Below, one piece after another: positions 1 to 64,000 of a DNA stretch of 64,000 nucleotides (its first letter is position 1; each line of letters opens with the position of its first letter). The notes below the pieces were generated by a model. That model did no database searches. It saw only the letters and a program-made list of their open reading frames with translations, and had not been told where the DNA came from. Source of the DNA: Ministeria vibrans ATCC 50519 (lineage: Eukaryota > Protista > Filasterea); the NCBI GenBank assembly GCA_943704425.1, contig CALSCP010001488.1, forward strand, positions 88,416 through 152,415, given 5' to 3'. A program made the translations under genes and the position numbers.

Positions 1-2561
1 GATGAAGAGCATCAGACCGAGAAGACTGCCAGTCAGTGATGCTCGAACCAGAGTCAAATAGCTTTTTCTCAAAGACTACAAAAGACAACCAATCAACAAC
101 GATCACAATGCACACCCAAATTCATTACAGTGTAGTAGATGAAGAGCTCAATGACAGAGCCAAAAGTCGCATTGATGACCGCACCAACTGCAAAAGTGGA
201 CTGGACAGAAATACACTCAATAGCCGCTCCAATGTAGAACGCCACGGGAACCACCGCAACCACCGATAGCTAAAGGCATAGAGAGCGAAAGCGATTAAAT
301 AAGTGAGTGGAATGAATGAGTGAATAAAATTGAGTGAGTGAGTGCGATTGAGTGAGTGCGATTGAGTGAGTGAATGAAATTGAGTGAAATTGAGTGACTG
401 AGTGCGATTGAGTGAGAGCAATTGAGTGAGTGCAATTGAGTGAGTGCAATTGAGTGAGTGCGATTGAGTGAGTGCGATTGAGTGAGTGAGTGAGAGGTTC
501 GTTGGGTGCGAGTCAAGTGACAGTGTACAAAATTGATTAATGAGGTGAGATTGTGAACGATTGATGGATTGATTTTTTATTAAGCTGGTACGTTGAGTAA
601 GTGGATGATTAGAATATGAGTAAGACAATGTAATTATATTGAGACAGAGTGAGATAGTAATAAAAATAATAATTATTATTAGAGTAGTGTTTGGATCTTA
701 CCGCAAAAATGAGATTCATATCGTCAATTTTCATTCCAGGAACATATCCAAAGAGAAGAGCACACACAATGAACGGAATGAAGTTAACCAGGCACTTAAA
801 ATAAAAGTCAGAGAGTGAGTCAGGCAGTGAGCAAAGAGTAAGAAAGACAGCGAGTCAGTTTGACAATGAGACAGACCGCGATCGAGAAAGAGAGACTTAC
901 GACGTTCATTCCGCCAACAGAGTATTTGTAGTAGTATCTGTTGACAGCCTGGTACGTACACACGACAACCTGATGGCCGGGCTGGGGCTCAGTGCCGATG
1001 CTACCCACGACCAGTGACGTTGGTTGCCTAAACAACTCCCACCAGGTGGTCCATGTCACCTGAGAGAGAATTCGGGTTAAAATTGTTTGCACTAAACACT
1101 TGATCAATGCGACTGTTAACCTTTGACATGGGAATCATCACGACACTCATCCATGTGAGAAACGCCGCAACAATATGGAAAAAGACCAAAATGGGCGCAA
1201 AGAACATACACCAGACGGCAAAGCCCAACTGTTCAGTATCATCAGGACCCTCGGACGAAGAAGGGACTGAGCGACTCGCAAGATTGAGTGATGTAGCAGT
1301 GGTGAGGGGCGCTTCGTCGCCGCTGCCACCATTGGTGGATGAGTGGCTCCGTTGCTGCTGGTGTTTCAAGAGAGATTTCTGTTTGAGAGAGAGGGTTGAA
1401 TGGACTGAGGCGGAGCGAGAGACGCGTGAGGAGAGCCGAATAGTGTTGTCGGGAGACTCGTGGAGAGACGAGCTGTCATCTTGTGGTTGTTGTTGGGGTG
1501 AGGGTGCCACAATGGTCATTGTGCCGTAGCCAGTACGCACTGTCTGCTGTCGTTCTTGTTGATGCGCAACCACACATGGTTTGCTCGCTCCTTCTCCTTC
1601 TCCCTCTCCTTCTTCTTCTTCTTCTTCTCCTTCTCCTCCTCCTCCTCCTTCCTCCTCCTCCTCCTCTTCATCTTCTCCTCCCATTTCCACCTCTTGATGG
1701 CCTTGGTGGCCTCTCAGCAGCGGTTCGCTCTGGAGCGTGGACGAGTCAATGGTGATACTGCTGCTCGCGCGCTCGCGCGCTGCGCGCCTCGTCTCCCCCA
1801 CAACGGGTTCGTCGTCGAGCAACACGACATAGGGCGCTGGTCGTTGCAGAAACTTGCCAAAGGGCCACAGGAAGAAGCCAGCCAGGCGGAAACACAGCTT
1901 GGAGTAGTTCCATCCAATTATGGAGACGGCGAAAAGACAAGCTGGACAACAATCATAATGAAAATGATAAACAATGCAATAATACAATATTTTAGAGTGA
2001 TGTTGAAAAAAAGTCACATTCTCCTCAACACATCATCATATGCCTACCAAAGAGCACATACACAAAGGAAAGCCACCATCCAACAAACAGAAGGTACGCA
2101 ATGTTGCCTGAAACAGCGGAAAGAGTCAAAAATCAATTCAAAAAAAAAAAGACGACAAAGCGGTGACAAAAAATCGACTGAAACGGAACAATGAATTGGC
2201 GTTCAAGAGCAGATTCACTGTGACGGGGTAGTGCTTACCAACGGTAATGGTGTTGACGAGGGTAAACGACGCAGAGATGGCCTGGCGCGACGGAATGCGC
2301 GGTTCGCGGTAGAGGTCCTGCACAATGGTTGATCTGGGGCGGACGACGGTCAGTCTGCGCGCCACACACCCCCGCACACACACACACGCACGCATACCTT
2401 TGACTGAGCTCCCGCTGCGTCACGTGGCTCTTCCATTTCGAGAAGCCAAAGAGAGTGTTGAGCTGTCGGCGTTTCTCCTCCAAGTCGGCTGGAGGCACTT
2501 GCGGGAGCGGCGGCGGCGGCATCGGCGGCTCAGGGATCTCGTCCATGTCGCCCATACTCAT
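1..2561 (-). CDS. Type II CAX (Vnx1/animal Cax1-like) cation/H+ exchanger with N-terminal YccF-like domain; multi-exon, runs off the window start
   Basis: Spliced exons give FGFSKWKSHVT, GNIAYLLFVGWWL, LAGFFLWPFGK, VCTYQAVNRYYYKYSVGGMNV and the alpha-1 repeat region GAVINATFGSVIELFIYY...LVRASLTGSLLG. GT-AG junctions are phase-consistent. ATG at 2561. Confidence 0.9.
298..495. repeat. Intronic minisatellite of ~14-nt units (ATTGAGTGAGTGC[AG])
   Basis: Tandem degenerate ATTGAGTGAGTGC units are directly visible inside a CAX intron. Confidence 0.9.
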
Positions 2562-2867
2562 TGTGGACCAAAGTAAGACAAAAGGAAGAAAAAATTAAAA
2601 ATAATTAAACAACTCAATGAACTCATTGACAACTGATAACAAGGACATTTCAAACGAATCATAAAGCTCGATTCTCTATTAATAATAATACTAATAATAA
2701 TATTAATTTTTATTATAGTATATTTTTCTTATAATACTATTATTATTTTCTTATACACTTTCACATTATGTCTTCTTCTTCACTTAATTATTCAAAGTCT
2801 ACGGGCAGCTACGGCAAAAGTATTGTGCTTCTCTTTTGACATTTCGATTGTTAAATAATTTTCATTT

Positions 2868-4429
2868 TCACACCCTCCCATAAGTATAAGTCACCGTCGT
2901 TGTCGTTGGCATCGACGCCGTCGAATAGAACTGGCGCCCACCACCACCGCCACCACCACCACTGGACGCGGCGGCCGACGAGTACGACACGCTTCCACCA
3001 CCGCCACTCAATCCATAGCGTCCCGCTGTCACGGGTCGCACGCTCAACGACGCAACGCCACTCGTTCCCAAAGAAGCGCCCGCCGACGAAGGCCGATCGG
3101 TAATGCGCGGCGCAGGCATGGCCGAGTAGGAGCCTGCGTAAAAGCGCCCGCTCGTGCCACTGCCTCTCCCACTGCGACCACTGCCACTGCGCCGAAACGA
3201 CCCCGGCTGTTGCAGTCCCTCACTGGTCCACTGGGCACGCGCACGAATCTGCTCGCGCACAAAACGGTCGTCCATCATGTGGGCACCCGAACTCGCCCAG
3301 ACTATCTCACCCTTGCGCGCCACGTCAGCCAGCTCACCGTACGTAAACAGCTCGCGCCCATCCGCAGCAAACACGCGTCGACAGGGCAAGGCCATGCCCA
3401 CACGACGCGTGCACTCACTGAGAAACTCTCCAAAGTCACTCGCATGCACCATCACTGGCTGAATCAGACGGTTGCCCGTCCCATTCTCGCGCACTTGCAC
3501 TCGCACCGCATTGGGCAGTACACTGTCGTCCTGCACACCACTACCGCCCTCACGTCGACTTCGCACACACAGCTGCGACACCCGCTCACTCGGCTTGCCA
3601 AACACCCGCGCGTGCACCCGTCGCTCCGCTTCCTTCAACTCTCCTTCTAAGCGCTCAATGTATGCCCGAATACGCTCCTCCTCCTCCAGCGGAGCCGCAC
3701 CTGCCCCCGTTCCATCGCGCATCCGTCGCTCTCCCAGTCGTCGCAACAAGTGCTGCTCACGCTTGATCTTCTCCCGCAGAGTCTGCACCGCCCCACTGCC
3801 CGCACCCACACGCAGTCGCTCGCCACTCGTCACCCACACGTCGACCTCATCACTGCTCCCGCTGTTGCTCCCATCCTCATTACGACCACCACTCTCGCCA
3901 CTCACAAGCTCACTCAGCGACTCCACTCGCTCCCCTGTCCGTCGGAACACCAGTTTGGCCGCAATGGGCAATGACAGTGCGCGTGTTGCGTCCGCCAGCA
4001 GCTCATCAATGCTATTCACCGTCACCACCGCACTCTCTCCACCCTCTCCGTTGCGATGCACCCGCACCCTCATGCGCGCCCGGTGGTTGTCTCGCAGTCG
4101 CTCCGCAAAGCTCGTTGGCTCGCCCATCTCCGACTTGATACGTCGGTAGCGCGCCTGTCGCGTCTCCCACTCGCTAGTGCCCACCAGTGGTTCACCACAC
4201 GTCACGTAGCACAGTTGATCTCGCTTGAGCCCGTCAAGCGAAAACAGTTCCACTCGCTCCTCATCAAACAGACGCCGCGCCGCCTGCGCGAGCCCTAGCG
4301 CAGTCGTCGCCTGAGCCAAAACCCCCAAAAGCTGATCCGACTGCTTCGATCGACTCTGTCGCTTCTTCGTCACCGTTCCATCGGTATCAGTGGTCGTTAC
4401 TGTCGCCGTTCGATGCTGCTGCTGCTGCT

Positions 4430-4474
<45 letters not shown>

Positions 4475-7400
4475 CTGGCGTTAGTGCGCTCCCTTCTCCG
4501 CCTTTGTCGGAATACTCGTACTGATGCACTCGCATCCACGTTTGCACGTCTTCGCGACTCGACGCCGGCGCTCGACGGCTCATCTTGCGCGACACTGGCA
4601 GCTTCGACTCGCTGGTCTTCTGTCCATTAACAGTGCTGTCTGTAGTCGCTGCTGTCATCGCCATCCCTTGTGCATTTCCAGTTCCCGTCTCAGCTTCAGT
4701 GGAAGGTGTGGGAGCACAAGGCGCAGTGACAGTGACCGCCCGATGACGTTGACCCCAGCGGTCGTGGTGGAGCACTTGCAGACGCGGCACACGTAACGGA
4801 GCCAGACGCGCACTGTTTCGCGACGACTGGGTGTCCTTCATTCGCGGTGCAAACGCCACAAGAAGTCCCTTGAGGCGCGACACTCCCTCGACCCATTCGC
4901 TGCTGTTCGCGCCGTGGACGGGCCACGAGAGGGCCCGACGACTCCACTCGGCCGAGCGTACCTTGGACTTTCGCCAGCCATCGCGCAGCATCCCGTCCGA
5001 TTCCTCTTGCTTCACCGCCCATCGCTGTGCCGTTGTTGCGCCGCCATGCCGTCCCTTGCTCCGCTCCTCGATACACAGCTCGTGTGCTGTCGACGCCAAT
5101 GATCCGCTGTTCAGGTCCAACAAGTGCTCAACGCCCGTCACCGTGTCGCCACTCGGACTTGCTACACCACGCTCGCGCAACGTCAACAGTTGACCTGCAG
5201 CGCCACTCGACTCAACCGTCCCATCGCTATGGTAAACCCACCGCTGCAACGCGTCGTCCTCATTCTTCCGTGCCAACACCACACTGCGCCGTTGTCGTGT
5301 CGTTCCTTCCTCTTCCTCCCCACCTCCCTCCTTCTCAAAGTCATTCTCATACCCATCCACCGCCGCATCCTCCTCCTCCGCGTCCTTTCTTTTCTCAGGC
5401 ACCACAGCGAGCACCATCTCCGGCATCAGTGAACTCGCAATATACCCGTCGCGGGTCAACACCCACTGCTGATCGCGTCGCCCAATGCTCTTCGCATTGA
5501 GGCCCGTCTCTCCCACTACATACTGTGCTCTACCACCCCCATCGCACACCCGCAACAGCGTCTGTCCACGATAGCCCTTCAGTGTAGTATGCGTCTGTCG
5601 CAGCTCCTCCATCACCGGGTCGTACTCGTTGTCCGCTTCCTCTACCTCTTCCTTCTCTTTCCCTTCGTCTTCCTCAACACTCTGCTTTTTCTTTTTGAAC
5701 TTCTTGCGTTCCCCAATTTGCTCTTCAACGCGCGCCAGCTCCTCACTCACGTCAACAACTGTCACCGCGCCCGCCTTCAGCGTCGACAGCGACATGACCG
5801 AGCCGCTTGCATCCTGTCCCTCCGCCACTTGCCCCACCGCCTCGAGCACGACCTCCGGCAGCATGTACTCCTCGCCTTGGCTGCACCAAAGGCTCACAGG
5901 CGCTCCGTCGCTCTCAAAGTGCGCACGGAGCTCAGCGCCACGACAAATCTCACGACCGGTGCCCAAGAAAAAGCGTCGCACCGCCGTCGATACGCGAAGT
6001 TTGGCGGTGGCAGTGGCATACAGCTGGGCCATTTCGAGCTGCTCGTACTCGGCTTGAGACGTGCGCGATCGTTGCGAGGTAGCCACCGAAAAGAAAAGCG
6101 ACACGGGCTCACGGTGTGCACCATTAGGGTACAGTCGTACGGGAACCGTCTCGTCCTTGCTGGCGGCCAACTTTTCGTTCTCCAGCAACGGGATGTGACG
6201 GCTGCGCCTCCCATCGCCTCTCCCGCCGTCCCCTCCTCCCCCCTCTGTCGTGTTCTCCTCCTCGGGAATGTAACGGTACAGACGCTGAGCGGCCTCGCGT
6301 GCCGACGTAAGTTTCGTCACACGTGCCTCAGATATTTCCACGTCGGCTGCGTAGCCGGAGCCCAGCGATCGCTTGAGCGACGTAGTGGCGCCATGGAGAC
6401 GCGCATTGATGCGCTCCTCAATGTCCATGAGCCAGGCACGCGCGCCGCGCGGCTCAAAGGGCTCGCCGCAGCTGATCCACACGGGACCGCACGCGCGTCC
6501 ACCGTACGCCAGTAGTGTTTCGGGTAGTTGGTGCACATCGTTGTCAATGGTCTCGGTCGTGAGTGTTCGCCCTCGCATGTCGTACGCCACCCGTGCCTGT
6601 GCACGCAGTCGCCCGGCAAACTTGGTCTGACACTCGTCCATGAGCAGTGCCAGTGGATCCACACTGTTCACAGCCCCCGCCGCCCAGACAAGTTCAGCAC
6701 CGCCCTCAGCGCGTCCGTTCACAAACACAAGAAGACGCTTTGCTTTGTGGCCCTCTAGTCCGCGCGTCTGCTCCGTCATGCGTGCACTTGTCGGTCGTTG
6801 ACGTGCCGTCAGAATCACGCCGTCACGACTCCACTTGGCGCGATTCTGTGTCGCCGTGCGCTCGCCCTCAAACGGATCGATAAACGCCTCGCCACCGCTC
6901 ACGTAGACAGTCTCGTCGCGTCCTAGACGCTCTTTGATCCACTTCTCCGTGCCATTGTCGAGTTGCACACAGATGCTCCGACGAATGTCAAACAACTCTT
7001 GGCCCTGCTGGTCAAAGACACGGCGAACTCCACCGCCACCCATGCGCGCACGACACTGCTCCATAAATTCGTTCCACGAACGTGCCGCAATGGGAATGCC
7101 CTTGGCAGTGGACGGCGCTCCGTTGCGCAGCACAAGCAAGCGCACGCCGGCCGCGCGCTCCGTCTCGTACAGCGGGTGTGATCCCACCCGACTACTGGCC
7201 GCCGCAATGAGAAGCATGCTCTGGCTGTTGCTGCTGCTGTGGTTATAATAGGGCGAGTCGGTGGAGGAGACGGACGAAGCGCGTGAACGTGGACGAGAGG
7301 AGCGAGGCCGCCCGCCCGAGTGGCGACGAAACGCCGACGATGCGGAAAGAGACCGTGATCGCTGACGAGGAGCGCTGGTCTGTGGTCGAGTAGCGTACGC

Positions 7401-8043
7401 GCTGTGGCCACCCCCTTGTGATGCTTCTTGTTGTGGTTGGTGTGAAGCGTGTTTGGGTTGCTCCAGGCGTTTCTTCACCTGCGCAAAAGGTTTGTTGTCA
7501 GCACAAGCCAGAAAAGATATTCTTATGCGTTACCTCTGCGATGTACTCTCGAACAACGAGCTCTTCAAACAGCCGCTTGTCTTGCTTCAATGGTCCATGC
7601 AGCTGTTGCTCTTCTTCTCCCCCATTGCCGTCGCTCTCAGACGAAGCGGCTATCGCACTGGAGGTTTTTGTTGTGACCGTTGTCGTCGCGACAACCTCAG
7701 TTTCACCATCGCCATCGTCGTGGTCGTCCGATGGTGGATCTTCAATTGGAGTCACAACTCCGTCGCTGTGCTCGGCCTCAGAGGCAGAGGGCGACTCGGA
7801 CCGAGTCTGTGCAACACAGTTTGTTTTAGTCGCGTTGCCATGGTTTCAAAGCGAAAGAAAAAGCGCAACATAAACAGAATCAAAGTGACAACCCTTTCCC
7901 GCTGGATAAGGGGACACGATTGTGAAGTGTAAAGGGAGAAACAAGATAGTGACCCGAGAGAGAGAGAGGGAAAGCGGTGGTAACAAAATGATATGCTCAC
8001 TCACCGAATCTGAAAGGTCAAAATCGCAATCGTCGCCGTCCAT
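2868..8043 (-). CDS. DCDC1: DCDC1-like protein (multiple doublecortin-like domains plus ricin-B lectin-like domain)
   Basis: Repeated DCX-like units (LRNG...RRVFDQQGQEL...VYVSGGEAF; AARRLFDEERVEL...YVTCGEP; CRRVFAADGREL...WASSG) and QxW motifs (QQWVLTRDGYI, QRWVYHSDG, QRWAVK). Two upstream phase-0 exons start MDGDDCDFDLSDS (ATG 8043). Poly-Gln tract at 4413-4472. Confidence 0.8.
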
Positions 8044-8268
8044 GGTAGCTGTGAGATGTAGAGAACTAAACGAGAGCGAAGCGCTTGGAGAAAAGTAACT
8101 GAGAAAATAATAAATTGAATTGAATTGTATGCTTTTGTAAGCAAGACGATCAATTAGAGTCTTCTCTTCGGAGTTTGGGAATTGTTTGCCCATTGTTTTA
8201 TGTTTGACTCAGTTTGAGTATGGCATTCTCTCATTCTCAAAGTTGTAATATTATAATAAAAATTATTA

Positions 8269-11200
8269 TTAATCACTCAATTGTGTCAACAGAGCAACAC
8301 CTCGCAACACCCACTTGGACGACTCTTCGCTGCTGGGTAAGGCAATGCTCGTAATAAAATTTGTCGAATGACCCCTAAGAAAATGACACAAAAGAAGAGT
8401 CAACGCGAGTTAAGCAATCGACACACACAACATTCCTTACGTGGTTGAGAGTGTTCCGCGACGATCAGACGTCTTGTACAACGGACACTCATACACATAC
8501 GATGCGCCGCCGCCACCACCACTACCACTACCACCACCACTATTACTAGCAACAGTAGTAGCACTGCCTTCGCCAGCGGCCGTCTTGCGCACGGGCCGCA
8601 ACCACACGACGGGCATGGCGTCAAACAACTGCTTGGCCAGTGCGTCCCCAAGACGCGCCCGCTCCCGGTCCCACCGCGCCCCTTCCAGGAACAGTCCCCG
8701 CACATACACTCCATCCTCCGGTGCAGTCTCAGGTACACTGTCGCCAAGCACCTCGTAGCTGAACCCAAGTTCGTCAATGGGAATCTGCTGTTTTCGCGCA
8801 TAATTTTGAAGTGCACCTAAAAAAAACCAAACACCATTTAGATCAGTCAATTTTAACAAAATAATTATTGCTGTTTGTTTTTTTTATCACTAACCAGTGA
8901 GAAAGCTCTGTGTAAAGTAAAAACCAGAGATCCAAAAACAAGCGGGTTTCCCATTGTCGATCCAATTCTGAACACAGTGTGATGAGTGTTTTTTTTTGTT
9001 TTTGTTCTCCTCCACTTTTTCTTCTCTTACCTGAAGGAAATTCAAACGCGCAACCAAATCATTCACATAACTGCCTAATGGTTTCAGCGACGGATACGAC
9101 CGACTGAGCCACATTTTTGGAACCTAAAAAAATACAGGCAGAAATTATTACATAAACAACAATAACAACGGGAATTACGTTATAATTGTTACCTGGTTGG
9201 CCAAAATGCTGACATATATAGCCTCGAGCTCCGCATTCATCACCAGTAGTCCTTTGATTGCCTTGCGAAGCTGCTCGAGTGACGTCCGGATTGTCAAAGT
9301 CAGTCGGTTGAACCGTTTGGTTTCCTACATGAACGGCACAGATGAACAACAAACATTCAAAGCGGTTTACAACATAGATTGGTACCTGGACCAGCACAGT
9401 GTTCATGCTTTCGTTGTAGTCGGTCGGGTACTTGCGCAACACCGCCGCAGTGTCGTAGTCCGCTGGCAGTTTCCCCAGCACATCCGACGCCACTCGGTCT
9501 ACCATCTCATCCGTCGTCACTGCACTCCCACTCCCACTCGACACCTTTGCTTGCGTCAAAAGTACACTCTCAAACAATACACGCGTCTCCTGTAGGTCCT
9601 TGGTAATGTCTGCATTCGTGTGCATCCCAAACACCTACGCAAAACGAGAAACTTACTTAAAAATTCTGCCTCTTTGTTTCTATCACTCTGCATTTTTTTT
9701 CTTTTCTCCCTCTCTCTCTACTACTTTGTTTCATTCTTTCTCTTCTATCTCTCTTCTCTCTCCTCCCCTCTCCTCTCCTCTCCTCTCTCTCTTTCCCTCA
9801 CTCAAACTCCTTGCTTACTTCCGGTTGCTGCTCCAAAGGAAGTCCTCTAATGTACGCTAGATAGTCATCGTACGATCCTTTGGCCGGTGCAAAGTACGTT
9901 CCGCTCTCCGAGAATCGATACGCATCATCCGACACAATCTCAGTACAGAAAAACTAACAAAATAAAGACGTCAATTTCAATCGTAAGTGTCAAGTTTATA
10001 TCATACCTTTTTGAGGATGGCTCTCAGAGTGCGACGATCCCAGTCGTCGGTGACGCGCCCCCCATAGTTACATTCGCCCACAAGGTAGGAGAGAGCCGGG
10101 AGAGGCAGGGAATCGTACTCGTTGAGGAACATGTGCAGCTGGCGCACCGAGATGCGCAAGTCCGACTCGTTGAACTCGTAGGGAATGTTCCAGCCGAGCG
10201 CAGAGAACTTGCGACGCTCTTGGACAAGCGCGTGGAAAAAGCACAGACCAAAGAGCATCTTCTCCCACGCGTGATCCTGGCTGCAGCCATTGAAAAAGGC
10301 CGGATCGCTCAGCGGGTCGGTCAGGTACGAGCGCAGTAAATTCGCCTTGAGACCCTTCGGCGGCTCGTTGGTCAGCTTGACGCCATTCTGCAGCACCGAC
10401 ACGGGGAAAGCATCCGACGGGTACGACGTCAGCCAAAGACGGAAATCGGGGTGCACCGATTCTGGTCGTAGCTCCTCACACAGTCGCTCAAGGGTCGGCA
10501 TCCTACCACACAAAACAAACGAAATAAAAAAAATTCTTATCATTATTAATTATTATTATTAATTAATAAAATTAATACCATTTGACGGCCAAGTGACAGT
10601 TCTGAAGGACCACCCAGGTGCCCTCCTTGACTGCTTTGACAAGCATCGCCTGCGCAATGGGGCCCTGGCCTTGCCCCAGCGACAGTGTCTGCATGCGCGA
10701 GCCGCCAAAGCCCATGTCGTCGGCAAACTTGAGAAGAGATGCCATGGGATCTGCGCCAGGCGACAGGATAAACACGAGCGGTGCACACGCGTGGCTGTCG
10801 GCAAACGACCCCGCAAGATCAAACGGAGGCGGTTCAACAAAGCGCTGGCCCAAATCACCGGCAACCACCGACACAATGGCAGGCACTGCCTTGTCAGGAC
10901 GCAAACAGCGTGTCACCAGCAGACGCACAATGGGCTCCAGGTCATTCAGCGGTCCCATCGGCAGAGGCATCTCGTGGGGCACTGCAGAATCGTAGACGGC
11001 CTTCCACGCGTCTCCTTGGCTCAAAATATGCTCGCGTAGCCCATCAAATGGCTTCATGTCACTCAGACGGCACAGCTCGTCCCACGCCTTGTCTGGCAGC
11101 CACGCAGCGTGCACATTCGCATGGACATTGTCCAGAGCCAGTCCTCCCGTCAGCACAAACCGCCAATGCGCGTCACTCAGACGACCCTGCGCCCGACGCA

Positions 11201-14200
11201 GATTGGCACACAGCAGGAACGAAAAGAGCAGCTTGTCCTTCTCAAACAACGATCGACACACATTGCAGTACAGCGCATATTTAAAGTGCGCTTCGAGTGT
11301 CGCCAATCGCTGCTCCAAATTTGTAGTGCGCTCCGTATTCTCAATCGACAGCACAAACAGATTGATGAACCAGCCCAGCGAGTACTGGTACATCGGTTCA
11401 ATGCTCGCCAGATCAGCCAACGTAAAAAACAGTACAGACGAGTGTGTGGCAATCGACCGGTAGCCACTAAAAAGGAAAAAAAAAAAATTAAGAGTATTGT
11501 GAGAGCCGAGACTCAAACACACAAACAACACTCGAGAAAGAAAAGAAAAAACACAAATACAAACATAAACACACAAACCTCCGTGTTTGCTCGATACTGC
11601 GCTCCGTTTCCTCTGCAACCGCTTGTTTCTCACTAATCTCAGTCGCAAGTGCTTTGCTCGACGACAAAACCTAACAATTTATCAATATGACATCTTACAG
11701 ATGGTATTCCTTTTTCTGACCTCAATTGCAGATTCGTCTTCCAAAATATTCCCTTCGCTCGTCGACAATACCTCCAAAATGCGACTCTCAATCTCTTTCA
11801 GCGTCTTCTGATTCTTCGCCGATTGAATAATCAGTCGACTAAAACACACAAACCAATCAAAAAGAATCCTTTCGATCAGCTTCACAATGTACCTTCGCTC
11901 TTCTTCCAATTCGGGTCGTTCCTTTGCAACGACAATTCCCAGAATCTGATCTTCAAGACCTTCGGGCGTAATCATAAAATTCAACACTGTCACTTTCACA
12001 CTCAGCTCAGGCAAAAAGTGAGGATTGCACAGTTTTGTCGTAATGTAAAACCTACAATTTCAATTAAATAAAAAGCACACTCAAAGATTGCAAATACCTG
12101 AACTCACTAGAGTACTCAATGGTAGCGTCACCCAGTCGGATGCATGTTGCTCCGCCCTGTTTGAACGTCTGTTTTAGCAGAAGTGGCTCCAAAATCGGAT
12201 CGAGCTCCTCTCCCACATTCTCAAGCAGAACGGGCGTTCCAAACTGCACACAATTCATTCATTTCGCACGAGAATGTTTTTTATTTTATTTATTTTTACC
12301 TGAATGCAGTTTTCAAGGGTACGCACAAAGTCAGAATCGGACAGTTTGATAACATGAAGGTTGTTGTCCTTCTCCATGTTCTTGACCCACTTGTTGGCCT
12401 GGCCCTGGGGATCGATCATGAGCGGCCACCGTCGCGATGTCGCCACCATGATGCCGTTGTCGACCGAGAAACCGTCGGTGGGCAATCCCGCAATGTTCCA
12501 CCCACGAATGGTCACTGGATCCCCGAGCGTCTGACTTAGCGACACGTTGCCCGAGCACGGAATGGCACTCTCACGACACCTTTCAAGCCACTCACGTGTC
12601 TGCTCGGCGCGAAACACCCCCGTAAATGCGCCCAGGTACGCCACCAGACCCGCACTCACAAGCACGTCGCCCGTCAGGTTGTGATACAGATCGCCCAGCT
12701 CGCTCGCTGTCTCGTTCCAGCGTGCTTTCTCGCCTCCCAGTCCGCCAATAAGTCGCTCCGCACGCTCCAGTTTCTTCTCAGTGAGCTCCACCTGTCGCTG
12801 CAGATCCTCCTTCTTGCGCATCATGGCATCGTACTCGTCCTTGAGTTCCTGCAGCGTGTCCTGCACCTTCTTGAGCTCGGCGCGTTTCTCATTCAACGCC
12901 GCCATGCTCACCGCCAGCTCGCCCTCGGCCACGGCAAGCTTGGCTCGCTTGGGCGCCACCACACGCGCTACCTTCTCGTACGAGTCAATGGCGCGCACCC
13001 ACTTGCAAAGGCCCTCGGCGGCCTTGCTCGCATTCGCGACCTTGGCTGGCACAAACTCCGGGTTGGTTATGTACTTGTCACGAATGGCCTTGATGACGCG
13101 CGCAGGCACGTCGTCCTTATCAAAAGCTTTGATCGTTTTGAGGAAGTTGAGCTCCGAGATGAGTCGCTTCGAGGGTCCCAAGTAGTCGTCAATCATCTTG
13201 CCGCTGCCCGACGGATCCTTGACACGGTCGGCACGCACCTGCATGAGCACACACACCGCCTCAAGCACCAGCTGGACACCAAGCGGCGGTGTCTTGTACG
13301 TCTTGACAATGTTAATGTCGCCTGGCGTGAGCGTGTCCAGCGCCGCCAGTGCCTCTTCTAGAATAGGAATAGCCTCCGCCAGGTCCGCTTCGCACTCATC
13401 CTTGATGCCCTGCGCCACCTGCGCCTGTCCATTGGCAACAGCCTCGTCCTTTTTGACTACTTCCTCGACAGCTGCAACCTTCTCGCTCTCGCGTGTCACG
13501 TTCACCATAATCGCATCGGTCTCGTCGCTCGCGGCTACCAGCTGTGGCTGCAGTGCCTCCAGCTCCGCTTGCATTCGCACCACTTGCGACGCTGCTGACT
13601 CGAGCTTCTCCAGCCCAACCAGGTAGCGTCGTTGGTTGCTGCGAACCGCATCGCGTTTCCGCGCCAACAGAGTCTTGAACGTGCCAATGAGCTCCAGATA
13701 GCTGGTGGGCGTCACATAGTTGTGCCGGCCGAGCACCGAAAGAAATCTGGTCGACAGCTCGCGTGTCGACTGATGAAAGTGCTTGCACAGATCGACACAG
13801 GCTTCGCGCACCGACTCGCCCATCTCAACAGTGGAGAGCAGACGACGCGCGACAACAGTGAGCGCATCGTCGGGCCACGACGTAAACCAATCAATGGTGC
13901 AGCAGTTGATGAGCGACGGGAACTTGCGCAAGCGCGTACGAAAGGCCTCGCCAATCGGCGACATGGCCAACGCCAAGTGGAGGTTGTCACGCACGCGTGA
14001 GACAAAAAACTTGTAGAGAGCCAACGGCGACGGGTCGGCCTGCTGTCTGCCTCCACCGGCGGCAAGCATGAACGCCGGTCGCACCGTGTCAATGATCTCC
14101 TGCCGCTCGTCGGGCGCAAAGATATTGGGCACCTCACCGCCATTGAGAATGTTGCTGAGATCTTCAAAGTAGTTGTCGCTCTGCGCCTGCGTGTCCGAAA

Positions 14201-17200
14201 ACAGGAACACCAATTGTTGGCCCTTCTCACCGGCGAGACGCAGCACACGCTTGAGGTCTTCTCTCCACTCAACGTTGGTGTACGACTTGGTGATCTCCAC
14301 TTGGAACAGCTGGTAGCCGGCCATGTATGCGGCAAGGCGCATCAACGACTGGCGACCACTGCCGCCTACACCCACCAGAAGCGCATGTCCACGCGGTTGC
14401 TTGATCACTCGACTCACACGTGCCACATGTTCAATGGCAAAGCGGAACAGCACCAGCTCCATGCGCGTCTTGTGCATGTTGTTGTACTCGTCGAGGTTGG
14501 CGGCCGTCGTCGTCTGCAACAAGTCCCAGTCGCGAATCTCTTCGTAGCGCTTCTGTGTGTTGGCCGGATCGCCAAAGTCACAAAAGAGAATTGAGTGGGT
14601 GTCGTTCTCATCGACTACGCCGTCGCCGTCGCCGTCCAAGTGCGCAAACAGCGTGTCAAAGGTGCGCTCAAAACGACAGCGTACCACGCCACGAACGTGC
14701 TGGAAGAGCCACTGCCGATCGTGGTCGTCGACAAGACGGTCGTAGAATACACGGTAGGTCTCGTGGACCCACAGGCGCACGAGCGCGTCGGGGTCGCACA
14801 CAGTCTCGGTGCCGCACAAGAGCACACCCTGGATCACTCGCCCAAAGTCACGCAGGTTGAACAGGTAGTGCGACTTGGCCGGCGTTGGCAACAGATTGTG
14901 CGTCGCGCCGTTGAAGACGTCGAGTGTGGCACGCACCAACTGTGCGGCAGGCTCGCGGAAGAGATCGTCAAAGCCACGCGCGCGAATATGCCAGTTGACA
15001 ATCTCGGAGAAGATGCGCACCATGGTGTGCTCGCCAAATGTGTTGACAGTGAGAGTGTTGAAGTGGCGCGCAAACCGTGGTGTGAGCGTGTTGCGACCGC
15101 CGCCCGGAGGCCCCATGGCGCACACAAGCTGTGTGTCGACAATGCGCTGGGAAGTTGTGTCGCGGCGGTCGTACCACATGCTGTGATCCAGCATCTGGCG
15201 CAGCAGCTCAATCGGGGGCTGTGCGCCGTAGTACTCCTTGGCCGGCATGTTGACGTCGTCGACAAAGAGCACCGCTTTGGTGCCCGCCCGTGGCCCAAAC
15301 ACCCCCTTGCGTCGCTTGTCCAGGTTCGCCATGATAATGTCTTGGACCTGATTAGCACTAGTCTGCGCCGAAAAGTTGATCACCACCGGCTTGTACTGGT
15401 CGTGCGGCAGTCCATGCAGCAGCAAGTCTTGGATGTACAGCGACTTGCCCGTGCCCGTCGGCCCGACCACCATGCACGACTTTTGGTGGCGCACCAGCGA
15501 CTCCACGAGAAACTTGTAGCGCACCGTGTCCACCGTGGGCACAATGATGTCACTGAAAGAGGCGCGGTCGGGAATGCTCCAGTCATCGGGGATCATTGAG
15601 GTCCACCGCTGCCAGCTGCCCGCCATCGTGCTGTCGTCGTCGTCGCCCTTGACATAGCAGAATTCGTAGAGGGAGCGAGCAAGACGTGGATCGTTGTCAC
15701 GGCTATGGTTGGTGCTGCTTATGTTGGGCAGTACATCTTGGCAAAGGGGTGCCCGCAGGTTGGACGAGTCGTCGTAGCCGATCACGACAAATCCATGCTG
15801 CTCCATGAGGGCCGACATGGACGTCTCGGCGGCACAGAGCACATGCACAAACTCACTGAAGCGCAATCGACTCTCTTCATCAATAGGCGAGCCAACAGAC
15901 CAAACGAGAGCAAAGACAAAGATGTTGGGGAGCCGTGCAAGCGCCGTCGCATTACCGCCCATTGTAGCGTACGCCTCGGCATTGGCACAGGCGAGCATCT
16001 CGTCCGACATGCACTCAACAAGGTTCATCAGCGACCGCACCATGTTGATGTCAGTGCACGGCGCCACTTCACGACAACACGCACGCATAAAAGCAAGACA
16101 AGGATCGACAAAACGCTCAAAGAGATGTGTCAGACACGAGCGAACCTCCGAGTCAATCCAAATAGGCAGCGTCGCAAGCCACGAGCGCATCAGCGGACGC
16201 CAGCCCAGCGATGCTGGCTCCATGTAGATCATTCCACAGCGGCTCACCGTCGCCGGAGACGCAACCTCCAAATCCATCGGTTCAAACACCAAATTCATTC
16301 CTATCAAAATAAAATTAATATCAAAAACAACATAAAAATATTAGTTAGTAGTAATACCTTCGGGCATTTGAATGATTTCTCCGCTCGTGAGACAAAGAAT
16401 TTTGTTATCGTCCAGCACAGTGTTCCTAAAACAAGTCGCAAACCGGTAAACGAAAAAAGAAAGAGACAGAGACAGAGAGACAGAGGCAGTGAAGGTACTT
16501 ACACTAGGAGAAAAAAAAAAAAAAAAAGTTAGTCCGCTTCCGCTTTAGGGGGTTTTTTTCTTCTTTTCTTCCTTTTTTCGTACTTGATTCAATCCAAATG
16601 GCATCGACAGGACCGTCAAAGATGAGCCACTTTGTGTCTGAGGACTGACTCACGGCAAAAGCACGAAAGGCGTTTGCAAGAATGCCATCGCTCCACTCGT
16701 GCGAGACGGGATCAAAGGACCCGTACAGCTGGCCGAGGGTAATACTCTTGGGATTGATGATGCGAGACTGGATTCCGACGTAATCGCCAACCGAGCGCGC
16801 CTTGAGTGCGTTCATGGCGCCCATCAACACCTTGCATGCCGACGACTTGCCGCCAAAGGGCTCTCCAACAACCATAAAGCCGTGACGCACAATCATCATC
16901 TCGTAGATCTGCAGCACTTTCGACACAAACACCGGTTCAGGTTGCAGATTCAACACACGGCACTGCTCATGGATGGCAGGGAGAAGAGCATCATAGTCGG
17001 GCACAGGCAGACGCACTCCAGGAAACAGATCGCTCGTAATGCCCTCAAACAGTGGCAAGTCGTGCGCAAGGAATTTCGCTACACGAGAGAGGAAGAAATG
17101 AATTTTATAATAATAAAAGGACGTTGTAGCTGTTGTTGTGTCTTACGGAGATTAACGTCGTTGATGGAACGCAACATAATGATGTCTTCGTTCTCGTCGG

Positions 17201-20200
17201 GGTACTTGAGCTTGAGGTTTCCGGCGGCAGTGAGAACAGACTTGACCGCGCGCATTCCATAGTCGTAGTGGTGTTGTGACGACAGCTGCTCGCTGCACAG
17301 ACGATATGTGGCGACAATCTTACGCGAGAGCGCCCGTGCATTGACAAACCCATACGAGTACAGAAGAATTTCTGCAATGAGAGCGTAGTCGGGGACCATC
17401 ATGGCCACGGTGCGGAACAGTGCCTTGAGGTTGTCTAGCATAACACAATAACAATAATATAAAATTAATAACAATAATTATAACATAAAAAAGATAATAA
17501 TAATAATAATAATTATTATGATGATGATGATAATAATAATAATAGTTATTATTACTACGCAACAATCAAGTACAGTATAATGATTGTACAAATCATTTTC
17601 ACTTTCTTTCTCTTTGTCTTCCTCTTTCTCGTTCTCTTTGTACGTGTACCTGGCAACTCGGAACGGCCAGCATAGCCAGGGTTCATGGTGATGAAAACAC
17701 TGCACGTGGGATCGAGCGAGATCTCAGTGCCTTCAAAGAGGAAGCGACGTAAACCCTGGTTGATGCCCACTTGAATGGTCAGAATCTGCTGGGCAATGAC
17801 AGAGAGAACTTCGAGTTCAATGCGGTTGAACTCGTCAAAGCACGACCAAGCGCCACACGAAGCAAGACCCTTAAAAAATTTGCCCATGGCGATGTAGTCG
17901 AGACCATCGGAGCAGTTGAACACCACACACTGTTTAGCGACCGCCTTGGCCAAATCTTTGACCGTCTCCGTCTTGCCAGTCCCTGCAGGTCCCTCCGGCG
18001 CTCCGCCCAAGTGCAAGTGCAGTGCGCCAAAGAGTGTGCGATAACACCGGTCCGTTAGTGGCGTAATGACCAGTCTTCCTGTATTTCCAATGTATTCGTA
18101 GCCGTACGCCAGCTGCGAGTTGATCATTCGTGTCATCACATTGTTGTCCTGGATAAAGAACGAAAGGAAGTAAAAAAAAAGTAAATAATTTATAGAACGA
18201 GTGTCAAAACAGGACAATATGCAAAATAAATATGTAAAATAGTAACACTAAAATTGCTTTGTGACAGATCATCATTGTACCTCCCAATAGTAACGCATTT
18301 GACTGAGCCAGGCAAAGTCCTTTTCGTCGGTGACGTGTCCATCAACGAGGCCCTGAAGGACATCACGGGCGTGCACATCAATGACCACAAGTGCGCCCAG
18401 AGTGCGACGGTTCATCTTGTTGAGCTTGCCGCGCACAAGCTTGACAATGTCCTCGATTTGCGCCGAGCACTGTGCTAGATAGGCAGCGACGTGCGACTCG
18501 CCAGCTTGAATAGCAGCATGTACGTCTTTGGTCCAGAACACTTGGTTCACGGCAATGACAACCTGTCCGGGCCACGAGACGACCCACTGGATGCGCTCGT
18601 CGTCCTCGTAGCACGCGAGAGCCTCCGTCGTCACCCGGTGCACTGCCTCCAGCATAGCTGTTTCTAGCTGGATCAGCCATCGTTCCACCTGCCCACGCGC
18701 CGCCACAGTGTTGATTGGATGGCTCAATGCCACTAGTTCACCCTCGCTAACAAAGAGAAAAACAATAAAAATGATCAGAAACACCAAGGGGAGGATGCAA
18801 TAATAATTTTCATTTCTCACTGATACCTGCTCTGCATGTGAGTGATTTCAAGGTCGTCGGTGAAGGAGAGTTTGGCAATACCCTGAAAGCACTTCTTAAG
18901 GTGGGGTTGGACCCGTCGGGGATCCTTGGTCTCGCTGAGGATCTCGAGTAGTTCGTCGTCGCTAAGGAAAAAGAAGCGAGGGAAGGCGAGGCGCTTCTTC
19001 TCAAGGTAGCGATTGAGACCGTTGCGAACGACGTCAAGCATTTCGTTGGCGCTGCGGAGACGATCGCGCATGTTTTCGATACTCGTGACGGTGAGAACGT
19101 GGCGATCGACGAGCGCGGCGGCCATAAGCTCGCGCCACGTCTTGTCGACCAGATTGAATTTGCGGCCCTCTTCGGGCATTTGTGCGTTGATGTCGGGCGA
19201 CGAGAAGATAAGCTCAAGCGAGAGCCATGTCGCCTGCACCTTGAGCCACTCGTCAATGATTTCCTGCATAAGCATGAGACGCGCCTCCCATGCGTGCACC
19301 TCGGCCTCGCTGGCCTTCGCAAAGGGTGATCCGCGCATCGTCTGCGTTCGCACAATGTGGTCCTCGAGTAGCATTTGGATCTCGTCGATGGCCGTTAGAA
19401 TGGACGTGCCCGAGTCGCGGTAGGGCACCATACTGAACTCCATAGCGTCCCAATCGGTTCGCATGCGCTCGAGGGCCTTCTCCAGAGAGTATTCCTTTGT
19501 GGCGAGTTCGCTAATGGTCGAGAAGGCATCGACAAAGCGTTCGAGATCGAGACGGAAAAAGTCGCGCAGGTGCGACTTTTCCGACGGTCGAATGTCGCGT
19601 CCACACGCTTTGCTCATTTGCGACCAGTGACGGTCCTTGAGGCCCGGCACACAAATGCATTGTATGAGTGGCATGCGTAGACGGAACGCGTCGACTTCGC
19701 CACGCGTCTTCTGTGCCAACTGCAACGGCTCAGGCTCGCTTGCAAACGCCTTCTGGGCCTTGTACAGGGCACGCCAGCACGCGCCTGTCTCCGTCTCGAC
19801 TGTATCCGCTTCCACTTCGCAAAAGGCACCGTCCATCCACAGCGCCTCGCAGCGGTTCCAGTCGACAATGGCCGCGTACAGTTCGGTGTAGGGCTCAAGC
19901 TTGAGCGTGAGCGACTCGCGTGAAGGATACTCGGTGAGTGACCAGCCAAAGGCCGTCTCTTCGCTGTTGAACGACGTGATTTTCTGACTCGCCAGCTCGA
20001 GTCGCGACTTGAGTGCATTGGACTTCTTCTGGTAGCGCTGCACCTCGCCGTGATCGCCCCAGCCAGCAAGTTCGCCCACTTGCGTTTCGAGCGTCGCCAG
20101 GTCGGCGACAAACTTGCGACGGCGCGCAACGAGATCGTCTTCAAGGCGTTTGCGTGCGCTCCGCATAATTACGCCGTGCTCGTCGAGCACCACATCGATG

Positions 20201-22867
20201 CGCTGCGGCCAACTGAACGTGGCAATATTCTGGGCAACGTCGTCGGAACTAACCGTCGCGTGGCTCACGAGGAACTCAAGATGAGCGCGTGCCGTTTCGA
20301 TGTCGTCGTCGAGGGCGCGCAGTGTGCGGCGCTGCACCTCGTTCGTGTACGCTTTGACATCCATAAATTGTTCGGTGTTAGCCGGCACGGTCAGCGCCTT
20401 GTCGCTGATCTCTTGGAAGCGTGCACATATGCGTGCATTAGCCAGACAAGTGTCGCGTGCAACGCGCTCGACGAGACGGTCCGCAAGCGCTTCGGCACGC
20501 TCAGCGATGGCATTGTTAAGCTGGGCACAGTACAGATCGATCATGCCCATCGCCACATAGTCGACTGTGTTGTAGCGGGCGTCGTGTGCAATAGCACGGA
20601 ACCGAAGAATCTCGGCGGTAAACTCTTCAAACGTGTGTTGCTGCGGCGCCTTGGCCCTGGGCACACCATTGTCGTCGACATCCTCCTCATTGTCGTCATC
20701 ATCCTCGCCTTCGACGTCCTCGTCGCCCTCGTTGTTGTTGTCACCCTTGTGCTTGCGGGTACCACGTGCAATGCCTGCAAGAAACTCGTCGACGTGGTGC
20801 TGTGCCTCGCCAGTCACAATGGACGCAAATTTGGTGTAATGAGCGAGATAGGACTGAGGCTGGAGCTGAGCAGCACAGAAGACGCCTGTGACCTGCTCCT
20901 TGAGCTGGGCAATCAGCGATTCCTCGCTGTACGGCACAATGTAGTCGCTGCGCGGCCCTTGGGCATAAATGGAGGGAGCAACGCGAGCGGCATCGCTGGT
21001 CGGGTGGGGGAGGCATACGACGGCGTCGAGCATGCGGTCAAAGACGGCGAGCACACTGGAGAGGAGCGTCTCAAAGGATGGCTCAAAGTGCATCGAGGTG
21101 CTGCCGAGGACGAGACGCACGACAAAGCGAGGAGGTCGCACAGGCCAGGCGGCCGTGTAGAGGTCGCGGTAGTCGTGGAGGCTGGCGTAAAGTGACTCAT
21201 GGGCGAGATTTGCAGTGAGCGTTGCCACGGCGGCCACGAGCGATTCGTCCTGCTGCTCCCGCTGCTGCTGCTCGAGCTGCGCCAGAATGTGCGACTGGAA
21301 ACGCACGCCAATGTCTTCGCGGTAAGCATGTAAATGTTGAGTGATGAGCGAGTCAAAGGCAGTGAGTTCCAGAGCAGAAGAAAGAGTCGTGGTGTCGTTG
21401 CTGGTAGACGAAGCCATGAGCGCACGCGTGTCGACAAGGCGGGTGTGGGCATGATCGCGGTGCCAGGTCGAGAGAATAGAGCGGAGTGCCGGCTGAACCG
21501 ACTGCAGTGAGGTGGTGAGAGATGTGCGAGCGTCGGTGAAAGATCGATGCCAGGGTGAGGGCACGAGACGCAGTTCGGGCTCAAGGTTCATGCGATCGTC
21601 GTCGGCAAGCAACTGTTGCTTTGCGCGCGGATCGCGCAGCACAAAGTCTACAATGGCTTTTTTCACGGACAACAAGTAGTCGTCGCGCATTTCATCGCCG
21701 AGCTGTTCGGTGAGTTGCTCGAGTTTGTCGGTGCCGCTGAGGCGAGTCGGAATGCGTTCGCGCACATTGGCATACCACTGTTCTTCCATTGGCGCGACGT
21801 GCTCCGTGTCGATGCCGTTGTTGACGTAATAATAGTAGCGAGCGAGTTCCTTCTCGGTGGGTGACGCGGGGCGGTCGTGGACAAGGTCTCGAATGGGTGG
21901 AAGCTGCGGTGGCGGCGGAGGCGGTCCGTGTTTCTCTGTATCCTGCTGCACAACAATGTTGACGAGAGCGTTGCGAAAGGCCTCACGATCGCGCTTTGTG
22001 TTGATCAGTTGGCGACCGCCGGGTGCCTGCAGAGTCGCTTGCACCGGAGGTACACCTTGGCTTTCGCTCTCGGACCAAAGATGGCGACCGCTTCGACGAG
22101 ACGCGGGAGACGATGTGAGAGCCGGCGCGAACATGCAACGCACGGAGTGGTCTGTTGGCTGCATTGCAGAGGCAGCAGCAGCAGCAACAGAGGGTGTGAT
22201 TGAGTCTACAAGCCATGCTGGGGTGGGTGCTGTAGGCGGTGGAATGGACGATCGCCGGCGTTTCACAAGAGTCGCGGGGGTTGCTAAGGAAAAACAGTGA
22301 AATAATCAGTGAGGAGGAATTATAATTGCGCTGTGCTTTGAGTGGATGCATGAGTGCATGTATGTGTATGTGTGTGTGTGAATGTATAGGTGGAGGTGGA
22401 GTTGGTGCAGATGGGTAGATTTGAGGCAGTGTTTGTGCGTACGTTCTTGTTGATGCGATGCGCCTGTTTCAGTTTCTCGCCATTCCGGCGAATCCTGCAA
22501 CAAAGAACGGACAAGAGATGAGTGATTGTGGCGTCACATGGTTGCATTAAAGTATTCTTCGTGAAGAAAGAGAGCGTGTTGCGAGCAGGAAATAGTTTGG
22601 GAAACGGCTGCTAGGGGCAACGGAGGCAAAGACGAGAAAGAGGAGTGGACGGATGCCGGGACTGCCGAGAGGACGAGAGTGCGTTTATTTGACTTATTCT
22701 CTGTAGTCCCTGTGAAGATTCCTCGCGATGGCTGACAGTAGGAAAGCAGTAAAGGAAACGGAAAGGAAACATTGAAATTTATGATCATTCTTTACCAGAG
22801 GTCCGGTACGAGAAGCAAGGTTGGATCCCTGTGAGAGTCCTCGAGCAATGTTTGGGTGGCCGCTCAT
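8269..22867 (-). CDS. DNAH7: Axonemal inner-arm dynein heavy chain, DNAH7-type; about 20 introns
   Basis: P-loops [24 protein letters not shown] and GVGGSGRQS; FPRFFFLS; DNAH7-type N-terminus [21 protein letters not shown]...[18 protein letters not shown]; C-terminus ...[15 protein letters not shown] (stop 8269-8271). Junctions in the conserved region are phase-consistent once the 1-nt exon is included. The 5'-most exons and the start at 22867 are tentative. Confidence 0.93.
16503..16503 (-). other. Predicted single-nucleotide exon (T) of the dynein gene
   Basis: Minus strand reads GAA TCA A|gtacga...actaac(T)n ctcctag|T|gtaagt...ttttag|G AAC ACT GTG CTG GAC GAT AAC. A+T+G gives the conserved Met. 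Confidence 0.85.
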
Positions 22868-23513
22868 TGAGGAGAGGGAAAGAGTCTAAACTTTGAGTGG
22901 TGTTTCAGATAAATTTTTATCACTTATTTTATTTTAATTCTCCCCCCCCCCCCTGTTGAGAAACTCTACTTGTTACTTGTTACTTGTTGATACGCTGAAC
23001 TACAGGCGTTGGTTTTTGTTTTTGTTTTTTTTTTGTTTTTGAGTTCACACAAAGTCAAACGGAAGTCAAACGTACGTAACAAAAAAAAAAAAAAAAAAAA
23101 AAAAAACGCCTTTCCCCGTGCCATTTCTACTCTCCACGCCCTTTATGGTCACTTGACCTTCCTCTTGGCGTCGACCTGCGTCACTTTTGACTATGAACTT
23201 TTTCACTGGGTTGATGAAATCATTTCATTGGCCGACACTGTCAGTTGTCGTCGAGTCCCCTCGCGCACGCTGTTCCCGGCCCATTTCGCCCTGCTTCTTA
23301 CTTCGAGTGCCCTCCGGCACACTCTGCTGTGCTCTACGTGTTGTGGTTGAAGCACTTTACAATCTAGGACGACATACCTATAAAAAAAATCCCAAAATAC
23401 TTAAGCTCGCGCTGTGTTCATCTCCAGCGCCGCTCTGCACGGCCACGGCGTGTCCCTGTCTCCTCCCCCCCCTCACTCACACTAAGCCCTCACCCCTCCC
23501 GCTCTTCCAGGCC

Positions 23514-24255
23514 ATGGCGGGTGCAATGGACGATAAGTTTCTTGCCGATTTGGTTCTCGCTGAGTTCCACAACTTCTCCGACTTGGACAGCAGCACCTCC
23601 GTGTCGGCAGCCGCGAGCCCCGACGCGTCGACCACCATGGCGAACACATCTTCGGAGGACGACGGCGAGATCGACGAGACGATGGCATCGCTGGCACAAA
23701 GCGAATGCAGCGAGGACTTCAAGGACTTCTCCTTCCTCATGGACGCCGTTTCGCCCGCCGCTGCGTCCGAGTCGTCTCTGTCAAGCATTGCCGGCTCGTC
23801 TTCTCCGCCACCACTACCGCATCTTTCATCGTCGTCGTCGTCGTCGCCATCGGCCCTGTCGTCGTCTTCGCGTCACCATGTTCGCTCCGCCTCCACCGGC
23901 AGCTGCGTCAGCCATGAAGCTTTTCCCGCCTTGGACGTCGCCGCCCCGACGCCGCCGCCTCCTTCACTCCGTCGTCACACTACTACAACCAACAACAACA
24001 CAGTTTCCTCTCCTGCTGTGCCACCACCACCATCAATGCACGCGTCGACGCTTAGCGCCCAAGCACCGCCAATGTCTCTCCCGCCCAATGTCAATGCGAC
24101 GGCACTCGCTTCTGCCATGGCTGCCGCTTCCGCCGCCGGCGGTACCCATTCCCTTGCACCACCCAATGCAGCGACCCTCTCCACCATGATGTCCAACCCC
24201 ATGCTCGCCTCCATGTTCACCATGCATCGTCAAATCGCCCAGATCACAATGCAGC

Positions 24256-24293
<38 letters not shown>

Positions 24294-26840
24294 CCGACAC
24301 AGCCACAACAGGCAACGACAAAGACAGTGGCGTCCCGTACCCGACAAGCACCTCAGAAGCAAGCGCCACCCCTCGTAACCGCGCCTCCTCCCCTGGTTGG
24401 CATGATGCCAAAGATGCCCATCCAGCGCTTGCCCAGTGCGCCCGTCAGCACTGTGCGTCCGGCAAGTGCCGCCGACAAGCGAGTGCAACACAACGCTGTC
24501 GAGCGTCGCTACCGCAACACCATCAATGAGCGCATCAACGAGCTGCGCAAAATTATTCCCGAGTGCCGCGGTTCCACCGACACAACGTCGTCGCTCGCCG
24601 CTGACCAGTCGGGCATCAAGATGCACAAGGCGACCGTCCTCGCCAAGGCCATTGAGTACATTGCGCGTCTCGAGGCCGACAATGCCCTGCTTACTCGCCG
24701 TCTTGAGAAGGCGACGCTGCGCAACCGCAACAGTGGTCTGGAGCGCAGCAGCGGAAGCACTCATCGCCTCAAGCGAACCGCCGCAAGCGCACTCGATGAC
24801 GACGACGACGAGGAGGAGGAGGAGGAGGATATTTTGCGCGCTCATCGTGGTGTCGAGCGAGACATTAGCATGGATGCGGGTGCGGGTGACGAGCTCAGTG
24901 ACGACGATGACGCCGGCAACGACGATGGCGACGAGCTTGTCATGAAGATTGATCGGAGCGCCGTCGTGTCGAGTGAGACAGCAAAGGCCGCTTTGGCGTC
25001 GTCGAGTGTGCAAGACGGACGCAAGAGCAAGCGCCAGCGTGTCCATGCGCCTGGCATGACATCGGACCGCTCGCGTGCCGTCATGTTCACTCTGCTTTTC
25101 ATCTGCGTCGCGTTTAACCCGGTCGCCAACCATTTTGGCGACGCTTCCTCCTTCTCAGCGTCCTCGTCCTCGGGTGCTCTCCATGGCGCTACTGGGGCTT
25201 CACGCTCACTCAGCGGTACCGGCGAGCCCACAACGGACCACAGCATCTGGATCATGTCCGTGCTCTTCAACGTGGTGCTATCGCTTGCCTGTCTTGTCCT
25301 CTGCTTTCTTGGTGAGCCTGTCGTGCAAGTAGGCACGGCCCAGTTTGAGCAGGCGCGCCAACATCAGAACAAGGCGCAGTCGGCGCGCTCGGTTGCCGAA
25401 CAGCGTCGACATGTGTGTGCGACGCTTGAGGCACTCGGACGACCCGTTCCCTCAGCCTCGCTGGCTGATCTGCTTGTGGCAAGTCTGTGGCAGTCGGTGC
25501 GCCAGGTGAGCCATCGCCTGTGGTTTGGTCAGATTCTCGATCGTCTCGTGTGCACGCGTAACCAACACTCGCTCGAGTCGACGCGCCTAGCAGTCTCGGC
25601 ACTGCATCGTCTGCACGCCGTCGAGCCCCCACTCTCGTGGTCTCGCGCCGTCATTGCTCTCACGGCACTCAACCTCGCCGAGGCAACCAACGACTGGAAG
25701 CTCATGGAGCGCGCCCGTGTTGCCGTGTCGCTTGAGCTCGAAATGGCCGCCATTGTAGTGCCCTGGCCCGCCTCGGTGCTGCTCGAGACGCTCGCTTGGG
25801 CCATGCTGCGTCTTGCACGTGTCTCCAAGGGCGCCGCAGTGTCGTGCCCGCTTGGCTGGCTGCCGGGCGCCGCGTCGACCTTTATGTTGGAGCAGCCGTC
25901 GCTGTGGACGAGCCGTGTCATCTCGGCGGCCACCACTACCCCGGGCGATGTGGTCTCGCAGTTTGGCAAGGCGTATCGCGACGTGACTCTCAACGATGCG
26001 TTTGCCTACCTGTGTGGTCGCGACAACGATGATTACGCCACCGAGCTGCTTGCCGATGTGTGCGAGTGTGCCGACGTTGCAAACGACCTCCACGCGCAAT
26101 GGTGGGCCTGTCTCGGACTTGCCGAGGTGCAGTGGCGCCGTGGAAACAACACGACTGCCATGCAACTGCTTGCGCGTGCCGACTCACTCGCATCCTCGAC
26201 CCGTCTTGCCTTGAGCGCAAGTCAGCGTTCGCTGCGCGTCTCGTTTGCCGCACTTGTCCACCTGCACACGGACGGAGGTAGTGAGGCACTCGGTGCGGTG
26301 GAGGCTGCGTCGCGCATTGTGTCGCGTGCCGGTGAGCAGATTGCGTCGCACGACGCATCACTGCTCAACTCACTCGAGCAGGCAGCCCTGCTTATTTCAC
26401 TGGGCAACATGCTCGGCGCTCGTCTTCGTCTTTGGCGCTGGATCAAATCGCAGCATGATGTGCCCCAGAACGCTACCGCACAGCTCATGGCGCGCCTCGC
26501 GTCCGGCGTCAACGCCGATCTCGCTGTGCTTACGCACCTGGCCGCCGTGTACCCCGCCGCTCTCCCTTGCCTCTACATGCACCAGGGGGTTGTCCGCGTG
26601 CTCACGGGCGCCTCGGGCCCACGCACCGCCCAGTTCTTCCAGCGTGCAGCGCGCGAAGCGTCGTCCACCTACGACCGTGCTGTTGCCTTCCTGCGTCTCT
26701 CCGAGTGCCACGAGGCCATGGGCAACCGCAATGCCTGTCATGAGCCCCTCGAGCGCGCCACGCGTCTCTTCGAGTCTCTTAATGCCCCTCCTCACCTCGC
26801 GGCCTGTCGTGGTCTCAGAAAAAGAATAGTTGCCCATTAA
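23514..26840 (+). CDS. SREBP: Sterol regulatory element-binding protein (bHLH-zip, two TM segments, animal-type C-terminal regulatory domain); coding region intronless
   Basis: bHLH KRVQHNAVERRYRNTINERINEL with the diagnostic Tyr; KMHKATVLAKAIEYI; DRSR before TM1; FNP in TM1; luminal RSLS; FLGEPV after TM2; GRPVP...LWQSVRQVSHRLWFG. The ATG follows a candidate 3' splice site (ttccag|GCCATG), so the ORF-track start at 23187 is probably not real. Confidence 0.93.
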
Positions 26841-27108
26841 GTCAATCATCATAATTTTAATACAATAATACTATTATTATTTTTATTACCACAACGTCTT
26901 GTTTATACTATTGTTCTTCTTTATCGTATTTTCTATTGTAGTCGTCCAAAAGAGAAATTGAAAATGTGAAATAACTAGTGGGTTGCTGTTGAAATTTTGC
27001 TGTTGGTTGTACTTTCTTTTTTCCTCTCTCTCTCCCTTCTCCCTCTCGCTCTCTCCCTCTCGCTCTCTCTCTCTCTCTCCCTCTCTCTGGCGCGTGTGAA
27101 GCTGACTC

Positions 27109-29387
27109 CTAACGCTGCGCAAGACAGAACTGCACACCCATGCCCTCCTTGCCGGCTTCGCCAACCTACGCACAGAGAGAACAATGAGTGGCCAGAGATG
27201 AATTATTTGGTATTATTATTATTATTGCATACTTGGCAAATAGGACAGAGCTTTCCCTTGTGCTCCGGGAGGAAGGAGGCAGCGCAGAAGGGGCACTGAA
27301 TGACGGCGTTGCCGCGGTAGATGGGCACGTACGAGATGGCGCACACATTGAAGGGGTTGAGGGCGTCGTAGTTGAGCTGGTGTTTGTCGGTGGGGTCCTG
27401 CTCGCAGGCTGCAAGCAACTTGCGAATCTGCGTGGACACATCAGCGCGTGGGCCCATCTCGAGCAGACGACGACACAGCACGGCACACGTCTTCTTGTTC
27501 TCCAGCTTGAAGAAGGCACGAGTGGCTGTCTTGAGGGTCAGCATCACATGGCCCGCCTGCAGTTTGCAGTGCGAAAAGTACACGGCCAGCTCGCACGATC
27601 GCTTCACGTCCTCAATCGAGCTCTGCAAAAAGAAGGGAAAAAAAGAAGAAAAAAGAAGAAGACAATAAAAAGTAAGACAATAAATAAGACAAGGCGATGC
27701 GATGATGGTTGTTTTTTTTTTCTTCGTTTTTTTACCTTGGGCATGTCTTTACGGCGGGTCTCGAGCGACAGACCCAGAATGTACTCGCGACAGGTGTTGA
27801 GCATCTCCAGAGCCTCGGCAGCCTCCTGGCGGCTCTCCACGACGAGCATGGAGAGGTGCAAGAGAACGTCGCGAAACTTGACAAGCGAGTCGCTGAACTT
27901 GCCGTTGGTGGTGGCGGTCGACGCTGCGTTAAGGCGTTCACCGAGCATGCGTAGGGTAAGTGAGTGGGCCGGCAACTTGTTGCTGGTGCTCGAGTCCTTC
28001 CAGTTGCGCAGCAACGAGTGTTGCAGCGATGGGACGCCCGCGACACCCGGCAGAGACGAGTGTGACGCGAGGTAGGTGTGGAGCACTGCGTCGCGAAGCA
28101 CGTCAAAGTTGACAGCACCAATTTGTTTGGTGAGCATTTGCGCCATGGAATCGAGCGAGCCGGCGGAAGCATGGTCGGCGGCAAGGTGCGAGTGTTTGGT
28201 CCAGCCCTGCGAGGCGGGCTGGCCACGTGTGGGCACGGTGAAGCCACCTGGACCGGCTGTGGCGGCCGCAAGGCTTCCTTCGACCTCAGGGGGCAATTCA
28301 ATATCTTCCAGGTCGCCGTCGGACCATCCACCGCCCGAACCGGCGTCGGAGCCCTCGGCGGCACCACCTTCGTCGTCGCTGTCGTCCCCCCAGCCCCCGG
28401 GTGCCTTCTTCTTCTTCTTCTTGCTGTCGCCGTCGAGACCGAGGTCGTCGTCGCTGTCGTCGCCCCAGTCGCCGCCGCCAAGACCTTCGGCATCGACCGA
28501 AACCACGTCGCCAACGGCACTGCCCTTGCCCGCGTTGTCAAAGAAGCCGCGCGTGACGGCAAGTAGAGGCCAGTTGGCCTCGAAGCAGGGAGTGATGGGC
28601 ATAGGGGGTTGCATGAGACGAGCGTCGGGCAGGGAGGAGGGTAGAGCAATCGCGTCGCCGACAAGAGCGCGAATGGCCTCCGCCTCGTCAACAAGGCCGT
28701 GTGTGGTAGCGGCGAGGAATGCGAGAGCGTACTGACCGGCGGCCTTGAGCAGCTTGACGCGCTCGGACACGTCGCCAAGGTAGAGAGCGTTGTGAAACTG
28801 CGAAAAGGCATCGCCACGCATCTCGGCAATCTTGACCATACGACGAAGCTTGTCGATGTTGCCGGTGACGAGGTAGAGAAAGGACAGACGATCAAAGTTC
28901 TTGGTGCGCTGCAGCGACATTTCCAGCACCTGGTGGTTGCCCTGGCGCAGAGCAGCGTCAGCCAGTCGCTCCCAGCACGCCTTGTCCTCGAGTGCTTTGG
29001 CGGCCTCGAGGGCCACTTCAATGTTGCCGCACTCGAGCGCGAGCGAGAAACGAGTCTTCTCGTCCTTGACAAAGTGCAATGCAACCTCGGGATAACCCTT
29101 CTTCTGGAGGTACGAGATGATGCTCTGGCCAACCAGACGCGAGTTGCGCACCATAAAGAGCACCTCGTCGTACTTGCGTCGCACCAGCGCCAGCTTGAAC
29201 TTGAATTCGGTCGGGTCAATGCCCAGCACGCGGGTCTTCACCTCACGGTCCACACAAAAGACACTGGTACCCTTCACCTTGATCAGGTAGATGGGAATGT
29301 CCAGTGTTCGGATAATGCCAGCGTCACTGCAAGTGGGGAAAAAGAAAATAAAAAATTGTGAGCCAAAATTTGAGTGAGTGTCAATGC

Positions 29388-29449
<62 letters not shown>

Positions 29450-29534
29450 TGCAAGTGAGTGTGTGCGTGTATGTATGTGTATTATGGTGTGTGTGTGTGT
29501 GTGTATGTATGTGTATTATGGTGTGTGTGTGTGT

Positions 29535-29572
<38 letters not shown>

Positions 29573-30005
29573 TGCGAGTGAGTGTGTGCGTGTATGTATG
29601 TGTATTATGGTGTGTGTGTGTGTGTGTGTATGTGTGTGTGTGTGTGTGTGCGTACCCAGAGTCGAGAGCGTATTTAATGTGGCTGAGAGTGGTGTAGATG
29701 AAGACGCCGTCCTCCTGCCAGACGCCGCTCTTGATGCGGATGGTCTCCGTGACCATGCAGAGTACGTCAAGGTCGCGGTTGCAGAGGAAGATCTGAGTGG
29801 CCGACATGAGAGCAACGCGCTTCATGTCGGGTGACCAGGCAACGTATTTGATGAGCGACGCAGACACGCTCGCCATCACGCGGCGCTGTTGCATGTCAAA
29901 GAACGACACGGTCTCCTAAAAATGATAATAATATAAATAAATAAAAAATTAATAAAAATAACAATAATAATAATAATAATAATAATAATTATAATAATAA
30001 TAATA

Positions 30006-30044
<39 letters not shown>

Positions 30045-32138
30045 TTTAGTATTATCAATTACAATAATTATGATACTCGTACCGGGGTGCGGAGAAGGAG
30101 GTTTCCGGTGCCGGCGTAGAAGATGTTGTCGACGGCAAGGTTGTTGGGGATGGGGACCTTCTTGGTGACGGTGTTTTCGAGGTTCTTCATGAGGATTTGA
30201 CGACCCTTTGCGAGTACCGCAAAGCGGTTGCGTGCGACCCAGACGGCAGCAAGACCGGCGCCGCGCTTGAGCTCGGGGTCGGAGGAGGAAGTGGCACGCG
30301 GCAGCATCATGAGAACGTAAGAGCCGCCGTCAACATTGTTGGTGAGAAGGACGGCGTGCTCGGCGGCGTTGTAGGCCATGTCGCGGTAAGGGACTGCGGG
30401 CTTCTGGCCTGCCTGACTGATGGACACGAGAGGCTGGTCGCGCGTCGTGCCAATCTCGTAGACGCGCAAGTAGCGGTCCTTGATGTAGTACAGCTTGCCT
30501 TCGTGTGCAGCATACGCGGGTCGTTCGCGCTGCAGCTTGAACACAATGAGGCCGCTGTCGTGACCGGCCGCGAACAAGTTTGAGTCGGCGTGTGCCGCGA
30601 GCACCCAGAAGCGATCTGCCTCGCGACGCACTGTCTGCACTCCCTGGCGCTTGTTCATGTCCCACACGCGAATCGAGCGATCTTCGGCACACGACAAGAC
30701 GAGGTCCTGTTGACGAGACAAGTGTAAGAGAGTGAGTGTGACTGTGAGAAAGTAAGACGAGAATGGGTGGGAAAAAACTGACTTGTTTGGGATGGAAGAC
30801 GATGGAGCCGACGCCGTTAAAGTGGCCACGAAAGGTGTCGACCTCCCATGCATTGGCCTCGGTGTAGCTCCAGATTTTGACTTGGCGATCGTCACCACCG
30901 CTAGCAATGAGCGACGACGCTGGGTGGAAGGTGGCGTAGTTGACACCGCGGTCGTGGCCCTCGAGAACCCGCTTGACAATTGCGTCTGACTGTCCAAACA
31001 GATCGGTGTGGCCTTGACCGTTGCCACCACGCGAGCGATCGTCCAGTCCTGGAGCAGACATTTTGCGTCGAAGACCGCTGATGTCCCACAGACGCACCGT
31101 GGCGTCGAGCGAAGCAGACACGACCAGGTCGTCGCGTGGATGGAACTCGGCTGACATGACGTAGTGATTGTGGCCCGCCAGCACGCACATGCATGTGCGT
31201 GACTGCCAGTTCCAAATGCGCATGGTGTGGTCGTCCGAGGCACTGATCACCCAAGGGTGTTCCTAAAGAGAAGAAGTGAGCATATTAATAATAATGATAA
31301 TTATTAGTATCGTTTTGAGTCAGGCTTACTTCATGAAACTTGGTGGTGCGCACGTAGTCCTGGAAAGAAACAAGAACGTGTGAGTATACAATTATGTTCC
31401 GAGAAGGGGATGGGAGTGACAGTTTCGTTGGCGACGTACCAAGTGACCGAGGAGCGTGAAGAGACAACGACGCTGCTTATAGTTCCACACTTTGACTTTG
31501 TAGTCGTCGCCACCACTCACAAACATCGGCTGAGACTTGTGGAAGTCAACGCCACGCACAGGCCCGTCGTGCTCGTCAAAACTGTCGATGCGGGTGCCCA
31601 TCCGATAGTCCCACAACTGGATTGAGCCCGAGTAGAGCGATGCCAAGAGCCATGGCCGTTTCGGGTGGAAGCTCAGACCTATGCACAGCAAAACGAAGGG
31701 TGAGGGCTGCAGACTGAGAGATCGTTGGGGCAGAGGGAGGGAGGATGTGGGGGAGGGGTGCGTGTGGACGTGGGCGTGATGCGAAGGTTGGCCAGTGCGC
31801 TGTGCTGTGCTGTGCTGGAGGATAGAGTGTCCAACGAAAAAGAAAATGGGGATGTTTGGCCATCAAGACAAATTTCCCTTGCGCTGTGGCTTGACGGGCG
31901 GTGACACTGCACAGCGACGGTGCATGGCGGGATGGGGTGGGGGTGAGAAGAGGCTGGCAAAGGGCAGAAAGAACGATTGAGACGAAATGCTGTTCGTGGC
32001 AATGTACACGACGCAGTTGCAGAGACGAATGCCGCCGAGGGGGGCAGGGCGCAGGGCTGGCTGGGCGCGGTGCCTTGCGGGCGACCAGAAAGGCCCCCGT
32101 CAAGCCCATCGATCGATGAGAAACTGTCACTCTTTTCC

Positions 32139-32169
<31 letters not shown>

Positions 32170-32399
32170 TTTTCTGTTTGCGATCTGGAGAGTGTTTGGA
32201 GGAGAGTCGCTGAAGAGAGGGTGTTGTATGTGTGCGACTGCAAGCGGGGGTGTGCGTGGGGGATGGGCGGCAGTGACGATGGGTTCAGAGTGTTTTGTAT
32301 TGTGATTGTGGAGTGTCAGAGGATGAGGGGAAGCCGGTGGGTGTGGGGCATGCTCTCACCCTTGACTCTTGAGGACTGTGTCTCGAGTTTAGTCAGCAT
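27109..32399 (-). CDS. COPA: Coatomer subunit alpha (alpha-COP), multi-exon
   Basis: [14 protein letters not shown]|[16 protein letters not shown]40 repeats, [24 protein letters not shown]-terminal Cys motif CPFCAASF...CPICQ|VGEAGK. Junctions are in phase. Confidence 0.97.
29385..29651. repeat. Compound (GC)n/(GT)n microsatellite with a duplicated higher-order unit, COPA intron
   Basis: GT runs interrupted by repeated gtgcRagtgagtgtgtgcgtgtatgtatgtgtattatg blocks. Confidence 0.9.
29960..30043. repeat. (AAT)n followed by (ATT)n, forming an AT-rich inverted repeat in a COPA intron
   Basis: Directly visible; the tract switches strand around 30005-30010. Confidence 0.85.
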
Positions 32400-32485
32400 G
32401 AGAAATGAAAAGAAGTGTAAAATGTAAAAACAATCTTTTGCAAAATTCTCTCAAGAGTTTTATCATTATTATTCCTTTCGCCTTG

Positions 32486-34402
32486 ATGAACGATCGAGTT
32501 CGTGAGCTTGCCGAGCGCTTTGATCCGGTCGTGGGCTCGCCGGAGCTTTGCGATCTGCTTGGAAACCGCTTCTCGACCGTACGCGTCGCACACACACTCG
32601 TCCGCCGTGCTCGTCGTCATGGTCTGTTGTAGGGTCCGCTTGGCTTGCCGCCGACGCTGCGCGTTGAAGAGATCCCTGGGGCGCTTGAGGCGCTGGCTGA
32701 GTATGACGCAGTCGTCTCGGAAATGACCTTTGAAATCCTTCCGGTTGTGCTGCCGCTCTTGTCGTCCAACGAAGAGGCCAGTGTGCACGCTGCAGTCGCG
32801 CGCTTTCTCGAAACGTGTACGATGTGGTGTTGTGTTTCTTGTGCTTGGTCTTTGGCTCTTGTGTGTGTTTGTTTGTATCTCTGCACTATAATATTATTAC
32901 GTGTCCTGACTAAGAATTGTGTGTTTGTTTGTATCTCTGCACTATAATATTATTACGTGTCCTGACTAAGAATTGTCTCTCACTCCTCTCTCGCTTGTTC
33001 GTTCTTTCATCTTTTCCGAATTGAAGCTGCCACTCTCTGTGATGCTCCTCGGCTTGCGGCCCTTGCTGTGGTGGAATTCCTTGAGTCGGTGGTTGTTGCG
33101 AGTGGCGTGGACTTGTGTCGCTGTGTGCGCGTGCTTCCTTCCTTGCTCATCCTCCTCCGACGCATTCGCACGACGCATCGCAAACGCTTTGACATGTTTG
33201 CCATGACAACACTGGAAATGCTCACCCGTGCCATTGGTCTGGCCTTTTGCACCACCGCACAGCCCTATCCGCTTCTTGGAGACCTTCCTGTGTCGCTTGG
33301 CACTCTCGCCACTTTTGCTGAAGAGATTGCCTCCCTGTGTGACGCTCATTCGGCCGACCGACGCGCTTGTACCCATCTGATCCTGTCCATTGCTGCATTG
33401 GTCGCCTCGATAGAACCGACCAGTGCCACGCTTCGTGCGCTTCCCGGTCGCCCTTCGGTGGTCCGACACGAACAAGGCACGGCGGCCCATGAGGAGAGCG
33501 CCCATGATGAGGAGACCGCGCAGGCAATGCATTGTGTTGCCGTTCGATGCGCCACCCTTCTACGCCACACTGTGCGACGCGACGTCTCCGAGATGGTCGA
33601 GCGCTTTGTGTTGCGACCCACGGCCGCTACCAATGCGCCTACCGCTGAGGAACCTGACGCGGCCGCTTCGCTGAATATCTTTGCCACAGGTGTTGCTCTG
33701 CTTCTGGTAGAAGGGGCGCCCGATTTTCGCTTGGCGCGGGTGCTCTCACCGGCTTACGCGTGTCTCTTGGCCAATGCGTGTGTCGAGCCGCTGTTGGTAC
33801 GCACTGATCGCGAACATGGGTGTCGGCGAGGCATTGTGCTTGCCGATCAGCTCCTGGGCGACTACGGGGACATTCCTGACTGTATTGGTATTCACTCACT
33901 TGTGCGCACCCTTGGTTCGTTCATGGTACAGTCGCCACGTGCACGAGAGCGCACAGCGACGCACTCTGTGCTCGCACGATTGCTCACCGTTCAGCTTGAG
34001 CCTTCGGCGCAACACAGTGCTCTGATAATGTCGCTAAGCACCGTGCCCTTTGCCCAGGCTTTTGGTGCCTTTGTGACACTCGCACGTGAGCAAATTCGAC
34101 GCGCCCTGGACACCGGTGCGGCCAGTGAGTGGTTTGGTGCGCCGCCTCACGTGTGGACGCTTGTCAGTGCAGCACTCGATCACCGTGGTCACGCTGAAAC
34201 GGATCCTGGCTGCCTGGCGGCCATCGTGAGCCTCCTTCGCTACGTGCTTCTGCGCGACCAAGCAAATGTCACGGGTATTTGGAGCCATCGAGAACAATTG
34301 CTGGGACTTGTGCGTGAGCTCGTGGCACCCTTGTCCTTTGACTCGTTCTCGTACGACATGGCGAAGCAGGTGTTGACCATGTTGGAGGACAGAACGACGT
34401 GA
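32486..34402 (+). CDS. GLMN: Glomulin/ALF4/Ybp1-family protein, 3 exons
   Basis: LGSFMVQSPRARER, EQIRRAL...EWFG and SLLRYVLLRDQANVTGIWS resemble the glomulin C-terminal motifs (LRYLxxxD...TGLW). Upstream exons start MNDRVRELAERF. Confidence 0.8.
32863..32976. repeat. 56-bp tandem duplication in a glomulin intron
   Basis: gtgtttgtttgtatctctgcactataatattattacgtgtcctgactaagaattgt occurs twice (gtatctctgc at 32875 and 32931). Confidence 0.92.
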
Positions 34403-34501
34403 AGGAATAATAATTATTCGACTGTAAATAACTAATAGTATAATTAATTACCTAGACGTTTTCCCACTCCACTCCCTCGTTGTTACTCTTTTAATAAACA
34501 C

Positions 34502-35102
34502 ACTCAGGACAACTATACGCTAATACAACCTGCAACAACTCTTGCCGATCGACATACAGTCTTCACAAATGGCTCGTATGAAGCAAACCAAAGAAAGGGA
34601 GGAGTCGGAGTGTACGTCCCAGGGATGCACGCAAAAAGAAGAGTGAGGGGTGGTCGAGAAGATAAGACACGACCACTCCTCGCATATGACTGGAAATTTG
34701 CAAGAGTAGAATGTGTAGAGTAATTTCCAAACAACGGAACTATGGGCAGTGGTGGTGGCGCTGAGCGCACTCCCAGCGACGGCAGACCTTCACTTCCACG
34801 TCGACAACAGGACGGCTATTGTCAGTATAATCACGGGAGAGAAGATGACACTCAAAAAACGATGGAAATAAGAGAGTGGCAGGGTGAAGGAGTCCAAGGC
34901 GAAGAGTCGAATAGACCTAAACAATTCGGCACCGACAGCAAGGGCGGCCGTGCGGGCAGAGATGGCATTTCACACGGGAACACATCACGGTCAAGTACGT
35001 CAAAGCTCATGTAGGCGAGGCGGGTTATGAGAGTGAGCCAGACTGGCGTGAGCGAGCGAATGCGGTAGCAGAGGAGCTGGCGAAAGAAGCTTTTGCCCTA
35101 GG
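34502..35102 (+). mobile_element. Decayed retroelement-type RNase H domain (frameshifted, with stop codons)
   Basis: Motifs in RNase HI order across shifting frames: TVFTNGSY...GGVGVY (34556), SNFQTTELWAVVVAL (E at 34737), LHFHVDNRTAI (34800), ITVKYVKAHVG (H at 35008), ANAVAEELAKEA (~35058-35091). Absent from the ORF track. Confidence 0.75.
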
Positions 35103-35697
35103 ACTTCCAAAAAAATAAAATAAAAAGAAGGTTGCCAGATGACAAGCAGAAGCACCTTCCGTTTGAGGAGATTGCATGATGAGGAGGGCGTGACCAAGTT
35201 AAGAGCGATAGGCACTCTCGCGACCCACACCATTTTCCTTGTCAAAGACTATCGCCCTTGCCAACGGCCTCAGGGTCATCACTCTCCTTGGACTTGATAG
35301 CATACGCTGCTCTTACTCTTCTCGGGCTCGTTGGACGGTGCTGTTCGCGAGTGCTCCCAGCCCCTGTGTATCGTCCCAGACACCTCCTTTCTCTCAAACC
35401 GCACTTAAAAGAAAGACTAAAGATGAGCAGTCTTTCAGTAATTAGTGAACATATTTTCTCACCATTTTCTAATTTCTATCGCATCTGGAGCGTTTTGACG
35501 TAAGTCTTAAATTAAAGTCTGTCGATCTGTGACTTGTGACCCTCGCAGTATACCGGTCGGTTTCAAAGGTGTTGCACTCTGCAATGGAATTGTATTTTTT
35601 CGACTGTTCGTTTTAATGACGCTCGTGTTGGCCACCGAGACTCCCGCCCCGCCGGCTTGCCAAACACCTCGAACAAATAAAAAAGAACTGAGACAGT

Positions 35698-35742
35698 GGA
35701 AAACCAGACCCATTTTTCGGTGAAAAACCAGACCCATTTTTC
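35698..35742. repeat. Tandem ~20-bp direct repeat AAAACCAGACCCATTTTTC (2 copies, 24-bp period)
   Basis: Directly visible in the AT-rich intergenic segment after the RNase H relic. Confidence 0.85.
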
Positions 35743-36229
35743 TGATCATTTTTAAAAAAAAAATTGATACGGCTTATTAATATATAAGGTAAATATTGTA
35801 CCGTTTTTCGCGTATCATGTGAATCTATAGCTTTAAATACGCGAATAACATTCATTAGACGAAAGTTGTCATAACCTGATTTATAAACAATCTGTATCAA
35901 GCGAAAATATGAGTATATATATATATCTACCAGATGTTTGGGTTTATTTTCTCGTCCCCTTTTTTAATTAAGTCTTTATTTAATCATTCAGGTTTGGTGA
36001 GGATGTGTTTGTTTGTAAAGGGTATGTTTGTCGTTGGACAGACTGATATCTGTCGCGGTGATATGGATCTAGATCGCGACATTGTGTGGTGTTTGGAATT
36101 AATTGGTTCTGAGGCGGGCTAACGAAAAGCTTCCGGAATCGTGAAAAAGAGGTAGGATGAGTGTGTTGCTAATGGTGTCTCATCTGTTTCTGTGTTAATT
36201 TGTTACAAAGAAGGCCTCGAGGATTCTTT

Positions 36230-39275
<3,046 letters not shown>

Positions 39276-39634
39276 GAAAACAATAATCTTATTATTGAAA
39301 TCATTCATTTCTGTGATCTTGCGAGCCGGTTCAGGGGCTGGGCTCTTAGCGGCTTGTGGAATGCGGGGTCTGATCTTTGAACCTGGGGGTTATTCCTTTG
39401 TGGCAGTTCATGTGATCGTAGCAGCGTGTTTTCTTTTCCTCACACAGCCCATGATTAATAATTAATTATTTTCTTAGGGTTAGCATTGTATTACTCTCTT
39501 TTATATGTGTATTAATATTTCTCTCTCTCTCTCTCCTTTTTAAGTAAACTTTTCGACTTCATTTATTCCTAATAATTATTAATTATTTACAATTTTTCAT
39601 CAATATTCAATAATTATTTTGTTTATGTATCAAT

Positions 39635-41911
39635 ATGGAGCAGTACGAAGACGCCCCACTCACGGCTGTCCATCGACACCTCATCAACGAAAAGCGATCC
39701 CGTACGTTGTCGTCGATCTGCCACTCAGCGTTGAATTAATAATTTGAATTTCTGCCGGCTTCTTCTTCTGCAGCAAACTGTGCCGCTGTGATCCCCCTTA
39801 GCATCCCCAGAGCAAGAAACAACCCCTGCTCGCCGTTGGGCATGTCTATCGAGCTTGAAGACTACTTTCCGCCAGTGCGTGTCTGAGATCGAAATTCAAA
39901 AATTCTCACATTGGATGTTCATTGGATGTTCGCTTGGTCTTGCAGATGCTGCAGGGAAAGCTGGACGGGCGGGTATGGAAGGAGTCTATTGGTCGGCTGA
40001 ACGACGCCGGAGCACGGCAGTCCACACGGTGAGGCGGGATTGTTGTGTCGCGGCGAAACCGCAGATCTCGTGCTCACCACTGTCTCTGCTGTGCTGCAGG
40101 TGTCTTGGGCTGTGGATGTGCGCGCTGTGTGTGGTGCCGTGCCACGGAGCGTGTGCCCTCCACCTCAGCGAAGAGACGCGTCTGGAGCACCACACGGCGT
40201 TTGTGCGGCAGCTGGGCATCGAGAACAAAGTGGTAGTCACGCCGCGCCGGGAGACAGCCAGGCGAGACCAGTTAAGTTGATTATTTGTGTTTGTCGCTCT
40301 CAGGTTCTTGCAAGTGCCGACAGTGAGCTGCGACTCAAGTCGTGTCTGGTTGAAAGCGACGGTTCCATCAACGAAATCTTCTGGCTTGAGCTGTTTGTTG
40401 AAGGGGAACATGGGCCCCCTGCGCCCCTCTACACTCGCTATGCCCCCGTCCTCGTCAAATCTCCTGCATCCGTACGCACAGTCTCACCATTTACCATCAT
40501 GTGATATAACTCTCCTGGATTTTTCTCTCACATCGTTCATTCGCACAGGAGACGGACAGAGACGCGCCGCCTCTCTACCACAAGTCAGAGCATCTTCATC
40601 GTTTGGTGCGCGGCAGTTTCCTCTCAGGCTTTCGTTCCTCCACTCACGGTACATACCCGCACACAATTGTCATAGAAGAGCTCACGCTTTGTATGCTCAG
40701 TGCGTTATGTGACGCGAGAGCCGACGGAGCAGGCGTCGCTGGACTCGACTGACAGCGGATGCGCAATGGCCGATCATGACCAGATGGAAGAGTCGCTCCT
40801 CAGACCTAAAACACCGTAAGATTTCTCTTTGACCCATCATTTGTGTTTCGTGCTGTGCTGACTGTGGGGGGGTGGGTTTGTCGTAGGGCAAATCCACGAC
40901 AGTTTCTTGTTGCAACTCCCGCTCGACTGCGCTTTACACCCGCCCGAGAACAGTAAGAAAAAAGGGAAAGAGTGTGAAATAAAGGTTGTGTTTGACAAAC
41001 TGTGCTTACTCTGTTTACTCTCTCTCTCTTTCTCTCTGTGTGTTAGATATGATGTGTTGCAGGAGACCAACCGGTCACTGCAGCGCACCCTGGACAGCCC
41101 AGTCTATGCCAACGGGACGCCCATGCCCCGTATGCCACTGCCCAACGTACCAACTCTCTCGGTCAGACTGTATCTCTCTCACGCACTCGTTGATTCGCTT
41201 TAGGAGGTTCCGACGTATGGGAATGCGGACAAGGGGTCACCTGACAGTGGGTTCGGCGACGAAGTGGGCGGACAGCACACTCCACCAGTGTATGCAAACG
41301 AGACAATGTGCGCAGTGCGGCGGATGGAGCAAGTGGAGGGGGATCGCAAGGGGTCTAAGTATGCCAACGATGCTCAGATGCAGATGTACTCGCCAGTGCG
41401 GCGCCACACCCACGAATCCACTGGAACAGTGTACGCCAACAGTGCCAAGGTACAGCTGTACTCGCCAGTGCGGCACACGCGGCGATACAGGGCCAGCGGG
41501 GAGTGTGACGGCGGAGACGAAGACGTCAACGATGACGACGACGAAGGCGCACGGGCTGCGGCAGCGACGCCAATCTATGGCAATGGCGGGTTCATGGACA
41601 CATCCAAGGAGTCGCCAATCTATGCCAATGACGAGAACCGCCACAACACCAGTGGCAACAGCAACACGGTTGCCAATAGTATCAACCAAACTCGTGTCAG
41701 TGGGGTGCACATTTATGCAAACCACGCTCAAGACAGCAGCAAGCAGCGGCAGCACGACGACTCCACCAACCTGTCAGCAGTCTCGCTCGCCCCAACCCTC
41801 TACGCCAACGGTGCGCGCAAGTCCCCACATCTACCCCCAAGCAACGCCACACCGTCTCCCGCCGTGCCTGTCTATTCAGAACAGTTACTTGAGGACGGTG
41901 TCACCTTTTAA
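39635..41911 (+). CDS. Erf4/GOLGA7/CHIC-like cysteine-rich hydrophobic domain fused to a disordered tail with nine Y-[AG]-N motifs; about 10 exons
   Basis: Hand-spliced GT-AG exons give MEQYEDAP...EDYFPP|MLQGKLDGRVWKESIGRLND...RCLGLWMCALCVVPCHGAC...FVRQLGIENK|VLAS...IFWLELFV...QYDVLQ...SPVYANG...|EVPTYGN..., ending GVTF*. One donor (near 40230) is uncertain. Confidence 0.65.
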
Positions 41912-42141
41912 CGCTGAATGTATAAAATAATTAAGAGATAATAAATTAATAACAATAATAATAATAATTCATAGAAATTAATAACAATAATAATTTAATA
42001 CGTGAAAGACTGAAAGTTCTGTTGAGAACTTGAAATTTAAGATTAATCACTCTTACGTTACAGCTTATTGTCTTATTGTCATCCAGGCTCCAGTCTGCTC
42101 TGATCGCTTCTGTATCGCCCTGCTCGTCTCTCCTGCGTGCG

Positions 42142-44343
42142 ATGGAAGCCTGGCTCGACCGAACGTGTCGGTCGTTGAAGGTAAAGCGCAGAACGAACGA
42201 ACGAACACTCTCGCCTGACCCACTGCCCGCCGCGCCTTGCCAGTACGAAGACCCCGTCGCCACCTGCACCGACGTCTCCATCTGTCTCACCCAGTATCCT
42301 CAACTCTTGGCGAAAACTGACGACTTCAGTAAGACTTTTTTTTTTCTTCGTCGCAACACAGTCTTCACATCGCACTGCGCACAGGATCTTGTCCTCTCGA
42401 CTTGTCCCACTTACTAATTACACCGTTTGAACGAGAAACAACGGGTTCATTCGCCGTGCAAGGGGCGAAATGAGCACCAAGTTCTTTATTGTCGACCCGT
42501 TTTCGCCTCCTCCTTCCTCTCCTGCCCGTCTCGTCCACGCCCTCGCGCCCACACCCTCACACCCACACTGACCCGTCGCTCCTCCTTCCCCTCCTTCACA
42601 GCCTTTGACTCGGGGTCGACCCAAAAGCTGCTGTGTCTGTCGGGGACCGTTCCCGTCATCTTTCGTGGTACGTCCCCACTCTCTCTCTCTCTCTCTCTCT
42701 TCCACTTCGCATCAATTTTTCCCTCTCTTTGTTGTTGGTTGCCAGGTGCCAAGTACAACATCCCCGTGACCATTTGGCTCAAGCCCATCCACCCCAACTC
42801 GTCTCCCTTCTGCTATGTGACTCCCACTAACACCATGTCGGTGGCGCCCGGTCGTCATGTGGACGCCAATGGTCTCATCTACTTGCCTTACCTGCACTCG
42901 TGGGCTCCTCGTGTAAGCCTCGATTGATCCTCCAAGAGAGATTGTTTGAACAAACGTTGTTTTGTCACATCCAGGTGTCGTCTTTGACCGACCTTTGTCG
43001 TACCATGTGCGGTGTATTTGGCACTGAATGTCCAGTCTACGCAAAACGTGCACCAACCGCGCACCAACCGCCCCCAGCGGCGCACCCTTCCACCGCGCGA
43101 CCTCCGTACTACCCTTCCACACCTTACTCAACGCCCTCCACGGCTGGCACGCCCTCCTACCCATACGGACCCACTTCGTCGCATCTGCCCTCACCCTTTC
43201 CCCCCACTGCCGGTACAGGTGTCGCTCCCGGCACTGCCTACCCCCACCTTCACACCCCCGCCGCACAGTCCCCACCATCATCATCGCAGCAGCAGCAACA
43301 GCAACCCTTCATGCCCGTCGCCGCCATGCCCAACCACACTGACTACCTCCCCCCGCCTGTGCCCTCCCCCACGCCCCCCACCAACAACAACGCCGGCGGT
43401 GGCAGCAGCAGCAGCAACAACAACAGCAACAACAATACGAGCCACAGTGTTGATAAAGACCAAGAAGCCGAAGATGAACTTACCGCACAATACCTCAAAC
43501 AGTCACAACAGTCGGCCGTCGAAGACAAAGTGCGTCGACGGCTGCGCGACGACATTGAGGCGGCACGCGCACGCCTCGTCAGTCTGCTGATGAACCGTGC
43601 TGATGTGGACGAGTACGCGCTGACGATCGAGCGCACACAAGCCAAACTCAACGAAGAAGAGGTACATCATGAATCGGATTGATCCATTGTGTGTTTTGCA
43701 TATATATTTATTTATTGGTTGCAGAGTCGTGTGAATGAGCTCGTTTCAATGCTCGAGACGCGCTGTGAGTCACTGGAGAGTGCATTGGCACGCGTAGAGA
43801 GTGTTCCCGACATCCGAGTGGACGAAGTAGTCACAACCACAGCGCCACTGTATGCACAGCTGCTCCAACTGGTTGCCAAGGTAACAAGAGAGTTAGAGAG
43901 AGAAACAACGTCATAGAGAGAGAGAAACAACGTGATAGAGAGAGAAACAAAGTGATATATAGAGAGAAACAAAGTGTTAGAGAGAGAGAAAAAAAACAAA
44001 GTGTTAGAGAGAGAAAAAAACAAAGTGATAGAGAGAGTGTGTGTCATGAGAAGAAAGAAACAGAGTGAGAGAAAAAGAGACAAAGAAAATGTTGGGAGAG
44101 AGAGAAAAGAAAAAGAAAGAAACGAAGTGATATGATAGAAACAAAAATTAAGTGTACTAACTGACTGGTGCACAGGAGTACGCGGTCGAGGACACCATCT
44201 ACCAACTGGGCAAAGCACTCTCACAGAAGCACCTCACGCTCAAGGCGTATCTCCAGCACGTCCGCCATCTCTCCCGTGCCCAGTTCATGCTCCGCGCGAC
44301 CATTCGAAAGGCCCGTCGCGTTGCAAACCTCCCCGATGTATAA
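42142..44343 (+). CDS. TSG101: ESCRT-I subunit TSG101/Vps23
   Basis: UEV domain LLCLSGTVPVIFRG|AKYNIPVTIWL...GRHVDANGLIYLPYLHSW, Pro-rich region, SAVEDKVRRRL coiled coil, steadiness box APLYAQLL...EYAVEDTIYQLG...RHLSRAQFMLRA. Confidence 0.95.
43885..44135. repeat. GA-rich repeat with AAACAAAGTG(A/T)TA units, TSG101 intron
   Basis: Several degenerate copies of the same unit seen at 36.7 kb. Confidence 0.85.
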
Positions 44344-44712
44344 AATTAATAACCATCTTACACATTCGTACTTTTTTCACACGCAACAGTTTGTCGAGGC
44401 ACGCATGCGATTTAACGGGGGGGGGGGGGGGGGGTTCACACAGCGATGCTGAGTCTACATTGCACTGACAAGTTGCCAGTCGTGTTCATGAAGTTACAGT
44501 TAGTGTTACACTTGTATTCCGGTTAGGGCTAGAAGAATTTAGGGTTGGTATTAGTGTTTGTATTACAGCCGAGGCATTGCGATTACTTTACATTTGATAA
44601 TCATGGTGCATCGTTGTCGTTGAAAAGATTCCGTACGGATGGAACGCGACAAGTTAAACAAACGTTTGGAAAAACAAAATAATCAATTATGTACAAACAA
44701 AGAGAAGGGCGA

Positions 44713-46186
44713 TCAGCGCTCGGCGTGGGACACCTTGACGCCAAGCATTTCCAGCAGGGCCTTGTCTGCATTGTCGTCCCACGCATTGCGATCCCACTCG
44801 CCCGGCAATGGGACCTACAGCAACCATGAGAATGATCAAGCCGTTATCTCATTCATTGTGTCTTTATACCTTTCGGGCGCGCTCAATGGCTTGTCTCTGG
44901 CGCCTGCGCTCCGTCTGTTGGGCAGCATCGGCAGCAGCCCCCCCACACCCCACCACCACCACACTCTCCAGCACCAGCGTGCGCGACACTGCCCCCACAA
45001 GCTCCACTCCGTCCGTCAGCGATTCCCCTATCCACAGTCGTCGTCGCTGGGCACTCCCCCCAAATCCCACTCCAACTGTCGCTGTGCGGCTCTTCTCCAC
45101 AAACACCGCAAAGGGTCGATCACAGTCGCACGCAGACTGCGCCGGCAGCAGCCGCAGCAAAGCTGCACCCGAGTCTGATCCAAACCCATTGCCTCCCTCG
45201 CTCCACTGCGTGTTGGTCGTCGCCACCCACACCACGCCCGTCCCACCCCCTTCCCGCACAACCGTCAGCGTCGGGCCCGCATAGCTCACAACGTGGTGCT
45301 TTAGACGGTTCAACGACGACCCGTGCTCACTGCGGTCGTATAGCACCTTCCATTGGGCCGCCCGTCGACCTGCAAACGCCGCTGGCACTCCCAACAGAAT
45401 CGCTGGGAGCAGCTCCTCGAGTTCTTGCTGTCGCTGAGCACTCCCCTCCGCAATCATCTCCGGCACATTGGTAGAGGTCAATTCTGAAAAGGGCCAGCGT
45501 GCAAGGTCACAGTTGGCCCGCTCACGCGCCTCCACCATCGTTTCGCCCGCCCACACCGACAAGCTGCTCGCAAGTTCGTATCGTAGCGGCGTAAACAAAT
45601 CTGCATCATCATCGCATTATCAACACATCACCCGCTTGCGTACCACTGCACATCTCACGGCCTACCTGGAATCTCTGTGGTAATGTAGGCAACGGCAGTG
45701 GCCATGCTCACTTCGCCCTGCGACGCGGCTTCGCCCCGGCCCATGACGCCCGCATGAAGCCCACTGACATTGCCCGAGCCCACACAGGCACCCAGCAGAA
45801 TCGCCACCTCAGCGCTCGTCAGCGTCTCACGCCCATCGCTAAACACAGCGAGCAGCGCGCGTGCATTGAGCGCGTCGTCGCGCCGCAGCAGCGCAGCGAC
45901 CCCTTCAACGAACGGCGCCACACTGAGCGACGCGTCGCCACCACGTCGAATGGCGTCGAAGAGAACGCGCGAAACCGACACATTCACATCGGACATGCCC
46001 CTCTGGAACATCTGCAGAGTGAGAGCGGGTGCCCCGGCCGGCAAGAGCCCCTACACAGAGAGAACAGCGAGAGATGACACAATTGTGTCATACTTATTAA
46101 AAAAAACGTCACTCAATTACTCGAAAGGCCCGGGCGATCCACTGCATGGCAGGATCAGGCGGTGTTTTTGAGTCGGCGTTGCCCAT
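44713..46186 (-). CDS. N-myristoylated TLDc-domain protein (Rtc5/MEAK7-like)
   Basis: MGNADSK start; degenerate EF-hand-like region; TLDc WKVLYDRSEHGSSLNRLKHHVVSYAGPTL...FGSDSG...VVVGCGG; C-terminal WDDNADKALLEMLGV. Confidence 0.85.
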
Positions 46187-46266
46187 GACGAAAGGGAGGC
46201 GATCGACAATAATTGAATGATCNNNNTTGTTTTTTATTCGTCGTTAAATGATGATAATAATTATTT

Positions 46267-47827
46267 TTATTCAAGAGAAAAGGCAGTGACATGTTCAAGG
46301 AGTTCGGCAAACACTCCGGATTTTCTTGTGATAATCTTAAACCGACCGTCTGTACCAATGGTACAAGCGCTACACCACAAAACACACACACACACACACA
46401 CAAGAAAAAAAACAAAAAAAAACAAAAGCAGTCAGTAAGGCATTGTGAGGTTTCGCGTCAAGGGGGCGTACTGAGTTGAGACGCGCACAAGAGTGAGCGC
46501 AGTGACATTGATGTGCATGTGATGGAAGATGTGGTCGAGAACGGCACGAAGGAGAGCATCGGCACACTCTGCGTCTGACGCATCGGTGCCCTGAGCAGCA
46601 CCCACAATGTTCAGATAGAGGGCGTGGAGGGCGCGCGGGTCGACTGAGACGGAGAGTTCACTGAGGCCCGCTTTCGAGACGGAGTCGGGAAGTCCGAAGA
46701 CAAATTCGTATGGGGCGCGTGGGGCGGTTGCGGGGAGACCACCCGCGTCGGACGGGTCGACAAGCCAGCGCACCGAGTTGAAGGCAAGCCACGAAAGTTC
46801 GGTGGGCGGCACACGCATTAGTGAGACGGAACAGTCATAGTGGCGACGCAGCCACAGACTCACCTCCTGTGCGATGCGTTTGGGACCCTTGACCAGCATG
46901 AGCGGCAAATGTGTAAAGTTGGGGTCGACGCGCGGGTGTAATGGTCGCGTCTCGTCCGTAACAGCGACCAAGACCACTGTGAGGATAGCTGCTGCGACCT
47001 TGGCTGCTTCTTGGCGCTTGGCCTCACGCTGGTTGCGCACCCACACGTCCTCCGTCTGTCGCGACCGAGTGCCAAGTGCCCTTCTGCGCAGCAGGTCTTC
47101 GTCGTCGGCGCCCTCACGTTCCGCAATTTCCTCGGGGTCCATGGGCAGGCGCAGCACTGTGATGGCGAGTGCATCGGCCACAGCGGAAGTGCACGGTCCA
47201 ACCGAACTGCGGATGCTGTCGGTGACCGAGCCCGTCTCGTCTGCCTGTCGCAACATCTCCATCATTTCCTGGTGCGAGTTGTCGTCACCAAGGCCGCTCA
47301 CACGACTAATCTTGGCGAGCAGGCGCCCGTCGCTAATCATGTCGGCCTCTTCCTTGACGCCCGTCGTCATGTCGCCAATCTCCATACTGCCATCGGCAAT
47401 GGTTTTCAGCTGCGCCGTCAACTGCCGCCCCATCGCCTCAAGCGACGCCTCGTCCGTGCGCATGCTGTACAGCGGCGACACCCGGTACATGGACCAGGTG
47501 CGCCCGACCAGGTGCGCCGCTGAGTTGACCGTAGCCGCCTGAAGTTGTCCGCTGGCATCGCGAACGCGTCGCAGCGCAAACGGCTGCTTCAGCGACAGCA
47601 CTTCGTCAAGGCGCCGCACCAGCCCAGCCTTCGACGACTAAGCACCAATCCAAACAGTCAGCCCCCATCCCAAAGCACCTCCCCCTCCATCGCTCGTCTC
47701 TTTTCCCAATTTCAACTTTCGCGCCCAAACTCGTTTTTTTGTTTTTTGTTTTTTGTGTTTTGACTCCCAAGTCACTTACCTGTTCGCTCAATGTCGGACT
47801 TGCCGCATGCGTCATAAGAGCACTCAT
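46267..47827 (-). CDS. CENPL: Centromere protein L (CENP-L/Fta1)
   Basis: RTWSMYRVSPLY, FTHLPLMLVKG...WLRRHYDC...ELSWLA, HIFHHMHINVTALTLVRVST and last exon IGTDGRFKII match CENP-L motifs. Three exons, in phase. Confidence 0.88.
47711..47725 (-). promoter_or_regulatory. Candidate CDE/E2F-CHR element in CENP-L intron 1 (GGCGC GAAA GTTGAA)
   Basis: Contains TTTCGCGC (E2F consensus) and a CHR-like hexamer (one mismatch) 4 nt from the GC core. Confidence 0.4.
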
Positions 47828-47929
47828 GCTGGAAACACAAAACGAGGCTGAAAACAAGTCTCAAGTCTGTCTGTCAAACGACAAAGCGAGAAATAAAAAA
47901 AAATAAACTGAATTTGATATTTTCAATTT

Positions 47930-47954
47930 TGATTGGAATTTGAAAAACCAATCA
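47930..47954. promoter_or_regulatory. Inverted CCAAT boxes flanking TTTGAA in the CENP-L/TPR bidirectional promoter
   Basis: TGATTGG-AA-TTTGAA-AAA-CCAATCA. Confidence 0.45.
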
Positions 47955-48129
47955 CAACAGATAATGGTGTGTGTGTGTTTTTGAGGGGAGGGCCGGCAGC
48001 TTGATCACTGATCAGATGCAAGCATTTAAGCACACACACGTCTTCAAACATGAACATGAACATAATTTTTGACTTTTGACTTTTGACTTTTGAGTTTTTT
48101 TTTCACCTTTTTTTCTTCACTTTTTTGTG

Positions 48130-51100
48130 ATGCTTGACGTTGGCTCGATTGCATCGGCACTCAGCGTGTCGGCCGATGTTGTCAGCCGATGCGCACAGCT
48201 GAGCAGCGTCGATGTGGATGCGCTCCTTGCGAGTGTTGCTGGCGTGGTGCCCAAACTGCTCAAAAACGACGACGTCGACACCGAATCGCAATTTCATGCG
48301 TTCGAATCCGAGCTGGACAGTGCCCGGCAGCAGGCGGAGGCGAGCGAACGCGAACGCGAGTCGCTCACGGCCAAACTCGACGAGGCGGTGGCGCGTGCGG
48401 AGCAGGCAACGCGCGACCTGGAGCAGTTTCGCGAGCAGGTTCGCGCGGCGCAGACTCAAGCGACCACGGCCGCCAGCCAGTCGGCGACAGCGACGAGCGC
48501 ACGCCAACAGGCGACGGAGGAGCTTACTCGCAAGCAGCTCGAGTGCGATCGCCTGACGGAGCAGCTTGCACAGTCGGCGGAGCGCGCTCAACAGCTCACC
48601 GACGAACGTGCGAAAATTCGTGCGGACCTCGAGGACGAGCGCAGCCAACGAATGACCGCGAGCGTTCGCGAGGAGCGACTCGGTCGCGAGAAGGAGCTTC
48701 TGCGCAAGGAGATCGAGTACCTCACCGAGCAGCTCTCGGCCAAGAGCAGCGAATTGTTCACAACAAAAACCGACGCAGCGTCGACCGGCAGTGTGCTCCG
48801 CCAAGAGCGTGACACGGCACGTGCCGAAGCCCAACAGCTCGACACCATCGTCGTCGAGTTGCGCGCGCGTCTTAGTGATCGCGATACCAAACTTGCTGCC
48901 GAAATGGAACGGTACAAGGAGGCGCGCACCGAACTGACCGAGGTTGAGGCTCGCTTCAAGACAGAACTCGCCACGCAGCAGCGTCTCGTCAACCTGTACC
49001 TCTCCAAGGACAGTGAGAGTACCAAGCAAATTGAACAACTCACGCGTGCGGTCGACGAGCTCCAGAAGCTCGTGGCGTCCGCCAAGGAGGACCGTGCGGC
49101 CGCCGTGAGTGCCGTCGAGCGCGACGCCGACGCCCTGCGCACCACCATCAAGGAACTCGATGCACGCATCGACCAGCTTGTCGTCGAAAACACCCGTGCT
49201 AACCAATTGCTTCAGTCGGGTCTCGACGGCGGCGACATCGACGATGGCAGTGGCAGTGGCACAGCAAGTGATCTGCAGCAGCATCAGGTGCCCATGTCCG
49301 TCTCCACCCCTCTCAAAACAGCCAAGACCGCCAGTTCGGCACTCGGCACACTGTCTCCAACAGCCGAAGTGGCCGGACGTCTGCTCAAGAGCGGTCTCTC
49401 CCTCACGGAAATGTACTCGCGTCTCAAGGACTCGCAGGCTGAGCTCATCACACAGCGCGACGAGAACCGTCGTCTCAACATGTTTCTCGAGCAGATTCTC
49501 TCTGAAATCGAACAGAAGGCGCCCGTGCTCAAGCAACAGCGTCGCGAATACGAGCAAGCACTTCAGCGCACTGCTCAGCTCACACAACGTCTCGACCTGG
49601 CACTGCGCACCGCTCAAGAGGGCGAAGAGCAGCTCAACACTTTGCGCGGCCGAGCGGACCACCTCGAGCGCGACAACGCTCGTCTCGTTCAGGAATCGGC
49701 TGATCTCTCGCGTCAGGTCTCCACACTGCTCAAGGAAGTCGCCGACGCACGCGGCGGGGTTGTGCTTGCTGCTCCCACGCAGCACTCTCAGCTACAGAAT
49801 GAGGGTGAGGATGGCGATGTGGAGATTGAACTGGATGCGAACCAGGTCATCTCGGGCACGCTTGTCGAGTTCCGTTCCATTGAGGAGCTACAGGCGCGCA
49901 ATCGGCAGTTGCTCAGTGCCTTGCGGTCGCTTGGCGCCGAAAAGGAGCGCGAGGAGCGCGAGCGCACCGAGCAAGTCACCGCCGACATGGTGGCCAAGCT
50001 GGAGAACGTCACTCACGAGCTGGAGGAGTTGCAGGCGGCACGCAAACGCCAACAGCCCATGGTCGAGAGCATTGTGCGCGAGCGAGACATGTACAAGGTG
50101 TTGTTGCGTCGCGCCACCGAGGGCACCGGTGCCGATGTGGTTGCCGCCGTGCAGCAGATCCAGCGACAGGGTGAATCGACCGGCGTCAGTGGTTCGGGCA
50201 GCGTGACAGAGGGTGGCGCATCGAATCCGTCGTCACCCAGTCAGGGTGCTGACGGCGGCGGTGGTCAGGCTCGCGCTCAGTTGCTCGAGCAGCTCAACGA
50301 AGCGCGCTCCAACGAGGCGATGGCGCGGCGTGCGGTTGACGAGGTGCAGTCCGAGTACGACACGTACCGCAAAGAACACGAGGCGAACGATCGCGTTGCG
50401 CAGGCCGAGCTGGCAAAGGTACGCGGCGACATGACCGACTTGCGCATTCTTTATGAGCGCGCGCGTGTCCAGAGCGAGTACCTCAGCGACCACAACAAGA
50501 CGTTGCAGCAGAATGTGGAGGCACAACAAAACGAGTACCAGACGTTGCGCACACGCATCGCGTCGATGAGTGAGGCCATTATCAAGCATGAGCGAGCACT
50601 CGCAAGTGCCGATGCGGAGCGTGCACAGCAAAAGGACCGCGAAGACCTGCTGCGTCGCGACTGTGCGCGTTTGCAGGCCGAGAAGGACGTGCTGACGCAG
50701 GCCGAGAAGCGCATGCAAGAGGAACTGCAGAGTGTGGCGACACAGCGCGGTCGGCTGTCGGATCTTGTGTCGGACATGCAGCGTGTGCAGAACAATCTGG
50801 AGCACGAGAGTTCGAGTGACCGTCGTCGCCTGCAGGAGAAGGTTGACGGGCTTGAGAAGGATCTTGTGCTGTCGCGCCATCGACTGCAGCAAGAGACGGA
50901 CCGCCATCAGGCGGTGGTGGCCGCCAACGAGACGGAGCTGCGTGTGGTGCGCTCGCAGCTCAGTGACGCTGCGCGCGTGCAACTGGAGACACGCGAAGAG
51001 CTTGTGAGCACCAAACATGCACTGCAGTCGGCCGTCGCTGAGCAGGAGTCGCTCAAGACACGACTAGACACAAGCGAGAAGCGTCTCACGGCCATCTTGG

Positions 51101-53121
51101 GTGGCGCGTCGGACTCGACTACGTCGCAAGGCGACAGTGGCGGCATTGCTCCCGAGCTGGTGACGTTGCGGCGTGAACTCAACGAACGCGAGCTAGAGGT
51201 GGCACAGCTCAAGGCGCGTGTGACCGCTGCCGAGCTGGATGCCGAGCAGTTCCGTTCGATTGCGTCAGCGACCGAAGAGGCGCTGGGCAATGTGAATCGT
51301 GTCGCGGCCGAGTACAAGGAGTCGGCCGAGCGCACGCTGGAGAACGAGCGAGCGGAGCGTGAGCGAGTGCAGACGGCCAATCGCGAACTTGAAGCGTCCC
51401 TTGGCGATCGTGCACGTGAGTTCCAGGAGCTCCAGGAACGCTTTGACGCGGAGGTGGAGCGTGCGCAAGAGGCGGCCAAGGTTTCGGCGGAGCGCATGGC
51501 AACACTGCAACAGTCTACGGACACGGCCGACGAGCGCATTGCGGCTGTCCGCGAAGACGTGCGTGTGCAATCCAAGTTGGCTGCGGACTCACAGGATCGC
51601 TATGAGCGTGAAGTCATGCTGCATGCAGCGACCATGAAGGCGCTGGGCGAAGTGCGCGCGCAACTGGCTACGTTTGAGACGCGTCAACGTGAACTCGAGA
51701 CGAGTCTGGCGGCAGCACAGGAGTCAACGAGCAGTGCGGAGCGCACGGCACATGCCGCAGTGAGTGCGAGCGAAACCGAGTTGGCCGAGGCGCGTCGTCG
51801 AATGGAGGACACGGAGCGTCAGAATGAGCTGCTGCACTCACAATTGGAGTCGCTGTCGGCACAGATGCAGCGACTGCAAGAGCGTGTGGGCCAGACGGGC
51901 GACGAGGGCGGCGCCGATGCTGATGGTGGCGACGAGGAGGGCGGACTGGATACATCGTTGAACACGTCGTTGAACACGTCGTTTGTCAACAAGGCCGATT
52001 CGGAGCGCTCGATGGAGGAACTGCGCGAGATTGCGCGCTACTTGCGACGCGAGCGTGAGATTGCGTCGTGTCAAAAGGAGTTGGCGGTGCAGGAGACGGA
52101 CCGTCTGAAGCAACAGGTGGATCACTACAAGCGACGTGTCGACGAGCTGCGTGTGACGCTCGGCGAAGAGCGCGAGGCGGCCGCTCGCCATGCCTCGTCG
52201 GAACAAGAACACGCGCAGCTGGTGGAGCAAGTGCAGCAGCTGAATCTCTTGCGTGAGTCCAATGCCATGCTGCGAGCGGACAGCACGCGTCTCGAGGGCC
52301 ACAACCGTGAGTTGCAGGCCAAGGTGGGAGAGCTGGAGAGTCAGATTCAGCCGGCAATGGAGGCGAAGCGCACGGTGACGGCAGCCAAGGAGGCGCTCGA
52401 AGCGGAGAAGGCGGCCCTCACGCGCGAGAATATGCGCTGGAAGGAACGCGTCAACCAGCTTCTTGTCAAGTACAAACGCATCGACCCCGAAGAGCACCGC
52501 AAGCTGACCGAGGAGCACGCGCGCGCCATGGAAGAGGTCGCGGCAGCGCAGGCACTTGCGACCGAGGCGACGGCGGCCAAGGACGCACTGACGGCGGCCA
52601 AGGATGAGCTGGCGGCGCGCATCACGGACCTTGAGAGCGAGAATGCGGCTGTGGCTGCCGAGCTCACCGAGTCCAAGACAAAAGTGGACAAGTTCCGAAC
52701 TATGTCCAAGTTTTGGGCGGACAAGACCAAGGAGGAGCGTGCGAAGCTGAGCGAGGCACAGCAGGCACTAGAGGAGGCGAAGAAGGCGGCAGGTGCAGCC
52801 GAGTCGGCGACCGAGGCCACTGCGCAGGTGCAGCAGCTTGAGGAGCGCGTGCGTGTGCTTGGTGAGCAGGAGACGACAATTCGAGCGGACCTGGTCAAGT
52901 CACAGCAATCGCTGCAGGAGACCTCTGAGAAGCTCAAGGCACAGCGCACAACGTTTATGACCAAAATGCGCGATGCTGTGGGAAAACTAACTGCCAAGGA
53001 CAAGCTCATCACGTCCAAGGATACCGAACTGGAGCAGCTCAAGACACGCTTGGCCGAGGCCGAGCGTCAGCCGAAGGGGTTGCCCGTCAAGGCTGCAGCT
53101 CCAGTTGGTCTGGCCAAACCC

Positions 53122-53163
<42 letters not shown>

Positions 53164-54919
53164 CCAGCAGCAGCAACACCAGCAGCAACAACAAAAGCAG
53201 AAACAACAGCAGCAGCAACAGCACCGGTGACAAGTACAGCAGCTCCAACTGCGCCTGTTGTTGTTCGACCTTCGCCAATTAAGCGTCCACGCGACGATGC
53301 AACGTCGCCCGTTGCTTCGGAGGAGTTGAAGCGAGCCAGGACGGAACCGGCAGTGGCTGAGTCACCCAAGGCGGAAGTGACGCCTGTCATAAGCACAACG
53401 ACTACCACCACCACAACGCCGGTCGCTGCTGCAAAGAGACCGCGCGAGGATGAGGCGGTTGAAGTTGCGCCCGCTCCAGTTGCACCTCCGGTCGCAACTC
53501 CAGCGGCAACAACGACCGAGGATCCTGCGCCAAAGAAGGCTCGTCTGTCGCTTCCTGTCGAGCAGGAGACTTCCACGCCAATGGAGACAGACACTGCTGC
53601 TCCCTCAGAGCCGACGTCTGAACCAACGACCACCACAGCTACCACAACTCCCACAGCGTCATCGACGTCAACAGCAGCTGTGTCCGACCCTGTCGTTGCC
53701 GCGACACCCGACAGTGCGACTGAACCTGCAGCGGAACCGACAGTGGCGAGCGAGTCTCTTTCGAACGAAGGGCCTTCAGCTGTCTCAACAGCGCCCGTTG
53801 TGACTCCTATTGCTGCTACGACTGCTGCTGCTGCTGCTGCGCCTACCCCCCCTACTGCTGCGACAACGGCGTCACCGATTCGTCCGTCGACATTTGGTAG
53901 TCTCTCTCCTGTGTGGGGCGCGCCTCGTTTTGGTGCTGCTGCAGCTACCGGTGCTGGTGGTGCTGGTGGTGGCAGTGGCTCTTCTCCGTTCCGCCCCGGT
54001 CGTCTCCCGGCTCCCGTGCTTCGTGCTACCTCACCACTGGTGCCAAGCTCAGCTGCGCTTGGCACTACAACGACGATTGCTCCTGCCTGGACTGCCAACC
54101 CGACCATTGTTGCCGCAACATCTACAGTGGCATCGACCGCTACGACGACTGCGCCCACAACGTCCGTCGCTCAGCGTCGCCCTCCCATGCCACCTTTTTC
54201 GCTGGGTTCCGTGCCTCCTCAGCAAGCAGCCGGTCTCGACGAAGACAGTGCTGTACCAAGCACCCCAACCTTTTTTACGCCCAGCTCGGCCGCGGTCGTC
54301 TCCGAGGCACCCGCCTTTGAGACAGCTGTGCCTCCGTCGGGATCTGTGGAAGCGACAGACACAACGGGAATGCCCGACGAGGGCGTTCCAGCGGCCGTTC
54401 CCGAGGACGATGATGACGACGAAGAGGCGGTAATGGATGGCGAGGAGGATGAGGGTGATTTTGAAGTGGTACCGGTCGCAGAGGATGGTGAGAATGATGA
54501 GGACGAAGTGGTGCCCGAGGAGGAGGAGGAAGAAGGGGAGGAGGAGGAAGAGGAAGAAGGGGAGGGGGAGGAGGAGCGAGGGGAGGAGGGTAACGATGAG
54601 GAAGAGGATGCAGCTATGGCTGAGTATGAGGCTGAGAATGCCGACACGGCAATGGAGTCGCCGGTGCTCGACGACGACGAGGCGGGCTTGGGCGAGGAGG
54701 ACAGTGCTACGCCGGATGCTGACACAGCTGTACTTGAAGTGGGCGAAGAAGTCGCAGAGGGGGAGGAAGAGGAGGAAGAAGTGGAGACCAGCCGTGAGGC
54801 GTTGCTGAGAAAGAAACTGCTTGAATCGCGCAAGCCCACTGTTTCTTCTACGACAGCGACAACAACGACAACGGCCTCTCCCCTCAATGTGAACGCACCT
54901 GCGTTTGTACCACCGCCTG

Positions 54920-54951
<32 letters not shown>

Positions 54952-55449
54952 GCTGCTGCCACTGTGACTCCCGAGCTTCCAGTTCTCACGGGCGATGTGC
55001 TTGACAGTGAACTCAACCAGACAGAGACTCCCGCGACAACGGTGACTGTGACACCCGTCGCAACAACGACAACGACCACTGCGACACCACCAGCGACGAC
55101 AGGAACTGCTGCCACTACTACCACCACTACCGCTGCTCCTACCGCCGCCACAACAGTTGTGAAGAGTGCCAAGTTCACTACCGCGCGAAAGGGTGTCGGT
55201 ATGAGTGGCCTTGGAGCGCCTGTGCGCAAGGTGGTCAACCTGACCAGCAATCCCAAGAGTCGTCCACCGTTTTCTCGTGGCGGTGGTACTTCCGTGCACA
55301 CGGGCGGTGCGACTGCGGCTGCGACATCGGCTGCGGCGACTGCAAGCAGCGACGGCGGCCGTGGGGGTAGCACGGCAGGCACACGTGGCCGACGGGGCCT
55401 CAACAAGCCAACGCGTGGCAAGCGCGGTCGTGGTCGTGGCGGCGTTTAG
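48130..55449 (+). CDS. TPR: Nuclear basket nucleoporin TPR/Mlp1, intronless ~2440 aa
   Basis: Long coiled coil with KSGLSLTEMYS, ILSEIEQKAPVLKQQRREYE, LVEFRSIEELQARN, LNLLRESNAMLR, RWKERVNQLL...IDPEE; acidic low-complexity tail with VPSTPT. Confidence 0.93.
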
Positions 55450-55600
55450 AGCGAATCAGACAGAGGGAGAGAAAAAGAGAGAAACAGAGAGAGAGAGAGA
55501 TAGTTTTTTGAATGTTTGTGAGACTTGTGTGGGCGAATGAAGAAGAAGAAGAATAGAAAAAAAATACAAATCAATTTTCGTTTTTATGTTGTATGTTGGG

Positions 55601-58600
55601 TTATACAAGAATGGTGGGAATGCCGTAGACGACGGCAGCGGCGCGCGTAAAATAGCGGCGAGACGCGGGTTTTGTGCGTCCTTTGGTCTTAGCATCACGT
55701 GCGCTGGCGGCCGCCTGAGCCAACGAGGGAGAGGGTTCAGTGCGGAACCAGCTGGACCAGAGCAGTTCGAGGTAGTCGTTGATTTCAAAGTCGGCGACGT
55801 CCCAGAGACAGCCCACAACCGAGGGTGAGCCGGCGCACAGGTACGCGTGTGCAATGCCAGTTGGATCGAATTCGCCGCCGCCACCTGTGAGGGCGCCACT
55901 GCTGCAGCCCATGAGCACCGCAGTGGCGCGACAGTCGAGCTCGCTGAGACGGGTCGGGTGGAGAAAGTGTGCACCACTGCCGTGACCGCAGTAGAGAAAG
56001 AGGTCGTGTTGTGTGAGTGCGGTGGAAAATTGATCGGCAGTGGGAGCTTCGCCCTGGCCTGCGCAGCCCGACCATCCATTGGGCATCAGTGCGCGCAACT
56101 TGTCCTGTGTCTTGGTAAGATCTCCGTCCGGATTGAGCACGTACGACCCACAGGAGCGTTTCGCACGCCACACGGCATCATCATTGGTACTACGACCGTT
56201 GGACAACTGTCGTGCGCGTTGGTATACAAAGGCAACACTGGGCATGCGCGAGACGGCACGACCCGCCAGGGTGGGTGTGCTTTCCCAGGGCACATGCTGC
56301 ACACGCGGACCCAACACCAGAATGACACACGCCCCTTGCGCTCCCTCTGCGTTCGTGCGCCCATCTTCCTCGTGCACCACCCCTGACAGACACGCATCCA
56401 TAGTTTCAAGCAACTCGCCTAGTTCGGCGTCTTTGACATCACGTGCGTCATTCCATGCCTTCTTCTGTGCCCGCTCATTCAAACTCGTGTCACGTGTAAA
56501 GCACGACGCGCGCAAGCTTTGTTTCCACTCTTGAAACGATTGCACTGCGTCCGACGATTCTGTGGAGCTTGAAACACGCATTGAATTGTGAGTGCTGCGA
56601 CTGACAAGCACATTCTTCCCATCCACACTCAGCTACGCATACAAAGAGAGTCATTGTTAGCTTTAAGATGATGATGATGACGACGATGATGATCATGTTT
56701 GTGTGTGTGTGTGTGCGTGCGTGTATGGAAGGGCGAGTGTCTGTGTGTCGTACGCTAATGGTAAGCAGAACCCAGAGAGTGGGAAGAGACTGGAGTTGTT
56801 GGAAGTGAAAAGCAGTAAAATCCGGTTGAGACACAAACGGAGACTCTGTTGAAATACAATGGCAATATATTCGCAGTGTGAGAAACAAAAAGTCTGGCGT
56901 GCCAAATATCTTTGTTACCTTTGTGCGTAATGGAAAGGTCTTTGACCGAATCGACAAGTGCATCGACAGTGGAGGTCTTCTTGGTGTCGAGAAGGCGACG
57001 CTTGAAGCGCACCGAGGCTCCGATACCTTCGTGGAGGGCTGTGATGGCGCATGGGGTGGTGGAGGTAGTGGTGCGCTCGGCACGGAGGGTATGCTCGGTA
57101 AGAAGAGAGCAAGCAATGCGCAGGAGACCCGGGAGGACATGCTCTTGGCAGATGCTAATAGCGTCTTCGAGGGCTTTTGGAGCGGATTTGAATGCTTTCG
57201 ATGAGGATGTGATGCACTGGATGATGGCACGGACGCGCTGTTCACCGCGGAGGGAAGGAAGAGACTTGAACGAGACAGCGGTGCGCCACGAGACAATGCT
57301 GTGCGCCAGTGGGTGTGTGGTAGGGTCGGGTTTAAACGAATCAAACGATGAGTTGCAGCAGCCGGAGAGTGTGCAGGAAAGGTTGTACCATAATGGAATG
57401 GAAGCGTGGGAAAGGGCAGCGGGTGTGCCAGCGGAAGGCAATGGTGCAAACGCAGCGCAAGAGCTGTCGTTGTTGTTGTCAAGAAGCTTAGTGTCACAGG
57501 GACGGTAACGACGAGCGTTGAGAAGACGCAGGGCAGCCAACCAAGTGGTCGGAGGGACCTGATAGCGCAGTGCCATGTCGCGGCCCTTTTCAAGGTAGTA
57601 TTGTGCAAGCGTGTCGTCGCCGATGGCACAGCGAATTTGAGCAGAGACACTGAGTGCGTCGGAGAGCAGAGCTAGCCATTCGGCGGAGACGAGGGAGGGA
57701 GCAAAAGTTGATACTGAAGATGGTGCATGGACAGTGGAGGGGGCAGAGGGAGCAGGAGTGGCGGTGGCAAGGACGGGAGTAGGATCTTCGTGAGGAATGA
57801 TTTTGGACTTTGATGCCCGAGTTTTGCGACGTGTTGGAGTGGCAGCAGGGGCAACAACAAGAGAAGGAGCCGCTGTGGTTGTCGTGGTGGTGGATGCGTT
57901 GGTGGGGGCTGCGTCTCGCAGAAGATGATCGCTCAGCAATGATCCTGCGCCGGCCGCTTGCTGTTGCTGCACTTGACGCTTGGCCGACTTGTCTTCGTCA
58001 GCGTGTTTGTAGGAGAGACGCTGATTGGAAGGAAGCATATCGGAGATGGAGGCAACGGTTTTGCTGATGGAAGAAGCTGCGAGGATGAGATTGCCGTTGA
58101 AGAGGGCTGCTCGAGCGGTGGCAAGGAGGGCAGTACTGCACTTGGGTGTGCTGATGGAGAGCGTTTGAGGGAGTCCAAGGAGCGACTTTGCGTGCGATAG
58201 CAAAGCGAATGCTTCTGCGTTGTCCTCGAGTGAGATGGAGAGGCGCATGAGTGACGCCGTGGCTGCTGCAGGGTCACCGACTCGAGCAAGAGTGTCGATG
58301 AGACGCGCCTGAGCGACGGGAGAGGATGCGAGGGAGGCTTCGAGGGAAGCAGCACGCACAAGAAGACTGTTGAGATGGGGAGTGGACGGGAAAAGACGGA
58401 GGCGGAAGAGAAGGCTGTGCATGAGAGACAGAAGAGAGGCAGAAAGGGTGAGATTTTCGTCAATAAGATCAAGGGCTGCTTTGAAAGAAGCCAGTGCGGA
58501 CTCGAGACGGCCACGGTCAAGGAGAGCAAGTGCAGTCAGTAGATGGACAGAAGGAGAAGGAGCAAGGGAGGCGAGTTGGTTGAGGACGGTGTCGTCGGTA

Positions 58601-60239
58601 ATGGGGAGATTGCAGCGCTGAGTGTCGATGGACAGGATCAAAGCGGAGGTGCTGTCACTAGCAGAAACACTTTCGGAGTTACATGCGGTTGCAAGGTCAG
58701 TTGAAATGCGCATAATGCGGGTGCGGAGGGCAGCAGTGCGGCTAGGGTCATCGGAGGTGGCGGTGAGGGCGGCAGTGCATGCGGCGATTTCGGCAGAGGC
58801 AACGGTGGCATGAAGGGCCTTGGGGAATGCGTTTGGTGAAAAGATGGGATTGGGAAGAGACGTGTGCTTAAAAACGATGCGCAGGATAGTGGCGAGGGAC
58901 GAGGCAATGTCGTCTGGGGCTGTTGAAAGAGGGAGCGCGGGGAGTGCCTCGATTGCATTTGAGCACACGAGAAGGGCGCGTGTGTCGTCTTTGGCTTCGC
59001 TTAAGGCCACTGCTGCCACGGCGGAGTATTCAAGAACAGCGTCCACAGATGGTGAAGGTTGTTTGTGTTTGGTGAAGAGGGAGAGGCCCAGGTGGACGGA
59101 TGCGGCGGCGGCTGCGGAGTGGCTTTGGGCGCGCAGAACTAGGGCTACGTTTCGAGCGGTGGCCGAAATCATGTCGACGAGAGGCGCTGTAGAGGATGGT
59201 GTGGTGGTGGAACAGACTTGCTGTTGAGCGGCGTTGAGGTGCTCAAGGGACGCTGTGGGGTCGCTGTGGAGAGCAGCAAGTGAGGCGCGCGCACAGAGGA
59301 TGCCCATGCTTGCCAGCGCGTCGGAGGGATCGCACACAGACTGGGCGGTATCAAAGCAATTCAGGAGTTTGCCACAGCACTGAGCATTAGGTGCTTGAGC
59401 AGGTCGGAGAAGCCAGCTTCGTGCAAGACGAGCAAAGTCGGTGAGCACAGCGACGACTGCGGAGCGCAACAGAGATGTTTGAAGATGTGCGGCTGCCTGT
59501 TCGAGAAGCCATGAGAGGCTGGGATCGGCGGTCTTGGGTGACTTGAGGGCACATTGAACACGGCAAATGATATTCCAAGCAAGGTCATGCTCGGCAAACG
59601 AGTCGCCTGCTTTGATGAGAGGGGTACACTGATCGTCGAGAAATGCCGCAGATTTGTCGCTTTGTTTTGCCAAGTGAGGTGTGAAGGCTCGAAAGGCGGC
59701 AGCAAGGACGCTGTAAGGGGGCATGGGGTGGATGTTGAAGATGACTTTGAGCGCCTGGTGCAGCAAGGGGCGGGCGTCTGAGGACGAGGCGGCGGTGCGA
59801 TGGACGAGAGGGCCGTACTTGACGAGAGCCTTGGCTGCTGTGGCCGTGTTGAAGGCGCAGAGGGCACGCGCAAGGAAGGAGAGGGCGCCCGACGCGATTC
59901 TAAGGAGCATGTCATGGGTGGCGCCGCCCTGAAGCGCCGCTGCGGCTGTGTCGAGGGCGACAATGGCAATTTTGGCGACGAGTTGCGCTGAAGCGGTCTT
60001 GGAGATTCCCAGAAGCACGTTGAAGGCGATTCCGGCGACCTTGAGGAGCGATGGAGGCGTGCAGGAGGCACCAGAGCAGCCCTTGGCAAGCAGCTCCCTC
60101 ACTGGGCTCTTCATTGCCTGAGTTTGTAGTTATTTGAAAAAGTGAGTCGTTTTTTTTTTTTGAATTTCGCGCGTACGGATTCGGCGAGTTCCGTTTTTAG
60201 GCGTTGCAAGAAGTCTGCAGGGCCAGGGGCGGGGGGCAT
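55601..60239 (-). CDS. ESPL1: Separase (peptidase C50)
   Basis: QHVPWES, VSRMPS, YVLNPDGDLTKTQ, catalytic FLYCGHGSG and LMGCSSG, VVGCLWDV; long helical N-terminus; small internal exon ...LPTLWVLLTIS. The start is 60239 (via an intron) or 60114. Confidence 0.92.
60159..60173 (-). promoter_or_regulatory. Candidate CDE/E2F-CHR element at the 5' end of separase (CGCGC GAAA TTCAAA)
   Basis: Fits SSSSS-NNNN-TTYRAA and includes TTTCGCGC on the plus strand. Confidence 0.45.
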
Positions 60240-60752
60240 ACTGAAAGAAAAAAGATATTTAAACAAATAAGAATTGTCAAATGTCAAGTGAGAGAAAAAA
60301 TCAAAAAAAAAGTAGATACTTAATGTCGTTTTGATAATCATTCCTCCAAAAATCAAAATAATTATTAATAATTATAATGATTTTTGTAATTCGTCTGTCC
60401 TCACACACACACATATATCTCGATGACTGACTCTCCTCCTAAAAAATGTGTATTATACATACTCGACTTAGTTCACTACGTCTGAACGCCGGAATCTGCG
60501 ACATGTCTAACGAGATTAATCGCTATGTGTGCTCTTGCTCTGATCAACATAACTATTTCAATTTCTCACCCCAGCTGAGACTGCTGCCGCCCACAAGCAA
60601 AAAGTGCGCGCGCCATTGTTGTCATGCAAGTTGCAACTGTATCCTGTCCGTGACTTTTGGACACGTTGTAAACTCCTGTAAGCTTGAAACCTTTCGTACC
60701 ATCTATTTGTGTACATTGAAATAGTATAATACTATATTGTTCTTAATTGTGT

Positions 60753-62429
<1,677 letters not shown>

Positions 62430-62598
62430 AGAAAGAAAGAAAGATCAAAGAAAAAAAGTAAAAACCCGAGTGAGTAATTCATCAACAGACCTCAAGAAAG
62501 TTCATATGATCATATCACGTTCTTATAGTTTTTTTTTTTTGTATTCGTTGGCACCCCTCCCACCCCACATACACGTCTCCAACCGTGAACAATCAGCC

Positions 62599-63604
62599 AT
62601 GAAAAGCCTCTATGCAACGATTCTCGTGTTGGGGTTAGTCTCACTGTGTTCTGCGCAAAAATGGATCAAAATGCGCAACGACGCGTCGGTCGCCGAGCCA
62701 ACCGACAAGCCCACTTTCACCCTGTCGCTTTTTGACGACAAATCGGGCTATTTTCTTGTAAGAAATTTTGTGTGGGGATTTGGGGATTTTTCTACTTTTT
62801 GTGACAAGACACTATTCTAAAATAATGAGAGATGAAGATTGACTTGTGCATTGTCTTGCTGTGCAGCTGGGAACAACCAACTTTGAAACGGAGACTAAGC
62901 TGAACTCGTGCGCGCAGACGACGGCCGACTGCTGTGCGCGCGACGACCGTGTCGATATCATCCAGTTTCTGGACAAGTGGCTCATCCAATGTCGCGCTGA
63001 AAACGGCTGTTCCTGGACGACCGAGTACCGCTTCACGACCCGCGAGGAGGCCGACGAGCAGCGACTGGTGTTCCTCAACATGACGGCCGCGGCCAAGGAT
63101 GCGCCAATCGAGAGCAACATGGACGTTTCCAACATTCACTACTGGGAGGTGCGCGACTGGATTTCCTATCCAGGTGCTTCGGTGGGTCTCATTGAGCAGG
63201 ATCGCTACTCCAAGCGCGAAGTGGTCTACGTGGGCCAGGTGGCCAACTGCAGCGACACTCAGTCGTGTCTGGCGCTCGTCAATGTGGTGCGCGCCGCCTT
63301 CCAGACCCACGACATTCGATACATTTACCCTAATGCGACAGCTGAGACGAACGTAGAGCAACAGCAGCAGCAGCAGCAGCAGCACAACAGCACCGCCGGC
63401 GTCGCCTACTGGGAAGCCCAGTATCAAAATTACGTGCAAAACAGCGGCTTTTACTTGCGTTTGTATGCGGCCAATGGCGACGTGTACTACCAAGGGCGCT
63501 GTGGCTTTCCTTGGGGTGACAAAACTTGTGTCGCCCGGGTTACCGATTATCTTCGGACCCTCACCGAGACTGTCAGCACTGCCTACAAAGTGTACATGCA
63601 CTAA
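62599..63604 (+). CDS. Secreted Cys-containing protein of unknown function, possibly with degenerate YegP/DUF1508-like repeats; 2 exons
   Basis: Signal peptide MKSLYATILVLGLVSLCSA; phase-0 intron (GYFL|LGTTN); N-glycosylation sequons NMT, NCS, NAT, NST. Confidence 0.7.
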
Positions 63605-63802
63605 AAACAACACCTATTTTTTGTTCGTGAAGGATTATCATATTGTTCAGAGCCTAAAGCCTGAAGTTTCCACTGGGGAATCATCCTCGTATACTATCAT
63701 AGTATACGGACGATCATCCATATTACATTCTTCATACTTAATTTTGTTTTATTCAGTGATGAGTGATCACTCTTTTACATATCTCTCACTATGGCGCGCG
63801 TA

Positions 63803-64000
63803 ATGACGGCATTCTTGCCGCCTTACCTTCTGTCGTTGTTTGCTCCCCGGCCTCCGCTGCAACACCTGCCGGCTCTTGAACTGGACTCGAGGGTACAGTC
63901 CAAAATGAGTTTTGATCGTCGACGTCGATGTCCCGTCCCCTCCCGCCTCTCCTCCTCCCTCCCTCTGCGCCCCTCTGCCCTCCTCTCTCCCCCCCAGCCC
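63803..64000 (+). CDS. SNRNP70: U1 snRNP 70K protein, first exon (63803-63892) followed by an intron; partial
   Basis: MTAFLPPYLLSLFAPRPPLQHLP matches the U1-70K N-terminus (MTxxLPPNLLxLFAPRxP); donor gtacag at 63893. Confidence 0.8.
   Translation, partial: MTAFLPPYLLSLFAPRPPLQHLPALELDSRVQSKMSFDRRRRCPVPSRLSSSLPLRPSALLSPPQP

What the first reader, a model, noticed from the sequence alone, without database searches (positions are those of the whole stretch)
16425..16584. Single-nucleotide exon supplies the middle base of a conserved Met codon in the dynein AAA2 region
Seen in sequence: the upstream exon ends ...TGG ATT GAA TCA A (16584, phase 1) and the downstream exon starts G AAC ACT GTG CTG GAC GAT AAC (16425, phase 2), so direct joining frameshifts the gene. 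Between them is a complete 80-nt intron (gtacga, branch site ACTAAC, long poly-T, ctcctag), one T at 16503, then a perfect GTAAGT donor opening a 77-nt intron ending ttttag. Established: dyneins conserve WIE[NS]MNTVLDDN here, and A+T+G restores that Met exactly. Inference: one codon is split over three exons. One-nucleotide exons are very rarely documented (Arabidopsis APC11 is the usual example), imply ordered or recursive-like splicing, and are missed by gene predictors. Skipping would truncate the motor, so it could act as an on/off switch for flagellar dynein.
Basis: partly seen in the sequence, partly recalled or inferred. Interest (0 to 1): 0.9.

Follow-up and report, generated by a model that had tools for sequence, protein, structure and literature searches.

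The report
One-base exon in two dynein genes
A flagellar dynein motor gene only reads in frame if a single T, lying between two ordinary short introns, is spliced in as a one-base exon. An old sister gene in the same genome has the same layout, so it is very likely real, though no RNA reads could be obtained here.

Summary
On the minus strand, the exon ending TCA A (16584) is followed by an 80-nt GT-AG intron, a lone T (16503), a 77-nt intron opening with GTAAGT, and an exon starting G AAC (16425). A+T+G restores the Met of WIE[NS]MNTVLDDNK, which is ATG in every readable homologue surveyed.

An exhaustive GT/GC-AG enumeration finds no other splice solution of the right length. The gene is an otherwise intact DNAH7 orthologue with about 20 introns.

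The main new evidence is a second gene in the same genome, a DNAH12 orthologue on contig C25. It has the identical layout: TCT T|gtacgc..ccgtag|T|gtaagt..ctttag|G AAT, giving TTG Leu. Its introns differ in length and sequence, yet the ten bases TAG-T-GTAAGT are conserved. This argues strongly against assembly error, pseudogene or chance.

Homologues elsewhere carry only the first intron (A|TG) or only the second (AT|G). The site is therefore two neighbouring introns present together.

The "on/off switch" idea has no support.

One-base exons are already documented in Arabidopsis APC11, Fusarium CYP621A and 13 Coprinopsis genes, so this is a new member of a known rare kind. The same scan earlier reported spliced 3-nt exons on other DNA of this genome.

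The parts
16584..17078 (-). Upstream coding exon (495 nt). It encodes the end of AAA1 and the start of AAA2, and ends ...TGG ATT GAA TCA A in phase 1.
   Evidence: Pfam AAA_6 positions 256-327 match. In homologue P0003, AAA_5 (AAA2) covers the motif.
16504..16583 (-). Intron 1 (80 nt). Donor GTACGA, branch box ACTAAC at 16533-16528 (branch A about 25 nt from the 3' end), a T17 tract, acceptor ctcctAG.
   Evidence: The same position (A|TG) holds the sole intron in L018 and L019. The GTACG donor is shared with paralogue C25.
16503..16503 (-). One-nucleotide exon: T, the middle base of the ATG (Met) codon.
   Evidence: the only solution of correct length; a conserved T in the same setting in paralogue C25, at L003 position 1893.
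16426..16502 (-). Intron 2 (77 nt). Perfect donor GTAAGT, a pyrimidine-rich body, acceptor ttttAG.
   Evidence: GTAAGT occurs at none of the other 19 donors read in this gene but is conserved in C25. The same position (AT|G) holds the sole intron in own-genome paralogue C1168.
16358..16425 (-). Downstream coding exon (68 nt): G + AAC ACT GTG... = (M)[22 protein letters not shown](G). It is followed by a 57-nt intron (16357-16301).
8269..22266 (-). The host gene, an axonemal inner-arm dynein heavy chain (DNAH7 orthologue). About 20 introns were read. Stop codon TAA at 8271-8269. The true 5' end was not determined.
   Evidence: Pfam pieces dovetail across exons. The canonical C-terminus was read. 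The best PDB match is DNAH7.

Best explanation
The T at 16503 is a genuine, constitutive one-nucleotide exon of a DNAH7-type axonemal dynein heavy-chain gene. Two ordinary short spliceosomal introns sit one base apart inside the Met codon of the AAA2 motif [13 protein letters not shown], one after the A and one after the T.

Each intron is recognised on its own by intron definition, which is normal for 50-200-nt AT-rich introns in GC-rich exons. Because one base cannot hold a 3' splice-site complex and a U1/5' splice-site complex at once, the two introns must be removed one after the other. Either order leaves a usable site: AAT|GTAAGT after intron 1 goes, or ctcctag|TGAAC after intron 2 goes. 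The mRNA then reads TCA-ATG-AAC.

Unusually strong intronic signals appear to compensate for the missing exon context: a perfect GTAAGT donor for intron 2, and an ACTAAC box plus T17 tract for intron 1.

Shown here: the anatomy, the frame requirement, conservation in a paralogue, and the existence of each intron alone in homologues. Inferred: actual splicing of the T, the sequential order, and the compensating role of the strong signals.
For: (1) The anatomy is exactly as described.

(2) I enumerated every one- and two-intron GT/GC-AG solution. In the window gene only A+T+G gives an in-frame junction of the conserved length. The other solutions insert 3-5 residues using poor sites.

(3) Among the top 120 homologue fragments that show the motif, Met is nearly invariant, with Leu in three. 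In the metagenome survey, 75 of 80 loci are contiguous [N/S/D]-ATG-AAC, and every locus where the site could be read (79 of 80) has ATG.

(4) Paralogue G000:C25 (L003) has the same layout with different introns, 61 and 94 nt against 80 and 77. The introns do not align, yet TAG-T-GTAAGT, the GTACG donor and the TTTAG|GAA acceptor are conserved. Its codon is T+T+G = Leu, and direct joining gives TGA.

(5) The two genes are old paralogues: 48% protein identity over AAA2 to the start of AAA5 and 25% in the tail. In the tree, the window gene is sister to animal DNAH7 (SH-aLRT 100) and C25 is sister to animal DNAH12 (99).

(6) The gene is otherwise intact. The Pfam pieces DHC_N2, AAA_6, AAA lids, AAA_7, AAA_8, MT, AAA_9, Dynein_heavy, AAA_lid_11 and Dynein_C dovetail across exons, and the canonical C-terminus is present.

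(7) Each intron exists alone in homologues. A|gt..ag|TG is found in L018 and L019. AT|gt..ag|G is found in own-genome C1168, which is DNAH10-like.

(8) GTAAGT occurs at 0 of the 19 other donors read in this gene.

(9) Precedent exists. One-nt exons are spliced in Arabidopsis (PMC4674806), Fusarium (PMC12940212) and Coprinopsis (13 genes, PMC12230235). An earlier scan report, s1-763915, says 3-nt exons are spliced in this same genome. I did not check that report; it is a lead only.
Against: No identical or near-identical protein or transcript fragment exists in the protein collection.

In C25 alone, a single-intron alternative (donor GTCTTG) is in frame but deletes two motif residues.

In C25 the upstream exon ends in a T run (TCTT), where a homopolymer miscount is conceivable. 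This does not apply to the window gene (TCAA).

The paralogues share a derived NKI(LCL) residue, so old local gene conversion could make them less than fully independent witnesses.
Confidence: 0.85

Rival explanations
1. Assembly or sequencing indel. A T was dropped at the end of the upstream exon (true sequence ...TCA AT|gtacga), so there is one 158-nt phase-2 intron like that of paralogue C1168, and the internal tag-T-gtaagt is a coincidence.
For: C1168 has exactly AT|gtacgc...ttttag|G. Single introns of 130-215 nt exist in this gene. In C25 the exon end is a T run. An internal CAG-T-GTATGT does occur by chance inside a normal in-frame intron elsewhere in the genome (L150).
Against: The same 'error' would have to occur at the same codon in two separately assembled genes. 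In the window gene the context (CAA|GT) is not a homopolymer. TAG-T-GTAAGT is conserved as ten identical bases inside otherwise unalignable introns. The motif is rare genome-wide, with 14 hits. Only one copy of the locus exists in the assembly.
Confidence: 0.04
2. The real mRNA uses another splice solution. Examples are a two-residue deletion (WIE-NTV, as is possible in C25), a few inserted residues, or non-canonical sites, so the T is not an exon.
For: One search lists in-frame alternatives: WIESIPSLNTV... in the window gene and WIE-NTV in C25.
Against: No alternative works in both genes. All of them change the length of a motif that has constant length in every readable homologue. They use weak sites (acceptor TGTAAG, donors GCCTCT or GTCTTG), whereas the 1-nt solution uses the strongest signals in the gene.
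Confidence: 0.05
3. The 1-nt exon is real but regulated. Skipping it serves as a switch that shuts off this inner-arm dynein through frameshift and NMD.
For: Skipping would give a premature stop about 24 codons downstream in the window gene (read) and an immediate TGA in C25. Microexons are often alternative in animals (general knowledge).
Against: Nothing here points to regulation. Both introns carry unusually strong constitutive signals. No conserved extra element or RNA structure was found (z-scores 0.65 and 0.29). The documented 1-nt exons are described as constitutive or required (PMC4674806, PMC12940212).
Confidence: 0.08
4. The gene is a decaying pseudogene with a frameshift.
For: The apparent frameshift itself.
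Against: About 4000 codons are otherwise open across about 20 canonical introns, with all dynein domains in order. The gene is 55-59% identical to animal DNAH7. The paralogue has the same layout.
Confidence: 0.01

Closest known systems
Arabidopsis thaliana APC11 single-nucleotide exon (Guo & Liu 2015, PMC4674806)
   Same: A single base flanked by AG and GT is needed to keep the frame. It is constitutive. The authors propose intron definition with one-after-the-other removal. Gene predictors miss it.
   Different: There the exon is an A inside a 422-nt interval of a small gene, and it was proven by cDNA and mutated GFP reporters. Here it is a T between 80- and 77-nt introns in a ~4000-codon dynein gene of a protist. 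It is supported by paralogue conservation only, with no RNA data.
Fusarium CYP621A one-nucleotide exon (Nelson & Syed 2026, PMC12940212)
   Same: It is the middle base of a codon in a conserved motif. A phase-1 exon end meets a phase-2 exon start. The combined interval is about twice the usual intron length. It is conserved across homologues.
   Different: There the base is G (AG-G-GT, matching both splice consensuses), it is conserved among 20-24 orthologues of one genus, and SRA reads confirm it. The authors suggest rescue of a base loss by a cryptic exon. Here the base is T, and it is conserved between ancient paralogues (DNAH7/DNAH12). Homologues that carry each intron alone point instead to two neighbouring introns.
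Coprinopsis cinerea long-read annotation (PMC12230235)
   Same: It shows that 1-nt exons (13 genes), 2-nt exons (57) and 3-nt exons (27) exist in a genome with short introns, and that leaving them out breaks gene models.
   Different: That is a genome-wide catalogue from long reads in a fungus. Here, limited pattern scans found only the dynein pair in this genome.
Zero-nucleotide recursive splicing (ratchet points) in Drosophila and vertebrates (as cited in PMC4674806)
   Same: An acceptor is immediately followed by a regenerated or strong GTAAGT donor, and removal is stepwise.
   Different: Ratchet points keep no base and subdivide very long introns. Here one base is kept and both introns are short.
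Stwintrons and the 1-nt intron shift (Fekete et al. 2017, PMC5587772)
   Same: [quoted passage not shown]
   Different: In a stwintron one intron interrupts a splice signal of the other and nothing is retained. Here the [D1,2] and [A2,3] readings do not restore the frame, and the two introns abut a retained base.

Membership tests
Single-nucleotide (1-nt) spliceosomal exon | The flanking coding exons are out of phase by exactly one base, and no ordinary single intron restores the frame. | tested here: met
   The enumeration gave no single GT/GC-AG intron solution in the window gene.
Single-nucleotide (1-nt) spliceosomal exon | One base lies directly between an AG acceptor and a GT donor, and each flanking intron is complete (donor, branch/pyrimidine tract, acceptor) and of normal length. 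| tested here: met
   One search shows 80-nt and 77-nt introns, an ACTAAC box with T17, and GTAAGT. Other introns of the gene are about 56-215 nt.
Single-nucleotide (1-nt) spliceosomal exon | The inserted base restores a conserved residue and the conserved motif length. | tested here: met
   ATG = Met. The codon is ATG in every locus where the site could be read, 79 of 80 metagenomic homologues, and Met is nearly invariant in the 120 fragments.
Single-nucleotide (1-nt) spliceosomal exon | The arrangement is conserved in homologous genes while the introns diverge. | tested here: met
   Paralogue C25. Orthologues in related species could not be examined, because near relatives are absent or withheld.
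Single-nucleotide (1-nt) spliceosomal exon | The mature mRNA contains the base (cDNA or RNA-seq junction reads). | not testable with these tools
No transcript-derived protein fragment was found.
Axonemal inner-arm dynein heavy chain, DNAH7 orthology group | Full dynein motor domain order, and closest to DNAH7 among named heavy chains. | tested here: met
   Pfam domains. PDB phmmer scores: DNAH7 1622 bits against DNAH12 1455 and DNAH3 1448. In the tree it is sister to animal DNAH7, SH-aLRT 100.
Stwintron (spliceosomal twin intron) | An internal intron interrupts the donor, branch or acceptor of an external intron. Two nested excisions leave no base behind. | tested here: not met
   A [D1,2] reading needs G|GT at the donor, but the sequence is A|GTAC. 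An [A2,3] reading (internal intron 16504-16426) gives TCA AAA CAC..., which is out of frame and runs into a stop (worked out). Only the arrangement that retains the T works.
Zero-nucleotide recursive splice site | YAG|GTRAGT with no retained base, inside a very long intron. | tested here: not met
   One base (T) lies between the AG and the GT and is required for the frame. The whole interval is 158 nt.

The most novel reading that the evidence does not exclude
The one-base exon may be ancient and evolutionarily informative. It could have existed before the DNAH7/DNAH12 duplication, which the tree places before this protist's lineage split from animals, and so have been kept for hundreds of millions of years.

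It may also be the living 'both introns present' intermediate that explains why homologous dynein genes carry introns at adjacent positions: before the codon, after A, after T, and after G. Apparent one-base 'intron sliding' would then arise by gain of a neighbouring intron followed by loss of either one, with no stwintron needed.
Probability: 0.3. Interest if true: 0.65.

Novelty: new member of a known kind. Interest (0 to 1): 0.5.

Why it matters
One-base exons mark the lower limit of what the spliceosome can define. Few are documented, and they break automatic gene models. Here the break would split or truncate a ~4000-residue flagellar motor gene, and its paralogue as well.

This case adds a non-plant, non-fungal lineage and a core cilium gene. 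It shows retention in two paralogues that diverged before the split from animals. It also comes with natural 'single-intron' relatives at each of the two positions, which makes the origin of such exons, and of one-base intron-position shifts, directly testable by comparative genomics and minigenes.

In practice, annotators of this genome should model both dynein genes with the 1-nt exon.

Tried and rejected

Spliced sequence. All searches were exon by exon, by reference. The joined step, for example looking for the junction string in collections, was left out.

Own or near-relative proteins or transcripts. Two large protein searches gave best identities of only 65% and 57% and no identical fragment.

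RNA structure spanning the two introns. There was no signal: z = 0.65 for the window gene and 0.29 for C25. The A/G-rich tract that could pair with T17 in intron 1 is not conserved in C25.

GC/ORF heuristic for collecting introns across the window. It was too noisy to use, so donors were read by eye instead.

Genome-wide search for more 1-nt exons. YYYYAGNGTAAGT gave 14 sites and YYYYAGNGTAYGT gave 40, of which 30 were inspected. None besides the dynein site is a needed 1-nt exon. Weak-donor cases, and acceptors like that of C25 (CCGTAG), were not covered.

Readings rejected: stwintron, recursive-site, pseudogene, and AT-AC (no ATATCC-like donor).

P0121, whose protein starts MNTVLDD, turned out to be contiguous at the site.

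Full report
THE OBSERVATION

It runs ...TGG ATT GAA TCA A(16584) | gtacga...gg-ACTAAC-T17-ctcctag(16504) | T(16503) | gtaagt...cgtttaccggtttgcgacttgttttag(16426) | G(16425) AAC ACT GTG CTG GAC GAT AAC. Intron 1 is 80 nt (16583-16504) and intron 2 is 77 nt (16502-16426). The ACTAAC box lies at 16533-16528, which puts its branch A about 25 nt from the acceptor. The upstream exon translates to ...[16 protein letters not shown] and the downstream one to [22 protein letters not shown]. Joining 16584 directly to 16425 shifts the frame.

THE GENE

Pfam finds the following along the minus strand between about 22266 and 8269, with profile coordinates that dovetail from exon to exon:
- DHC_N2
- AAA_6 (AAA1) in three exon pieces
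- the AAA lid, AAA_7, AAA_8, the MT stalk and AAA_9
- Dynein_heavy, split 2-71 / 72-115 over one intron
- AAA_lid_11 and Dynein_C

I read about 20 canonical GT-AG introns and a canonical heavy-chain C-terminus ending at TAA 8271-8269. The best solved-structure match is DNAH7, at 1622 bits against 1455 for DNAH12 and 1448 for DNAH3. In homologue P0003 the motif lies inside the AAA_5 hit that follows AAA1, which is AAA2. The gene is therefore intact apart from this one apparent frameshift, which argues against a pseudogene.

IS THE MET REAL?

In the 120 best homologue fragments the motif reads DGPVDA[IV]WIE[NS][10 protein letters not shown], with Met nearly invariant and Leu in three. In 80 homologous loci fetched from metagenomes, 75 were classified as contiguous [N/S/D]-ATG-AAC, and every locus where the site could be read (79 of 80) has ATG. 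That sample favours intron-poor genes.

ARE THERE OTHER SPLICE SOLUTIONS?

I enumerated every one-intron and every two-intron GT/GC-AG combination between the two anchors. In the window gene no single intron gives an open frame of short length. The only solution with the conserved length is A+T+G (WIESMNTVLDDN). The next ones insert 3-5 residues and use poor sites. Stwintron readings fail. [D1,2] needs G|GT at the donor, which is absent. [A2,3], with an internal intron at 16504-16426, gives TCA AAA CAC..., which is out of frame.

THE DECISIVE COMPARATIVE EVIDENCE

Searching the organism's own 29.7-Mb assembly with the upstream exon found the dynein paralogues. One of them, on contig C25 (locus L003), has the same layout...TGG ATT GAG TCT T | gtacgc...(61 nt)...ctccgtag | T | gtaagt...(94 nt)...ctttag | G AAT ACT GTT TTG GAC GAC AAC. 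Here the codon is T+T+G = Leu, the one substitution also seen in other dyneins. Direct joining would create TGA.

Aligned, the two loci share the GTACG donor, ten consecutive bases TAG-T-GTAAGT, and TTTAG|GAA. The rest of both introns differs in length and cannot be aligned.

The two genes are old paralogues:
- They are 48% identical over AAA2 to the start of AAA5 and 25% identical in the tail.
- C25 lacks the window gene's next intron and has an extra one upstream.
- Half of the codons in the 68-nt downstream exon differ at synonymous sites.
- C25 scores best against DNAH12.
- In a maximum-likelihood tree the window gene is sister to animal DNAH7 (SH-aLRT 100) and C25 is sister to animal DNAH12 (99). 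DNAH3 is separate and the chytrid sequences fall outside (quick search, LG+G4, midpoint root; the outgroup row L012 was dropped as too short).

Two separately assembled genes with the same one-base solution, plus selective retention of exactly the splice signals, make assembly error, chance and pseudogenisation very unlikely.

One caveat applies. Both genes share a derived NKI-LCL where nearly all dyneins have NKK-LCL. An old local gene conversion could therefore have copied the arrangement from one gene to the other.

SIGNAL STRENGTH

Donors in this gene are loose. The other 19 are GTATCA, GTACAA, GTACAC, GTAAGA, GTACGA, GTATTA, GTAAAA, GTATTT, GTACAT, GTCAGA, GTTTGT, GTATTA, GTATGA, GTAAGC, GTACCA, GTAACA, GTAAGA, GTTAGT and GTAAGG. 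The only perfect GTAAGT is the donor that follows the one-base exon, and it is perfect in C25 as well. Intron 1 carries a textbook ACTAAC box and a 17-T tract. C25 has TACTAAA followed by a pyrimidine run. I infer that strong intronic signals make up for the lack of any exon context.

RARITY IN THE GENOME

YYYYAGNGTAAGT occurs 14 times, against 57 for the reversed control. Only the window site has intron-like sequence on both sides. Of the 40 YYYYAGNGTAYGT sites I inspected 30. None is a required one-base exon.

One of them makes a useful negative control. A proteasome alpha-subunit intron (L150) contains CAG-T-GTATGT but is in frame without it. Within these limits the feature is specific to the two dynein genes.

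The scan's earlier notes report arrays of 3-nt exons in this genome, and one follow-up states that they are spliced (s1-763915). I did not test this. It suggests only that this organism's spliceosome copes with ultra-short exons.

ORIGIN

Each intron exists on its own elsewhere.
- Two contigs from other organisms have a single intron after the A: AAC A|gt..ag|TG AAC. These are L018, from a Logan assembly, and L019, from a JGI metagenome. L018 belongs to the DNAH7 group.
- The own-genome DNAH10-like gene on C1168 has a single 49-nt intron after the T: AAC AT|gtacgc..ttttag|G AAC.
- Other paralogues or homologues have an intron one base before the end of the Ser codon (C2237), between the Ser and Met codons (C1679, DNAH2-like), or just after the Met codon (L118).
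- Five own-genome paralogues have none.

The window arrangement is therefore best read as two neighbouring introns present together. That differs from the frameshift-rescue scenario proposed for Fusarium. It offers a route to one-base differences in intron position that differs from the stwintron pathway of Fekete et al. (PMC5587772). Whether the pair predates the DNAH7/DNAH12 duplication or spread by conversion cannot be decided here.

MECHANISM

This part is inferred. Each short, AT-rich intron is defined across itself. A single base cannot hold the 3'-site and 5'-site complexes at once, so removal is sequential. Either order leaves a canonical site: AAT|GTAAGT or ctcctag|TGAAC. This is the model already proposed for APC11 (PMC4674806). 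No conserved RNA structure accompanies the site.

Skipping the T would give a stop about 24 codons downstream in the window gene, or an immediate TGA in C25. Nothing suggests that this is used as a switch.

WHAT IS MISSING

The protein collections hold nothing closer than 65% and 57% identity.

COMPARISON AND VERDICT

One-base exons are documented in Arabidopsis APC11 (proven experimentally), Fusarium CYP621A (read-supported) and 13 genes of Coprinopsis (long reads). This is a new member of that rare kind. It is the first I can point to in a dynein or cilium gene and outside plants and fungi, and it is unusual in being shared by two ancient paralogues.

Confidence that the T is a real exon is 0.85. 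Interest is 0.5.

Noticed in passing
Window 16503 region; L009 (C2237), L002 (C1679), L010 (C1168), L018, L019, L118: Introns occupy five consecutive nucleotide positions around the same Met codon in different dynein heavy-chain genes: AG|T of the Ser codon, between the Ser and Met codons, A|TG, AT|G and ATG|. This is a striking cluster of near-identical intron positions.
   Followed up: partly
Window 16400-16395 and L003 about 2010-2015: Both paralogues encode DDNK-I-LCL where nearly all other dyneins have DDNK-K-LCL. This shared derived residue next to the one-base exon may mark an old gene-conversion tract.
   Followed up: no
L150 (G000:C1877:9322-12334), around locus position 1507: A proteasome alpha-subunit gene has an intron that contains an internal cccag-T-gtatgt. 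The flanking exons are already in frame, so this site looks like a 1-nt exon but is not needed.
   Followed up: yes
Whole genome G000: YYYYAGNGTAAGT is about four times rarer than its reversed control (14 against 57). YYYYAGNGTAAGM is also rarer (44 against 119). YYYYAGNGTAYGT is less depleted (40 against 59). This may reflect selection against acceptor-plus-strong-donor juxtapositions.
   Followed up: no
Window 17435-17649 (minus strand): A 215-nt intron of the dynein gene is about 22% GC and is filled with ATT/ATC trinucleotide repeats.
   Followed up: no
Window about 8500-8560 (minus strand): A Gly/Ser-rich run (GGT/AGT/GGC repeats) is inserted in the C-terminal exon of the dynein, just before the conserved YECPLYKT segment.
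   Followed up: no
Tree: This genome has separate orthologues of animal DNAH7 and DNAH12, while the chytrid sequences fall outside both. This suggests the organism is closer to animals than to fungi. One bird protein labelled DNAH7 (P0144) sits in the DNAH12 clade, so its label is probably wrong.
   Followed up: partly

What the first reader, a model, noticed from the sequence alone, without database searches (positions are those of the whole stretch)
39635..41911. Candidate LAT-like phosphotyrosine scaffold: Erf4/CHIC-like membrane anchor plus nine Grb2-type YxN motifs
Seen in sequence: the low-complexity tail carries PVYAN (Tyr codon 41105), PTYGN (41216), PVYAN (41291), SKYAN (41360), TVYAN (41432), PIYGN (41576), PIYAN (41621), HIYAN (41714) and TLYAN (41801). 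Seven of the nine have I/V/L at -1, and the spacers are mostly unrelated, which suggests selection on the motif itself. The spliced N-terminus has FPPMLQGKLDGRVWKESIGRLND, a Cys-rich hydrophobic stretch CLGLWMCALCVVPCHGAC and IFWLELFV, resembling Erf4/GOLGA7/CHIC domains. Established: pY-x-N is the Grb2 SH2 ligand, Src/Abl-type kinases favour I/V/L at -1, and Erf4/GOLGA7 are palmitoylated cofactors of Ras palmitoyltransferases. Inference: an undescribed palmitoyl-anchored multivalent adaptor that could cluster Grb2-SOS next to Ras, functionally analogous to LAT/FRS2, in a unicellular relative of animals.
Basis: partly seen in the sequence, partly recalled or inferred. Interest (0 to 1): 0.85.

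Follow-up and report, generated by a model that had tools for sequence, protein, structure and literature searches.

The report
Membrane-anchored YxN docking protein candidate
A ten-exon gene in a tyrosine-kinase-rich protist, apparently a relative of animals, encodes a protein with one cysteine-rich hydrophobic anchor and a disordered tail carrying nine Tyr-Ala/Gly-Asn motifs; at least seven receptor-kinase genes of the same genome carry arrays of this motif next to their kinase domains, so it is probably a kinase-less signalling dock, but its Erf4/CHIC ancestry and a Grb2 reader are not shown.

Summary
OBSERVATION: confirmed. All nine Y[AG]N motifs lie at the stated codons. They take 9 of the 14 tyrosines in 268 residues, a count reached by 0 of 200,000 shuffles. 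A ten-exon + strand model (545 aa) has GT..AG at every intron, consistent phases and coding-like codon usage in all ten exons.

NEW SUPPORT: a triple-Y[AG]N DNA pattern hits the organism's own genome 34 times, against 3 for the backwards control, at nine loci. Seven of these lie between a membrane segment and a tyrosine-kinase domain, one is a PH-MyTH4 protein, and one is this gene. The motif is therefore a genome-wide cytoplasmic docking motif. The scan had already noted such arrays in receptor kinases of this genome (s1-763937, s1-770266, s1-774575), but not this kinase-less protein.

WEAK POINTS:
- Only one of nine splice junctions is seen in RNA, and one study's contigs show a spliced antisense RNA over the gene.
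- No exon hits Pfam Erf4, although three of the four exons of the genome's canonical Erf4 gene do. Only two short N-terminal blocks resemble it (p 0.006 and 0.04).
- No SH3-SH2-SH3 Grb2 gene was found.
- The tail has no homologue.

VERDICT: a plausible LAT/FRS2-like, membrane-tethered docking protein, a new variant of a known kind. The Erf4 and Grb2-Ras parts remain speculative.

The parts
39635..39701 (+). Exon 1 with the start codon (MEQYEDAPLTAVHRHLINEKRS)
   Evidence: First ATG after an in-frame stop, with A at -3 and G at +4, donor GTACGT. No RNA support.
39774..39874 (+). Exon 2, ending ...LGMSIELEDYFPP
   Evidence: Acceptor cttcttcttctgcag, donor GTGCGT, model frame positive in codon log-odds. 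Aligns with the VGMGVRFDPSYPP block of the genome's own Erf4 gene, p=0.006.
39946..40028 (+). Exon 3 (MLQGKLDGRVWKESIGRLNDAGARQST)
   Evidence: Canonical splice sites. WKESIGRLNDAGAR aligns with FKKTVREINSIMAK of the Erf4 gene, p=0.04.
40100..40229 (+). Exon 4. Its first 20 codons (40101-40160) are the Cys-rich hydrophobic stretch CLGLWMCALCVVPCHGACAL, the presumed membrane anchor.
   Evidence: The only segment of the protein with Kyte-Doolittle 19-residue mean above 1.6 (1.81). It has 6 Cys in 20 residues. No Pfam, PDB or Atlas match.
40304..40471 (+). Exon 5 (contains IFWLELFV, then PPAPLYTRYAPV)
   Evidence: Best coding score in the model frame (11.9 bits). Both differences from DNA run X9 (40399, 40405) are synonymous third positions in this frame.
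40549..40648 (+). Exon 6 (linker, PPLY motif)
   Evidence: Canonical sites, positive coding score. The 52-nt intron after it is unspliced in a run X6 contig.
40701..40815 (+). Exon 7 (linker)
   Evidence: Canonical sites, positive coding score.
40887..40952 (+). Exon 8 (linker)
   Evidence: Canonical sites, weakly positive coding score of 2.1 bits.
41047..41146 (+). Exon 9 (YDVL, first PVYAN)
   Evidence: Junction 41146|41204 (GT..AG, 57 nt skipped) in a run X5 contig. The frame has no ATG of its own, so the coding sequence must come from upstream exons.
41204..41911 (+). Exon 10: tail with eight Y[AG]N, two YSPVR, an acidic run and the final PVYSEQLL; stop TAA at 41909-41911, and AATAAA about 30 nt downstream
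   Evidence: Coding score 21.5 bits. Among 1.84 billion representative proteins, the only significant relative (E 9e-129) is its own ORF fragment P0001.
41105..41809 (+). The nine Y[AG]N motifs (Tyr codons 41105, 41216, 41291, 41360, 41432, 41576, 41621, 41714, 41801)
   Evidence: The consensus matches that of 91 motifs in receptor-kinase and PH-MyTH4 arrays of the same genome: -1 V/I/T, +1 G/A, +2 N.
41359..41474 (+). Duplicated module YAN-x6-YSPVR (two copies, 72 nt apart)
   Evidence: 44-nt direct repeat, 82% identity.
39889..41937 (-). Spliced antisense RNA overlapping exons 3-10. Minus-strand introns at 40806-40862 and at 40927 (or 40932)-41009.
   Evidence: Run X1 contigs. Junctions have CT..AC ends on the + strand, and the + introns are retained. 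The splice signals were read on the minus strand. The longest ORF is 141 aa and has no Pfam hit.

Best explanation
The locus encodes a protein of about 545 residues with two parts.

PART 1. Roughly the first 170 residues have no recognised domain. They contain a single 20-residue hydrophobic stretch with six cysteines. This most likely holds the protein on the cytoplasmic face of a membrane, by insertion as a hairpin, by S-palmitoylation, or by both (inferred).

PART 2. The remaining roughly 375 residues are low-complexity. They carry nine [P/T]-[V/I/L/T]-Y-[A/G]-N motifs plus YDVL, two YSPV, two PPxY and a terminal YSEQ.

The organism's receptor tyrosine kinases carry arrays of the same Y-[G/A]-N motif between the membrane and the kinase domain (shown). 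The tail is therefore most likely phosphorylated by those kinases or by Src/Abl-type kinases. It would then act as a kinase-less, multivalent docking platform for an SH2 protein that prefers Asn at +2 (inferred). That is the logic of LAT, NTAL, PAG or FRS2, arrived at independently.
For: GENE MODEL
- Ten exons, nine GT..AG introns of 52-94 nt, consistent phases.
- The model frame has a positive codon-usage log-odds in all ten exons, about 65 bits in total.
- Every intron holds an in-frame stop or shifts the frame when read through.
- Junction E9|E10 is seen in an RNA contig.
- The four sequence differences from other samples are two synonymous third positions in E5 and two changes inside intron 8.

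MOTIF
- 9 Y[AG]N, reached by 0 of 200,000 shuffles.
- Triple-motif DNA pattern in the organism's own genome: 34 hits against 3 for the control.
- Seven loci have TM - array - tyrosine kinase in one open frame, and one locus is a PH-PH-MyTH4 protein.
- The C313 array alternates YANG with EYAMMD (YxxM). The C713 array alternates YGN with YAxP. These are the classic SH2 ligand classes.

TOOLKIT
- At least 169 tyrosine-kinase matches and 33 SH2 matches.

ANCHOR
- A single hydrophobic, Cys-rich stretch with Kyte-Doolittle mean 1.81.
Against: - No phosphorylation, membrane or binding data exist.
- Eight of the nine junctions have no RNA support.
- Run X1 contigs show only an antisense spliced RNA here and no coverage of exons 1-2. 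If X1 is the poly-A RNA it appears to be, the sense mRNA was rare in those samples.
- A run X6 contig runs unspliced through intron 6.
- The tail and the N-terminal exons have no detectable homologue or paralogue, so conservation cannot be judged.
- The charge flanks of the hydrophobic stretch (Arg-rich before, acidic after) would favour N-in/C-out if it were a true single transmembrane helix. N-x-S/T sequons are mildly enriched in the tail (7 against 3.0 expected, p=0.02).
- No Grb2-type SH2 was found.
Confidence: 0.5

Rival explanations
1. The anchor region and the tail are not one protein. Either the model is wrong in the weak middle exons (E6-E8), or an internal transcription start gives a soluble tail-only product beginning at a Met in exon 7.
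For: - Only junction E9|E10 is seen in RNA.
- E8 scores only 2.1 bits.
- A run X6 contig retains the 52-nt intron 6, and read-through there ends in a stop.
- Exon 7 holds in-frame Met codons.
Against: - There is no AT-rich intergenic-type spacer or poly-A signal inside the locus.
- All phases fit, and every exon is positive in the model frame.
- E9 has no ATG of its own in frame.
- The unspliced contigs may belong to the antisense RNA.
Confidence: 0.15
2. The Y[A/G]N repeats are not phosphotyrosine docking sites. One option is a type II membrane protein with an extracellular, N-glycosylated low-complexity stalk. Another is a cytosolic low-complexity region acting through Tyr-driven self-association or through PPxY/WW (Nedd4-type) binding.
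For: - Charge flanks favour N-in/C-out, and sequons are enriched (7 against 3.0 expected, p=0.02).
- PPLY and PPVY motifs are present.
- No reader was identified.
Against: - The same motif arrays lie between the TM segment and the kinase domain in seven receptors, which is unambiguously cytoplasmic. There they alternate with YxxM or YxxP.
- The tail is rich in Asp, Glu, Arg and His and has an acidic run, which is not mucin-like.
- The hydrophobic stretch has Pro, His and Gly in its middle, as re-entrant or lipidated segments do.
Confidence: 0.15
3. The + strand open frame is a decaying or unexpressed gene, and the functional product of the locus is the spliced antisense RNA.
For: Contigs of run X1 carry only minus-type junctions and retain the + introns, with no coverage of exons 1-2.
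Against: - The antisense RNA has no ORF above 141 aa and no Pfam hit.
- The + frame is intact over 545 codons with correct splice signals.
- A + junction is seen in run X5.
- Polymorphisms avoid non-synonymous sites in the + frame but would be non-synonymous in the minus ORF.
Confidence: 0.1
4. The architecture is the same, but the role is inhibitory, like PAG/Cbp. The duplicated M/L-Y-S-P-V-R sites would recruit Csk to the membrane to restrain Src-family kinases, with the YxN sites secondary.
For: - The YSPV module is duplicated and kept.
- From my own knowledge, the Csk SH2 prefers pY-[S/T/A]-x-[V/I/M], as in PAG pYSSV.
- A Csk-like gene exists (L016).
Against: - Nine YxN against two YSPV.
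- Pro at +2 is not in the known Csk-SH2 consensus.
- Nothing was tested.
Confidence: 0.1

Closest known systems
Transmembrane or palmitoylated adaptor proteins of vertebrate lymphocytes (LAT, NTAL/LAB, PAG/Cbp, LIME)
   Same: There is no catalytic or modular domain. There is a Cys-bearing membrane anchor, and a long disordered cytoplasmic tail with many tyrosines, several in pY-x-N context.
   Different: - No sequence similarity.
- The anchor lies about 105 residues from the N-terminus, not after a short ectodomain.
- The cysteines sit inside the hydrophobic stretch rather than in a juxtamembrane CxxC.
- The organism is a protist.
FRS2, Gab, IRS and Dok docking proteins
   Same: These are kinase-less platforms that extend the docking capacity of receptor tyrosine kinases and are multivalent in YxN.
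   Different: - No myristoylation signal (the protein starts MEQ) and no PH or PTB domain.
- PMC7260276 reports Frs2 and Dof as absent from unicellular holozoans.
- A PH-MyTH4 protein with 20 Y[AG]N (C713) is the more Gab-like gene of this genome.
Built-in YxN arrays of this genome's receptor tyrosine kinases, and HER3-type dead-kinase docking receptors
   Same: Identical motif consensus (-1 V/I/T, +1 G/A, +2 N), array form and cytoplasmic low-complexity context.
   Different: This protein has no ectodomain, no classical TM-plus-stop-transfer segment and no kinase or pseudokinase domain.
Erf4/GOLGA7/CHIC family (Pfam PF10256)
   Same: - Small N-terminal region with a ...G-x-x-x-x-F/L-x-x-x-F/Y-P-P... 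block, followed by a K-x-S/T-I/V-x-R-L/I-N block, and then a Cys-containing hydrophobic stretch.
- Both blocks align in the right order with the genome's own Erf4 gene (p 0.006 and 0.04).
- From memory, the resemblance to CHIC2 looks better. That is a lead only.
   Different: - No exon reaches PF10256 even at E<=10, while three of the four exons of the canonical gene score E 0.004-0.025.
- The C-terminal block does not align (p 0.97).
- No known family member carries a 375-residue Tyr-motif tail.

Membership tests
Erf4/GOLGA7/CHIC (PF10256) | Match to the Pfam profile at or above the gathering score (29.3 bits) | tested here: not met
Exon by exon, there are 0 families at E<=10 for E2-E5, and the own-genome PF10256 scan did not pick up the window. 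As a positive control, three of the four exons of the canonical gene (L001) give 15.0, 15.5 and 17.5 bits.
Erf4/GOLGA7/CHIC (PF10256) | Conserved N-terminal blocks (RDY..G...F...FP..L, then ..F..T/S-V/I..-I/L-N) | tested here: inconclusive
   Local alignment to the L001 exons falls at the homologous places. E2 against X1 scores 31 (p=0.006) and E3 against X2 scores 19 (p=0.04), by 5,000 shuffles. BLASTP finds nothing at E<=100.
Erf4/GOLGA7/CHIC (PF10256) | Central hydrophobic, Cys-containing (palmitoylated) segment | tested here: met
   CLGLWMCALCVVPCHGACAL has Kyte-Doolittle mean 1.81 and 6 Cys. Alignment to the L001 segment is not significant (p=0.26). Palmitoylation itself is not testable here.
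Erf4/GOLGA7/CHIC (PF10256) | C-terminal block (...EN..[IV]Y.P.GL.L..P...G...LEI) | tested here: not met
   E5 against X4 scores 14, p=0.97. Only FVRQLGIENK in E4 recalls FVSVENERV (score 24, not tested against shuffles).
LAT/PAG-type membrane adaptors (a functional class, not a homology family) | Membrane anchor with cysteines, plus a tail with multiple Tyr motifs and no other domain | tested here: met
   on sequence features only.
LAT/PAG-type membrane adaptors (a functional class, not a homology family) | Tyrosine phosphorylation of the motifs and SH2 recruitment | not testable with these tools
   Needs phosphoproteomics and binding assays.
Grb2-SH2 ligand (pY-x-N) | Y-x-N motifs in an accessible cytoplasmic region | tested here: met
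   Nine motifs. The same motif lies in cytoplasmic receptor-kinase regions.
Grb2-SH2 ligand (pY-x-N) | A Grb2 orthologue (SH3-SH2-SH3, Trp at SH2 position EF1) in the genome | tested here: inconclusive
   - None of the 33 SH2 matches is flanked by SH3 on both sides.
- None of the 13 SH2 domains seen whole has Trp at EF1.
- Twenty further SH3 loci have no SH2 nearby.
- The assembly has 2,860 contigs and the search works exon by exon, so absence is not shown.
- A preprint on Ministeria vibrans lists a GRB2 gene (PMC12132279), but that this genome is M. vibrans is only inferred.
FRS2/Gab/IRS/Dok docking proteins | PH or PTB domain, or an N-myristoylation signal | tested here: not met
   No Pfam hit on any exon. 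The N-terminus is MEQYED.

The most novel reading that the evidence does not exclude
A divergent Erf4/CHIC-type palmitoyl anchor has been fused to a nine-site pY-[A/G]-N array. The result is a kinase-less, raft-like scaffold that receptor kinases of a filasterean-like protist phosphorylate to concentrate a Grb2-type adaptor (and through it a Ras exchange factor) at the membrane. Together with the PH-MyTH4 YxN protein and the receptor arrays, this would show that multivalent docking-protein logic of the LAT/FRS2 kind arose, or was invented independently, before animals.
Probability: 0.2. Interest if true: 0.8.

Novelty: new variant of a known kind. Interest (0 to 1): 0.6.

Why it matters
Docking proteins such as FRS2 and Dof are reported as absent from unicellular holozoans (PMC7260276). 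How their very large receptor tyrosine kinase repertoires reach downstream pathways is therefore unclear. This genome writes one short motif, [V/I/T]-Y-[G/A]-N, in arrays into many receptor kinases and into at least two kinase-less proteins. One of those is membrane-anchored by a Cys-rich stretch (this gene), and the other carries PH domains. This gives a concrete, testable wiring hypothesis for pre-animal phosphotyrosine signalling: one dominant reader of pY-x-N, with separate scaffolds that multiply its binding sites. The candidate is small, has a clear motif grammar, and can be tested with peptides and tagged constructs.

Tried and rejected
PFAM AND OTHER LIBRARIES
- Pfam on all nine in-frame exon translations: nothing at E<=10.
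- PDB sequence search with exon 4: only a chance match to a GPCR loop, E 1.3.
- ESM Atlas with exons 4 and 5: no usable or informative hit.
- Rfam on 39000-42500: nothing.

HOMOLOGUE AND PARALOGUE SEARCHES
- HMMER of the tail exon against 1.84 billion representatives: the only significant hit (E 9e-129) is its own ORF fragment P0001; a second hit, a 1,229-aa protein, reached only E 3e-6 with no aligned stretch. P0001 lies on a 1-kb metagenome scaffold that is genomic, not spliced.
- The search for homologous proteins with exon 5 as a region of its stop-free frame: no candidate.
- Own-genome searches with exons 4 and 5: self only, so no paralogue.
- BLASTP of exons against the exons of the canonical Erf4 gene: no alignment.

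GRB2 HUNT
- I intersected SH2 hits with SH3 hits, inspected SH3-x-SH3 loci (C2235 is SH3-linker-SH3 without an SH2; C1260 has only SH3 domains) and inspected 20 more SH3 loci. None is SH3-SH2-SH3.
- Candidates were rejected as Nck (L003), Crk (L006), Abl (L007), Csk (L016), chimaerin (L019) and Vav (L021).

OTHER
- Minus-strand ORFs of 141 and 172 aa: no Pfam hit and antisense-type codon pattern.
- Paper supplements for a GRB2 or CHIC gene list: none held.
Full report
WHAT IS IN THE SEQUENCE

The region is eukaryotic, with short introns. Reading the three + frames gives one self-consistent chain of ten exons:
- E1 39635-39701
- E2 39774-39874
- E3 39946-40028
- E4 40100-40229
- E5 40304-40471
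- E6 40549-40648
- E7 40701-40815
- E8 40887-40952
- E9 41047-41146
- E10 41204-41911

All nine introns are GT..AG, 52-94 nt long (five of them 71-77 nt), with pyrimidine-rich acceptors. The phases fit, and the coding sequence is 1,638 nt, or 545 codons. A codon-usage log-odds, trained on 40 long open frames elsewhere in the window, is positive in the model frame of every exon. It sums to about 65 bits, and the model frame is best in eight of ten exons, with one tie (E3) and one loss (E4) to an antisense frame. Read-through of any intron meets a stop or shifts the frame. The ATG has A at -3 and G at +4 and follows an in-frame stop. An AATAAA lies about 30 nt after the TAA.

They take 9 of the 14 tyrosines in the 268 residues of E9 and E10, and none of 200,000 shuffles reaches that count.

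Two details need correcting:
- The E9 donor is at 41146, by RNA evidence, not at 41161.
- Two local duplications (44 nt at 82% identity, 21 nt at 90%) account for four of the nine motifs. Elsewhere only the motif itself is similar.

RNA EVIDENCE

RNA evidence is thin and mixed.
- A contig of run X5 joins 41146 to 41204 (GT..AG), which confirms E9|E10 on the + strand.
- Run X9 is plainly DNA. It differs from the window at 40399 and 40405, and both changes are synonymous third positions in the + frame. They would be first-position, non-synonymous changes in the largest minus-strand ORF.
- A metagenome scaffold holding the tail (L030) is genomic. It differs only inside intron 8.
- Contigs of run X1 cover only 39889-41937 and leave the flanking intergenic DNA and exons 1-2 uncovered. 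X1 comes from one 2025 study with four similar runs and looks like poly-A RNA. Its contigs run unspliced through the + introns. They skip 40806-40862 and 40927/40932-41009 with CT..AC ends, which is GT..AG on the minus strand, with good donor and acceptor signals.

So a spliced antisense RNA overlaps the gene and outweighed the sense mRNA in those samples. It has no ORF above 141 aa and no Pfam or Rfam match. Eight of the nine sense junctions therefore rest on sequence logic alone.

THE MOTIF ELSEWHERE IN THE GENOME

The most informative result came from the organism's own genome (29.7 Mb, 2,860 contigs). I back-translated three Y[AG]N motifs 12-22 residues apart into a DNA pattern. It hits 34 times, against 3 for the same pattern read backwards, at nine loci.
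- Seven loci lie 0.3-0.7 kb upstream, on the same strand, of a PF07714 tyrosine-kinase match. Their open frames read ectodomain or 7TM, then a TM segment, then 3-23 Y[AG]N motifs, then the kinase.
- The eighth (C713) is a kinase-less protein with 20 Y[AG]N ahead of PH-PH-MyTH4.
- The ninth is this gene.

Ninety-one motifs from those loci give the consensus -2 A/P/V, -1 V/I/T/A/M, +1 G/A, +2 N, +3 R/G, and the nine motifs here fit it. In C313 the YANG sites alternate with EYAMMD (YxxM). In C713 the YGN sites alternate with YAxP. By established knowledge these are the ligand classes of the Grb2-, p85- and Crk-type SH2 domains.

Earlier notes of this scan had already flagged such receptor arrays in this genome (s1-763937, s1-770266, s1-774575). 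I found the loci independently and checked them. The kinase-less anchored protein had not been noted.

THE ANCHOR

Only one segment of the protein is hydrophobic: CLGLWMCALCVVPCHGACAL, with Kyte-Doolittle mean 1.81 and six cysteines. Its Erf4/GOLGA7/CHIC ancestry is not established.
- Exon by exon, Pfam gives nothing at E<=10.
- The genome's canonical Erf4 gene (C1883, L001) scores E 0.004-0.025 on three of its four exons in the same kind of search. The method can therefore see a real family member.
- Local alignment of our exons to the corresponding L001 exons is better than shuffles for the two N-terminal blocks. LGMSIELEDYFPP aligns with VGMGVRFDPSYPP (p=0.006). WKESIGRLNDAGAR aligns with FKKTVREINSIMAK (p=0.04). 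Both fall at the homologous places.
- The hydrophobic block (p=0.26) and the C-terminal block (p=0.97) do not align significantly.
- From memory, the pattern looks closer to animal CHIC proteins. That is a lead, not a test.

That is the obvious next computation. I put the odds of true Erf4/CHIC homology near even, and the Ras-palmitoylation link well below that.

THE READER OF THE MOTIF

The genome has the machinery: at least 169 exon-wise tyrosine-kinase matches and 33 SH2 matches. The SH2 matches include genes I could recognise as Src-, Csk-, Abl-, Crk-, Nck-, Vav-, PLC-gamma-, RasGAP- and chimaerin-like.
- I found no SH3-SH2-SH3 gene.
- I found no SH2 with the EF1 tryptophan that gives Grb2 its Asn+2 preference.
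- In a fragmented assembly searched exon by exon this is not proof of absence.
- Grb2 is reported in choanoflagellates (PMC7260276). A GRB2 gene is listed for Ministeria vibrans (PMC12132279).

That this genome is M. vibrans is only my inference. It rests on the genome size, the kinase richness, the marine metagenome hit, a 2025 four-replicate poly-A data set, and the lack of public protein annotation.

MECHANISM AND RIVALS

Best reading (about 0.5): a membrane-tethered, kinase-less docking protein whose tail is phosphorylated on the same motif as the receptor arrays and recruits an Asn+2-selective SH2 protein.
- Shown: the gene logic, the motif enrichment, the shared motif with cytoplasmic receptor regions, and the presence of the toolkit.
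- Inferred: Rivals:
- The anchor and the tail are not one product (0.15).
- The repeats are not pTyr sites, for example an extracellular glycosylated stalk or PPxY/self-association (0.15). The charge flanks and a mild sequon excess (p=0.02) speak for this. The cytoplasmic receptor arrays speak against it.
- The sense gene is silent and the antisense RNA is the product (0.1).
- A PAG-like inhibitory role through the duplicated YSPV sites (0.1).

COMPARISON WITH KNOWN SYSTEMS AND NOVELTY

The protein works like LAT, NTAL, PAG or FRS2, but it shares no sequence or domain with them. It fails the PH, PTB and myristoyl criteria of the FRS2/Gab class. It is not demonstrably an Erf4/CHIC member. The tail has no significant homologue among 1.84 billion representative proteins, and the N-terminal exons have no paralogue in the genome. 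I file it as a new variant of a known kind. It is moderately interesting in itself, and more so as part of the genome-wide Y-[G/A]-N docking grammar.

Noticed in passing
window 39889-41937, minus strand: A spliced antisense RNA overlaps exons 3-10, with minus-strand introns at 40806-40862 and at 40927/40932-41009 (two acceptors 5 nt apart). It is the dominant form in run X1.
   Followed up: partly
G000:C155:1-2828 (L036) and G000:C1645:900-5000 (L070): One open frame holds GPS, a secretin/adhesion-type 7TM (PF00002, E 1.6e-29), a YGN array and a tyrosine kinase (PF07714, E 9e-74). This adhesion-GPCR/tyrosine-kinase fusion is seen twice in the genome.
   Followed up: partly
G000:C713:7600-11500 (L067:2103-5999): A second kinase-less protein carries 20 Y[AG]N motifs alternating with YAxP, N-terminal of PH-PH-MyTH4-RA. 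This is a Gab/PLEKHH-like docking architecture.
   Followed up: partly
G000:C313:179614-182760 (L037): An EGF-repeat receptor kinase has a juxtamembrane region with a tandemly amplified 22-residue unit, TQATYANGVGQAGGEYAMMDPR, alternating YxN and YxxM.
   Followed up: partly
G000:C1883:27934-31047 (L001), minus strand: This is the canonical Erf4/GOLGA7 gene of the genome, seen as four exons. Three of them hit PF10256 individually in collinear order.
   Followed up: yes
G000:C2371:46000-50700 (L071): A receptor with five YANP/YANL motifs has a kinase domain that reads HGD...SRS where HRD...ARN is expected. It may be a pseudokinase docking receptor.
   Followed up: no
It shares a 327-nt AT-rich promoter region with this gene.
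   Followed up: no
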